A DNA stretch of 47,244 nucleotides from Candidatus Woesearchaeota archaeon (lineage in GTDB: Archaea > Nanobdellota > Nanobdellia > Woesearchaeales > ARS49). The DNA is taken from assembly GCA_016188265.1 (NCBI GenBank), contig JACPID010000024.1:1-47244 (forward strand). The letters are read 5' to 3'. Both the position numbers and the translations under genes were made by a program. Positions 1-47,244 of the stretch are shown here, in pieces; positions within the stretch are counted from its first letter, which is position 1, and every line of letters starts with the position of its first letter. The notes below the pieces were generated by a model. It was given only the letters and a program-made list of their open reading frames with translations. It did not search any database and was not told the DNA's origin.

Positions 1-993
1 ACTGCTCTTCTTAGCGGTGCACTGTTAGCATTTATTAGTTATCCAATTTATAAGTATACAAAGAAATTTATTAAAAATGACGGATTGCGTGCGAGCTTGC
101 TTACTCTTGTTATTTTTTTAGTGCTGACTTTGCCGTTAATTTACGTGGTTAGTAATGTTACTAGAGAATCGATTTTCAGGCAAACAAACCAACTTTATTT
201 AACTGCTAAACAAAAGGTTTTCAGTGGAAATATTTTAAATTTAGATTGTGAAGGCCAGAAATCTTTTGCTTGTGATTTAAATGAAAATATTAATGCAGCA
301 CTGGATAATCCAGATGCAAGGCAATACCTTGCAAATATTATTGGTGATGCACTGACTTTATTTTCTAAATCAATTTCTGATATTTTATTATCAATTCCTA
401 AATTATTCATTAGTATTATAATAACGGTTCTTGCTGTGTTTTATTTTTTACGTGATGGAAAAACAAGTATTGATAGAATACAGCTTTTGTTGCCTCTCAA
501 AAAACACCATCAAATTGAATTATTTACAAAATTATATGATATTGCATATGCTGTTTTATATGGGACTTTATTAGTTGCGCTGCTTCAGGGTGTTTATGCT
601 GCCATTGGTTTTGCTGTTTTTGGGTTTAGCAATACTTTTATTATCGGCGCTTTTATTTTCTTTTTTGCACTGCTCCCTCTAATCGGCGCATGGGTTGTTT
701 GGGTTCCAATAGTTTTATTTCACATACTTTCAAGTTATGTTTCAGGAGAAGTTGCAATTATAAAATGGATTTTGCTTGTATTGTTTGGGTTTTCTATTTC
801 AACAATTGATAATTTAATAAGGCCTTTTGTAATTGGTGGAAAAGCTAGAATGAATGCGTTGTTAATATTCTTAGGAGTACTTGGAGGTTTGTTAATGTTT
901 GGTATTTTTGGTTTTGTTTTTGGCCCGATTGTTTTAGGTCTTGCTAAAGTTTTGCTTGAGATTTATGAAGAAGAAAAAACTTGTGCAAAATGA
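1..993 (+). CDS. AI-2E (PerM/YhhT) family membrane transporter, 5'-truncated by window edge
   Basis: Frame is open from base 1 (TALLSGALLAFISYPIY...). Multiple TM segments, with family-typical FYFLRDG, LPLIGAWVVWVP, DNLIRP and GFVFGPIVL motifs. Confidence 0.9.
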   Translation, partial: TALLSGALLAFISYPIYKYTKKFIKNDGLRASLLTLVIFLVLTLPLIYVVSNVTRESIFRQTNQLYLTAKQKVFSGNILNLDCEGQKSFACDLNENINAALDNPDARQYLANIIGDALTLFSKSISDILLSIPKLFISIIITVLAVFYFLRDGKTSIDRIQLLLPLKKHHQIELFTKLYDIAYAVLYGTLLVALLQGVYAAIGFAVFGFSNTFIIGAFIFFFALLPLIGAWVVWVPIVLFHILSSYVSGEVAIIKWILLVLFGFSISTIDNLIRPFVIGGKARMNALLIFLGVLGGLLMFGIFGFVFGPIVLGLAKVLLEIYEEEKTCAK

Positions 994-2483
994 AATTAAT
1001 TGTTAAAGATGTTGATATTGCAGCTGGAGGAGTGTATGTTGTTTTGCTTAATCAAAAGGATGCAGAACTTTTAGACCTGCATCACATGGATCGTGTTGTT
1101 GTACAGCATAATTCAAAAAAAATAGTTGCAGTATTAAATATTGGTGAATCAAATAAGCCAGTTTCTCCTGGGAGAATAGGTCTTTTTGAAGAAGTTATTT
1201 CTGCATTAAAAGTTAAGAATGGAGATACAGTTTCAGTTTCGCTTGCTAGAAAGCCAAATTCAATTGTTGCAATTAGAAAAAAACTTGATGGAAGAGAGTT
1301 ATCTTATGAAGATACTTTGTTGATAGTAAAAGATATAGTTAATGATAGATTAACCAGTATTGAACTAACAAGTTATGTTGCTGCTAATTATACTTTAGGT
1401 ATGAGTAGAAAAGAGATTGTTGATTTAACAAAAGCAATGACTGTGACAGGAGAGCAAATTAAGATAAAATCAAAGCCAGTTCTTGACATTCACTCAATCG
1501 GCGGTGTGCCTGGAAACCGAACAACAATTATTATTGTTCCAATTATTTTAGCAGCAGGATGCGTGATACCAAAAACAAGCAGTAGAGCCATAACATCTCC
1601 AGCAGGTACTGCAGATACAATGGAAGTGTTTTGTCCTGTAATTGCTTCAGCTAAAAAAATAAAATCATTATTAAAAGAAATTGGCGGCTTTATTTTATGG
1701 GGCGGAGCAGTTAATCTTGCACCTGCAGATGATAAAATTATCAAAGTTGAGCATCCTTTAAGCATTGATGCAGAAGGTCAAATGCTAGCTTCTATAATGG
1801 CAAAAAAAGCATGTGTTAGTGCAACACATTTACTTATGGAAATTCCTTTAGGTGCTGGTTCTAAAGTTAAAAATCGCGAAGAAGCACTGCATTTAAAAAA
1901 TGAATTTGAATTTTTAGGGAAAGAATTAGGAATAAATATTTTAGCTTATTTATCAGACGGAACTCAGCCGATAGGTAATGGTATTGGCCCAATTTTAGAA
2001 GCAAGAGATTGTTTATGGCTGCTTCAAAATGATCCGAGAGCTCCTCAAGATTTAAGAGAAAAATCACTTGAAATGGCTGGTTTGTTATTGGAATTTTCTG
2101 GTAAAGTTAAAAAAGGGCAAGGATATTCTCTGGCAGAACAATTGCTTAATTCTGGAAAAGCATACAACACTTTTGTTAAGCTTATAAAAGCCCAAGGAGG
2201 AAAAGATCCTTCTAAAAACGTTCTTAATCCAAGTAATTTAACATTCACTCTGCGTGCAGCAAACAATGGCTACATTACCCATATTGATACTATTGCTATT
2301 GCAAAAATCGCACGATTAGCAGGAGCACCTAAGGATATTAATTCAGGCATTTATTTATACAAGCATAAAGATAATTATGTTAAAAAAGGAGATGCATTAT
2401 TAACAGTTTATGCCCATGGCAAAGAAAAGCTAGTATTTGCAACTGAAGCTTGTAAAGAATTAAAACCCCATCAAATAGAGTAA
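990..2483 (+). CDS. AMP phosphorylase (archaeal thymidine phosphorylase family)
   Basis: N-terminal double-psi-barrel-like extension, DIHSIGGVPGNRTT and PKTSSRAITSPAGTADTMEV motifs. ATG at 990 overlaps the upstream stop (ATGA). Confidence 0.92.
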   Translation: MKLIVKDVDIAAGGVYVVLLNQKDAELLDLHHMDRVVVQHNSKKIVAVLNIGESNKPVSPGRIGLFEEVISALKVKNGDTVSVSLARKPNSIVAIRKKLDGRELSYEDTLLIVKDIVNDRLTSIELTSYVAANYTLGMSRKEIVDLTKAMTVTGEQIKIKSKPVLDIHSIGGVPGNRTTIIIVPIILAAGCVIPKTSSRAITSPAGTADTMEVFCPVIASAKKIKSLLKEIGGFILWGGAVNLAPADDKIIKVEHPLSIDAEGQMLASIMAKKACVSATHLLMEIPLGAGSKVKNREEALHLKNEFEFLGKELGINILAYLSDGTQPIGNGIGPILEARDCLWLLQNDPRAPQDLREKSLEMAGLLLEFSGKVKKGQGYSLAEQLLNSGKAYNTFVKLIKAQGGKDPSKNVLNPSNLTFTLRAANNGYITHIDTIAIAKIARLAGAPKDINSGIYLYKHKDNYVKKGDALLTVYAHGKEKLVFATEACKELKPHQIE

Positions 2484-2522
2484 TAAGGTAAATATTTATA
2501 TTAGCAGAAATTTCTTCTTTTT

Positions 2523-3971
2523 ATGCATTGGAGAGAAATAATAGGTGATCCAAAAGAAGATATTAAAAGAGTAACAATTAATCTGTTTGGAACATCAAAT
2601 CAATATCGTAGCTTAAAAGGCAATGAAAAAATTTCAAGATACCTAATTGATGTTTCAGGAATAATAACAGGTGCTTATTCATTTATTTTAGGGAATCAAA
2701 TACAAAATTTAAACACTTTGGCGCAAGGTGCAGCTATTACTCTTTATTTTATTCTAGATTCTGCAATGGCTATTAATGGTAGTCCTTCTTTTATTGGTCA
2801 AATACAAGACCAATTTAGATGGAGAAGAATAAGTGCAAAACAAGAAAAAGAACACTTGCTTAAGGAAGCTGAAAAAGAAAAACGAAAAATGATGGTTCGT
2901 AGAGAAGTTAGTAAAGAATTAATGTGTTTTTATAAAGATTTTTTTGGAAATTTAGGAGATTTAGAATTTATTTATTTTAAAAAGGGTTTATGTGAAGAAG
3001 AAAAAAAAGATTTATCAGATTTATTAAAACAAGTTGATATTGAATCTCAAAATCTGCCTACAGTTGGTGTTGAATTAGAATATTCATCTAAATTAGCTGA
3101 GAACACTATTAAAAAACTAGTAGATGGGAGCTATGTTTATCCTAATAAAGTTCCCGAGAGTTACAGCAAAGAATACAAATCTGAAATAAGAATTTTGCCA
3201 GCAAAACCTTATGTTTTTCGCTGGTTAATAGAAGAAGTTGGAAAATATTTACCTTCAGAAATTGCACCATCAGTTCAAATTTCTGTTGGAAATGTTAATG
3301 GTAAAAGAATGCCATATATACTCTTAGCTCTTTATTTCATGAGTCCAGATTGTATTTTTCCAACTGTTGTATCAGAAAATAATGATAAAATAGGTTATCC
3401 TGGAGTGTATGTTGGTGAAACTGTAGATGTTGAAGGCAATAAAATAGCAAGAGGGCAGACAAACTATCACTTTATGCATAATTCTGATCCTAATGAAATA
3501 GCAGACGCAGCATTATTTGCAGCAAAACTTCATTCTTTAAATGATACAACATTTAGAGATTTTGAAGATGACTTAAGAGAATTGCTTGGATTTCCAACAA
3601 GGCAAATAAGTGTTAATGGCAAAGAATATATTAAAGAAAATGATGCGCTAAATGAATTATTAAAAAAAAACTGGCCTAATAAAGAAAGAAGTAATCTGTG
3701 TGCATATCAGCCGCCGCCTGAATTTTTTGAGTATAGCATTAACAAAGCTAAAGCGCATTTAGGCCTTATAAATCTTGAAGAGAGATTAGGCATTGAATTA
3801 AAACAAAAACTAGAAGTTTTAAGTGAAGAAAAAATAGAGTTAAGTGAAGATGAAATTGAATTAGTGCAAGAAATTAATAATTCAGTTAAAAAATTACTTA
3901 TAAATTATGCAATAACAACTAGTGAAGACATTCAATACTGCTGTTCTTTTGAAAAAGCATTAAAGCATTAG
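2523..3971 (+). CDS. Hypothetical protein with N-terminal TM pair; possible amidoligase/glutamate-cysteine-ligase-fold domain
   Basis: 482-aa ORF. Hydrophobic segments at about aa 40-85, then a coiled coil, then TVGVELEY ... SEIRILP ... SVQISVG, weakly like COOH-NH2 ligase motifs. Confidence 0.6.
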   Translation: MHWREIIGDPKEDIKRVTINLFGTSNQYRSLKGNEKISRYLIDVSGIITGAYSFILGNQIQNLNTLAQGAAITLYFILDSAMAINGSPSFIGQIQDQFRWRRISAKQEKEHLLKEAEKEKRKMMVRREVSKELMCFYKDFFGNLGDLEFIYFKKGLCEEEKKDLSDLLKQVDIESQNLPTVGVELEYSSKLAENTIKKLVDGSYVYPNKVPESYSKEYKSEIRILPAKPYVFRWLIEEVGKYLPSEIAPSVQISVGNVNGKRMPYILLALYFMSPDCIFPTVVSENNDKIGYPGVYVGETVDVEGNKIARGQTNYHFMHNSDPNEIADAALFAAKLHSLNDTTFRDFEDDLRELLGFPTRQISVNGKEYIKENDALNELLKKNWPNKERSNLCAYQPPPEFFEYSINKAKAHLGLINLEERLGIELKQKLEVLSEEKIELSEDEIELVQEINNSVKKLLINYAITTSEDIQYCCSFEKALKH

Positions 3972-3975
3972 TAAA

Positions 3976-4281
3976 TTATTGAACTTTATTTTTTTTATAT
4001 GCTACATAAAAAAAGTCAATTAAAAAAGTAGTGATAACAAATGCAGTGGTGCTAGATGCTATTATTGTTTGTTGAGCATCATCAATTATTGCAGTAAAAA
4101 AACCCAACCATTCTATAAAAATGCTTGTTGCCCAGAAAAAACCTAAAAGTGCAGCTATTGAGTATACAAGCCAGTAACTTGATACATTTTTAGTTTTATT
4201 AAAATTTTTAATAGAGAAAACTAAGGTTATTAAGAACAAAACTGAACTTATTCCTTCGATTACTGTTATTTCATATGTCAT
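3976..4281 (-). CDS. Small 3-TM membrane protein
   Basis: Likely start MTYEITV at 4281, overlapping the upstream gene's end. Three hydrophobic helices. Confidence 0.7.
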   Translation of the reverse strand: MTYEITVIEGISSVLFLITLVFSIKNFNKTKNVSSYWLVYSIAALLGFFWATSIFIEWLGFFTAIIDDAQQTIIASSTTAFVITTFLIDFFYVAYKKNKVQ

Positions 4282-4594
4282 TTTTTTTAAATTTCTTAAT
4301 TTTTTTAGTAAGTTCTTTTTCAAATAAAACAATCTGTTTATTGCTCAAGTAAGCATTTGTTAAGAATAATAGCGCTGATAATAAAGTTCCAATTAAGTGT
4401 TCAACATAATTTAAAAGTACAGGATAAAAAAAAGTTTCTAGTATTGTTGCAATTGACCCTATTAATAAAGTAGTATAGCCTAAAAAAAACCAAGTAATTG
4501 TGCTTTTATATTTAAAATAAGCATGAATAACAGGAATATAACCAATTAAAATAAGCAATAAAATAATAACTTCATTAACTTCTATGCTAACCAA
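4271..4594 (-). CDS. Small 3-TM membrane protein
   Basis: GGTGA SD precedes TTG at 4594. Three hydrophobic helices with ILET and VEH charged residues. Confidence 0.7.
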   Translation of the reverse strand: MVSIEVNEVIILLLILIGYIPVIHAYFKYKSTITWFFLGYTTLLIGSIATILETFFYPVLLNYVEHLIGTLLSALLFLTNAYLSNKQIVLFEKELTKKIKKFKKNDI

Positions 4595-4660
4595 TTTATC
4601 ACCTTTTTTATACAAAATTGTGAAGTGATATTTATATACTTTTTTGTTTTCAATATAATT

Positions 4661-5038
4661 ATGATTGATGTTGTTATAAAAAAATCAAAAATACATGGTG
4701 AAGGAATATTTGCGGCGCGTGATTATAATAAATGTGAAGTTGTTATAAGATGGAGTACACATTGTGAATTATCAAAAGAAAAAGTAGGTAAACTATCAGA
4801 AAAAGAAAAACAAAATGTATCATATATTAACGGAAAATATATATTAGTGCCGCCAGAAGGGCGTCTTAATCATTCCTGTAATTCAAATGTGTATTTAGAT
4901 AAAGAAAATTTTTGTTATGTCGCGAAGAGAAATATTAAAAAAGGTGAAGAACTCACAACAGATTACAGAAAGGAATCAGAACCAGGTTTTGAGATGATAT
5001 GCAAGTGCGGAAGTAAAAATTGTCATGGAAATATTTGA
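4661..5038 (+). CDS. SET-domain protein-lysine methyltransferase with post-SET Cys cluster
   Basis: SKIHGEGIFA, LNHSCNSN, GEELTTDY and CKCGSKNC motifs. ATG at 4661. Confidence 0.9.
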   Translation: MIDVVIKKSKIHGEGIFAARDYNKCEVVIRWSTHCELSKEKVGKLSEKEKQNVSYINGKYILVPPEGRLNHSCNSNVYLDKENFCYVAKRNIKKGEELTTDYRKESEPGFEMICKCGSKNCHGNI

Positions 5039-5567
5039 TAAAAAATTCAAGGAAATATTTTCTTCTCAGATAGTTTCAATAGTTGGAGGGCTTATTGCAG
5101 GCACAATTCTGGCAATGTATACTGATAAAATATTTTTAATTCCTGGAATTTTAATTTTGCTTCCAGGATTTTTGGAAATGAGGGGAAACATCAGCGGCTC
5201 TTTGGCAGCCCGCCTAGCCTCTGGGATGTATCTTGGAATTGTAAATCCCGAAAAAAATACATCAAGAATTGTTAAAGGAAATGTATTTGCTTCAATAATA
5301 CTTGCAATTGTTGTTTCATTTGTTTTAGGTTTAGTGACTTTTTTTTTTAATTACCTTGTTTTTGGCATTATAACACTTAAAATACTTTTTATTCCAGTAA
5401 TTGCCGGTGCACTGGCAAACTTAATAGAAATACCTTTAACTTTGTTTTTCACATTTTATTTTTTCAGAAAAGGATATGATCCTGATGATATAATGGGTCC
5501 TTTTGTAACTTCAACTGGCGACATAACTAGTATTTTATCGTTATTAATCGTGGTGTTGTTAATATGA
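5025..5567 (+). CDS. MgtE/SLC41-type divalent cation transporter, membrane domain only (subunit 1)
   Basis: PGFLEMRGNISGSLAARL and GYDPDDIMGPFVTSTGD motifs. No CBS domains. Confidence 0.85.
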   Translation: MEIFDKKFKEIFSSQIVSIVGGLIAGTILAMYTDKIFLIPGILILLPGFLEMRGNISGSLAARLASGMYLGIVNPEKNTSRIVKGNVFASIILAIVVSFVLGLVTFFFNYLVFGIITLKILFIPVIAGALANLIEIPLTLFFTFYFFRKGYDPDDIMGPFVTSTGDITSILSLLIVVLLI

Positions 5568-6259
5568 AAAAGCTAAAACAACATCTTGAAGAATTGAAGC
5601 AAGTAAAAAGGAAAAAGTACCATCCTATTAAAACAAAGATAAGAAAAAAATACAGATTATCTGGAAAAACCTTGTTTTATATAAAAGAATATGGCCCTCA
5701 TAACAACGTCTCCAGAACAATCATCAAAGAAAGCATAAAGATTCTTATGCTTGCATCTTTATTAAGCTCTTTTGGTGGTTTGGCTGTTGAGAATATTAAA
5801 ACAGTATTTATTTCAATAGTTCCTTTAATTGTGCTTCTTCCTGTATTGAATGATATGTTGGGAGATTACGGGATTATTATATCTTCAAAGTTCACTACAC
5901 TTTTGTATACAGGAAAAATTATGGACAATTGGTACAAAAGTAGTATATTGAAAAAAATGTTGTTGCAAATTTTTATTATAGCAGTATTAACTGCTGTTAT
6001 TAGTTCTTCTATTGCACTGGTTATTTCATCTTTTTCAGGATATAATTTGAATTTTGAAACTTCATACAAAATATTTCTCATAAGTATACTGGACACAATA
6101 TTTATTGTTAGTCTTTTATTTCTAGTAGCAGTTCTTGGCGGTTTGTACATTTACAAAAAAAATGAAGATCCTGATAATTTCTTAATTCCTATTACAACTT
6201 CTATTGCTGATTTTGGAAACATGCTTCTTTTAACGCTTTTGGTTATTTTATTATTTTAG
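5564..6259 (+). CDS. MgtE/SLC41-type divalent cation transporter, membrane domain (subunit 2) with basic N-terminal extension
   Basis: PVLNDMLGDYG and DPDNFLIPITTSIADFG motifs. ATGA overlap with subunit 1. Confidence 0.85.
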   Translation: MKKLKQHLEELKQVKRKKYHPIKTKIRKKYRLSGKTLFYIKEYGPHNNVSRTIIKESIKILMLASLLSSFGGLAVENIKTVFISIVPLIVLLPVLNDMLGDYGIIISSKFTTLLYTGKIMDNWYKSSILKKMLLQIFIIAVLTAVISSSIALVISSFSGYNLNFETSYKIFLISILDTIFIVSLLFLVAVLGGLYIYKKNEDPDNFLIPITTSIADFGNMLLLTLLVILLF

Positions 6260-6301
6260 CCGACAAAATTATATACTTCTAAAATTAGCAGTACTAAAAA
6301 G

Positions 6302-7078
6302 ATGGTGAAAGAAATAGTAAGAGAGATTCCTGTAATAGAAGTATTTGAAGAATTTTTTCATGCGCGTAAAAAAATTATTGCACTACTTATTTTTTTCTTT
6401 AATTTATTTGCTTTTGGCATTATTGGTTATATCATAACTGAAAAAATCAGTCCTTTTCAAGCATTTGATTATACGGTTGATACTCTTATCTTTAAGGAGC
6501 TGGAATTATCTGATGCTGGAAAAACAATTCATACGCTGCTTCTCTTATTTGGCATTATTGTTTTATGGTTTACTGTTTGGACTTCTCTTGATATCTTTCT
6601 TGAGGGTCATTTTCATAAATATTTTTCTGAGGTGAGATTAATGGACAAAATCAAAAAACTTAAACAGCATTATATTCTCTGTGGCGGAGGAAGAGTAGGT
6701 GTACATGTAGCTATGGAGTTAAACAAAAAAAAAATTCCTTTTATAATTATTGAAAAAGACATTCATTTGATTCCTAATCTTAAGAAGAAAAAATTTTTAG
6801 TTTTACACGGAGATTCTTTAGAAGAAGAGATTCTTCTTGAAGCTGGTGTTGAAAAAGCAAAAGCGCTAATCAGTGTTTTATCTGAAACAGAGAAGAATAT
6901 TTTGGTAATTTTAACAGCTAAAGAAATAAATCCTAATCTTAAGATTTATGCTAGAGCGCATGGCGAACATCTTGTGAAAAAACTCAAACGAGCAGGAGCA
7001 GATTATGTCTTCCTTCCAGAAGTAATTTGTGCAGAGGATATTATGAAGAAAGTAGATAAAGAAGAACTTTCCAAATAA
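6302..7078 (+). CDS. MthK-like 2-TM channel protein with TrkA-N (RCK) domain; selectivity filter missing
   Basis: TM1 - pore-helix-like segment - TM2, then HYILCGGGRVG Rossmann motif, GDSLEEEILLEAG and AGADYV. No TVGYG. Confidence 0.85.
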   Translation: MVKEIVREIPVIEVFEEFFHARKKIIALLIFFFNLFAFGIIGYIITEKISPFQAFDYTVDTLIFKELELSDAGKTIHTLLLLFGIIVLWFTVWTSLDIFLEGHFHKYFSEVRLMDKIKKLKQHYILCGGGRVGVHVAMELNKKKIPFIIIEKDIHLIPNLKKKKFLVLHGDSLEEEILLEAGVEKAKALISVLSETEKNILVILTAKEINPNLKIYARAHGEHLVKKLKRAGADYVFLPEVICAEDIMKKVDKEELSK

Positions 7079-7103
7079 ACCCTTCTTACACAAATTTTAT
7101 TTT

Positions 7104-7192
7104 TAGTACGCGCCATAATTTGTAGAACACTCTTTATGGCGCGTACTATTTAGAAAACGAAAGTATTGTCTTATTATTTATTTCGTTTTCTA
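7104..7192. repeat. Two tandem perfect inverted repeats (15-bp and 12-bp stems) between convergent transcription units
   Basis: TAGTACGCGCCATAA 7104-7118 pairs with TTATGGCGCGTACTA 7134-7148. TAGAAAACGAAA 7151-7162 pairs with TTTCGTTTTCTA 7181-7192. Confidence 0.85.
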
Positions 7193-7214
7193 TTTCTTAT
7201 TAATTGAATTCTAA

Positions 7215-7335
7215 CGCCGCCACCCGGATTTGAACCGGGATATCCTTGCGGAAACAGCCTAGCTTTACTTGCGTTCAGGACTTGCCTAAGTGCAAGTTTC
7301 CAGGGCTGCGCAATACCAGGTTATGCGATGGCGGC
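7215..7335 (-). tRNA. tRNA-Ser(GGA) with 37-nt intron in the anticodon loop (about 7261-7297)
   Basis: Acceptor GCCGCCA/TGGCGGC, discriminator G, anticodon stem CAGCC/GGCTG, loop CTGGAA^A, long variable arm, T-arm CCCGG-TTCAAAT-CCGGG. No encoded CCA. TATA-like TTTTAAAA about 24 nt upstream. Confidence 0.9.
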
Positions 7336-7388
7336 ATTGATGCTAATTTACTCGTCACTTTTAAAAATTTAGCGGTTGGTTTTTGTTA

Positions 7389-7472
7389 TGCAGCTGGCAG
7401 GATTCGAACCTGCGAAGGCACTAAGCCACTAGCTCCTGAAGCTAGCCCATTTGGCCACTCTGGCACAGCTGC
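7389..7472 (-). tRNA. tRNA-Leu(CAG)
   Basis: Acceptor GCAGCTG/CAGCTGC, discriminator A, anticodon arm CTAGC-TTCAGGA-GCTAG, long variable arm, T-arm GCAGG-TTCGAAT-CCTGC. No encoded CCA. Confidence 0.95.
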
Positions 7473-7492
7473 ATTAAAGAAATATATTATTT

Positions 7493-8275
7493 TTATTTTT
7501 TTAAATTCTTTGTTTTAAACTTCCATGAAGAATCTGTTTCTATTTTTGCTGTAATTAATTGTTTTCTTTCTATTTCTGAGTATTGTGCATCAAAAGAAAT
7601 AACTATTGGAATTGTTAAATTCGTGTTTAATAACTGAATATTTCCTTCATATACTTTGTAATTATGAGAAGACCAATTATTGATAAAAAACTCTCCGTGC
7701 CATTGATCCATTATTTTGCCAATTTTTTCTAAATTTGGGCCGTAAATTATTTTGTTTTTTTTTCTGCCTTCTGATCTTAATAAGCATTTAATATCACTTT
7801 CAAAACATGATACTGCATTTATATGTTTTTTAGCAGGTGTTTTTATATCTATATTTCTAGGTTCCCAAGCTTCTTTTTTGCTTAATTTGAAACTTTCTAA
7901 ATGCAATGCTAATTTTAATGTATAAATATCTTTTTTTGATGAAAATACATATGTTGTGCTATTATTTTCATCAATTGAGTTTATTAATGTATTTTTATAA
8001 AAATCAATTGCATCCTTTATTAACAACTGAATTCTGTTTTCAAGAGGCAGATCACGACGTTCATTATTCCAAAATTCCCGCGATTCTTGAAAAGATGAAT
8101 CGCCATATGTCTGCTTCAATTGTTTATATATAAATAATAATTCTTTTTTTCTTAAGTAATTATCAAAATTCCCTTGATTTGGGAATGTTAATAATCGCGC
8201 AAATGCTTCAAAAGTATTTATTTTTGCCATAATCATATGTGATTTATTTTTTAGTATTTTAACTTTTATGAACAC
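7493..8275 (-). CDS. Hypothetical protein
   Basis: 260-aa ORF with no recognisable motif. True start may be a few codons downstream (MIMAK). Confidence 0.6.
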   Translation of the reverse strand: MFIKVKILKNKSHMIMAKINTFEAFARLLTFPNQGNFDNYLRKKELLFIYKQLKQTYGDSSFQESREFWNNERRDLPLENRIQLLIKDAIDFYKNTLINSIDENNSTTYVFSSKKDIYTLKLALHLESFKLSKKEAWEPRNIDIKTPAKKHINAVSCFESDIKCLLRSEGRKKNKIIYGPNLEKIGKIMDQWHGEFFINNWSSHNYKVYEGNIQLLNTNLTIPIVISFDAQYSEIERKQLITAKIETDSSWKFKTKNLKK

Positions 8276-8375
8276 AATTATGACTTTTTAATCACAGAAA
8301 TATGTTCTAGAAAATATATTTCATTATAATTTTAAGCATCTTTACTATGCTTGTGTGATACTTATATCACAATAG

Positions 8376-8585
8376 GTGGTTTTTATGGCAGAAAAAAATG
8401 AACAAATAGGATTTCATAAAGGAGCATTAACAACTTTGGCTAATGAAAGAAATGAATTGCTGAAAATAGTTAATATTGTAGAACAATTAATGCAGGCACA
8501 CATAAAAGCACTAAAAGATCTTGGTGTTGATTTAGAAAAAGAAGCAAAAAAAGAAAAAAGCAAAAAACTTGAAGAAAAAGTATAG
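8376..8585 (+). CDS. Small helical/coiled-coil hypothetical protein
   Basis: EQIGFHKGALTTLANERNELLKIV, amphipathic. AGGTGG SD suggests ATG at about 8385. Lies 11 nt upstream of the NTase gene. Confidence 0.75.
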   Translation: MVFMAEKNEQIGFHKGALTTLANERNELLKIVNIVEQLMQAHIKALKDLGVDLEKEAKKEKSKKLEEKV

Positions 8586-8596
8586 AGAGGATATTT

Positions 8597-10480
8597 ATGG
8601 CAGGTAAAAAAAAAGAAGAAAAACAAAGGTATGAAAAAGAAGAAGCAAAAACAATGCAGTTACCAGAAGGCATGCCTTTACCTCCTCAAATACCTCCAGA
8701 ATTAAAAGAAAAACTTGACAAAATAAAACAAAAACTAGAAAAATTTTCAAAAGAAGTTGTTAGTAAATTTGAAAAATATATTGTAGGGGTGGCTCTGCTT
8801 CCTCCGCCAAATGTTCATCCAGGAATGACTCCTGAGGAATTAGCAAAAGCACAGCAAGAAAATAAAGATAAAATTCATGCACTTGTTCTTATTGATGATA
8901 GCGAACCTTCAAAGATAAGTAAATTTGAACTTAAAGAAAAGATTAGTGATATTGTTGATAAAACTGCCAAAGAAATTGATCCAAATATTACTCCACAAAT
9001 AGTATTGCTTGGTGAATTATGGCAAAATTGTTATGATGGCAAATATGAAGTTATGCAATTAATAGCGCTTTCTGCACCAGTTTATGACACTGGGATGTTA
9101 TCTGCAATAAAAATAGCAGAATTACATAAAAGCATGGTTTTGAAAAAATTTGAAAAATATATAGTTGCTTATATTCTTGCTGGCAGTCTTGTGCAAGGTA
9201 AAGCAACTAAAGATAGTGATATTGATGTATTTATTGTTATTGACGATACTGATGTCAAAAAAATGACGCGAGTTGAATTAAAAGACAAACTAAGGCAAAT
9301 AATAATCAGCATGGGATTTCAAGCTGGAGAAATTACTGGCATTAGAAATAAGCTTAATGTGCAGGTTTATATTTTAACAGATTTCTGGGAAAGTGTAAAA
9401 GAAGCTCATCCAGTAATTTTCACTTTCTTGAGAGATGGTGTTCCGTTTTTTGACAGGGGGATTTTCATGCCTTGGAAACAGCTTCTTAAAATGGGGCGTA
9501 TAAGGCCAAGTCCTGAAGCAATTGATATGTATATGAGTTCTGGTGAACAAATAATTGATCGTATAAAATTCAAAATAAGAGATATTGGAATGGAAGATTT
9601 GTTTTATTCAATTTTAACGCCATCACAGGCAGCTCTTATGATGTGGGGATTTCCTCCGCCAACACCTAAGGAAACGCCTGAAGTTATGAGGGATATTTTT
9701 GTTAAAAAAGAAAAACTATTGAGTGAAGATGACATTAAAATGCTGGAACACAATATTCAAGTTAGAAAAGAAATTGAGCATGGCACAAAAAAAGAACTTT
9801 CTGGAAAAGAAATGGATGAACTTTTAGAAAATGCTCAAAAATACTTAAAAAGAATCAGAAAATTATTCACGCAAATTGAAAAAATAAAAGAAGAAGAAAC
9901 TCTTTTGAATGTGTATGATACTGTTACAACAATTATGCGTGATATTCTTGTAAGAGAAAATGTTGAAAAAGTAGTTGAAGCTGATCTTTTGCATGAATTT
10001 GAAAATAAATTAGTAAGCACTGGAAAAATTCCTGCTAAATATTTAAGGCAGATCCATGCGGTATTTGATACAAAAAAACATTATGATGCAGGCAAATTAA
10101 CTAAAACAGAAGTAGAAAAAGCAAGAAAAGAAGCAGGAGAATTAATAAGATTCTTAGTGGAGTATCTGCAACGTGAGCGTGGCAAAGAATTAGCAAGAAC
10201 AAAAATTAAAGTAAAACACGGAGAAAAATATGGTGAAGTAACTATTTTAGATAATCAAGCTTTTATTATCAGAGATGTTGATGCTGAAGAAAAAGAAATA
10301 GAAAAAGCGCTTGTGGAAAAAGATGGTTCAATAGGCGTAGCTTCTAAATCATCATATCAAGAATTTGAACAATCATTGGCTAAAGTTAAAATACCTTCTA
10401 AGGTTTTTATTAAAGAGCCAGTGTTTGAAAGTTTAAAAAAAATATTTGGCAAAGATGTTGAAGTTTTAGTGCACGTATGA
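8597..10480 (+). CDS. Duplicated Pol-beta-type (MNT) nucleotidyltransferase fused to tandem HEPN-like helical domains
   Basis: Second NTase repeat has intact AGSLVQGKATKDSDIDVFIVIDD; the first repeat lacks GS/DxD. Helical region contains RKEIEH (R-X4-H). GAGG SD. Confidence 0.75.
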   Translation: MAGKKKEEKQRYEKEEAKTMQLPEGMPLPPQIPPELKEKLDKIKQKLEKFSKEVVSKFEKYIVGVALLPPPNVHPGMTPEELAKAQQENKDKIHALVLIDDSEPSKISKFELKEKISDIVDKTAKEIDPNITPQIVLLGELWQNCYDGKYEVMQLIALSAPVYDTGMLSAIKIAELHKSMVLKKFEKYIVAYILAGSLVQGKATKDSDIDVFIVIDDTDVKKMTRVELKDKLRQIIISMGFQAGEITGIRNKLNVQVYILTDFWESVKEAHPVIFTFLRDGVPFFDRGIFMPWKQLLKMGRIRPSPEAIDMYMSSGEQIIDRIKFKIRDIGMEDLFYSILTPSQAALMMWGFPPPTPKETPEVMRDIFVKKEKLLSEDDIKMLEHNIQVRKEIEHGTKKELSGKEMDELLENAQKYLKRIRKLFTQIEKIKEEETLLNVYDTVTTIMRDILVRENVEKVVEADLLHEFENKLVSTGKIPAKYLRQIHAVFDTKKHYDAGKLTKTEVEKARKEAGELIRFLVEYLQRERGKELARTKIKVKHGEKYGEVTILDNQAFIIRDVDAEEKEIEKALVEKDGSIGVASKSSYQEFEQSLAKVKIPSKVFIKEPVFESLKKIFGKDVEVLVHV

Positions 10481-11016
10481 GAATATTAGTAGATATGGAT
10501 GATGTTATCTCTGACTTTGATAAAGGGTTTGAGCTGGCATGGAAAAAACATTGCCTTGATAAGCCGTACATTCCAGTTGAGAATAGAACAACATTTTACA
10601 TTCAAGAATTTTATCCTGAACATTTACAGCCATTAGTTAGAGAAGTGTTTTCTACACCTGGCTTTTATCTTTCATTACCGCCAATTCTAGGAGGATTAGA
10701 AGCAATGGTTGAAATGAAAAGATTAGGGCATGATGTTTTTATTTGTACCACGCCATTATCAGATTACGAGCATTGTGTATTAGAGAAATATAAATGGATA
10801 GAAAAAAATTTAGGCAAAAAATGGACTGAAAAACTCATACTCACAAAAGATAAAACAGTAGTTACTGGAGCTTACTTAATTGATGATAAACCAGAAATTA
10901 CTGGAGCGGCAATCCCTGTTTGGGAGCACATCCTTTATGATAAATCATATAATAAACAAATAAAAAAGAAAAGACTAACATGGCAGGAGGATTGGAAAAA
11001 AATTTTAGGAATTTAA
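10477..11016 (+). CDS. 5'(3')-deoxyribonucleotidase (NT5C, HAD family)
   Basis: ILVDMDDVISDF, ICTTP, EKYKWI, LTKDKT and LIDDKP motifs. ATGA overlap with the NTase gene. Confidence 0.9.
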   Translation: MRILVDMDDVISDFDKGFELAWKKHCLDKPYIPVENRTTFYIQEFYPEHLQPLVREVFSTPGFYLSLPPILGGLEAMVEMKRLGHDVFICTTPLSDYEHCVLEKYKWIEKNLGKKWTEKLILTKDKTVVTGAYLIDDKPEITGAAIPVWEHILYDKSYNKQIKKKRLTWQEDWKKILGI

Positions 11017-13209
11017 TTATAATTTCTTCATTCTTAATGTTAAAGAATTTATAACAACGCTTACAGAGCTTAAACCCATTGCTATTGATGCAAATATTGG
11101 ATTTAATAATAATCCCAAAGGATAAAATATTCCTGCTGCTATCGGAATCATTGCAGTATTATAAAAAAAAGCCCAGAAAAGATTTTGTTTTATTTTCTTT
11201 CTAGTATACTGGCTTAATTTAATTGCTTTGGAAACATCTCTTAAATCATTTTTCATAAGTATTATTTGTCCAGTTTCCATGGCAATATCAGTTCCTGCAC
11301 CAAGAGCAATGCCTAAATCAGCTTGTGCAAGAGCAGGAGCATCATTAATGCCATCGCCAACCATGGCAACTTTTTTGCCTTCTTCTTGCAACAGTTTTAT
11401 TTTATTAGCTTTGTCTGCCGGCTTAACTCGTGCAAGCACATTTTTAATTCCAATTTGTTCTGCAATAGCTTTTGCTACAATTTCATTGTCGCCAGTTAAC
11501 ATAATAAGTTCTTTGTTAAGCGATTTGAGATTTTCAACAGCTTCTTTAGAAGTTTCTTTTAATGTATCCATAATGCCAAAAACACCGAGTGCATTTTTAT
11601 CAAGCGCAACATAAACAACAGTATTTCCTTTTTGCTCTAATAAAGATTTTTTTTGTTCTAATTCTTTGGGAATTTTTATTTTTGCATCGCTAAGCAATTC
11701 ATTTGTGCCAACAAGAACTATTTTTGGCCCCCATTTTGCTCTTACACCTTTACCAGAAATAGCTTCAACAGTTTGTGCTTTTGGAATAACTATTTTTTTT
11801 GCTTTTTTAATAGCCTGCATGATTGCTTTTCCTAAAGGATGCTCGCTTCCTTGTTCAGCAATGCCTGCAATTTTCAACAATTCATTTAATTCAACTCCAT
11901 GAGGAACTGCTGTTGTAACTTCAGGCTCTCCTTTAGTAAGTGTTCCTGTTTTATCAAAAACAATAGTATCAATTGATTGTACTTTTTCGAGAACTTCACC
12001 GCTTCTAATTAAAATTCCATTTTCAGCGCCACGGCCACTGCCAACCATTATTGCAGTAGGAGTTGCAAGACCAAGAGCACAAGGGCATGCAATAATAAGT
12101 ACAGCAATTGCAAATGTTAAAGCTGAACCAAAAGGCTCACCCATTAAGTACCAAAAAGAAAAAGCAATAATTGTGACAAGTAAAACTATTGGAACAAAAA
12201 TTCCTGAGATTTTATCAGCAAGCTTTTGAAGAGGGGCTTTAGCAGATTGAGCTTCTTCTACAAACTTAACAATGTTTGCAAGAACAGTGTCTTTGCCAAT
12301 ATTTTTTGCTTTAATCTGTAAAAAGCCCTGCTTGTTAACAGTTCCTCCAATAACATCATCACTTTTTCTTTTACCTACAGGAATGCTTTCACCAGTAATC
12401 ATGCTTTCATCAACACTTGATTCGCCTTCCATAACAATTCCGTCAACAGGTATTTTTTCTCCTGGCTTAACAATAACAATATCCCCTTTATTGACAAGCT
12501 CTGTTGAAATTCTTTTTTTTACACCATTACGAACAACAAGCGCAAGAACTGGCTGAAGTCTTAATAATTTCTGAATAGCCTGTGATGCTTTTCCGCGAGT
12601 TATTGTTTCTAAATACTTTCCTAAAATAATAAAAGTAATAATAAAAGCAGCAGTATCATAATAAAGCTCTTCTGATTTTAGAAAAGATAAATACACGCTG
12701 TAAAAATAAGCAGCACTAGTACCTAAAGCAATAAGAGAATCCATATTTGCAGAAAAAGATTTTAAACCATTCCAAGTGCCTTTGTAAAAAGGCCAGCCAA
12801 CAGTAAACTGCACAGGAGTTGTTAATAAAAACAACCAAACAGGAGCAGTTTTAACATTTAAACCAAATAATTCCTGAAAAGAAAATACAAACACCCCAAT
12901 ACTAAGCAATAAACTTAACAAAAACAAATTTTTATATCTCACTTGTTCTTTTCTTCGCGCTTCTTCACGTTGCTTAAATGCAGTAAATTCATCAGTAGGC
13001 ATGCCTGCTGTGTATCCAGCATTAATTATTTTTTGAATTAATTGATCTGTACTGGTTAATTTTTCATCAAATTCTACATCAGCAAGACCCTGAGCAAATC
13101 TAACATCAACATTTTTAACACCAGAAACAGATTTTAAAGCTTTAGTAATTGCATTAGCACAGCTAGAACAATGCATGCCACCAACAGACAACTTTGCCTT
13201 TTTTATCAT
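11017..13209 (-). CDS. copA: Cu(I)-translocating P1B-type ATPase
   Basis: HMA domain [48 protein letters not shown] and MGLSS motifs. Confidence 0.95.
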
Positions 13210-13219
13210 GTCTTGACAG

Positions 13220-13259
13220 AATAATAAAGTTTACAATATAATAATAAAGTTTATAATAT
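13220..13259. repeat. 20-bp tandem duplication in the divergent copA promoter region
   Basis: AATAATAAAGTTTACAATAT followed by AATAATAAAGTTTATAATAT (1 mismatch). Confidence 0.8.
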
Positions 13260-13282
13260 TTTGTATTATCTTTCTTAATCAG

Positions 13283-13849
13283 ATGACAATTACAATTAAA
13301 ATAGCAGAATATTTCTTAGGAATACAATCATATAAAGCATACAGCAGTAATATAAAACAGCTTGATGAGATAATTGGGGAGGTTCAAGAATTAAAATTCA
13401 GAGAGAATAATCCTGATTATGAGAAGTATAATACAAACGTAAATAATTTATACAGTAGCATTAATACAAAGTTAGATGAGTTGTACAGTGGCATTAAAGC
13501 ATTTAAAAAATTAGAATACATAGGTTATGGTCTTTTATTAAGTAATAAAGTAGTTTCAAATACCCTCTCTGCAATTGCATTAACATTCATAGGTGAAAAT
13601 TTAATAATAGCAACTTCTTTTTTAACTGTTAGTGAAGGAAGTAGGATTATATTGTCATACTTTAATAAAAAAAGTCTGGAAAATGCAAAAAAAAACCTGC
13701 AATTTATAAAAACCTCTAATACAAAATTATTTAAAATAAAAAAAGAGATTGTTAATCTTAATATTGTTAAACAAAGATATAATGAAGATACTGGAGATTC
13801 TAATAATATTGATACATCAGGTTATGATGGATGGATGAATTCTAATTAA
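13283..13849 (+). CDS. Hypothetical protein (helical, central hydrophobic hairpin)
   Basis: 188-aa ORF with a TATA-like box upstream. No known motif. Confidence 0.6.
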   Translation: MTITIKIAEYFLGIQSYKAYSSNIKQLDEIIGEVQELKFRENNPDYEKYNTNVNNLYSSINTKLDELYSGIKAFKKLEYIGYGLLLSNKVVSNTLSAIALTFIGENLIIATSFLTVSEGSRIILSYFNKKSLENAKKNLQFIKTSNTKLFKIKKEIVNLNIVKQRYNEDTGDSNNIDTSGYDGWMNSN

Positions 13850-13864
13850 TTGCCAAAATAAAGT

Positions 13865-14266
13865 TTAGTCAAGTTTAATTCTTTTAATACCTTTTATTTT
13901 ATCGAAATCAGAATCATCACTAACTATTTTACTTAATTTGAGTTGTTTCATGCACGCCAAGTGGAATGCATCGCGTGGTTTGAGATTGAATATCTCAATA
14001 AATTCTAAAGCGTCAAGAGGAATTAGCGCTGAAACTTCACGAACTTCTAAGTTTGGCATAAAATAAACGTCCTCTATTGTTTTTCTAAGTAAATCTGCCC
14101 TGCTGTTTTTTCTCAGAACCCACATAACTTCGTCAATAACTAGTACAGAAGTGAACGCTAATAATTTTCCTTCTACAATCTCTTTTTGAATTAGTCTCGC
14201 GTTAACTCCTTTTTTGGTTTGATCTAAAAGTGCAAAAATGAAAAAATTCGCATCAAGATAAATCAT
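13865..14266 (-). CDS. vapC: VapC-type PIN-domain toxin
   Basis: IYLDANFF, VIDEV, PRDAFHLA and VSDDSDFD acidic PIN motifs. Confidence 0.92.
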   Translation of the reverse strand: MIYLDANFFIFALLDQTKKGVNARLIQKEIVEGKLLAFTSVLVIDEVMWVLRKNSRADLLRKTIEDVYFMPNLEVREVSALIPLDALEFIEIFNLKPRDAFHLACMKQLKLSKIVSDDSDFDKIKGIKRIKLD

Positions 14267-14268
14267 TT

Positions 14269-14514
14269 TTAGAAAATCTCTTCGTAAAGTGCATCTCCGT
14301 AAATAAATTCTTTAGTTACATTAGCGCCTTCTTTCTTAGAAATCTCCTCCCATCTTCTCAAAATATCATCTCCGCTCGAAGGTATGACTCTTAATTCTTT
14401 TTTATCTAATTCCAATAGAACTGTTTTATTTTTAGTTATTCCTAGATTCTCACGTATGATCTTTGGTATAACTATCTGTCCTCTCGCACCAACTTTAGTT
14501 TTAAACTGAAGCAT
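14269..14514 (-). CDS. vapB: AbrB/MazE/SpoVT-family antitoxin
   Basis: KVGARGQIVIPKIIRENLGI swapped-hairpin motif. Lies 2 nt upstream of the PIN gene. Confidence 0.9.
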   Translation of the reverse strand: MLQFKTKVGARGQIVIPKIIRENLGITKNKTVLLELDKKELRVIPSSGDDILRRWEEISKKEGANVTKEFIYGDALYEEIF

Positions 14515-14714
14515 ACTCTATTGTGGAGTTAGCTGATATTTAAATTTTTCCTATCTAAGGTATGAATTTTTCATATTAGCAGTATGAATATCTGAAATTT
14601 TTATTGGAAGCAAATATTAAAATAAAAATAGGAAGGCCTCTGAAGGTTATAAAATTAAAATGAAATAATTTAATAGAAAGTTTTAAAAAGAAGTTATTAC
14701 ATAAATTATGAAAA

Positions 14715-15860
14715 ATGAGAAAAATAACTGCTATTTTAACAATAACAATTTTATTGCTTTCACTAGTTGGAGCATCAGGACAGCCAGATAAAGTAAGAGT
14801 GTTTTTGCATTTTAAAGAAAAACCAGATTCTAGTTTAGTTACAAATTCTGGAGGAAGAGTGTTGCATTCGTATAATTTGGTTGATAATGTTCTTGCAGTT
14901 GAATTACCAAAAAATGCTTTATCGGGTTTGAGGAAAAACCCGAATGTTGTTAGTGTTGAATTAGATGTAGAAGTACATACTTTAGTTGGAAATACTGGGA
15001 ATGGAAAAACAGGCAGTGCAACAACACAACCAGCACAAACACTTCCTTGGGGTGTTGATAGAATAAATGCAGAATTATCAACAAATACAGGTGAAGGTGT
15101 AACTGTTTGTATTGTTGATACAGGAATAGATAAAGATCATCTTGACTTACAGGCAAATATTGCTGGAGGAAGAAATTTTGTAGCTAAAGGATTAAAAGTT
15201 GATCCTTCTAAATGGGATGATGATAATGGTCATGGAACACATGTAGCAGGAACAGTAGCTGCACTTAATAATGCAATAGGTGTTGTTGGTGTAGCTCCAA
15301 AAGCTTCACTTCTTGCTGTTAAAGTATTAAACAGGCAAGGAAGTGGGTATTTAAGTGATGTAATTGCAGGTATTGAATATTGTGTAAATAACGGTGCAAA
15401 GGTTGTTTCAATGAGTTTAGGAACAAGTTCTGATGTTCAAGCAATGCATGATGCAGTAGACAAGGCGTATGCAAGCGGAGTTTTATTAGTTGCTGCAGCA
15501 GGTAATGCTAATGGCGGACCAGTTTCTTATCCTGCAGCATATGATTCAGTTATTGCAGTTTCAGCAACTGATAGTACTGATAATCTTGCATGGTTTAGCA
15601 GTGTAGGTCCTGAAGTAGAATTAGCTGCTCCTGGAGTTAGTGTTTTATCAACTTGGAATAATGGCGGTTATAATACTATTAGTGGTACAAGTATGGCAAC
15701 GCCTCATGTAAGCGGGGTAGCTGCACTAGCATTACAAGCTAACCCATTGCTAACAAATACAGAACTTAGAGTCTTACTGCAAAACACAGCAGATGACTTA
15801 GGACTAGCAGGAAGAGATAACTGGTTTGGGTTTGGATTAGTAGATGCATTATTGATGTAA
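14715..15860 (+). CDS. Secreted subtilisin (S8) with signal peptide and I9-like propeptide
   Basis: Catalytic triad motifs VDTGID, HGTHVAGT and GTSMATPHV; oxyanion AAAGN. Confidence 0.95.
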   Translation: MRKITAILTITILLLSLVGASGQPDKVRVFLHFKEKPDSSLVTNSGGRVLHSYNLVDNVLAVELPKNALSGLRKNPNVVSVELDVEVHTLVGNTGNGKTGSATTQPAQTLPWGVDRINAELSTNTGEGVTVCIVDTGIDKDHLDLQANIAGGRNFVAKGLKVDPSKWDDDNGHGTHVAGTVAALNNAIGVVGVAPKASLLAVKVLNRQGSGYLSDVIAGIEYCVNNGAKVVSMSLGTSSDVQAMHDAVDKAYASGVLLVAAAGNANGGPVSYPAAYDSVIAVSATDSTDNLAWFSSVGPEVELAAPGVSVLSTWNNGGYNTISGTSMATPHVSGVAALALQANPLLTNTELRVLLQNTADDLGLAGRDNWFGFGLVDALLM

Positions 15861-15873
15861 ATATTTATTTTAT

Positions 15874-16431
15874 TTATTTTCTTTTATATGTACCAATTAA
15901 TTCTGTTTTTTCAATAATGTGGCCTTTCATTGCTTTTTCTAACTCTTTTTTAGTTGTTGTTTCGGGAAGGTCTAATTTTGTATTCAAAGCATAAAGTTTG
16001 AAAAAATACCTGTGTGTTCCTGAAGGAGGGCAAGGACCGCCGTAACCTGATCTTTTAAAATCAGTTATTCCTTCTTTAGCATTTTGTTTTTCTCCTTCTT
16101 TTAATTCTGTTGTTTTAGGATCAATATTCCAAATAACCCAGTGAACCCAAGTGCCCATAGGTGCATCTGGGTCGTCCATAATTAAAGCAAGTGATTGTGC
16201 ATTTTCAGGAACTTCAGAAATAAGTAAAGGCGGAGAAAGATTTTTATCATCACAAGTATATTTTGATGGTATTGTTTTTTTATTTTCAAAAGCAGGACTT
16301 GTTAATTTCATACTATTCACCTCTAATTGGTTTGTAGTTTGTGGTCTGTAGTTGGTGGTTTGTGTGCATGATATTAATGTGAATAAAAGCAATACGATGA
16401 TGGTTTTTGGCAAACCTTTTTTTTTTCTCAT
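15874..16431 (-). CDS. YbhB/YbcL (PEBP/RKIP) family protein with lipoprotein-like signal
   Basis: MKLTSPAF, DDPDAP, WVHW and YGGPCPPSGTHRYFF motifs. Lipobox-like LISC. Internal GAGGTGA-N5-ATG at 16311. Confidence 0.92.
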   Translation of the reverse strand: MRKKKGLPKTIIVLLLFTLISCTQTTNYRPQTTNQLEVNSMKLTSPAFENKKTIPSKYTCDDKNLSPPLLISEVPENAQSLALIMDDPDAPMGTWVHWVIWNIDPKTTELKEGEKQNAKEGITDFKRSGYGGPCPPSGTHRYFFKLYALNTKLDLPETTTKKELEKAMKGHIIEKTELIGTYKRK

Positions 16432-16518
16432 TTCTTTTGAAGTTGTAATTGATGCTTTTATATAAATTTTTAGATAACAGAGGAAAACAATATAAACCAG
16501 CGCTTATTAGAATTTAGT

Positions 16519-16929
16519 ATGGCGCTTAAATTTCCAAGCTCAGTGGAAGAATGTGTTTATTTTACTCGAAGATTAATTAAAGATGGAAAAGTTGTTGCAT
16601 GGGTTTTTAAAGAGCTTTGTCCAAAGTGCAAGAAGTCTTTAATGGGCAAGCCAAAAGAAAAAGGCAAAGTAAAGATTAGGGCAAAAAAATATGTTTGTGA
16701 GTCTTGCAGTTATACTTTGCCTAAAGAAGAGTATGAAAATACTTTGACTACTAATGTGCAATATACATGTCCACACTGTAAGCATGAAGGAGAAATTCAA
16801 GTTCCTTTTAAAAGAAGAAAAATGCAGGTATTTGATGAAGAAGAACAAAAAAAAATTACTGCTGAGGTTGTAAGGTTTCAATGCCAAAAATGTGGCCAAA
16901 ATATTGACATTACAAAGAAGATGAAATAA
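16519..16929 (+). CDS. Zinc-ribbon protein with four CxxC pairs
   Basis: CPKC, CESC, CPHC and CQKC motifs. TATA-like box about 25 nt upstream. Confidence 0.8.
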   Translation: MALKFPSSVEECVYFTRRLIKDGKVVAWVFKELCPKCKKSLMGKPKEKGKVKIRAKKYVCESCSYTLPKEEYENTLTTNVQYTCPHCKHEGEIQVPFKRRKMQVFDEEEQKKITAEVVRFQCQKCGQNIDITKKMK

Positions 16930-17421
16930 ATGGGTTGGAGAAGTTTTTTAGGATTAGCAGAACAGATAACAACAAGAAAGCCTGTTATTGAATTAAGTGA
17001 AGAAATAAATTATTATGAACAAAAAATAAGCAAGACATATTCTCCAATTAAAAGTAAATTATTTAGCAATACTTTAGATTTATTATTAAGGTTAAATCCT
17101 TTATTGTTTCATTTTAAAAAAAAATCTTTTATAGAAGTAAGAAAAGATGTAACATTAATAACAAAATCATGGCTTAAAGTTAAAAGTTCTGTAATTAGCA
17201 TTATTTCTTCATTAAATAAAAAAGAATCAGAAGGCACAATAACTCTAGAAGAAAGAAAAATAAGAAATGAGTTAACAATTATAGATGCTTATAATTTGAA
17301 AATAAAAAATTTAGTTCAGTCAATAGCTGTTGAAGAATTATCTGAAATTAGCATTATAGATTTTATAACAGAATCTGTTGATTTTTCAAGAAAAATAAGA
17401 GAATTATTAGAAAAAATTTAA
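16930..17421 (+). CDS. Hypothetical helical protein
   Basis: 163-aa ORF abutting the upstream stop. Confidence 0.6.
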   Translation: MGWRSFLGLAEQITTRKPVIELSEEINYYEQKISKTYSPIKSKLFSNTLDLLLRLNPLLFHFKKKSFIEVRKDVTLITKSWLKVKSSVISIISSLNKKESEGTITLEERKIRNELTIIDAYNLKIKNLVQSIAVEELSEISIIDFITESVDFSRKIRELLEKI

Positions 17422-18125
17422 CAGCTTTCATTAAATAATGTTTTAAACCATTCTGTTTCATGTTTGTAAATGATTCTTAAAGTATGATTAAATTCTTCAT
17501 TTGCAGTTGAATAAAAATCTCTTGCAATTACAAATCCGCTGTTGAGCAATAAGTCTTTTACTGAATTGCTTGTGCCTAAAAAAAAGTTTATTATCATTTT
17601 TTCATAGGGTTTTAATCCTCCGATTTCTTCTATTGCCTCGCAATAGCTTAATTCATAAAGCTCTCGCAGAGGTTCTGAATGGTTTTTTGAAAATCTTTGA
17701 AAAACTTCTCCTCTGAAAAACCCAAAATCAAGAACTGCAGGATGAGACATTAATGTTTTTTTTACAGAAATTATTGTTTCTTTGAGTTTATTTTTATGAA
17801 TGGGATTTTTTTCTTTTAAATCATTGCGCATTTCTTCAAATAAAAATTGTATTTCAGGAGGATAAGCGCAAATTACTTCATCAATAATCATATCTTCAAG
17901 CGCTTGCGTATTTCCTCGTAAATGCATAAGATTTGTTAAGAAATTATTTTCTTTATCATTTTTTGAAATATTAACTTGATCTTTTATAAGCCCATCTAAA
18001 ATTAGAGTACGAAGGCTAAAATGATAAGTAATCGCAAAATTAACATGCTTATTATCAGGAATAAACTCCTTTGTCTTGTTTTTCTTAAAATATTTAGGAA
18101 ATTCACTTTTAAGATAAGTTAGCAT
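17418..18125 (-). CDS. Hypothetical protein
   Basis: 235-aa ORF with no recognisable motif. Confidence 0.6.
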   Translation of the reverse strand: MLTYLKSEFPKYFKKNKTKEFIPDNKHVNFAITYHFSLRTLILDGLIKDQVNISKNDKENNFLTNLMHLRGNTQALEDMIIDEVICAYPPEIQFLFEEMRNDLKEKNPIHKNKLKETIISVKKTLMSHPAVLDFGFFRGEVFQRFSKNHSEPLRELYELSYCEAIEEIGGLKPYEKMIINFFLGTSNSVKDLLLNSGFVIARDFYSTANEEFNHTLRIIYKHETEWFKTLFNESC

Positions 18126-18230
18126 TTTTCAGATATATTGGTGGGATTTTAGTGTTTAAAAATATAACTTAGAAAACTTTATATAGCGTGGAATTTAATA
18201 ATATTGTACTCTTTAAAAGAGGGGGATTTG

Positions 18231-20231
18231 ATGAATAATAAAGGCCAGCTGACTATATTTATAATCATAGGTATTTTGATTTTGCTTGTTATTGTTGTAG
18301 CTATTTATTTTTACAAACCAGCAGCAGAAGCTCCTTTAGTTTTTGTAGAAAAAGAAGTGCAGCCAATTTATGATATTGTTGAAGCTTGTGTAAAAGAAAT
18401 TTCAAAAGAAGGTCTAGCAAAACTAGGATTGCAGGGAGGGTATATACAAATACCTCCTGCTATTAAAAGAAACCCTTTAAGTTTTCTTTCCATATCTCCT
18501 GATGATTTTGTTGTTAATCCATTGTGGTATTATGAAGGTGAAAATCGTGCTCCTTCTTTGGAATTTATGCAGCGTGAACTTGAAAATTATCTTAAAGAAT
18601 TAGTTATTGATTGTGTTGATGGGTTTTCAGCAGCTCCTGAAGGTTATAAAGTAGAGATAAAGGACGAGTTTAAATCTAAGGTTGTTTTTGGTGAAAAAGA
18701 CACAACAATAAATGTTAATTGGCCTTTAGAAATAAAGTTTCAAGAATTAAAGAAAAGACAGGATGAGTATAGAATAAAATTACCTGTAAGAGTAAAGCCA
18801 GTTTATGAGCTTGCTAAAAAAGTTATGGATGCTGAAAATAAAGAGTTGTTATTTGAGAAACTAACAATGAATCTTCTTGTTCAAAATCCTGAGATTCCTT
18901 TTGATGGTCTAGAATTTAGTTGTGGAAAAAAACAGTGGAATCTTCACTCAATTCAAAAGAGCATTCAAGAATTGTTAAGCTTTACCCTTCCAATTATAAG
19001 AGTGCATAATACTAATTATTTGCCATTTTTGCATCAAGAAGATATAGATGTTTATTATTCTTTGCATGATGCAAGAGTTAAAATGCTTGAATTATTAGAA
19101 AAAGGCAAAAGCAGTCAAGATTATACTTTTGAAGAACTTCCAAAACCATCATACACCCCTCCAGATGCTTTTGACTTTCACCAATTAACATTAGAAGTTG
19201 GAGCGTCAAAAACAAATCTTCAAGCAGGATTTTATTATCTTCCTGAGTGGGGTTTAAGAGTAAGCGCGCAACCAAATGATGGCGGTATGCTAAAAAGCAG
19301 TGTTTTCAAAGGAATAAAATGGATTAGGTTTTTTTGCATTAATCAATGGCATTTTGCATATGATGTTATATATCCAGTTATGGTTTTATTAAGAGATCCT
19401 GAAGCTTTTGATGGAGAAGGCTACACATTCCAGTTTTCATTACCTGTACTTATTAATGATAATCAAGGGGAAAGAGTGTATTATGGATTGAAGCAGTTTA
19501 AAACTGTAGAGTATGATACTGAATTTTGCAATAAACCTGGTAATCAAGCGCTGGATATTAGAGTTAAAGGATTTGAAGAAGGGCTTGCTTTTGCTGTAGA
19601 TTTAGAAGGGGTTAATGTAACTCTAGAATGTGGCCCGCAAATATGCCCGATGGGCATTACTTCTGCTGAAGAAGGAGTGTACAGATTAGAAACAGTAGTT
19701 CCTGAAGGTTGTGCAAATCCTTTTATTAGAGCTGATAAAGAAAATTATGTTTCAGATCAAACAATAGCATTATCAGCTGACAAGCAGGTAGAAATTGTTC
19801 TTACTAAATTAAGAGAGCTTGATATGAGTGTTGTAAAATATGATTATTCAAAATACACAAATCAATTATCTGAAGAAGCTAAACCTTTACTGCCTCAAGA
19901 AAAAGCTTATGTTTACATAACTATTTCAAAAGGCCTTGGTTATGATCAAGTGTTAGAATACCCTGCGCAACACAAAACTGCAAAATTTGCAGAAGACACT
20001 TTAGAATATGATGTGAATATTGTTTTAACAGATGTGTTTGGTAATGTATTGGGAGGTTATGCAGCAGAAAAACTTAAAATCCCTTATGAAGATATAGAAG
20101 GAAGAACAGGAGTTGTATTAAAAGTGTTGCAGTACGCTCCTATTGCAAAAACAGCAGAAGATCAAGCAAATATGATGGGGCTAATTTATAGTCCTGAAAT
20201 GCAGGAAAAACTAAAACCTGAATTCACATGA
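18231..20231 (+). CDS. Large surface protein with class III (prepilin-like) signal peptide
   Basis: MNNKGQ-LTIFIIIGILILLVIVV leader. GAGGGGG SD before ATG 18231. LGLQGGY motif and paired Cys. Confidence 0.75.
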   Translation: MNNKGQLTIFIIIGILILLVIVVAIYFYKPAAEAPLVFVEKEVQPIYDIVEACVKEISKEGLAKLGLQGGYIQIPPAIKRNPLSFLSISPDDFVVNPLWYYEGENRAPSLEFMQRELENYLKELVIDCVDGFSAAPEGYKVEIKDEFKSKVVFGEKDTTINVNWPLEIKFQELKKRQDEYRIKLPVRVKPVYELAKKVMDAENKELLFEKLTMNLLVQNPEIPFDGLEFSCGKKQWNLHSIQKSIQELLSFTLPIIRVHNTNYLPFLHQEDIDVYYSLHDARVKMLELLEKGKSSQDYTFEELPKPSYTPPDAFDFHQLTLEVGASKTNLQAGFYYLPEWGLRVSAQPNDGGMLKSSVFKGIKWIRFFCINQWHFAYDVIYPVMVLLRDPEAFDGEGYTFQFSLPVLINDNQGERVYYGLKQFKTVEYDTEFCNKPGNQALDIRVKGFEEGLAFAVDLEGVNVTLECGPQICPMGITSAEEGVYRLETVVPEGCANPFIRADKENYVSDQTIALSADKQVEIVLTKLRELDMSVVKYDYSKYTNQLSEEAKPLLPQEKAYVYITISKGLGYDQVLEYPAQHKTAKFAEDTLEYDVNIVLTDVFGNVLGGYAAEKLKIPYEDIEGRTGVVLKVLQYAPIAKTAEDQANMMGLIYSPEMQEKLKPEFT

Positions 20232-23200
20232 GAATAAAAAAAGAGAAAATAGCATTATTAATGATTTTATTAGTGCTTTCTCTGCCAATTGTTATTGCTC
20301 AAGAGCTTAGCGCAACACTGCCTCCAGTATCACGAGCGCGTTCAATTGATATTCCTGGAACAGCACCACAAGAATCGTCTGTAGAATTAAGAATAAACAA
20401 TGAATTAAGAAGAAAAATATTAGATGTAGGGCAGGGAAATTTTACCTTTTATAATGTATTGTTAAAACAAGATAAAAATAATATAAAATTGCAGTCAAAA
20501 GATTCTGTTGGTAGAATTCAAACAAAAGAGTACACAGTTATAGTTGATGATAAACCTCCTGAATTAGAACTTGAATTGCCACAATTAATTACAAAAACTC
20601 CTGTAGAAATAAAAGGAAAAACAAATGAGCCTATAATAATAACTTATACTGTAACAAAGGGTGCAGATCAAACACCTCCTGATGCAGTTCTTAATTTAGA
20701 AGCAAAAACTGTAAGTTCAAATGAAGTTAATTTGCAATGGAGCTCGCCAATTGCAGAGGATATTTTAGAATACTCAATATACCGTAATAATAAAAGAGTG
20801 GCAGTAACAAAAGAATTAACATATAAAGATTCTAGTGTTGGATCTAATACATCTTATGAATATACTATTTCTGCTGTTGACAAGTCATGCAATGAAGGGC
20901 CTAAAAAATTATTACTAGTTACAACTCAAAAAGGAACAAGTAAAGAAAAACCTGTTCAAGAAACCAAATTATCCTGTTATGTAACACCACAAACTTTGGA
21001 AGTTAAACAAGCTGGTGAGTTTACTATTTCTCTTAACCTTATTCCTGATGTTCCTAATATTGTTTCACTTGTTGCAAAAGACCTTGCAGGCCATGAAGTG
21101 AAAAAAATACAAGTCATGAGTATTGATACACAGCCTCCGGTATTTGATGTAAAAAGTTTAAATTTAAAAGATTTAAGCCCAAGCTATACGCCAAAGGTTC
21201 ATGTAAGAGGAAAAGTAAGTGAAAAATCAGCAATAACTGTTTTTGTAAATAATCGAGCTGTATCAACAAAATTAACAGATGATGCTGGAAACTTTGATAT
21301 GCCTATAACCTTGGAAAGAAAAATAGAAACAGTAAAAAAAGAAAAAACAGCAGCGCTAGAATCAGATGTGCAATGGGTTAATAATATTAAACTTGTAGCT
21401 GTAGATGGCGCAGGGCATAGAACAGAGTACGGTCCTGTGCCTGTGCTTTATGCATTATGCGGTAGCGGAGGAAATTTTAGAATAAATTTTGGAAGCCCTA
21501 TACCAACAAAACTAACACCTCGTTTAATGATGCAGGGATTGCAAACTTTTGGATTTCCCTTTAATATGACTTATGCTGGAAAGTATCCTGTTCGTCTTAG
21601 AAATATAGCAGTGCACCCATTAAGATTAAGCCCGAAAGAAAGAGAAAATTATGATCAAGACTGGATAGCAACGCCATTTGTGTTTAAAGAAGTGTCAAAA
21701 GATGGAAAAAATGTTAATGGTTATGTTCAAGTGCAGTTTAAAAGTTTTGATCCTTTAAGTGAAGTTGAAGGAGCAACAACTTATGCAAAAGAAAAAAAAT
21801 TATCTGAACACAGAACAGGCGACTGCTTAATTCCTGGTTTTGGCTGCGCTAAATTTTATTTAGAAATGGAAACACAGTACAGTGAAAAACAGCCAGTTCT
21901 TGTATTTGATGAAACAAAAAACCAGTATATAGAACAAGAACAATACACTCAGCCAATAACACAAAAAACTTGTGATAGAGTTGAAGTAGCTATTGATATG
22001 GTAAGGCCAGAAAAACTCTTGCCAGACAAGCATTTAGAATCTGTAATAAAATTCTTAAGCGCAACAATCGATGCAATTGATGGAATACTAAAGCCTTTGA
22101 CAAACATAAATACTTTTTTAGTGTATTCTTGTCTTACAGGCACTCTTGGATTAAGTTTTTTAAATTTTAAAGAAGGTTGGGTATGTAAGTTTAAATCTGG
22201 ACTTGATAAATTACCAGGCCTTGGTAAAGATGGAGTTTGGAATTCTGAAATTGCAGAAGCTGGCTTGTGCGAACAGGTTTATGAAGATAAAGCAAAAGAC
22301 TCGTGTAAAATTTGCCAGAAAGCTATAGAAAACAGGAAAAAGTTTGAATTTAATATATTAAGGCCTGCTTGTGATCGTGTTGCAGGACCACCAGCTCCAA
22401 CATTGCAAAACTGGCTTAAACAAAAAGCAGGAGAAGCAACTGAAATAACTAAGTTTATTCCTGAAGGAAAAATTTCTGAGGTTGAATTAAAGCATGATAA
22501 TAAAGTTTTTGTTGGCAGTGATTGTGCATATCTAGAAGATCCAAAAACTAGAAATGCGGTTTTTGGTGAAACTGGTGCAGGTTATGAAAGAGTAAAGAAA
22601 ATCTATGAAAACTGGAAAAACCCTAAACTTAAAGAGCAGTGTTCAGCTTTAACAAGGCCTGCAAATCCTGATTGTTGTGGTTTTGAATATATGAGCGAGT
22701 GGGGTACTGCATGTGGAATTTCTCAATTAGGGCTTGATCCTTTTAATGAAATTAAAGAAAGCGTGTGCTTGGGAGCTAATATTGCTGGACAAAATCAAAT
22801 AACTTTAGCAGATGGAAGTACAGAACAATGTTACAGGTTATGGAATTCAGTCGCTGGATTTTGCGAACCTCAAGGAGGGCCAACAGCACAACCTATACAA
22901 ACAGGAGTAAAATACACTGAAAAACCTGCAAGCGCAGAAACAGATGAAGTGTATGTATTTGTTTATCCAGTTGGTGAATCAACAGAAAAAGGATATGAAA
23001 CAGCAAAGTATAAAGTATTCTTAGGGTATGTTTCTAAAAAATTCAAATTTGAAGAATTAAAAAAAGAAAAAAATCAACCTCCAGGTAAAGAAAATTATTA
23101 CTTAAGCCCTGACTTGTATGCAAGAGAAACAAAAGAAATAACAAACATAGTATATGATGAAAAAGGAACTCTTATTGAACAAACAAATCAAAAAAAACTT

Positions 23201-25390
23201 TCAGAATTACGAAAAGAAATTTGCCAAGAAGCAACACAAACTGATGACTGTTCAGGGGGAGAAAAATCTGAAGCTATTCTTGCACAAATAAGAGCAGTTG
23301 TAGGCAGTACTGACCAGACTTATATTGTTGTTCCAGATTCAGGATTATTAAGAAGTATGCAGTGCTTGTACACTCCGGGAATTATTGGCTGGCTTAGCAG
23401 ATGGAAACAAATAGCAACACATGCAAAAACCTGCTTTCAAACAATACAAGCAACAGGCGATGGAAGTCCAGGCATTTGCCAGGAATTTTTAAGCACTTAT
23501 GTTTGTGATTTTGTTTTTGATGCATTGAGCTGTTTTGCACAAAAATACAGCATAACACCTACAGGTGCAGAAAGAAAATATGGAGGCATTGGCGATGTAC
23601 TAGGAGCTATAACTCATGCTGGAGCTAGAACACAAGAAAGAATGAGAGGCCGTTATGGTGAAACTGCTTTATGGAAGTCATTATTTGTTGAGAAAAAATT
23701 ACAGCATGCTATTTGCCAGTTTGCATTTACAGGAACCTGGGCTTTGGATGTAGAAGCAATAGCTAAACTTTCAGTAGAACAAGTGCCAATACCAAGCCAA
23801 GCAGTGCTTGCTCCCTGCAGAAGAAGATTTGTTGGTTATACACCAATCAAAGCATTTGGAGGAGTTACAGGATTAACCTCGTGGATGTATGAAATGAATG
23901 TTTTTGTAGCTCCAGGAAGCGATCTTGATCTTGAACTTCAACTGCAATGCAGCGATGGATTTAGGTGCGATTCAAGAGATGGATATAAAGGCGGAGAATG
24001 TGACTGCAATAAAGGAGGAAAAAAAATAACAACAGTCTTTCCTGACAACTTCCAATCATTCCTGCCAAAAGAAGAAGTATATGATCAGCCAGTACAAATG
24101 CTAGTTCAAGCAACAAATGCAGATCCAAACCCAACAGTAAGATATGAGAAAGCAGTACTTAAATGGAGTTCCAGAGATCCAAATATTCCAGCACATTTGA
24201 GAGAAGGCCAAACAGAATGCAGTTTTAATCTTGTAGGAGGAGATGCGCCATCCTTCTGCTCCTTTGATCCCTTTACTTTATCATATAGATGCCAGTTTGG
24301 CGCTCAAGAAAGCGGAATAAAATTATTTGAATCCCCTGAATCAAAACCAGAATACACCAATGCATTTGTTAATAAAGCAACAAATGTAAGCATTCCTGTA
24401 TTTACAAAAAGTGAAGTCTTAAATTTTATTCTTAAAATAAAACAATTATTTCCATCAGATAATAAAGGAATGCTTAATCAAAGAAAATTCTTAACATACA
24501 AAATAGTCAACCAGCGCGGAGTAACAATTCATGACTTGTTAAGTGACGAAGGAATAATCTCAATGAATAAGAATATGCTTGCAACTGATGGAACTTCAAA
24601 TAAAAAAGTGGAAATAAAACTACCTTTTGATGATCTTAAAGAAGAGCATTTTGGAAGATCTGAACAAAGAATACTATTCACAGGATATGATGTTAGTGCT
24701 GATAAAGTACTGCCTCAGGACTTCCAAGACTTTATAAGCATAGATCTTTTTGATCAAGCAGGTAATCTGATAAAAGGCACCAAATATTTTGTTCTTGAAT
24801 TTGAAGAAAAAGAAGGACAATTATTTATGAATGTTTATGAATCAGCAGGCGTTGATGTTCCAGTAACAAACAGGCCGGTAACAGAACGCGGATTTCAAGT
24901 ACTACCAGAAACAGCTAGTTCTCCAATGAAAGCTCTAAAGAACGTTCCTGTAAAATTTAATGAAGAAATACGCTTGCAACGACCTAGTGAAGATAGAAGC
25001 AAAACACAATATAATTTAGTTATTAAAATAAAAAAGAACCCTCTATTGCCGCAGCGTAGTAAAACACAAGTTTTTGTTTCTCATCCAAAAAAAGAGCGAA
25101 AAGCAGAGGCAGTGCTTTGCAGCAATGAAGCACGACCAGTAACATGGCAAGCTGTATTTACTATTCATGATGCAGATGAATTTGGCAATCCAACAGATCA
25201 GATATCAGTAGATCCTCAAACAGGTGAAGAAGCAAGTGTTTCAATACCATTTGACATAATATGCGCTAAAGAAGAAGCTAGCTTAAATTTAGGAGAAATT
25301 AAAACATTAGAAGTAATAGAAAAAGAAGAAAATAAAGAAGGAACATCTTCTACATCTCCTGCACCTTCTAAAGATAAAACATTTGTTTAA
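20228..25390 (+). CDS. Giant secreted protein: Ig-like repeats, fibronectin type III domain, Cys-rich region
   Basis: Signal peptide; Ig-like units ending in DxxPP; FN3 (DQTPPDAV...LQWS...YSIYRN...YEYTISAVDKSCNEG); numerous paired Cys downstream. ATGA overlap. Confidence 0.8.
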   Translation: MRIKKEKIALLMILLVLSLPIVIAQELSATLPPVSRARSIDIPGTAPQESSVELRINNELRRKILDVGQGNFTFYNVLLKQDKNNIKLQSKDSVGRIQTKEYTVIVDDKPPELELELPQLITKTPVEIKGKTNEPIIITYTVTKGADQTPPDAVLNLEAKTVSSNEVNLQWSSPIAEDILEYSIYRNNKRVAVTKELTYKDSSVGSNTSYEYTISAVDKSCNEGPKKLLLVTTQKGTSKEKPVQETKLSCYVTPQTLEVKQAGEFTISLNLIPDVPNIVSLVAKDLAGHEVKKIQVMSIDTQPPVFDVKSLNLKDLSPSYTPKVHVRGKVSEKSAITVFVNNRAVSTKLTDDAGNFDMPITLERKIETVKKEKTAALESDVQWVNNIKLVAVDGAGHRTEYGPVPVLYALCGSGGNFRINFGSPIPTKLTPRLMMQGLQTFGFPFNMTYAGKYPVRLRNIAVHPLRLSPKERENYDQDWIATPFVFKEVSKDGKNVNGYVQVQFKSFDPLSEVEGATTYAKEKKLSEHRTGDCLIPGFGCAKFYLEMETQYSEKQPVLVFDETKNQYIEQEQYTQPITQKTCDRVEVAIDMVRPEKLLPDKHLESVIKFLSATIDAIDGILKPLTNINTFLVYSCLTGTLGLSFLNFKEGWVCKFKSGLDKLPGLGKDGVWNSEIAEAGLCEQVYEDKAKDSCKICQKAIENRKKFEFNILRPACDRVAGPPAPTLQNWLKQKAGEATEITKFIPEGKISEVELKHDNKVFVGSDCAYLEDPKTRNAVFGETGAGYERVKKIYENWKNPKLKEQCSALTRPANPDCCGFEYMSEWGTACGISQLGLDPFNEIKESVCLGANIAGQNQITLADGSTEQCYRLWNSVAGFCEPQGGPTAQPIQTGVKYTEKPASAETDEVYVFVYPVGESTEKGYETAKYKVFLGYVSKKFKFEELKKEKNQPPGKENYYLSPDLYARETKEITNIVYDEKGTLIEQTNQKKLSELRKEICQEATQTDDCSGGEKSEAILAQIRAVVGSTDQTYIVVPDSGLLRSMQCLYTPGIIGWLSRWKQIATHAKTCFQTIQATGDGSPGICQEFLSTYVCDFVFDALSCFAQKYSITPTGAERKYGGIGDVLGAITHAGARTQERMRGRYGETALWKSLFVEKKLQHAICQFAFTGTWALDVEAIAKLSVEQVPIPSQAVLAPCRRRFVGYTPIKAFGGVTGLTSWMYEMNVFVAPGSDLDLELQLQCSDGFRCDSRDGYKGGECDCNKGGKKITTVFPDNFQSFLPKEEVYDQPVQMLVQATNADPNPTVRYEKAVLKWSSRDPNIPAHLREGQTECSFNLVGGDAPSFCSFDPFTLSYRCQFGAQESGIKLFESPESKPEYTNAFVNKATNVSIPVFTKSEVLNFILKIKQLFPSDNKGMLNQRKFLTYKIVNQRGVTIHDLLSDEGIISMNKNMLATDGTSNKKVEIKLPFDDLKEEHFGRSEQRILFTGYDVSADKVLPQDFQDFISIDLFDQAGNLIKGTKYFVLEFEEKEGQLFMNVYESAGVDVPVTNRPVTERGFQVLPETASSPMKALKNVPVKFNEEIRLQRPSEDRSKTQYNLVIKIKKNPLLPQRSKTQVFVSHPKKERKAEAVLCSNEARPVTWQAVFTIHDADEFGNPTDQISVDPQTGEEASVSIPFDIICAKEEASLNLGEIKTLEVIEKEENKEGTSSTSPAPSKDKTFV

Positions 25391-25423
25391 TTTTATAGCT
25401 AAGATTATGAAGAATAAAAGATT

Positions 25424-26152
25424 ATGAACACATTTATCTACTCTTGGAAATTAACATTAAAACATTGGCCATGGCTAGTTGTGGCTGTTTTTTTTGATGC
25501 ATTATTTATTTTAGGAATTTTATTGCTTAATTTATACATTATCAATCAAATGCAGGAACCGCTGCAAAAAGTAGAAATATTATTGTCAAAAAGTTTTGAA
25601 AGCTTTAATTTATTTCAACCAACAAATAATGAAATTTATCAAAACCAGTTATTTAAAGAAAATTATGCACTGATATTATTCTGGTTTTTATTAAGCATTA
25701 TTGGCTCACTTGTTATCTTTATTATTTGCAAAGGAATCAATTGGGCAATAACTCATTATATAGTTTTCAGAGTGCAGTCTACAGTTTATCGGCCATTAAA
25801 GTTTTTTTTAACTTTTGCCTGGACAAGTATCTTGGCATTTATTGCTTTTATATTATTTTTTACTGGTTTTTCGCTTATATTAAAATCTTACAATGCTATG
25901 ATAATTAATTCAGTAATATCTCTGCTAATTACAAGTTTTTTAGCAGAACAATTATGGAGTTCACCAAAAAAATGGTTTTCATTTACTAAAGAATGGATGA
26001 AAGCATATTTGTTTTCTTTGATGCTTATTTTTGGGGTATTAATCGCAGGATTTTCAATAAATAATGTTATAGGATTCATGATGTTAATAACTGTTATTCC
26101 TTTTGTCCAGCAATATTCTAGAACACTGCTCATAAGCACAATAAATTGTTAG
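25424..26152 (+). CDS. Multi-pass membrane protein
   Basis: About six hydrophobic segments. Lies 33 nt downstream of the giant protein gene. Confidence 0.7.
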   Translation: MNTFIYSWKLTLKHWPWLVVAVFFDALFILGILLLNLYIINQMQEPLQKVEILLSKSFESFNLFQPTNNEIYQNQLFKENYALILFWFLLSIIGSLVIFIICKGINWAITHYIVFRVQSTVYRPLKFFLTFAWTSILAFIAFILFFTGFSLILKSYNAMIINSVISLLITSFLAEQLWSSPKKWFSFTKEWMKAYLFSLMLIFGVLIAGFSINNVIGFMMLITVIPFVQQYSRTLLISTINC

Positions 26153-26154
26153 GA

Positions 26155-26327
26155 TGTCAAAAACTACCTACTAAAGTAGGTAGCGTGTTTACACACAGCT
26201 ACTAAATGATTAAGTAGTTTTTGATCATCACAAAAATGCTTTGCATTTTTGGGATCCTGAAAATCTTTGATTTTCATGATGATCAAAAACTGCTCATCAA
26301 TAGCGTGTGTCATAGCAATTTTTGACA
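26155..26327. repeat. Nested palindromic element (MITE/REP-like element or structured RNA)
   Basis: Terminal IR TGTCAAAAA/TTTTTGACA enclosing five internal stems (detailed in findings). Confidence 0.75.
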
Positions 26328-26461
26328 AAAACGAAAATATTTCATGAAAAAGCATTAAAATCAGCAAAATTACGGAAAAAATAATAATTTTATAATAAAA
26401 AAAAACAATTTACGTTATTTCTAGCATAAGGCATTTTAAAAAAATAATATTTCTTTAATGC

Positions 26462-26791
26462 ATGGCAATTTATACCCCTTACTTAAAAACTAAATCATTT
26501 CCAATACTTGTCAACAAGTTTTTATCAAAGTTCTTTTTTGCAGGAGCAATATTTTTAGGAGCACAATATCATGACACATTGGAGAGATTAGTTGATAATG
26601 TTTTATACCATAATATCCCTCTTGAACATAATTATTTTCCTGATGCAAGGGGATTTAAAATAGATCTTGAACTAACACAAAATGGCAAACGAGCATATTT
26701 TCTAAATTATAATGAAACAAAAATCCCAATAACTTACAATCTTGTTCAAAAATTAGGGGAACTTTCTAATGAGCACATTCAAACTAGATGA
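26462..26791 (+). CDS. Small hypothetical protein with one hydrophobic segment
   Basis: 109-aa ORF overlapping the downstream protease start. Confidence 0.6.
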   Translation: MAIYTPYLKTKSFPILVNKFLSKFFFAGAIFLGAQYHDTLERLVDNVLYHNIPLEHNYFPDARGFKIDLELTQNGKRAYFLNYNETKIPITYNLVQKLGELSNEHIQTR

Positions 26792-28484
26792 TATTATTTG
26801 TATAACTTCTCAAAAAAAAGAGCAAAGCTTATTTCAAATAAAAGAAGGTGTTTTGGTTGCTCAAAAAACTAATTATTTCATACTTGACTTCGTGCACGCA
26901 CTCATACAGCAAGACATTCCAACAAATGATCTTGCGCAGTACATATACTCCGCAAGCCCTTGGGCGCGTGCACTAAGTCTTTATTTGCAAACAATATATG
27001 GGCCTGCTAGCATAAGATTTACACAACATGGAATAGAACAGATTTTTCTTAAAGATTTAGTTCAGGAATTGCCTGATGAAACACCAAATCAATTTGCATT
27101 CATGCTAGAAAACCAGATTAAGTTTTGTTTTTCTAACTCAACTGAGATAAGTATTCCGCCAAAAGATTATCAGGGAATTATTTTTGAATTCAGCAATTCA
27201 AAAAACAAGAAAAATGCACAATTTTATGAACAGCTCACAAAAGCAATTAAAAATCATGATAAAAATTATGCAGTTGAAATTATAAAAAATAAGTTTAAAC
27301 AAAAAAAAATATTTTCTTTTCTAATTTCAAAAAATAAAAAACAAGAAGAACAAAATTCTCACTCAAAACTTAAAGAAAATGCTTCTTATTCTATTATTTC
27401 TTTTAACAAAAGATTGCTTAATATTCAAGCATACAAATCAAGGCTTGAAAAAGAAATAAAAGATTTAAAACTTCCTTACTACAAATTTCAGCATTTGCCA
27501 TTTATAGCTCTAAAACACGACTTTGAAGATTTTAGCAAAATTTCAAAACAACTTTACAACCAATTTCCTATACAAGTTGTTCCAGCAAGAAGTATTCAAA
27601 TTCCAGATTTTTTGTGTGATTATGTTATTGACAAACCTTCATTACATCCAAATCTTGAACAAATAGGTTTAGAAGAAGCTCATTCTATAACAAAAGGCAA
27701 AGGAGTAAAAGTGGGGATTATTGATACTGGAATTGAGTATACTCATAGTGATCTTTTTCAGTGTTTTGATGAAATCAAAGGATATGACTTTATTACTGGC
27801 AGTGAAAAAATTATTGATGAAAATGGCCATGGAACTCATGTTGCAGGAATAGTTGGAGGAATAACCACAGGAGTAGCGCCTGAATGCACTCTTTACTCAC
27901 TTAGAATTCTTAATGCTGATGGGGTTGGAAGTGAAGTTGATTTATTAAGAGCTCTTGAATGGTCTATAGAAAATAAGTTAGATATTATAAATTTAAGTTT
28001 AGGAAATTATGAAAAATCTTTCACAGAAGAAAGAGCATTGCAAATTGTGAAATCAGAAGGCATCAGTGTTATTTGCGCAGCAGGAAATTCAGGAAAAGAA
28101 GTTTATGAATACCCTTCAGCATATGATAGTACAGTAAGTGTAGCTGCTGTTGATTTATATAATGATAAAGCTTCTTTTAGCACGTATAATGACCAAATAA
28201 CAATTTCTGCGCCAGGGGTGAATATTTTTTCCACATATATTGATAATAGTTTTCAATCACTTAATGGAACAAGCATGGCAGCTCCTCATGTTACAGGTGT
28301 TTGTGCTTTAATTAAGTCTTTACAGCCATCACAATCTCCTGAACAGTTGGATGAGATAATCCAATGTACTGCTCTAAAGCTCGGGCAAAAACTGTACTAC
28401 GGTGCAGGGCTAGTCCGAGCAGACAGAGCAGTTAATGCATATATAAAATTGAAAAGTGGATTAAAAGCGGCTAGTATTAAATGA
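26769..28484 (+). CDS. S8 subtilase with long uncharacterised N-terminal region and no signal peptide
   Basis: IIDTGI, NGHGTHVAGI, AAGNSG and GTSMAAPHV motifs in the C-terminal half. Confidence 0.9.
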   Translation: MSTFKLDDIICITSQKKEQSLFQIKEGVLVAQKTNYFILDFVHALIQQDIPTNDLAQYIYSASPWARALSLYLQTIYGPASIRFTQHGIEQIFLKDLVQELPDETPNQFAFMLENQIKFCFSNSTEISIPPKDYQGIIFEFSNSKNKKNAQFYEQLTKAIKNHDKNYAVEIIKNKFKQKKIFSFLISKNKKQEEQNSHSKLKENASYSIISFNKRLLNIQAYKSRLEKEIKDLKLPYYKFQHLPFIALKHDFEDFSKISKQLYNQFPIQVVPARSIQIPDFLCDYVIDKPSLHPNLEQIGLEEAHSITKGKGVKVGIIDTGIEYTHSDLFQCFDEIKGYDFITGSEKIIDENGHGTHVAGIVGGITTGVAPECTLYSLRILNADGVGSEVDLLRALEWSIENKLDIINLSLGNYEKSFTEERALQIVKSEGISVICAAGNSGKEVYEYPSAYDSTVSVAAVDLYNDKASFSTYNDQITISAPGVNIFSTYIDNSFQSLNGTSMAAPHVTGVCALIKSLQPSQSPEQLDEIIQCTALKLGQKLYYGAGLVRADRAVNAYIKLKSGLKAASIK

Positions 28485-28540
28485 AGATAAAAAAACAAAT
28501 TCAGCCTGCTGGTGCAGGAAAAGACAGTGAAATATAGTTT

Positions 28541-28586
<46 letters not shown>

Positions 28587-28627
28587 CCCTCTTGTTTATT
28601 CTAAACACAGGTTAAAAAGGTGACACG

Positions 28628-30565
28628 TTGAAACATCTCGTTTATACTGTGTTTGGTTCAGTAGCTTTGGTTGCCGTATTTGCTTTAGTTCTAGTTTTCT
28701 CACAAAGCAGTGCTACTGGTCTTGCAAGTTTTCCTGGAAATCAATATTTTTCAAATTTAAAAATACTTCCTGATCCAGTATATGAAAGTGATAATGTTGT
28801 TTTTGTTATTGATGCCCCTGCATGGATATACAACACTGTATTTTTGTGGAATCAAAAAAATGGTCTGAAAATGCTGCCGCTTTTAGGGTCTAATGCTCAA
28901 GGAGTCTGGCTTTGGCAACAAGCTTCAGGAAAATTTGATTATAATTCTGGATTTGATCTGGGAACAAATTATATTACTTTCTATGCCTGCTTCAGATCAG
29001 CATCAGGATGGGATTGCGGATGGCAGCCACAACCTGATCCATGGTTTAAATTTGAAATAAAAAAAGCATTACCTCCCACTCCTAGCCTGCCTACATTACC
29101 TCTTATACAGCAATGTGTTGATGGAGATAATACTTATGCTATAAGTCAAGCAGGGGGTGCAACTTATAATCCTCCCGGACAAGATCGAAACATTAAATCA
29201 TTTGTAAAATATAAAAGTACTGTGTATGAAGATTATTGTATTTCCACACATATTGGTGTTGGACCTGGCGGGTATAAAAATAAAAGAGTAAGCGAAGGAC
29301 CTTTTATTATTGAGCAAGCTTGTATTGATGGATTGACACAATATGAAACTACACCTTTTGACTGTCCTTATGGTTGCAAAGACGGAGCATGTAAATCACA
29401 ACAAGTAACCTGTCCTTCAGGAAAATTCTTACTAACTGCACCTGATGGATCTCAAGGATGCTGTAATCAAGGAGAATATTTAGCAACAGCTGGTGCGTGT
29501 TGTCCTCTAGGAACTATTTATGATGGAAAAGTATGCAAAACTCAACCAGTCTACGGTAAAAATGTTGTAAAAATAGAAACTCTAACTAATAACTTAACTC
29601 TCAATGAGACTATTGGTTCTGTTAGAGATACTTTAAATGAATTTGATTTAGAGGTATTAAAAGGAGGTGCAGTTTCAACATTAAGCGGAGTAGTCGAATA
29701 TAACCAGTACTTGAAATTTCCCAATTTTCCTGGGTTAATAACCATATTTGGCAAAGATCAAATCGGTAATGTTGGTCATTTTTTGCATGTACATTCAGGA
29801 GAGCTTATTTTTAATTGGTTACTTCAATTTAAAACAGGATTATCATCAACTCTTGATTCAAATAATGAACTTGTAGATTTAATTGGTAAAAGATTGCACG
29901 TATTAGGAAATAATTTTAGTGTGGTACGTGCTAGATTTGTACCTGGCACTGGAGAAACTGAATTAATTTTATTAGGAGGGCCTGTTCTTTTAACACTTGG
30001 TGAAGGAGATAAACAAACAATTCAATTAGGTGGAAAACAACATGAAGTTGAATTATTAACTGTTTCAAATGATACAGTAATATTAAAAGTAGATGGACAA
30101 ACATTTCCAAGAATGAAAGTAGCAGGCTTAGAACCTGCTCCCGATGGAACATTAGTTGGCATAGAATCTATTACTCCAAGCACAAACTCAACAACAGGAG
30201 CAGGAGTAGCAACTGTTTATCTCGAAGCACGTAAATTAGTTTTTAAAGATAATAATGCATTAGATAGAGATGAGTATAATGGTCCAGATGCAGTTAGTGT
30301 TAATAATGAATTTGTTGATTCTGCAAGCTTAGCTATTGATATTGATCATTTGCTAGGTTCTAATCCTATTACACTACGTATAAAAAATATATTTTATTCT
30401 TTACATGCAGATGGGCTTGCTGGAGATATTTTCATTCCTCCAGGACACAGATTAAGCGAATACTTAAATAAACCTGAAGGAATGCTGACAAACAAATGGG
30501 ATATACTTTTTGATGGATTTAATCAAGGTACTGGAACTGCAACCGTATCTGTTATTGGAAATTAA
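28628..30565 (+). CDS. Secreted/membrane-anchored protein with Cys-rich repeats and S-layer-like C-terminal beta domain
   Basis: AAGGTGA SD plus TTG; N-terminal hydrophobic helix followed by TG; CVDGD...CPYGCKDGAC module; beta-rich C-terminal half. Confidence 0.7.
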   Translation: MKHLVYTVFGSVALVAVFALVLVFSQSSATGLASFPGNQYFSNLKILPDPVYESDNVVFVIDAPAWIYNTVFLWNQKNGLKMLPLLGSNAQGVWLWQQASGKFDYNSGFDLGTNYITFYACFRSASGWDCGWQPQPDPWFKFEIKKALPPTPSLPTLPLIQQCVDGDNTYAISQAGGATYNPPGQDRNIKSFVKYKSTVYEDYCISTHIGVGPGGYKNKRVSEGPFIIEQACIDGLTQYETTPFDCPYGCKDGACKSQQVTCPSGKFLLTAPDGSQGCCNQGEYLATAGACCPLGTIYDGKVCKTQPVYGKNVVKIETLTNNLTLNETIGSVRDTLNEFDLEVLKGGAVSTLSGVVEYNQYLKFPNFPGLITIFGKDQIGNVGHFLHVHSGELIFNWLLQFKTGLSSTLDSNNELVDLIGKRLHVLGNNFSVVRARFVPGTGETELILLGGPVLLTLGEGDKQTIQLGGKQHEVELLTVSNDTVILKVDGQTFPRMKVAGLEPAPDGTLVGIESITPSTNSTTGAGVATVYLEARKLVFKDNNALDRDEYNGPDAVSVNNEFVDSASLAIDIDHLLGSNPITLRIKNIFYSLHADGLAGDIFIPPGHRLSEYLNKPEGMLTNKWDILFDGFNQGTGTATVSVIGN

Positions 30566-30613
30566 TACTTGATTTGTCAAAAACTTTGCAAAAAGACAAA
30601 TAAACTACTCAAA

Positions 30614-31207
30614 ATGAATCCAGATATAAGTAACATACTAGAATCCAATGAAAAAGTTGTTTGGCAAGGGATAGTAAATAGAAAAGCTCTTGTTGCATTT
30701 TTAATAATTTCTTTGATTGTAACGTTTATAATTGGAGGAATATTTTTTACACAACAAACAATCAATTATACTTCTAATGGGCAACCCAAACAAATCAGTG
30801 GTTCAATTGTAGGCATTGTTATAATGCTGATTGGATTGTTACTGTCCTTGTTATCATTTTTTTCAGATATGGTTAAGAATTATGCAATAACTAAAAAAAG
30901 AGTTATAATCAAATCTGGATTAATCGGCACTGACTTTAAATCCATTTATTTTGACCAGATTAAGAATATTATAGTTGATGTTGGTTTAATTGGAAAAATT
31001 TTTAGTGTTGGTTCGGTAAAGATTGATATTGGAAAAACAGAAATTTATTCAGGAGGCAAAGGTCAGGTAAGAACAAAAACCGCATATGATGTTTTAAAGC
31101 ATATAGATGCTCCTTACGAGGTATATAAATATCTTCAAAAAACGCTCGAGGGCAGAAAAGAAAGTTTATATTCTGGAAGAGCAGATAAGGAATCGAATCT
31201 GAGGTAA
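30614..31207 (+). CDS. Membrane protein with bacterial PH (bPH_2-like) domain
   Basis: LESNEKVVWQG, two TM helices, then YAITKKRVIIKSGLIG...SIYFDQI...FSVGSVKI. Confidence 0.8.
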   Translation: MNPDISNILESNEKVVWQGIVNRKALVAFLIISLIVTFIIGGIFFTQQTINYTSNGQPKQISGSIVGIVIMLIGLLLSLLSFFSDMVKNYAITKKRVIIKSGLIGTDFKSIYFDQIKNIIVDVGLIGKIFSVGSVKIDIGKTEIYSGGKGQVRTKTAYDVLKHIDAPYEVYKYLQKTLEGRKESLYSGRADKESNLR

Positions 31208-31291
31208 TGCAAATATTTTTGAATAAAGTTCGCCCAAAATATTTTATCAAGCACAAATTTTAGAAATAAAAAGTTTATACTAGTATATACT

Positions 31292-31537
31292 ATGAACAAA
31301 TTAGTTAAAAATGTAGATGTTGAAAGTTGGCGCGAGCTTAAATTAGAGGCATCTAAGCATAATATGAATCTTGGAAAATTTTTAAGTTTTTTAGTAAAAG
31401 AACATAAGCAAAAAGGAAAAATGATTCCATTATTTGATTTAATAACTGCAAGTTGCGCTATTAGTAATAATGCTGTATTAATTACTCTCGATAATCATTT
31501 CAAAAATTTAATTGAACTAAAAAAAATAATTCTATAA
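31292..31537 (+). pseudogene. Fused remnant: RHH-like antitoxin N-terminus joined in frame to the C-terminal part of a PIN toxin
   Basis: VKNVDVESWRELKLEASKHNMNLGKFLSFLV (RHH-like) followed by GKMIPLFDLITASCAISNNAVLITLDNHF (VapC C-terminal motifs). Confidence 0.65.
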
Positions 31538-31547
31538 ATCCTACACT

Positions 31548-34073
31548 TTAGTGTTTTAATTTGTTTTTGAACTCTTCAAATTCTCTTTTAAATCTTTGAA
31601 TGCTTTTTACTAAATACTCGGGCTGTGTTTTAAGAAGTTCACTGAGCTTTTTAACAATATCACCGCCATATATTTCCTTTTTTGACAACTCAAGTTCTTT
31701 TAAATTAATTTGTTTGCCTTTATTAACCGCTTTACGAGCTAATTTCCATTTTTCAAATAATTCTTCTGCACGTGAAGGAATGCAGTTGGGAGGAACATCA
31801 AGTTCTTTAGCTAAAGCGCTAATAAGATTAAGCTGTTCAAAAACATAATCCTTTGCTGCTTTTCCAGCAACAAAAAATATTCTTACAACACCATCTTTAA
31901 CTTTTGTTGATTTTAAAATCTTGATTAATTCAGCTTCTGAAGTATTGTTTAAATGAGTTCCGCCACAAGCTTCAACTTCAACATTTTCAATATTCACAAT
32001 TCTTAATTCTTTTCCAGGAGCTACGCCGCCTTGGTAAATATGAGGTGTGTATTTTTTTTCAGCTTCTGAACGAGGCATAAATAACTTAATAATTGGAATA
32101 CAAGATTTAACAATATTATTTGCTTCATCCTCAATTTTTTTAAGATCTTCATCAGAAATTAATTCATAATGCGTAACATCAATATATGCATGATCAACTG
32201 CTTTTTTTGCGCTGGCTTGATTAATATGCGAGCCTAATACTTTTCTAGCAGAAGCATTGATAATATGTGTTGAAGTATGATGTTGAGTTAATTGTTTTCT
32301 GCGTTCAAAATCAACCTTGCAATTTACAGTATCATTCACAAAAAAATTAGGTTTTTCAGCTAATTTATGAACAATAAGAGTATCTTGTTTAAATACATCA
32401 ATTACTTTTTGTCCATTTATTGTTCCTTCATCATGAATCTGCCCGCCTGAAACAGGATAAAATACAGTCTGATCAAGTACAACATATTTATCCTTGATTG
32501 ATGCAACTTTTGATCTGCACTCAACAAGTTTCCAATCCCCAAAATACAGGGCGCTTGTTGGATTAACAGAACCAAAATATATTTTTTCTTCATGTTCAGC
32601 GCTTGTTTCTTGTTCTTTTCCTGCATGACGATCTGCAACAAGCGAATAAAAATTCTCAGGAACATTAATTTCTTTATTGATTTTCTCTGCTTCTTCTTTA
32701 AGCAATTCAGGAGTTATGCCTTGACTGTCATAAAGTTCTATGAGCTTTTCAGTTGTTAAATCTTTATCAATAACTTTTTGAACTGTGCTTGCAGTCTTTT
32801 GTTTTGTTGCATTATACTTTAGCTTTTCAACTTCAAGAATTTTTCTAACACTTATCAAACTATGCTCTAATTCAGGATATTGCTCCTTTAATTCTTTAAC
32901 ATGCCATTCAGCAACATCACAAATATCAATATTCCACTTATATCTATCAATAAAGCTTAAAGCTCTTCTAAGAATTACTCTTAAATTATACATTCCTCCA
33001 ACATTGCTTGGCAAAGCTCCATCATGAATAGATATAAGCAGCGCTCGAGTATGTTCAGCAACAGAATACAAACCAGCTAAAGGAAGAATTTTTTTACGTA
33101 AATCTTGAAGATTCATACTTAATTTTTTTGCTACATTATTCCATGCTAAATTAATATCACTAACTTCTTGAACATTAAGAAGTGAAGATAAAGGAGCAAA
33201 TTTTTTCATAAATTCTTCATCAAACTCAACACCAGTTAAATCACGCAATTTTTTAACAACATCTGGGAAACTTGTTTCATAAATACTTGCTTTGCCCTGA
33301 GTAAACCATGCAGCTCTTTCTTGCCCTTGGCCCATATCAAGAACTTTGATCTTTAATTCTTTTGCACCTGATGAAGTTACTTCATACTGCATGTATACTT
33401 GATTGCTAATCTCAAGCCCTTTGCTAAAAAATTCTACACAAGGCCCAAAATTACCGCCTCCAGCCCAAGAATCTTCATGAACAATTATATCTTCATTGGA
33501 TAAACCCATTCCTTGATTTAACCATTCAAGATGATCCTTAACATACTTATTTTTGTTATAATTTTCTGGCTGTACAAATGCATGCTGGCCCATCATAACA
33601 AAACCAACATGATGCCCAGTAATACCCACATTATCAATATCAGGAAATCTAAGGCAAAACTGAGGAATAACCAAAGGATTTGCTGGAGGTTCAACTTCGC
33701 CTGTTACAACAAAAGGCTGAAAAGCAGCAATACTTGCAATTGTAAAATCAACAGTAGAATTCCATCTAGCAACAACAGGATAACGTTTAATAGGCGTATA
33801 ACCTAGTTTTTCATGAATTTTTGAAAACCTTTTCCAAACATCAGTATAACTTAATCTTTTTTTTGCAGGAGAATTTCCAATAAAACCAAATCCGCCGCTG
33901 CATGCAGGCTCTCCGCAATGCTGAGCATTAATTGTAGTCCAAAACCATTGACAGCAAGCACACTGTTTACGTTTAAAACCTAATTCTTTAAGTGTTTCAA
34001 CAGGATAATACTGTTCAGGATGCTGTTGAGCTTTTTTTTTAAACTCATTTTTAACTTCTGCATCAGATAACAT
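31548..34073 (-). CDS. alaS: Alanine--tRNA ligase, archaeal type
   Basis: N-terminal Cys cluster, YPVVARW, PQFCLRFPDIDNVG, WAGGGNFGP, editing HHTSTH and EACGGTH motifs. Confidence 0.96.
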   Translation of the reverse strand: MLSDAEVKNEFKKKAQQHPEQYYPVETLKELGFKRKQCACCQWFWTTINAQHCGEPACSGGFGFIGNSPAKKRLSYTDVWKRFSKIHEKLGYTPIKRYPVVARWNSTVDFTIASIAAFQPFVVTGEVEPPANPLVIPQFCLRFPDIDNVGITGHHVGFVMMGQHAFVQPENYNKNKYVKDHLEWLNQGMGLSNEDIIVHEDSWAGGGNFGPCVEFFSKGLEISNQVYMQYEVTSSGAKELKIKVLDMGQGQERAAWFTQGKASIYETSFPDVVKKLRDLTGVEFDEEFMKKFAPLSSLLNVQEVSDINLAWNNVAKKLSMNLQDLRKKILPLAGLYSVAEHTRALLISIHDGALPSNVGGMYNLRVILRRALSFIDRYKWNIDICDVAEWHVKELKEQYPELEHSLISVRKILEVEKLKYNATKQKTASTVQKVIDKDLTTEKLIELYDSQGITPELLKEEAEKINKEINVPENFYSLVADRHAGKEQETSAEHEEKIYFGSVNPTSALYFGDWKLVECRSKVASIKDKYVVLDQTVFYPVSGGQIHDEGTINGQKVIDVFKQDTLIVHKLAEKPNFFVNDTVNCKVDFERRKQLTQHHTSTHIINASARKVLGSHINQASAKKAVDHAYIDVTHYELISDEDLKKIEDEANNIVKSCIPIIKLFMPRSEAEKKYTPHIYQGGVAPGKELRIVNIENVEVEACGGTHLNNTSEAELIKILKSTKVKDGVVRIFFVAGKAAKDYVFEQLNLISALAKELDVPPNCIPSRAEELFEKWKLARKAVNKGKQINLKELELSKKEIYGGDIVKKLSELLKTQPEYLVKSIQRFKREFEEFKNKLKH

Positions 34074-34169
34074 ACGCTAATAAAAAAGAATGTGTTTTAA
34101 AAAGATTACTGCCCCAAACTATCTAAAGGATGAAATTTATATAGTCTAAAACACTGTACTTGTATACTT

Positions 34170-34670
34170 ATGAATGAAGAATTTCTTGAGTACTGGAGAG
34201 AAGGTAATGATTTATTAAAGCAAAAAAAATATGATGATGCATTAGAAATGCTTAATATTGCTTTGTCAAGCATTCCTGAATCTAATGATTATAATTTTCA
34301 TAAATTTATTATTTTAATGGATATTGGAAGTATTAAAGCATTAAAAGAATTATATGGGGAAGCAAAAACTGCTATGGAGGCTGCTTTTAATTATATTTAT
34401 TATTGTTCAGATAAAGAAACAAAAGCATCTTTTTTTTTAAGAATAGCTACAATTTATTATAAACTTTCAAGAAACGAAGAGAACAGGTTAGAAAAATACT
34501 TTTATGAATACCAATGCGAGGAATGTGTTAAAAATAGCATTTCTTTGTATGCTATGGTTTCAAATAAAAAATTATTAGAAAATGCAAAATCCCTCGAAAG
34601 GTTAATTAAAAAAAATCAAGAATTTAGTATAACAAATAATCCTTGGTCTACTTTTGAATTAAAAGAATAA
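34170..34670 (+). CDS. TPR-like helical repeat protein
   Basis: WREGNDLLKQKKYDDALEMLNIAL and IGSIKALKELYGEAKTAMEAA TPR patterns. Confidence 0.65.
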   Translation: MNEEFLEYWREGNDLLKQKKYDDALEMLNIALSSIPESNDYNFHKFIILMDIGSIKALKELYGEAKTAMEAAFNYIYYCSDKETKASFFLRIATIYYKLSRNEENRLEKYFYEYQCEECVKNSISLYAMVSNKKLLENAKSLERLIKKNQEFSITNNPWSTFELKE

Positions 34671-34686
34671 AAAAGAAAAGAAAAAG

Positions 34687-34708
34687 AGAAATTTTAAAAA
34701 AAATTTCT
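34687..34708. terminator. AT-rich hairpin between convergent genes
   Basis: AGAAATTTT-AAAA-AAAATTTCT, next to an A-rich tract (U-rich on the minus strand). Confidence 0.4.
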
Positions 34709-34715
34709 TCTTATT

Positions 34716-35720
34716 TTAAAGCTCTTCGTCTTCACTTCTGAGCTTGCTGAAACCAATTATTAAACCAACAACAACTAATAATGCAACAAGTACTAATAAT
34801 ACTACTTCAAGTGCACGTTTTAGCTTGCTTGGCTGATCTTTTGCAGTTGAATCATCAACTACTACTGCTGATTCTTCATTGGTTTTCTGAACAGTAACTG
34901 TTGTTTGTACTGGTTCTTGAGCTGCAGATTCACTTGCTTGAACAACAGTTGCTGGCTCAACAACAAGATTTAACAATACTGGTTCAGTTTGCCTGTATTT
35001 GTTATCATATTGGACATCGACACGAAGTGTGTATGTTCCTGGCTTAACATCTGAACCTAGTTTTAAGTACATTTCTTCAGTTTCTTCTTCATCATCAGTT
35101 TCAACTTCTTCAACATAATCTGAAGTACTGAGGCCAAGTTCTGGAACACTGACAGTTACTTTAACATTTTTCTCGTCTTTTTCTCCATTGTTTTCAAGTC
35201 TAACAGTTGTGAGTAAAGCTTGGCCTGCTTTAACTGTTGTGCTTGGGAAAACATTAACATCCTCGACACTTAATTCATGTCGGGGTACATCGACTTTGAT
35301 GTTAAAGTTTTTAACAAGTACTGTTCCATCACGGTCAGATAATAATACTCTGAGTTTGTAATTATCTTCAGCAAGATCTTTTGGAAGTTGCAATTTTAAT
35401 TTTTTAACAGTTAAATGGCTTTTTTCCAAAGAAAAGACGCCCGTATTTGCAACTACTCTCTGGACATCATTATATTCATATCCAGATAAGAAAACTTGTA
35501 ACTCAAGATTATCAACATCTTGATCTGTTGTTAAGTGTACTTTTACTTCCACTTCAGAATTTCGTTCTAAATCAAGTCTGTTTACTCCATTTTCAAGGAC
35601 TGTTACGTCATTGAGTTCGACTTCTTCAACTGTTACTGGCAGTGCAGTAACTGCAAATGCTAAAACAAAAAGTGCTAAAAGCATTGCGCTGAATTTTCCA
35701 AAGATTTTATTTGCTTTCAT
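34716..35720 (-). CDS. Cell-surface protein with two Ig-like (CARDB-like) domains and C-terminal TM anchor
   Basis: Signal peptide, VRLENNGEKDEKNVKVTV, GTYTLRVDVQY, Ser/Thr-rich linker, TM helix and acidic tail. GGGGGT SD. Confidence 0.8.
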   Translation of the reverse strand: MKANKIFGKFSAMLLALFVLAFAVTALPVTVEEVELNDVTVLENGVNRLDLERNSEVEVKVHLTTDQDVDNLELQVFLSGYEYNDVQRVVANTGVFSLEKSHLTVKKLKLQLPKDLAEDNYKLRVLLSDRDGTVLVKNFNIKVDVPRHELSVEDVNVFPSTTVKAGQALLTTVRLENNGEKDEKNVKVTVSVPELGLSTSDYVEEVETDDEEETEEMYLKLGSDVKPGTYTLRVDVQYDNKYRQTEPVLLNLVVEPATVVQASESAAQEPVQTTVTVQKTNEESAVVVDDSTAKDQPSKLKRALEVVLLVLVALLVVVGLIIGFSKLRSEDEEL

Positions 35721-35890
35721 TGTTACCCCCGACGAATATTTTCGAAATATGATGTTTTATTATCAATTGAAATTACCTACTAATATTTAAATGTTTCGGA
35801 CCTGTTGCTACTGTAGAGGGAAAACCTTTATAATGGCTGATTTGATTAATTTGCGAACATTTTTTAAATTACTCTCTTATAATTCTTATA

Positions 35891-37639
35891 ATGTTGCGAC
35901 AGCCTATTGTTTCAGTTTTAGGGCATGTTGATCATGGTAAAACAAGTTTACTTGATCAAATTAGAGGCAGTGCTATTGCTGCAAAAGAAGCTGGAGGAAT
36001 AACTCAAGCAATTGGTGCATCGATTATTCCTGCTGATACTATTAAAAAAATATGCGGAAAATTATTGCAGGTAGCTAATGTTAAATTTTTTATGCCTGGT
36101 ATTTTAATTATAGATACTCCTGGCCATGCAGCTTTTATGAATATGCGAAAGCATGGGGGAAATCTTGCTGATATTGCAATTTTAGTTATTGATATTAATG
36201 AAGGAATAATGCCTCAAACACAAGAAAGCATTGAAATTCTAAAATCATATAAAACACCTTTTATAATAGCAGCAAATAAAATTGATCTAATTCCGCAATG
36301 GCAGTTGCATAAAAAATCAATAATAGAGTCAATAAATTTGCAATCACAAGCTGCTATAATAACTGTTGAAACAAAAATATACGAGATTGTAGGAAAACTG
36401 TATGATCTTGGATTGCAAGCAGATCGTTTTGATAGGGTAAGTGATTATACTAAACAAATTGCAATAATTCCAATATCTGCAAAAACTGGTGAAGGAATTC
36501 CTGAATTATTAATGGTTATGGCAGGGCTTACACAAAAATATCTTGAACAAACACTTCAGGTAAATGTTGAAGGGCCTGCTAAAGGCACTGTTTTAGAAGT
36601 TAAAGAACAAAAAGGCTTGGGAAAAGTTCTTGACGTAATAATATATGATGGAAAATTAAAGGTTAATGACAAGATAATCATAGGAGCATTGGATGAACCT
36701 GTTGTAACAAAAGTAAAAATTCTTTTAGAGCCTGAACCACTTGCAGAAATGAGAGTAAAATCACCATTTAAAACTGTTAAAGAAGTTACAGCATCTACAG
36801 GAGTAAGAATTGCAGCGCCTGGTATTGATAATGTTATTGGCGGAGTTCCAATTTTTGTAGTAAGTAATTCTGTAGAAGATTTGCAGCGTCAAATAAAAGA
36901 AGAGATGGGTGAAGTTCTTTTTGAAAATGCTGAAAAAGGAGTTGTAATAAAAGCAGACAGTCTTGGAAGTCTTGAAGCTCTTTTGCTTCTTTTAAAACAA
37001 AAAAACATCCCAGTTAAAAAAGCAAGCATAGGCAGCATTACAAAAAAAGACATAGTAGATGCAGAAGCAATGCTTGAAAAAGAACCAATCTTTGCAGCTA
37101 TTCTTGGATTTAATATTTCTAGGCCTGATCAAGAACCTGAAAAAGTTAAAGTATTAACAAATGATGTTATTTATCGTTTAATTGAAACATATGAAGAGTG
37201 GAGTGAAGGAAAAAAGAAAAATCTTGAGCTTGAAAAAATTGAAACTCTCACTAGGCCTTGTAAAATTCAACTGCTTCAAGGGTATGTATTTAGGCAAAAT
37301 AATCCTGCAGTTGTTGGAGTTGAAGTAATTTTAGGAACTTTAAAAAGCAACACTCCGTTAATGAACAAACAGGGAAACATAATAACTACTGTGAAGGGCA
37401 TTCAGCATGAGCAGGAAAATATTGAAAAAGCAGAACGCGGAAAAAAAGTTGCAATTTCATTGCCAGGGGTAACAATTGGAAGGCAACTTCATGAAGGAGA
37501 TATTTTGTATTCAGCAATAACAGAGAATGAATTTAGAAAGTACAAAGAATTTAAGCAATATCTTACAAATGATGAAAAAGAATTATTAAAAGAAATTGCT
37601 CAATTCATGCGTGAAAAAAATGCTGTATGGGGTGTTTGA
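35891..37639 (+). CDS. infB: Translation initiation factor aIF5B (IF-2)
   Basis: LRQPIVSVLGHVDHGKTSLLD, EAGGITQ, DTPGH, NKID and SAKTGEG motifs. Confidence 0.97.
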   Translation: MLRQPIVSVLGHVDHGKTSLLDQIRGSAIAAKEAGGITQAIGASIIPADTIKKICGKLLQVANVKFFMPGILIIDTPGHAAFMNMRKHGGNLADIAILVIDINEGIMPQTQESIEILKSYKTPFIIAANKIDLIPQWQLHKKSIIESINLQSQAAIITVETKIYEIVGKLYDLGLQADRFDRVSDYTKQIAIIPISAKTGEGIPELLMVMAGLTQKYLEQTLQVNVEGPAKGTVLEVKEQKGLGKVLDVIIYDGKLKVNDKIIIGALDEPVVTKVKILLEPEPLAEMRVKSPFKTVKEVTASTGVRIAAPGIDNVIGGVPIFVVSNSVEDLQRQIKEEMGEVLFENAEKGVVIKADSLGSLEALLLLLKQKNIPVKKASIGSITKKDIVDAEAMLEKEPIFAAILGFNISRPDQEPEKVKVLTNDVIYRLIETYEEWSEGKKKNLELEKIETLTRPCKIQLLQGYVFRQNNPAVVGVEVILGTLKSNTPLMNKQGNIITTVKGIQHEQENIEKAERGKKVAISLPGVTIGRQLHEGDILYSAITENEFRKYKEFKQYLTNDEKELLKEIAQFMREKNAVWGV

Positions 37640-38109
37640 TGAAAGCAATATTTTTGAAAAGCAAGGAAAAAAAAGAGGTTATCAAAAAAATTAAAGATCA
37701 ATGGAGTGTAGATTGCTCTCAATGGCTGAAAAAATATGCTTTTTTGAAAAATGAAAAAGATAAATTATTTCTCATTAATTCAAACATAGCTGGTATTCAA
37801 TTTGAAGAACTGCGAATATCTACTCTTGGATTATATGTAGCGGAACTAAAAAATAATCAAATACGTTTAAGTATTGAAGGATCACAACTCATAGGGCCTG
37901 ATGCAAAAAAAAACATCCTTGAAATAAATGATGAACAAGAAAAAAAATGGATTATAGGAAATGATTTAGATATAAATATTGACAAAATGGGTTTTCAAAT
38001 AATAAAACATAATAATGATTTTTTAGGCACTGGAAAAATAGTTAATAACAAAGTATTAAATTATGTGCCAAAAGAAAGAAGACTGCAAGCAAAAGCATTT
38101 GAAGAATGA
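37639..38109 (+). CDS. NIP7/RsmF-C-like pre-PUA/PUA ribosome biogenesis protein
   Basis: RLSIEGSQLIG, WIIGNDL, FLGTGK and NYVPKERR motifs. TGATG overlap with infB. Confidence 0.75.
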   Translation: MKAIFLKSKEKKEVIKKIKDQWSVDCSQWLKKYAFLKNEKDKLFLINSNIAGIQFEELRISTLGLYVAELKNNQIRLSIEGSQLIGPDAKKNILEINDEQEKKWIIGNDLDINIDKMGFQIIKHNNDFLGTGKIVNNKVLNYVPKERRLQAKAFEE

Positions 38110-38128
38110 TGAAGAAAAGGCGAGCAAT

Positions 38129-38950
38129 ATGTTGTTTAATGAAAAAAATAAAAAAAATCTAGAAGAAATAATTAAAGAAAATAAAATAAAGAGACATTTT
38201 GAAAAAACAAATTATTCTTTAACTGATGTTCTTAAGCATCCAATAAAATATTCAAGCGGTGGTTTTCAAGAAGCTTGGGATGATTTGAATTATTCAGTTT
38301 ATAGTTGTGTTAACATATCAAAAACAAAAACAGAATCATTGACTAAATTTTTTGGATTAAATGCTGGTTTATTAACATTTTTTGGAATATGGGCTGTTCC
38401 GCATGAATTAATTCATGCAGGAGTAAATAAATTAACAGGTGGCATAAATAAAGAAATTGTTATTAATTCATTATACGGTGGAAGTATTATTAGTAAATAC
38501 TTTTCTGAAATTCAGTCAAAATTAATGTTGCCCTTTATCGGAGGATATGTTGTGCCAGAAAACAATAGTGATTTAGGATTAGTAGCAATGGCTTTAGCTC
38601 CTTATGTTCTTACACCTTTAGGATTATGTATTGCAAAAAAAGGAAGAGAAAACAAGAATTTATTAACTGCATTATTCGGGTCAGCGCTTATTGCAGCGCA
38701 TCTAGGGGGGGTTGTTGGAGATTTCTGGAGTGTAGGGAGAACTATTATGCTTAAAGGACTAGAAATGTTATATTTTGGTTTAGGAGAAAATACTTCTAAA
38801 TTACCTGAAGAAGCAAATTTATTAGAGCTAAGTTTTTTGCTGCTTGGAGGTTTTTATATAGGATCAAAAGTAATGGGTTATTCATACAGGTTATGCAAAG
38901 GAGCTTTTAATTCAATTAATCAAGCATTCCATAATTCATCTCCAACATGA
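38129..38950 (+). CDS. Membrane protein with HExxH motif (putative M50-like/zincin metalloprotease)
   Basis: VPHELIHAG after a TM helix, then ALAPY and GDF motifs. Start ATG 38129 chosen. Confidence 0.65.
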   Translation: MLFNEKNKKNLEEIIKENKIKRHFEKTNYSLTDVLKHPIKYSSGGFQEAWDDLNYSVYSCVNISKTKTESLTKFFGLNAGLLTFFGIWAVPHELIHAGVNKLTGGINKEIVINSLYGGSIISKYFSEIQSKLMLPFIGGYVVPENNSDLGLVAMALAPYVLTPLGLCIAKKGRENKNLLTALFGSALIAAHLGGVVGDFWSVGRTIMLKGLEMLYFGLGENTSKLPEEANLLELSFLLLGGFYIGSKVMGYSYRLCKGAFNSINQAFHNSSPT

Positions 38951-39381
38951 TGAATATTTTTAACAACTTTGCCTGACTGCATATTTTTCATTGCTTCTGA
39001 ATCAAATAAAGCAATACCTACAGCTAAAGGTTTTTTATGCATAATGTCCACAATAACAACAAAATCATTTTGTTTAATATTCCCACTAATCTCAACTATG
39101 CCTGGACGCATAACATCTGCGCCATCTGCAATAAATTTAACTGCACCCATATCAACAATGATGGTTTTAATAACTTGTTTTTGAAGCAATAATTTAAGCG
39201 CAGGAGCCCATTTTTTCTCATAGATAAAAAATACTGGTTGATCATTTAAATACAAAATAGTATGCTTATTTTTCACGCTATAAACCGCATCTTTTTTAGA
39301 AAATAAATCAGAAATTCCAAATTGTTGTTTTAATTCATAATTTAAATTTAAAATTTCTGATTTATTTAATCTTTTTTTCAT
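38920..39381 (-). CDS. PUA-domain RNA-binding protein (MCT-1/Tma20 family)
   Basis: VDMGAVKFIADGADVMRPGI, KPLAVG and GKVVKNIHHVGDELW motifs. Confidence 0.9.
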   Translation of the reverse strand: MKKRLNKSEILNLNYELKQQFGISDLFSKKDAVYSVKNKHTILYLNDQPVFFIYEKKWAPALKLLLQKQVIKTIIVDMGAVKFIADGADVMRPGIVEISGNIKQNDFVVIVDIMHKKPLAVGIALFDSEAMKNMQSGKVVKNIHHVGDELWNA

Positions 39382-39782
39382 AAAGGTAAAATAGTAACAT
39401 GCATTTTTTGTTCAGGATTTTTCATAGCATTAATAATATCTCTATTAACATGTTTTGCAGCTTTATTTGCATCTATTGCAAAGGTTCTTTCTGAAATGTA
39501 CTGGCCTAAGCGAATTACTATTTCTTTGCTGTGATTAAATCTTTTATTAACAATTGCAATTATTTCATCTTTAAAAAAATTTGCTTCAAGAACAATTTTT
39601 ACTTTATTATTTTTTTTAACAAGTTCAAGCAGTTCTTTAGCATCAAAATCAGCTTTTATTCCAATAATACAATTGCCTTTTTCAGTAAGATAAACATCTT
39701 TTGTAAATTCAAAAGTAGTTGGGTGAGTGCCTAAAATACTTTTGTGGCCGTAACAACAAAAATGCATTATTGTTTTTTTCAT
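39378..39782 (-). CDS. DUF371 family protein
   Basis: GHKSILGTHPTTFEFTKD..LTEKGNCIIGI and ANKAAK motifs. Confidence 0.85.
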   Translation of the reverse strand: MKKTIMHFCCYGHKSILGTHPTTFEFTKDVYLTEKGNCIIGIKADFDAKELLELVKKNNKVKIVLEANFFKDEIIAIVNKRFNHSKEIVIRLGQYISERTFAIDANKAAKHVNRDIINAMKNPEQKMHVTILPL

Positions 39783-39863
39783 AGTTGTATTTATCTTTCA
39801 TGTGGCAAAGTTAGGTATTATGCGCACACTATTTTTATAAAACTTTCTTACTAATTGCATCAA

Positions 39864-40730
39864 ATGATTCAACAATTTGAACAAGGCAATTTAATGCCTG
39901 AAAAAGAATGGCAAAATTATATTATGCAGTTAGAAAAAGAAAGCAAGCCGTCAAATAAAGAAGAAGTAAAAAAAGCATTGATTGATGCAGTAAAAAAAAG
40001 AATTCCCAATAAAAAATTTGGTATTTTTTTTTCAGGAGGTGTAGATTCAACAACCATAGCATTTTTGTGTAAACAAAATAATGCTGATTTCACATGCTAT
40101 TCAGTTGGTTTAGAAGGATCTCCTGATTTAATTGAAGGAAAAAAAGCAGCTGAAAAACTTGGCTTAACTCTTAGACAAAAAAAATTTACAATTAAAGAAG
40201 CTGAAGAGATTTTTAAAAAAACAGCAAAATTATTTGATAATCCAGATCCATTGAATGTGGGTGTTGGAGGAGTTATTTTGGCTGCAGTAGAATTAGCAAA
40301 AGAAGATAAAATAAACACATTTTTTAGCGGTCTTGGCAGTGAAGAAATATTTGCAGGATATCAAAGGCATGCAGAAGCAAAAGATGTACATGCTGAATGC
40401 TGGCGAGGGCTTAAAGAAATGTGGAGGAGGGATTTTACAAGAGATTATAAAATTGCAAGCGCTTTAGGAATACATGCGCTGGTTCCATTTCTTGATGAAG
40501 AGCTGATAAGAAAAGCCATGGGAATTTCAGGTGATAAAAAAATCAATGGTGATCATAAAAAAGTAATTCTTCGCGAAATTAGTGAAGAGCTCGGAGTTCC
40601 TAAAGAATTTGCTTGGAGAAAGAAAAAAGCAGCTCAATATGGAAGCTGGTTTGATAAAGCAATGGAAAAACTAGCAAAAAAAATAAGAGTAAATAAAGTA
40701 GAATATGTGAAAATGTTGAATAAAAAATAA
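39864..40730 (+). CDS. Asparagine synthetase C-terminal (ATP pyrophosphatase) domain protein, no glutaminase domain
   Basis: PP-loop FSGGVDST, SGLGSEEIFAGY, PFLD and WRKKKAAQYGS motifs. Start uncertain. Confidence 0.85.
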   Translation: MIQQFEQGNLMPEKEWQNYIMQLEKESKPSNKEEVKKALIDAVKKRIPNKKFGIFFSGGVDSTTIAFLCKQNNADFTCYSVGLEGSPDLIEGKKAAEKLGLTLRQKKFTIKEAEEIFKKTAKLFDNPDPLNVGVGGVILAAVELAKEDKINTFFSGLGSEEIFAGYQRHAEAKDVHAECWRGLKEMWRRDFTRDYKIASALGIHALVPFLDEELIRKAMGISGDKKINGDHKKVILREISEELGVPKEFAWRKKKAAQYGSWFDKAMEKLAKKIRVNKVEYVKMLNKK

Positions 40731-40731
40731 A

Positions 40732-43158
40732 TTATTTCAACATTTTTATCGGTTTTTTCCACAAATTCCATAATTTTCTGGAAAATATTAATGCCAATAA
40801 TAATTCAAGAATAAATAGCCACATGTTAAACGTGCATAAAATGTTTATTAAAATCAGCAATAATAATAAAATTATTGATGCACTTACAATTGTGAAAAAG
40901 CTTTTGTGTCTAGCAGAATAATTTTTAACATATCTATTGACGCTGAGAGTTATTATTAACAATAATATAAATGCAGTTAATAAACCCCATTTTAATTCTG
41001 AAGAACAATAAAATTCTTTTCTAAAAATAGTAGCGCAATCTGTTGGACAGCTAATTGCATCTTCATCAACACCGCAATAACCATTACCACAACCGCATAT
41101 TTTATCAGGCGCTTTTTCTGAAGCAACATGCTTTCCAACTATAACAAGGCTTTCTTTTGGGCAAAAAGGCATACTTAATTCAAAATATTGCTGGTTGCCG
41201 AGCAATGCTCTGTCTGTTATATCTTTTCTTACTTCTTTTGAAACAATTTTTTCCAGAATATTGCGAGCAATTGGGTGCTCAACAATTAATGTATGAGGAA
41301 CATCTAATTCCCAATAATTATCACAGCGATTATTAACATAAATTCCGCCAACATTTTGCGCACTTTTAACTGGGACAATACCATCATTTTTTTCTTTTAC
41401 ACCTAATAATTTTGTAAATTCATAAGGCTGTATTCCTGCAATTACTGAATATTCTATTCCACTAACACGATCAACAAGCTTTCCTTTTATTAATTCTTGA
41501 ACCACCTGCGTATTAATGTCAAACCATCCTGGAATTTTACTATTGACTAAAATATTAAGCAAATCATTAAAAATACCTTCGTCAACAACTCCGTTATTAG
41601 GTACAGAAACAAGAATTACTTTTCTTATTTTATTCAGAAATGATAACTTGTTTTTTTCTGCATATTTAAGAGCTTCTTGAATAATTATTCCACCTAAACT
41701 ATGGCCAACAAAATAAATATTTTCAAACTCATCATTATTTTTTTCAAGATTATCTGCTAAATTTTGTGCATTTTCTTCAATAGGCTGCTTGTAAGGGTAG
41801 CCGAAAGTCCATGCTTGAAATGGCTGTTGAGTTTGCCTAATATCATCAATAATATCCTGATAAGTTGCTGGTGAAACCCCTAATCCATGAACAAGAATAA
41901 CAGCATCTTTTGTTCCTGATAATGAATCATAAACACGTTCCAAAGCAGGTTTTTTACAATTAACACAAATCTGGCCAAATAATGCAAAAATATTTTCATC
42001 AATTTCTAAATTAACATTTGTTGAAAATGTAAATGTTTGTTTATCAATTGATCCGCCAAGATAAACCCAAGCTTCATCAATAAGTGAATAAGCGCTAACA
42101 GAATCAGGATCAATGCTTGGATCTGAAATATAAGGAAGAACAATTCTTGCACTGGCAGATTGATCACTGGCAACAATAACCGGAGCGCCTAATATTTTTA
42201 GTGAAGGATTTTTTGGTTGTTTTAATGTTTTTGTTGGTGATGAAATTCTAATATTAACAGGTTGAGTTGTATTTGCAACAGTTAAAATAAGCCTTCCAGC
42301 AGAAACAGAATCGCCTGAATTTAACAATTCTTTTTTAGTAGGTATGTTTATAGGAGCTAAACTTAAATTAAAATACTCTTCTTGCCTATACACTTTTATA
42401 ATATCTTCACCGCAGCTTAATGTTTCAACAGGCATAACATCTAAAGGTGTACAAATAGAAGTATTGCATCTTAATACTTGAATATCCAAATAATTTTGAG
42501 GTACAGAAATTCTGGTATTAAAACTCATATCTTTTGAACATTTAGCTTCAAAAGGAGGAATAATAACATCATAATCTTTAGGTATTTTAATGCCAAATTT
42601 TGTTTCTCGAAGAATAATTCTTTCATTTTCAGAAATATTCATGCAAGCAAATGGGTTAAGTTCAAAATAATGTTCAGGAATTGCAAATAATGAATAAGCT
42701 TTTGTTCCTAATGCGCGCGCAGTATTAAAAAAACCTTCACCTTCAATAACAATTCTACCTTCAGCCAATGCAGATTCAACAACTTTAACAGGATTAGAAG
42801 CTGTTAAAATACTAGTTAAAGTTCTATCGCTTAAACTAACAGCCATTGTTGGCGAAATATAACCTTTTTCAACAACATCAATTACTCTTCCATCTTTAAT
42901 TGTAACACCAAAAATAAATTCTTCATCTTTAGCTTGAATCTGAACATTCATTTTTTGATCGCCAAGCAATGGCTTAAGTGATTTAGGGACTATTAAAAAT
43001 TCAATTTGAGATTTAAGAATAGGAAACATTTTCACAAACTCTTTAGAAGTGATTTTTTCAGGACACTTGCCAAAACATTGATCAACAACAGGAACAGCAT
43101 CTGCAAAAACAAAAGGAATAATAATTAAAATACATAAAACTATCACGCTCTTTTTCAT
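40732..43158 (-). CDS. Secreted, C-terminally membrane-anchored alpha/beta hydrolase (lipase/PGAP1-like) with N-terminal SCP2-like domain
   Basis: Signal peptide; VILVHGL, VGHSLGG, NDGIV and PH motifs; CGNGYC...CPTDC module; three C-terminal TM helices. Confidence 0.8.
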   Translation of the reverse strand: MKKSVIVLCILIIIPFVFADAVPVVDQCFGKCPEKITSKEFVKMFPILKSQIEFLIVPKSLKPLLGDQKMNVQIQAKDEEFIFGVTIKDGRVIDVVEKGYISPTMAVSLSDRTLTSILTASNPVKVVESALAEGRIVIEGEGFFNTARALGTKAYSLFAIPEHYFELNPFACMNISENERIILRETKFGIKIPKDYDVIIPPFEAKCSKDMSFNTRISVPQNYLDIQVLRCNTSICTPLDVMPVETLSCGEDIIKVYRQEEYFNLSLAPINIPTKKELLNSGDSVSAGRLILTVANTTQPVNIRISSPTKTLKQPKNPSLKILGAPVIVASDQSASARIVLPYISDPSIDPDSVSAYSLIDEAWVYLGGSIDKQTFTFSTNVNLEIDENIFALFGQICVNCKKPALERVYDSLSGTKDAVILVHGLGVSPATYQDIIDDIRQTQQPFQAWTFGYPYKQPIEENAQNLADNLEKNNDEFENIYFVGHSLGGIIIQEALKYAEKNKLSFLNKIRKVILVSVPNNGVVDEGIFNDLLNILVNSKIPGWFDINTQVVQELIKGKLVDRVSGIEYSVIAGIQPYEFTKLLGVKEKNDGIVPVKSAQNVGGIYVNNRCDNYWELDVPHTLIVEHPIARNILEKIVSKEVRKDITDRALLGNQQYFELSMPFCPKESLVIVGKHVASEKAPDKICGCGNGYCGVDEDAISCPTDCATIFRKEFYCSSELKWGLLTAFILLLIITLSVNRYVKNYSARHKSFFTIVSASIILLLLLILINILCTFNMWLFILELLLALIFSRKLWNLWKKPIKMLK

Positions 43159-43212
43159 CTATTTATTACATACAGATAAACTATATAAAGATAATGGGTT
43201 ATTCTTATTTTC

Positions 43213-43887
43213 ATGCAATTATCTGTAGTTATAGTTAATTATTATTCAAAAGAATTGCCACATTGTTTAAAGACATTGAAAAACAGCGTTCCTCTTGAAT
43301 CAGAAATTTTTATTGTTAATAATTCACCTGAAAAACTTAATTTTGAAGGCGTTACCATAATTCAAAACAATAAAAATATTGGTTATGCAAAAGCTTGCAA
43401 TAAAGGAATTGATGCTGCTAAAGGAAGATACATACTTATTCTAAATCCCGATGTTATTGTTGGAGAATCAACAATAAAGTCTTCCATAAGATTTATGGAT
43501 GAAAATTCTGAAGTAAATATTTGCGGAATAAAATTATTAGAAGAAAATGGAAGTGTACAAGAATCTGCAAGAAATTTTCCTAAATTTTTAGAACTTGTTA
43601 GTAGAAGGTTGTTCAAAAATAATACACTGCAAACCACAAACCATAAACTACCAACTAAAGTAGAGTGGGTGTCTGGAGCTTTTATGCTAATGCGAGGAAA
43701 ACATTATTTTGATGAAAAATTTTTCATGTACTTTGAAGATGTTGATTTGTGCAGAACAGTTGGAAATGTATGGTATTGCCCTTATGCTAGAGCAATGCAT
43801 AAAACAGGTTATGGAAGCAAGAAAAATTTAAGATTATTTTTAGAGCATGTTAAAAGTATGATGTATTATTTTCTGAAGTGGCATTAA
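43213..43887 (+). CDS. GT2 glycosyltransferase (WbbL-like)
   Basis: SVVIVNY, NIGYAKACNKG, LNPD, VSGAFML and FDEKFFMYFEDVDLC motifs. Confidence 0.92.
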   Translation: MQLSVVIVNYYSKELPHCLKTLKNSVPLESEIFIVNNSPEKLNFEGVTIIQNNKNIGYAKACNKGIDAAKGRYILILNPDVIVGESTIKSSIRFMDENSEVNICGIKLLEENGSVQESARNFPKFLELVSRRLFKNNTLQTTNHKLPTKVEWVSGAFMLMRGKHYFDEKFFMYFEDVDLCRTVGNVWYCPYARAMHKTGYGSKKNLRLFLEHVKSMMYYFLKWH

Positions 43888-43902
43888 AAGAAAGTTTATA
43901 AA
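43888..43902 (+). promoter_or_regulatory. BRE/TATA promoter of aRF1, probably leaderless
   Basis: AAGAAAG-TTTATAAA ends 24 nt before ATG 43927. No SD. Confidence 0.6.
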
Positions 43903-43926
43903 CCATCAACTTATCAATCTATTTTT

Positions 43927-45036
43927 ATGGCATTAACATCATATCAAAAATTTCAGTTAAAGAAAATAATTAAAGAACTTGAACAGTATAAAGCTAGGCA
44001 TACTGAATTAGTTAGTGTGTATGTTCCTGCAGGGTATGATTTAATCAAGATAATTCAGCATTTAAGTGAAGAACAAGGTACAGCAACTAATATTAAATCT
44101 AGTTCTACAAGAAATAATGTTATTGATGCTCTAGAAAAAATGATACAACATTTAAGAATTGTAGAAAGAACTCCTGTTAATGGTTTAGCGGTATTTTCTG
44201 GCAATGTAGCTGAAAGAGAAGGCCAAAGTGATGTCAGAGTGTGGAGTGTTGAACCTCCAGCTCCACTAAATATTCGTATTTATCGTTGCGATAAAACATT
44301 TTTATTAGACATATTGCAAGATATGATGACGATTAAAGAAGTGTATGGTCTTGTTGTTATGGATGCCCGAGATGCACATCTTGCATTATTAAAAGGCAAA
44401 TCAATACAGTTCCTTCAAAAAACTCATTCTCATGTTCCTGGAAAGATGAAAGCTGGTGGCCAGAGCTCTGCACGCTTCCAAGCAAATCGCGCTCTTGCTG
44501 TTAAAGATCATCTAAAAAAAGTTGCTGAATACATGAAAGAACAATTTCTAAATTTAGAAGGATTAAAAGGAATTCTTCTCGGAGGCCCAGGGCCTGTTAA
44601 ATATGAATTATACGAAAGCGGGTTTATAACTGGAGATGTTAAAAAGAAAATTCTAGCAATAAAAGATCTATCTTACACAGAAGAATTTGGCTTGCAAGAA
44701 CTTATTGATAAATGCCAAGATGTACTTGCTCAAGAAGAAATTGCTGATGAAAAAAAAATAATGAATAAATTCTTAGAATTGCTTGCCACAAAACCGAGTA
44801 TTGTAGTTTATGGTGAAAAAGATGTTATGAAAGTCCTTGAAATGGGAGCTGCTGAAACAATACTGGTGTCTGAAATTGTTGATATTGAAAAAATTGAGAT
44901 AATAGAAAATAGAGCAAAAGAATTTGGAACAGAAGTAAAAATAATTTCTACTGAAACAAGAGAAGGGGCTCAATTAAAAGAAATTACTGGATTTGGCGCT
45001 ATTTTAAGATATGAAGTTAATGTAGAAGCATTATAG
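43927..45036 (+). CDS. prf1: Peptide chain release factor aRF1
   Basis: NIKS, YRCDKTF, GGQSSARF and GFGAILRY motifs. Confidence 0.96.
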   Translation: MALTSYQKFQLKKIIKELEQYKARHTELVSVYVPAGYDLIKIIQHLSEEQGTATNIKSSSTRNNVIDALEKMIQHLRIVERTPVNGLAVFSGNVAEREGQSDVRVWSVEPPAPLNIRIYRCDKTFLLDILQDMMTIKEVYGLVVMDARDAHLALLKGKSIQFLQKTHSHVPGKMKAGGQSSARFQANRALAVKDHLKKVAEYMKEQFLNLEGLKGILLGGPGPVKYELYESGFITGDVKKKILAIKDLSYTEEFGLQELIDKCQDVLAQEEIADEKKIMNKFLELLATKPSIVVYGEKDVMKVLEMGAAETILVSEIVDIEKIEIIENRAKEFGTEVKIISTETREGAQLKEITGFGAILRYEVNVEAL

Positions 45037-45043
45037 TTTTTTT

Positions 45044-45901
45044 TTAGTTTAATCTAGCGATAATTTTGCCTTTTTTTAATATTCTTACTACACCACTTTC
45101 AGATAGAACAACTGCAATTGCATCACATTTTTTAGTTATAGCAGCACAGCATCTATGTTTTGTTCCAAAACCATCAGGTATTTCAACATCAGAAGTATCT
45201 AAATCTAAGTAAGTTCCTGCACTTTGAATTCTTCCATTGCGCTCTATAATAAATGCTCCATCTAATTGAGAAAATTCTTTAACAGTTTCTTTTATTTCAG
45301 GATCTTGAATTTTGCATTTTTCTTCAGAATAACCTTGAAATGGGTTAAAAATAAGTTGCCTGCAAAACTGCTTAAGTTCATTATAATCGCCAACAACAAA
45401 AGATGTTCCTACTTTTTTGCCTTCACGCCCTTCTTGAACTAATTCAAAAGCAATATTAATTAAACTTTCAAAAGCATCTGAATCAATATTTTCAGTTATT
45501 TTATGAGTGCTTACTTTAAAGAAAACATCATCAATATCAAGAATAAACATCAAACCTGAAAACCCAACACCAAGTGTTTCATCTGCTACGCAAATAACTC
45601 TATCGCCTTTGCTGATGATTTTTTTTGTAACAAAATCACTTAATAAATCCTTAATTGGTTTTAAAGAATCCATTTTTTTAAGTAATGTTGTCTCGTGGAT
45701 TTGGTCTAGATAAGCGCCAGTATCAGTTCGTTTAAAAACAACAGCTCTTACATCAGTGCTTAAGGATTCTTCTGCAGAAATAATTTCAACTTCTTTACGC
45801 GTAAGAGTTACAATAATGTTGGCTTTAATATTGCGAGCAATAGTGCCGACTGCTTGGCTTATGCTCTCTTGAATGGGGTTTGATGGCAAAGATGGTATCA
45901 T
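45044..45901 (-). CDS. Diadenylate cyclase (DisA_N/DAC domain) with N-terminal pyruvate-kinase-C-like domain (DacZ-like)
   Basis: EGREGKKVGT, QLIFNPF, LDGAF, GTKHR and VLSESG motifs. Start MIPSL at 45901. Confidence 0.85.
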   Translation of the reverse strand: MIPSLPSNPIQESISQAVGTIARNIKANIIVTLTRKEVEIISAEESLSTDVRAVVFKRTDTGAYLDQIHETTLLKKMDSLKPIKDLLSDFVTKKIISKGDRVICVADETLGVGFSGLMFILDIDDVFFKVSTHKITENIDSDAFESLINIAFELVQEGREGKKVGTSFVVGDYNELKQFCRQLIFNPFQGYSEEKCKIQDPEIKETVKEFSQLDGAFIIERNGRIQSAGTYLDLDTSDVEIPDGFGTKHRCCAAITKKCDAIAVVLSESGVVRILKKGKIIARLN

Positions 45902-45983
45902 ACTCTTTTTAATACTGATAAAAAAATGAAGATAGAACTTATTAAATCTTTTGGCACAATAATCCATAAATACTGATTATTCT

Positions 45984-46667
45984 ATGTTTTATCTCATGAA
46001 ATTTATTTATGAAGCTGCAAATCGTTTGAAAATTCAAGAAAAGTATAATTTTTTAGTGAAGTATTCTGGGCGTGTTAAAGGATTCAGGGCATTTGTTAAA
46101 AAAAAAGACATTAATTTGTCATTTACTTTAAGTAAAAAATGGCATGATGTAAGTGAAGAAATAAAAATAGGGCTTGTACAAGAACTTTTAGAAAAAATTC
46201 TTCATTTAGAAAAAATAAAAACAATGAATAAGGATTTATACTATTCTTTTCTTAAAAATGCCCATCTTGCTATTCCAAAAACAAAAACAAATCCATTGCT
46301 TGAGACATTATTTGAAAAATTAAACCAGCAATATTTTGACAGTTTATTGGAAAAACCCAATTTTGGCATTTCAGCTTCCAGCAGAACCCTTGGATGCTAT
46401 GAATACGGCACAGACACAATAACAATAACAAAGCATCTATTTCAACATCCTGAATTACTTGAATATGTTCTATACCATGAAATGTTGCATAAAAAACATA
46501 AATTTTCAAGCAGTAAAGAAAGATCAAGACATCATTCTAAAGCATTTAGAGATGATGAAAAAAAGTTTCAAAATGCAGAATATTATGAAAAAGAATTAGA
46601 GCAGGCAGCAAGAAGTTTTCCTAAAAAAAATTATAGCAATCTTTTTAAATCAAACCATTTCTCTTGA
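45984..46667 (+). CDS. SprT-like/YgjP zinc metallopeptidase
   Basis: FEKLNQQYF, LGCY, YVLYHEMLH and HHSKAF motifs. Confidence 0.8.
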   Translation: MFYLMKFIYEAANRLKIQEKYNFLVKYSGRVKGFRAFVKKKDINLSFTLSKKWHDVSEEIKIGLVQELLEKILHLEKIKTMNKDLYYSFLKNAHLAIPKTKTNPLLETLFEKLNQQYFDSLLEKPNFGISASSRTLGCYEYGTDTITITKHLFQHPELLEYVLYHEMLHKKHKFSSSKERSRHHSKAFRDDEKKFQNAEYYEKELEQAARSFPKKNYSNLFKSNHFS

Positions 46668-46682
46668 GTGAAGGTGATATGT

Positions 46683-47084
46683 TTGACAACAAAATTAGTT
46701 GCTGCAGGAAGTATTAAAGAAGGTAGTTTTATAGTTGTAGATGGTGCAGCTTGTAAGGTAGCAGAGGCTACTCATTCAAAATCTGGAAAGCACGGTAGTG
46801 CAAAAATGCGTTTTATCGCAATAGGGGTTTTAGATAACAAAAAAAGAGATATAGTTATTCCTGCATCAGATAATATTGAAGTTCCACTGATTGAGAAAAA
46901 AAGCGCCCAAGTATTATCTGTATCAGGAAATACTGCAAATGTTATGGATATTGAGAGTTATGAAACCTTTGATCTTAATATTCCAGAAGAATTAAAAGAT
47001 CAGGTTATTGAAGGATGCCAAGTATTATACTGGGTTATACTTGATGAAAAAGTTATGAAGCAAGTTAAATCTGGAAGTGAATAA
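46683..47084 (+). CDS. eif5a: Translation factor aIF5A
   Basis: Hypusine loop SKSGKHGSAK. AGGTGA SD before in-frame TTG 46683. Confidence 0.95.
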   Translation: MTTKLVAAGSIKEGSFIVVDGAACKVAEATHSKSGKHGSAKMRFIAIGVLDNKKRDIVIPASDNIEVPLIEKKSAQVLSVSGNTANVMDIESYETFDLNIPEELKDQVIEGCQVLYWVILDEKVMKQVKSGSE

Positions 47085-47086
47085 AA

Positions 47087-47244
47087 ATGGGAAAATTTCC
47101 TGAAGCTGAAGCAAGATTGTTTAAGGGAAAATTTGTTTGCCGTAGATGCAAATCAGTAATAAGAGCATTAAGCTCAAAAGTACGTGCAGGATACATAACT
47201 TGTAGAAAATGCCAAGGCCATGCTTTTAAGCCAAAAAGAAAGAA
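47087..47244 (+). CDS. rpl40e: 50S ribosomal protein L40e, 3'-truncated by window edge (not in ORF track)
   Basis: My translation: MGKFPEAEARLFKGKFVCRRCKSVIRALSSKVRAGYITCRKCQGHAFKPKRK, with two CxxC pairs. Confidence 0.9.
   Translation, partial: MGKFPEAEARLFKGKFVCRRCKSVIRALSSKVRAGYITCRKCQGHAFKPKRK

Follow-up and report, generated by a model that had tools for sequence, protein, structure and literature searches.

A nucleotidyltransferase-HEPN protein conserved across the Nanobdellota, possibly the large subunit of a two-paralogue nucleotide-transferring enzyme

The 627-aa protein encoded at 8597..10480 (+ strand) of the window, a 47,244-nucleotide stretch from a Candidatus Woesearchaeota archaeon, is the product of a core gene of the Nanobdellota: 298 of 301 genomes have it, as a long or a mid-length form. 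It has a short paralogue, a 268-aa protein joining a nucleotidyltransferase (NTase) to a HEPN domain, in about 146 of 151 genomes (in G000 at C18:11671-12477). The conserved system probably consists of these long and short paralogues, and not of the three-gene operon flagged in the initial annotation. The best explanation, to which we give a probability of roughly 45%, is that the long form is the large subunit of a long/short heterodimer that attaches a nucleotide to a protein or small molecule, in a reversible housekeeping modification rather than in RNA cutting. The HEPN bundle of each subunit would lend a lysine (and a glutamate) to the ATP site of its partner, and the remaining domains of the long form (a dead NTase, a second HEPN and a C-terminal domain) may serve as a scaffold or in substrate binding. 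Removal of the nucleotide would fall to an endonuclease-IV-like TIM barrel whose gene immediately precedes the short one.

It is very rare for a gene of unknown function to persist in nearly all genomes of a phylum that reaches down to 0.5 Mb. The long form is near-universal and single-copy, with 54-72% identity within the order. No relatives were found in the collections of viral contigs, phages and plasmids that were searched. The suggestion that the protein is domesticated is supported. There is no island in the sequence composition of the window. None of the NCBIfam models matches the 627-aa protein over its cut-off, PADLOC returns generic MNT matches only, and the six matches found for shorter relatives of one divergent long form were mostly uninformative. 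Outside the order, the two paralogous genes lie within 10 kb of each other in 20 of 74 genomes (hand count).

How is the long form built? An internal duplication had been proposed, with the order NTase-NTase-HEPN-HEPN. BLASTP self-comparison detects no internal repeats, but comparison of profiles supports the duplication of both parts: residues 36-166 align with residues 167-300 (hhalign probability 99.1, E 5e-19; reversed control 0.2), and residues 431-533 with residues 303-430 (probability 97.0, E 1e-10; reversed control 2.8). The four-part order therefore stands, and a fifth domain had been overlooked. This C-terminal beta-meander domain (10196..10477, + strand, residues 534-627) is modelled with a pLDDT of 86.9. 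It has no Foldseek match at E<=0.001, its best structural comparison (Z 4.1) is level with unrelated rows, and no clear relative was found by sequence, Foldseek, VIA or Atlas, an absence that does not prove a new fold. In Aenigmarchaeota-type and Nanohaloarchaeota proteins, a second HEPN copy occurs unaccompanied by the dead NTase, which indicates that the two internal repeats did not arise in one event.

The first NTase copy (8702..9094, + strand, residues 36-166) is dead: LLPP occupies the place of LAGS in the second copy, both catalytic aspartates are gone, and the GS..DxD motif is missing from this copy in 172 of 172 long forms, as had been read from the single protein. Its mean identity is 55% in close forms and 35% in distant ones. 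The intact NTase (9095..9496, + strand, residues 167-300) is the best conserved domain (83% in close and 64% in distant forms) and matches Pfam PF18765 and PF01909 above cut-off. Its GSX10DXD motif lies in a pol-beta fold at residues 196-210, MNT structures match it at Z 8-9.5, and G196, S197, D208, D210 and Q256 are invariant in all 180 long and mid-length forms. A third carboxylate is needed for 3'-OH extension in pol-beta enzymes. The following strand of the long form carries no third carboxylate, with N (or H) at position 254 and Q at 256; an acid stands at 254 in 3 of 180 forms, the register being taken from sequence. In MntA, D71 binds the second Mg. Short forms have T or N at the Q256 position in 53 of 57 cases, and because of this change their site may differ or be inactive.

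The HEPN bundle (9503..9886, + strand, residues 303-430) bears out the fold proposed for it. Residues 305-426 match AF0298 (2hsb), a class II (PF05168-type) HEPN, with Z 15.1 and rmsd 2.4 over 120 aligned residues, and other HEPN entries follow at Z 11-12. The profile of the bundle also finds 2hsb (E 6.6e-6), with H395 facing the Y of REESDY. The degenerate second copy (9887..10195, + strand, residues 431-533) is assigned to HEPN by profile comparison alone and is without a conserved motif; one of 172 long forms has R-x4-6-H there. In the window, the two hexapeptides singled out earlier are at the positions given for them, RKEIEH at 9764-9781 and TKKHYD at 10070-10087.

Is the protein an RNase? 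The initial annotation took RKEIEH as an R-X4-H motif, and conservation does not uphold this. In the long forms K391, E394 and H395 are each found in 171 of 172 cases, and R390 in 106 of 172. The arginine is present in 102 of 102 close relatives and in none of 8 mid-length forms; among the 70 long forms outside the order, it is kept in 4 and replaced by Y, F or W in 65. Overall, R-x4-6-H occurs in 109 of 172 long and 11 of 57 short forms. The residue after H395 is G, so that there is no RX4HXY. Conservation of K-x-x-E-H and not of the HEPN arginine argues against a canonical RNase. Class II HEPN, the class of AF0298, is reported to lack the RNase motif, and HEPN domains fused to MNT are typically without RNase residues (PMC3710099). 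Loss of the arginine does not in itself abolish the prospect of RNase activity, because a Legionella HEPN protein cuts RNA despite a missing R/H motif (PMC11586414).

One alternative is an RNA cut-and-mend enzyme, in which a composite, non-canonical HEPN RNase, with K and H drawn from the long and short forms, would cleave RNA and the NTase would tail the ends during the maturation or decay of rRNA or tRNA. The HEPN fold, the arginine of close relatives and the persistence of H395, whose equivalent is found in 47 of 57 short forms, are consistent with such an enzyme. So are ribosomal neighbours in other orders: within the 1.4 kb that follow the gene, eL33 is encoded in 41 of 70 long loci and in 7 of 8 mid-length loci, and uL16 in 33 of 70 long loci. 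However, these neighbours are absent from the 101 own-order loci and may be mere old gene order, the arginine is replaced outside the order and R-x4-6-H is scarce in short forms, the third carboxylate for 3'-OH extension is missing, and G000 carries a separate CCA-adding enzyme (C22:41352-41711). We regard RNA cutting and mending as unlikely. The long form is no stand-in for the CCA-adding enzyme either, since it has no PF09249.

A further alternative is a fixed toxin-antitoxin module, in which the NTase would modify its own or its partner's HEPN and so keep an RNase off, with release under stress and dormancy between hosts. The exact GSX10DXD of MntA is present, H395 stands at the class II acceptor-tyrosine position and is Tyr in a few relatives, and a guess of this kind is made in PMC6393860. 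Against it, the gene is near-universal, single-copy and well conserved, relatives are absent from the mobile-element collections searched, RX4HXY is missing, the MntA model scores 25.4 bits against a cut-off of 60, and protein abundance in Nanoarchaeum equitans is housekeeping-like. It is thus a very improbable account.

The heterodimer and the completion of its sites in trans are proposed from the motif pattern, from fusions and from complex prediction. The best whole-chain fold matches are KNTase/ANT enzymes, and in KNTase (kanamycin nucleotidyltransferase), Glu145 and Lys149 of the helical domain of the other subunit touch the alpha-phosphate (PMC4631478). The initial annotation saw a one-chain pseudo-dimer; the duplicated anatomy is real, and the likely partner that it overlooked is the near-universal short paralogue encoded elsewhere. 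Fourteen Nanohaloarchaeota-type proteins fuse two such cores in one chain. In all 14, the half with the intact NTase is without K391, while the half with the dead NTase retains K391 and E394 (14/14); this reciprocal loss of the lysine counts for in-trans completion, and is probably one evolutionary event. The fusion is not demonstrably one of long and short forms, because in a quick tree (130 of 132 rows) the two halves join each other (support 93, with a long-branch warning). No locus for this fusion type was found in a metagenome scan. H395 is kept in both halves (14 of 14 and 12 of 14); with its retention in short forms, this also fits a composite HEPN-HEPN site.

Prediction of the complex lends the pairing weak support, with a score of 0.53 for long plus short and 0.00 for the best of three controls; at least 78% of contacts recur between runs, and the pLDDT of the partner is at least 78. 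The prediction was run on our own alignments, and its positive outcome may stem from a resemblance to KNTase or HEPN dimers of solved structure. Solved pairs pass the score mark in 116 of 157 cases and mismatched pairs in 2 of 215; passes at <=0.60 account for only 18 of the 157 solved pairs and for both mismatches. A score in this range is more often wrong than right unless the pair is likely beforehand, which tempers the case for the heterodimer. The TPR-fused and extra-domain relatives count against it: 3 of 12 retain the NTase motif but are without K391 and E394. Both classes are expressed in N. equitans: NEQ050 (540 aa), which corresponds to the long form in size class, is found at about the level of cysteinyl-tRNA synthetase, and NEQ362 (256 aa, same arCOG), which corresponds to the short form, at a lower level (PMC3149612), the correspondence being by length and annotation only. 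Spectral counts of long and short are 3- to 9-fold apart there, which speaks against a strict 1:1 complex.

What remains of the operon in the window? The open reading frames at 8376-8585, 8597-10480 and 10477-11016 all exist, with 11 nt between the first two and an ATGA overlap between the last two. The first had been read as a 69-aa helical ORF from 8376. It probably starts at ATG 8385 instead (8385..8585, + strand, about 66 aa), because GTG 8376 falls inside a GGTGG ribosome-binding-like site. A sigma-70 promoter scan of the window gave chance-level results, and the sigma-70 model does not fit archaea. The third gene (10477..11016, + strand) encodes an NT5C 5'(3')-nucleotidase (Pfam PF06941, E 8e-18), which had been proposed as the off-switch of a system with the one-chain enzyme and the small protein as its partner. 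The tight spacing of the three genes favours such a system, as does a small gene directly upstream of the long gene in G058 and G104. Gene order largely refutes it. Among 169 other loci with >=600 bp downstream, NT5C adjoins the long gene in none, and only 52 of 151 genomes carry it at all, which rules it out as a partner: it is a chance neighbour, outside the conserved system. The small protein is matched in 128 of 151 genomes and lies <=1.2 kb upstream of the long gene in 26 of 101 close loci, but in none of the 70 loci outside the order. The usual product encoded between the small and long genes is a 270-aa HExxH protein, for which there is no tblastn match in G000. No Pfam family matches the small protein over its cut-off, and its matches are to unnamed Nanobdellota clusters only. 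The three-gene system thus has next to no credibility.

The gene for the TIM barrel assigned a removing role in the heterodimer reading immediately precedes the short gene in 21 of 27 loci from other orders and in 8 of 30 own-order loci. The same protein would degrade the signal if the pair were instead a HalB-like synthase that constitutively makes a nucleotide or oligonucleotide messenger, whose readers would be the neighbouring protein with CBS domains or further core proteins. When the short-form profile is compared with PDB sequences, HalB ranks second (E 6.5e-4, in pieces covering both domains), and it is also among the fold matches; in 47 of 101 close loci, the long gene is followed within 1.4 kb by one for a CBS protein; and at locus L231 a TPR-fused relative precedes a metallophosphoesterase and a 5'-nucleotidase. 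Yet the arrangement at L231 is known from that one locus, the long form reaches 13.6 bits with the HalB model, whose cut-off is 190, and no conserved effector or channel gene is seen beside either paralogue. A signal synthase is accordingly improbable, about as much so as RNA cutting and mending.

If the heterodimer reading is true, a module of the toxin-antitoxin type has turned into a core enzyme, which could reveal a process specific to host-dependent archaea. A broader picture, which we consider decidedly speculative and rather unlikely, is that of a lineage-wide reversible nucleotidylation switch in nano-sized DPANN, with none in free-living archaea. The shared-site heterodimer would write the mark, possibly via His395, which occupies the former acceptor-Tyr position. 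The core target might be the ribosome or a conserved 530-aa helical protein, for example, and the TIM barrel would erase the mark. The cycle would gate host-attached growth versus dormancy, and some bacteria would have borrowed the long subunit under a TPR sensor.

The family itself has been noticed before. Makarova et al. (2019) list DPANN cluster cls.004259 (NEQ050; arCOG01204) as uncharacterised, with a one-line annotation, on a priority list (PMC6393860); as described in its relevant passages, it is an MNT fused to HEPN, restricted to DPANN, in a housekeeping context and of unknown function, and the window protein is likewise a DPANN-wide MNT-HEPN fusion in such a context. This agrees with the earlier view that the protein is uncharacterised. 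The passages on cls.004259 are silent on the dead NTase, the second HEPN, the C-terminal domain, the paralogue pair and the motif pattern. In the literature searched, which covered little subscription text and few bioRxiv supplements or ftp tables that could bear on novelty, no description of the anatomy, motif test or heterodimer model was found beyond that paper. A one-line annotation now becomes a biochemically testable proposal.

Among characterised systems, Type VII HepT/MntA (class I and II) shares GSX10DXD and the HEPN fold, with AF0298 of class II as the nearest relative in fold. The window protein differs in being a single 627-aa chain and not two small adjacent genes, in having no RX4HXY, and in belonging to a family that is not patchy and is absent from the mobile collections searched. 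Hailong HalB joins an NTase to a helical domain and weakly resembles the short form in sequence over its full length, but the score lies far under the family cut-off; HalB is a patchy defence gene, and no HalA-like neighbour was seen here. In GlnE and GlnD, repeated NTase and helical-bundle units serve reversible protein modification. The long form resembles them in its repeated units, with weak fold matches to 1v4a and 3k7d, whereas its order is NTase-NTase-HEPN-HEPN and its first NTase is dead. The best whole-chain fold matches are KNTase/ANT(4') and LinB, which combine an NTase with a HEPN-like bundle in one chain and share their sites between subunits, with Lys/Glu supplied by the partner; identity is 12-15%, and rmsd 6-9 A over two domains. 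These homodimers modify drugs, belong to the accessory gene pool and have a third carboxylate, whereas the window protein is encoded by a core gene, is predicted to form a heterodimer and carries extra dead domains.

The three open reading frames of the initial annotation, the 11-nt gap and ATGA overlap between them and the motifs described in them all lie where they were placed; for the small ORF, 8385 is the probable start. The internal duplication proposed for the 627-aa protein (8597-10480, plus strand) is borne out by profile comparison against reversed controls: the two nucleotidyltransferase (NTase) copies align with each other at a probability of 99.1 (0.2 for the control) and the two helical copies at 97.0 (2.8). 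In an AlphaFold model (mean pLDDT 80), residues 305-426 match HEPN structures (2hsb, Z 15.1, rmsd 2.4), as had been predicted, and the second NTase copy matches MNT structures. The relative placement of the domains in this model is unsettled because pTM is low (0.52). A fifth domain, residues 534-627, is well folded when modelled alone (pLDDT 86.9), and structure comparison found no clear structural relative for it.

Elsewhere in the window, the minus strand carries tRNA-Leu(CAG) (7388-7473), followed by an AT-rich 260-aa ORF (7493-8275) with no Pfam or NCBIfam match, and a gene pair that by eye is AbrB-like and PIN-like (13865-14514), a probable ordinary toxin-antitoxin module. On contig C4 of genome G000 (43106-46855), a 1249-aa elongation factor 2 has, by eye, a long intein-like insertion in its GTPase motif.

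Has this family been described before? PMC6393860 records the MNT-HEPN fusion cls.004259/NEQ050 from 36 of 67 DPANN genomes, where its context is of the housekeeping kind; its authors regard it as a probable toxin-antitoxin module whose role is important but unknown. Our assignment to cls.004259/NEQ050 is based on the architecture, the range and the length class rather than on comparison with the named NEQ050 sequence itself. A literature search found no other description of the family, and the supplement of PMC6393860 gave no matches. New here are the division of the protein into five domains, the poor conservation of the RNase motif, a pair of paralogues present in nearly every genome, reciprocal motif loss and TPR-fused forms that are probably borrowed.

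Going by the names of its closest protein matches, the host is Woesearchaeota-like. All 301 Nanobdellota genomes searched have a match to the 627-aa protein, with a best E below 1e-60 in 289 (read from the table). The other 12 comprise one divergent 540-aa long form, seven mid forms (350-380 aa, NTase and HEPN only), one fragment at the end of a contig and three drafts, 95-100% complete, showing the short paralogue only; in total, 298 of 301 have a long or mid form. Two unpublished genomes (G243, G244) are counted in the distribution, motif and neighbour figures, and no claim hangs on them. The short paralogue (268 aa; G000 C18:11671-12477) has one NTase and one HEPN, and the best match is of this type in 146 of 151 genomes (read from the table). 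Judging by named relatives, the family also reaches Aenigmarchaeota, as NTase-HEPN-HEPN, and Nanohaloarchaeota, where two cores are fused in one chain (14 clusters). A TPR array precedes the long form in nine representatives, one labelled Phycisphaerae, and one TPR-less long form is labelled Planctomycetes, both unchecked metagenome labels. No relatives were found in the collections of viral contigs, plasmids and phages.

Several variants were also seen. Relatives P0192, P0195 and P0204 have an apparent extra dead NTase copy ahead of the usual two. Genomes G183 (loci L205, L206) and G092 (L203, L204) each have three members: long, mid-type and short. At L202 (G300 C9:20194-21994) the long gene is split over two frames (403 + 270 aa) by a frameshift or assembly error. 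Records titled Methanosarcinales or Aenigmatarchaeota (L034, L044, L049, L083, L084 and others) contain long forms 60-65% identical; these titles may be wrong, since the five records checked are 0.8-2.0 Mb genomes and four of them have a strong short-form match.

The motif alignment covered long (172), mid (8) and short (57) forms; a frameshifted long form and three fragmentary sequences were set aside. G196, S197, D208 and D210 do not vary among long and mid forms, and 56 or 57 of the 57 short forms retain them; the strand that usually bears the third carboxylate has N/H254 and Q256. The RNase motif R-X4-H, from which an RNA-cleaving activity had been proposed, is not conserved across orders: R390 is present in 102/102 close relatives, 4/70 other-order long forms and 0/8 mid forms, while K391, E394 and H395 each stay in 171 of 172 long forms. 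Lack of R-X4-H conservation in homologues was one of the grounds on which the initial annotation said its reading would fall. The nearest HEPN in profile comparison is the class II AF0298, where H395 stands opposite the Tyr of REESDY. According to PMC7641770, the RNase motif is missing from class II HEPNs, which retain a Tyr that may be adenylylated; MNT-fused HEPNs are typically without RNase residues (PMC3710099). However, a Legionella HEPN cleaves RNA despite missing the R/H pair, according to PMC11586414. RNA processing and synthesis of a signal are two readings that we consider unlikely, and equally so.

The gene neighbourhood does not bear out the proposed three-gene system. The NT5C nucleotidase gene (10477-11016, plus strand), suggested as the off-switch of a nucleotide signal, occurs in 52 of 151 genomes; of 179 loci examined, 169 others extend 600 bp or more downstream, and in none of these does it adjoin the long gene. 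The gene for the small protein also belongs to the core (match in 128 of 151 genomes); it precedes the long gene in 26 of 101 close loci and in none of 70 other-order loci. A 270-aa HExxH protein normally stands between the small and long genes; it has a Gly/Tyr/Ser-rich N-terminus (L010:682-1485 and similar), separates both genes in about 30 loci and gave no tblastn match in G000. Among other-order loci, which are the best 30 matches plus hand-picked ones and not a random sample, eL33 is downstream of the long gene in 41/70 and uL16 in 33/70; eL33 also follows seven of eight mid forms, and a CBS protein follows the long gene in 47 of 101 close relatives. Tandem sets of three or four 170-190-aa paralogues that have no Pfam match (G000 C15:43289-44729; L046, L069-L071, L094, L101, L102, L111) occur close to the long gene at 19 of 110 loci. 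One metagenome locus (L231:579-8042) has a TPR-fused long form, then a calcineurin-like phosphoesterase, then a TPR-bearing 5'-nucleotidase.

By hand count, 20 of 74 genomes have the long or mid gene within 10 kb of the short gene. In 21/27 other-order and 8/30 own-order loci, the gene directly before the short one encodes an endonuclease-IV-like TIM barrel. This protein of about 600 aa (L191:1769-3613; in G000 on C7, around 6352-7122) contains a large helical insert as well as E, D and H residues that are conserved and of metal type, and is a candidate eraser. It is often preceded by a 530-aa helical protein present in 99 of 101 genomes. In G000 this protein (534 aa, no Pfam match; C18:9940-11544, minus strand, L032:3941-5545) is encoded divergently from the short paralogue; in other orders it precedes the TIM barrel and the short gene. 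It is a candidate target or scaffold.

The supplement of PMC3149612 gives spectral counts for N. equitans: 90 and 241 for the 540-aa NEQ050, or 49 and 139 when normalised, which is near the values of cysteinyl-tRNA synthetase (normalised 58 and 145), and 5 and 34 for the 256-aa NEQ362 (normalised 6 and 41). These values agree with a housekeeping role and disagree with a strict 1:1 ratio.

Our preferred reading, with a probability of roughly 0.45, is that long and short forms would pair as a heterodimer with sites shared between subunits and nucleotidylate a protein or small molecule, the TIM barrel being the likely eraser of the mark. According to PMC4631478, the ATP site of KNTase and LinB lies between the NTase of one subunit and the helical bundle of the other, and in KNTase the partner's bundle supplies Glu145 and Lys149. 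In all 14 two-core fusions K391 is gone from the intact-NTase half, and the dead-NTase half retains K391 and E394; judged from sequence, this reciprocal loss fits a KNTase-like shared site and is probably one evolutionary event. A quick tree joins the two halves to one another with a support of 93 and a long-branch warning, so the fusions need not be long plus short. Both K391 and E394 are lost in 3 of 12 TPR-fused or extra-domain relatives. The long form (residues 30-535) folded with the short form scores 0.53 against 0.00 for the best of three controls, which is weak support, with at least 78% contact agreement and partner pLDDT of at least 78. Of 157 solved pairs 116 pass the complex mark, as do 2 of 215 mismatched ones; only 18 of the 157 solved pairs, but both of these mismatches, pass it with a score of 0.60 or under. 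The pass seen here may stem from resemblance to dimers already solved. Hailong HalB is weakly related, the family scoring far under the HalB family cut-off; the best whole-chain fold matches are KNTase/LinB-type enzymes.
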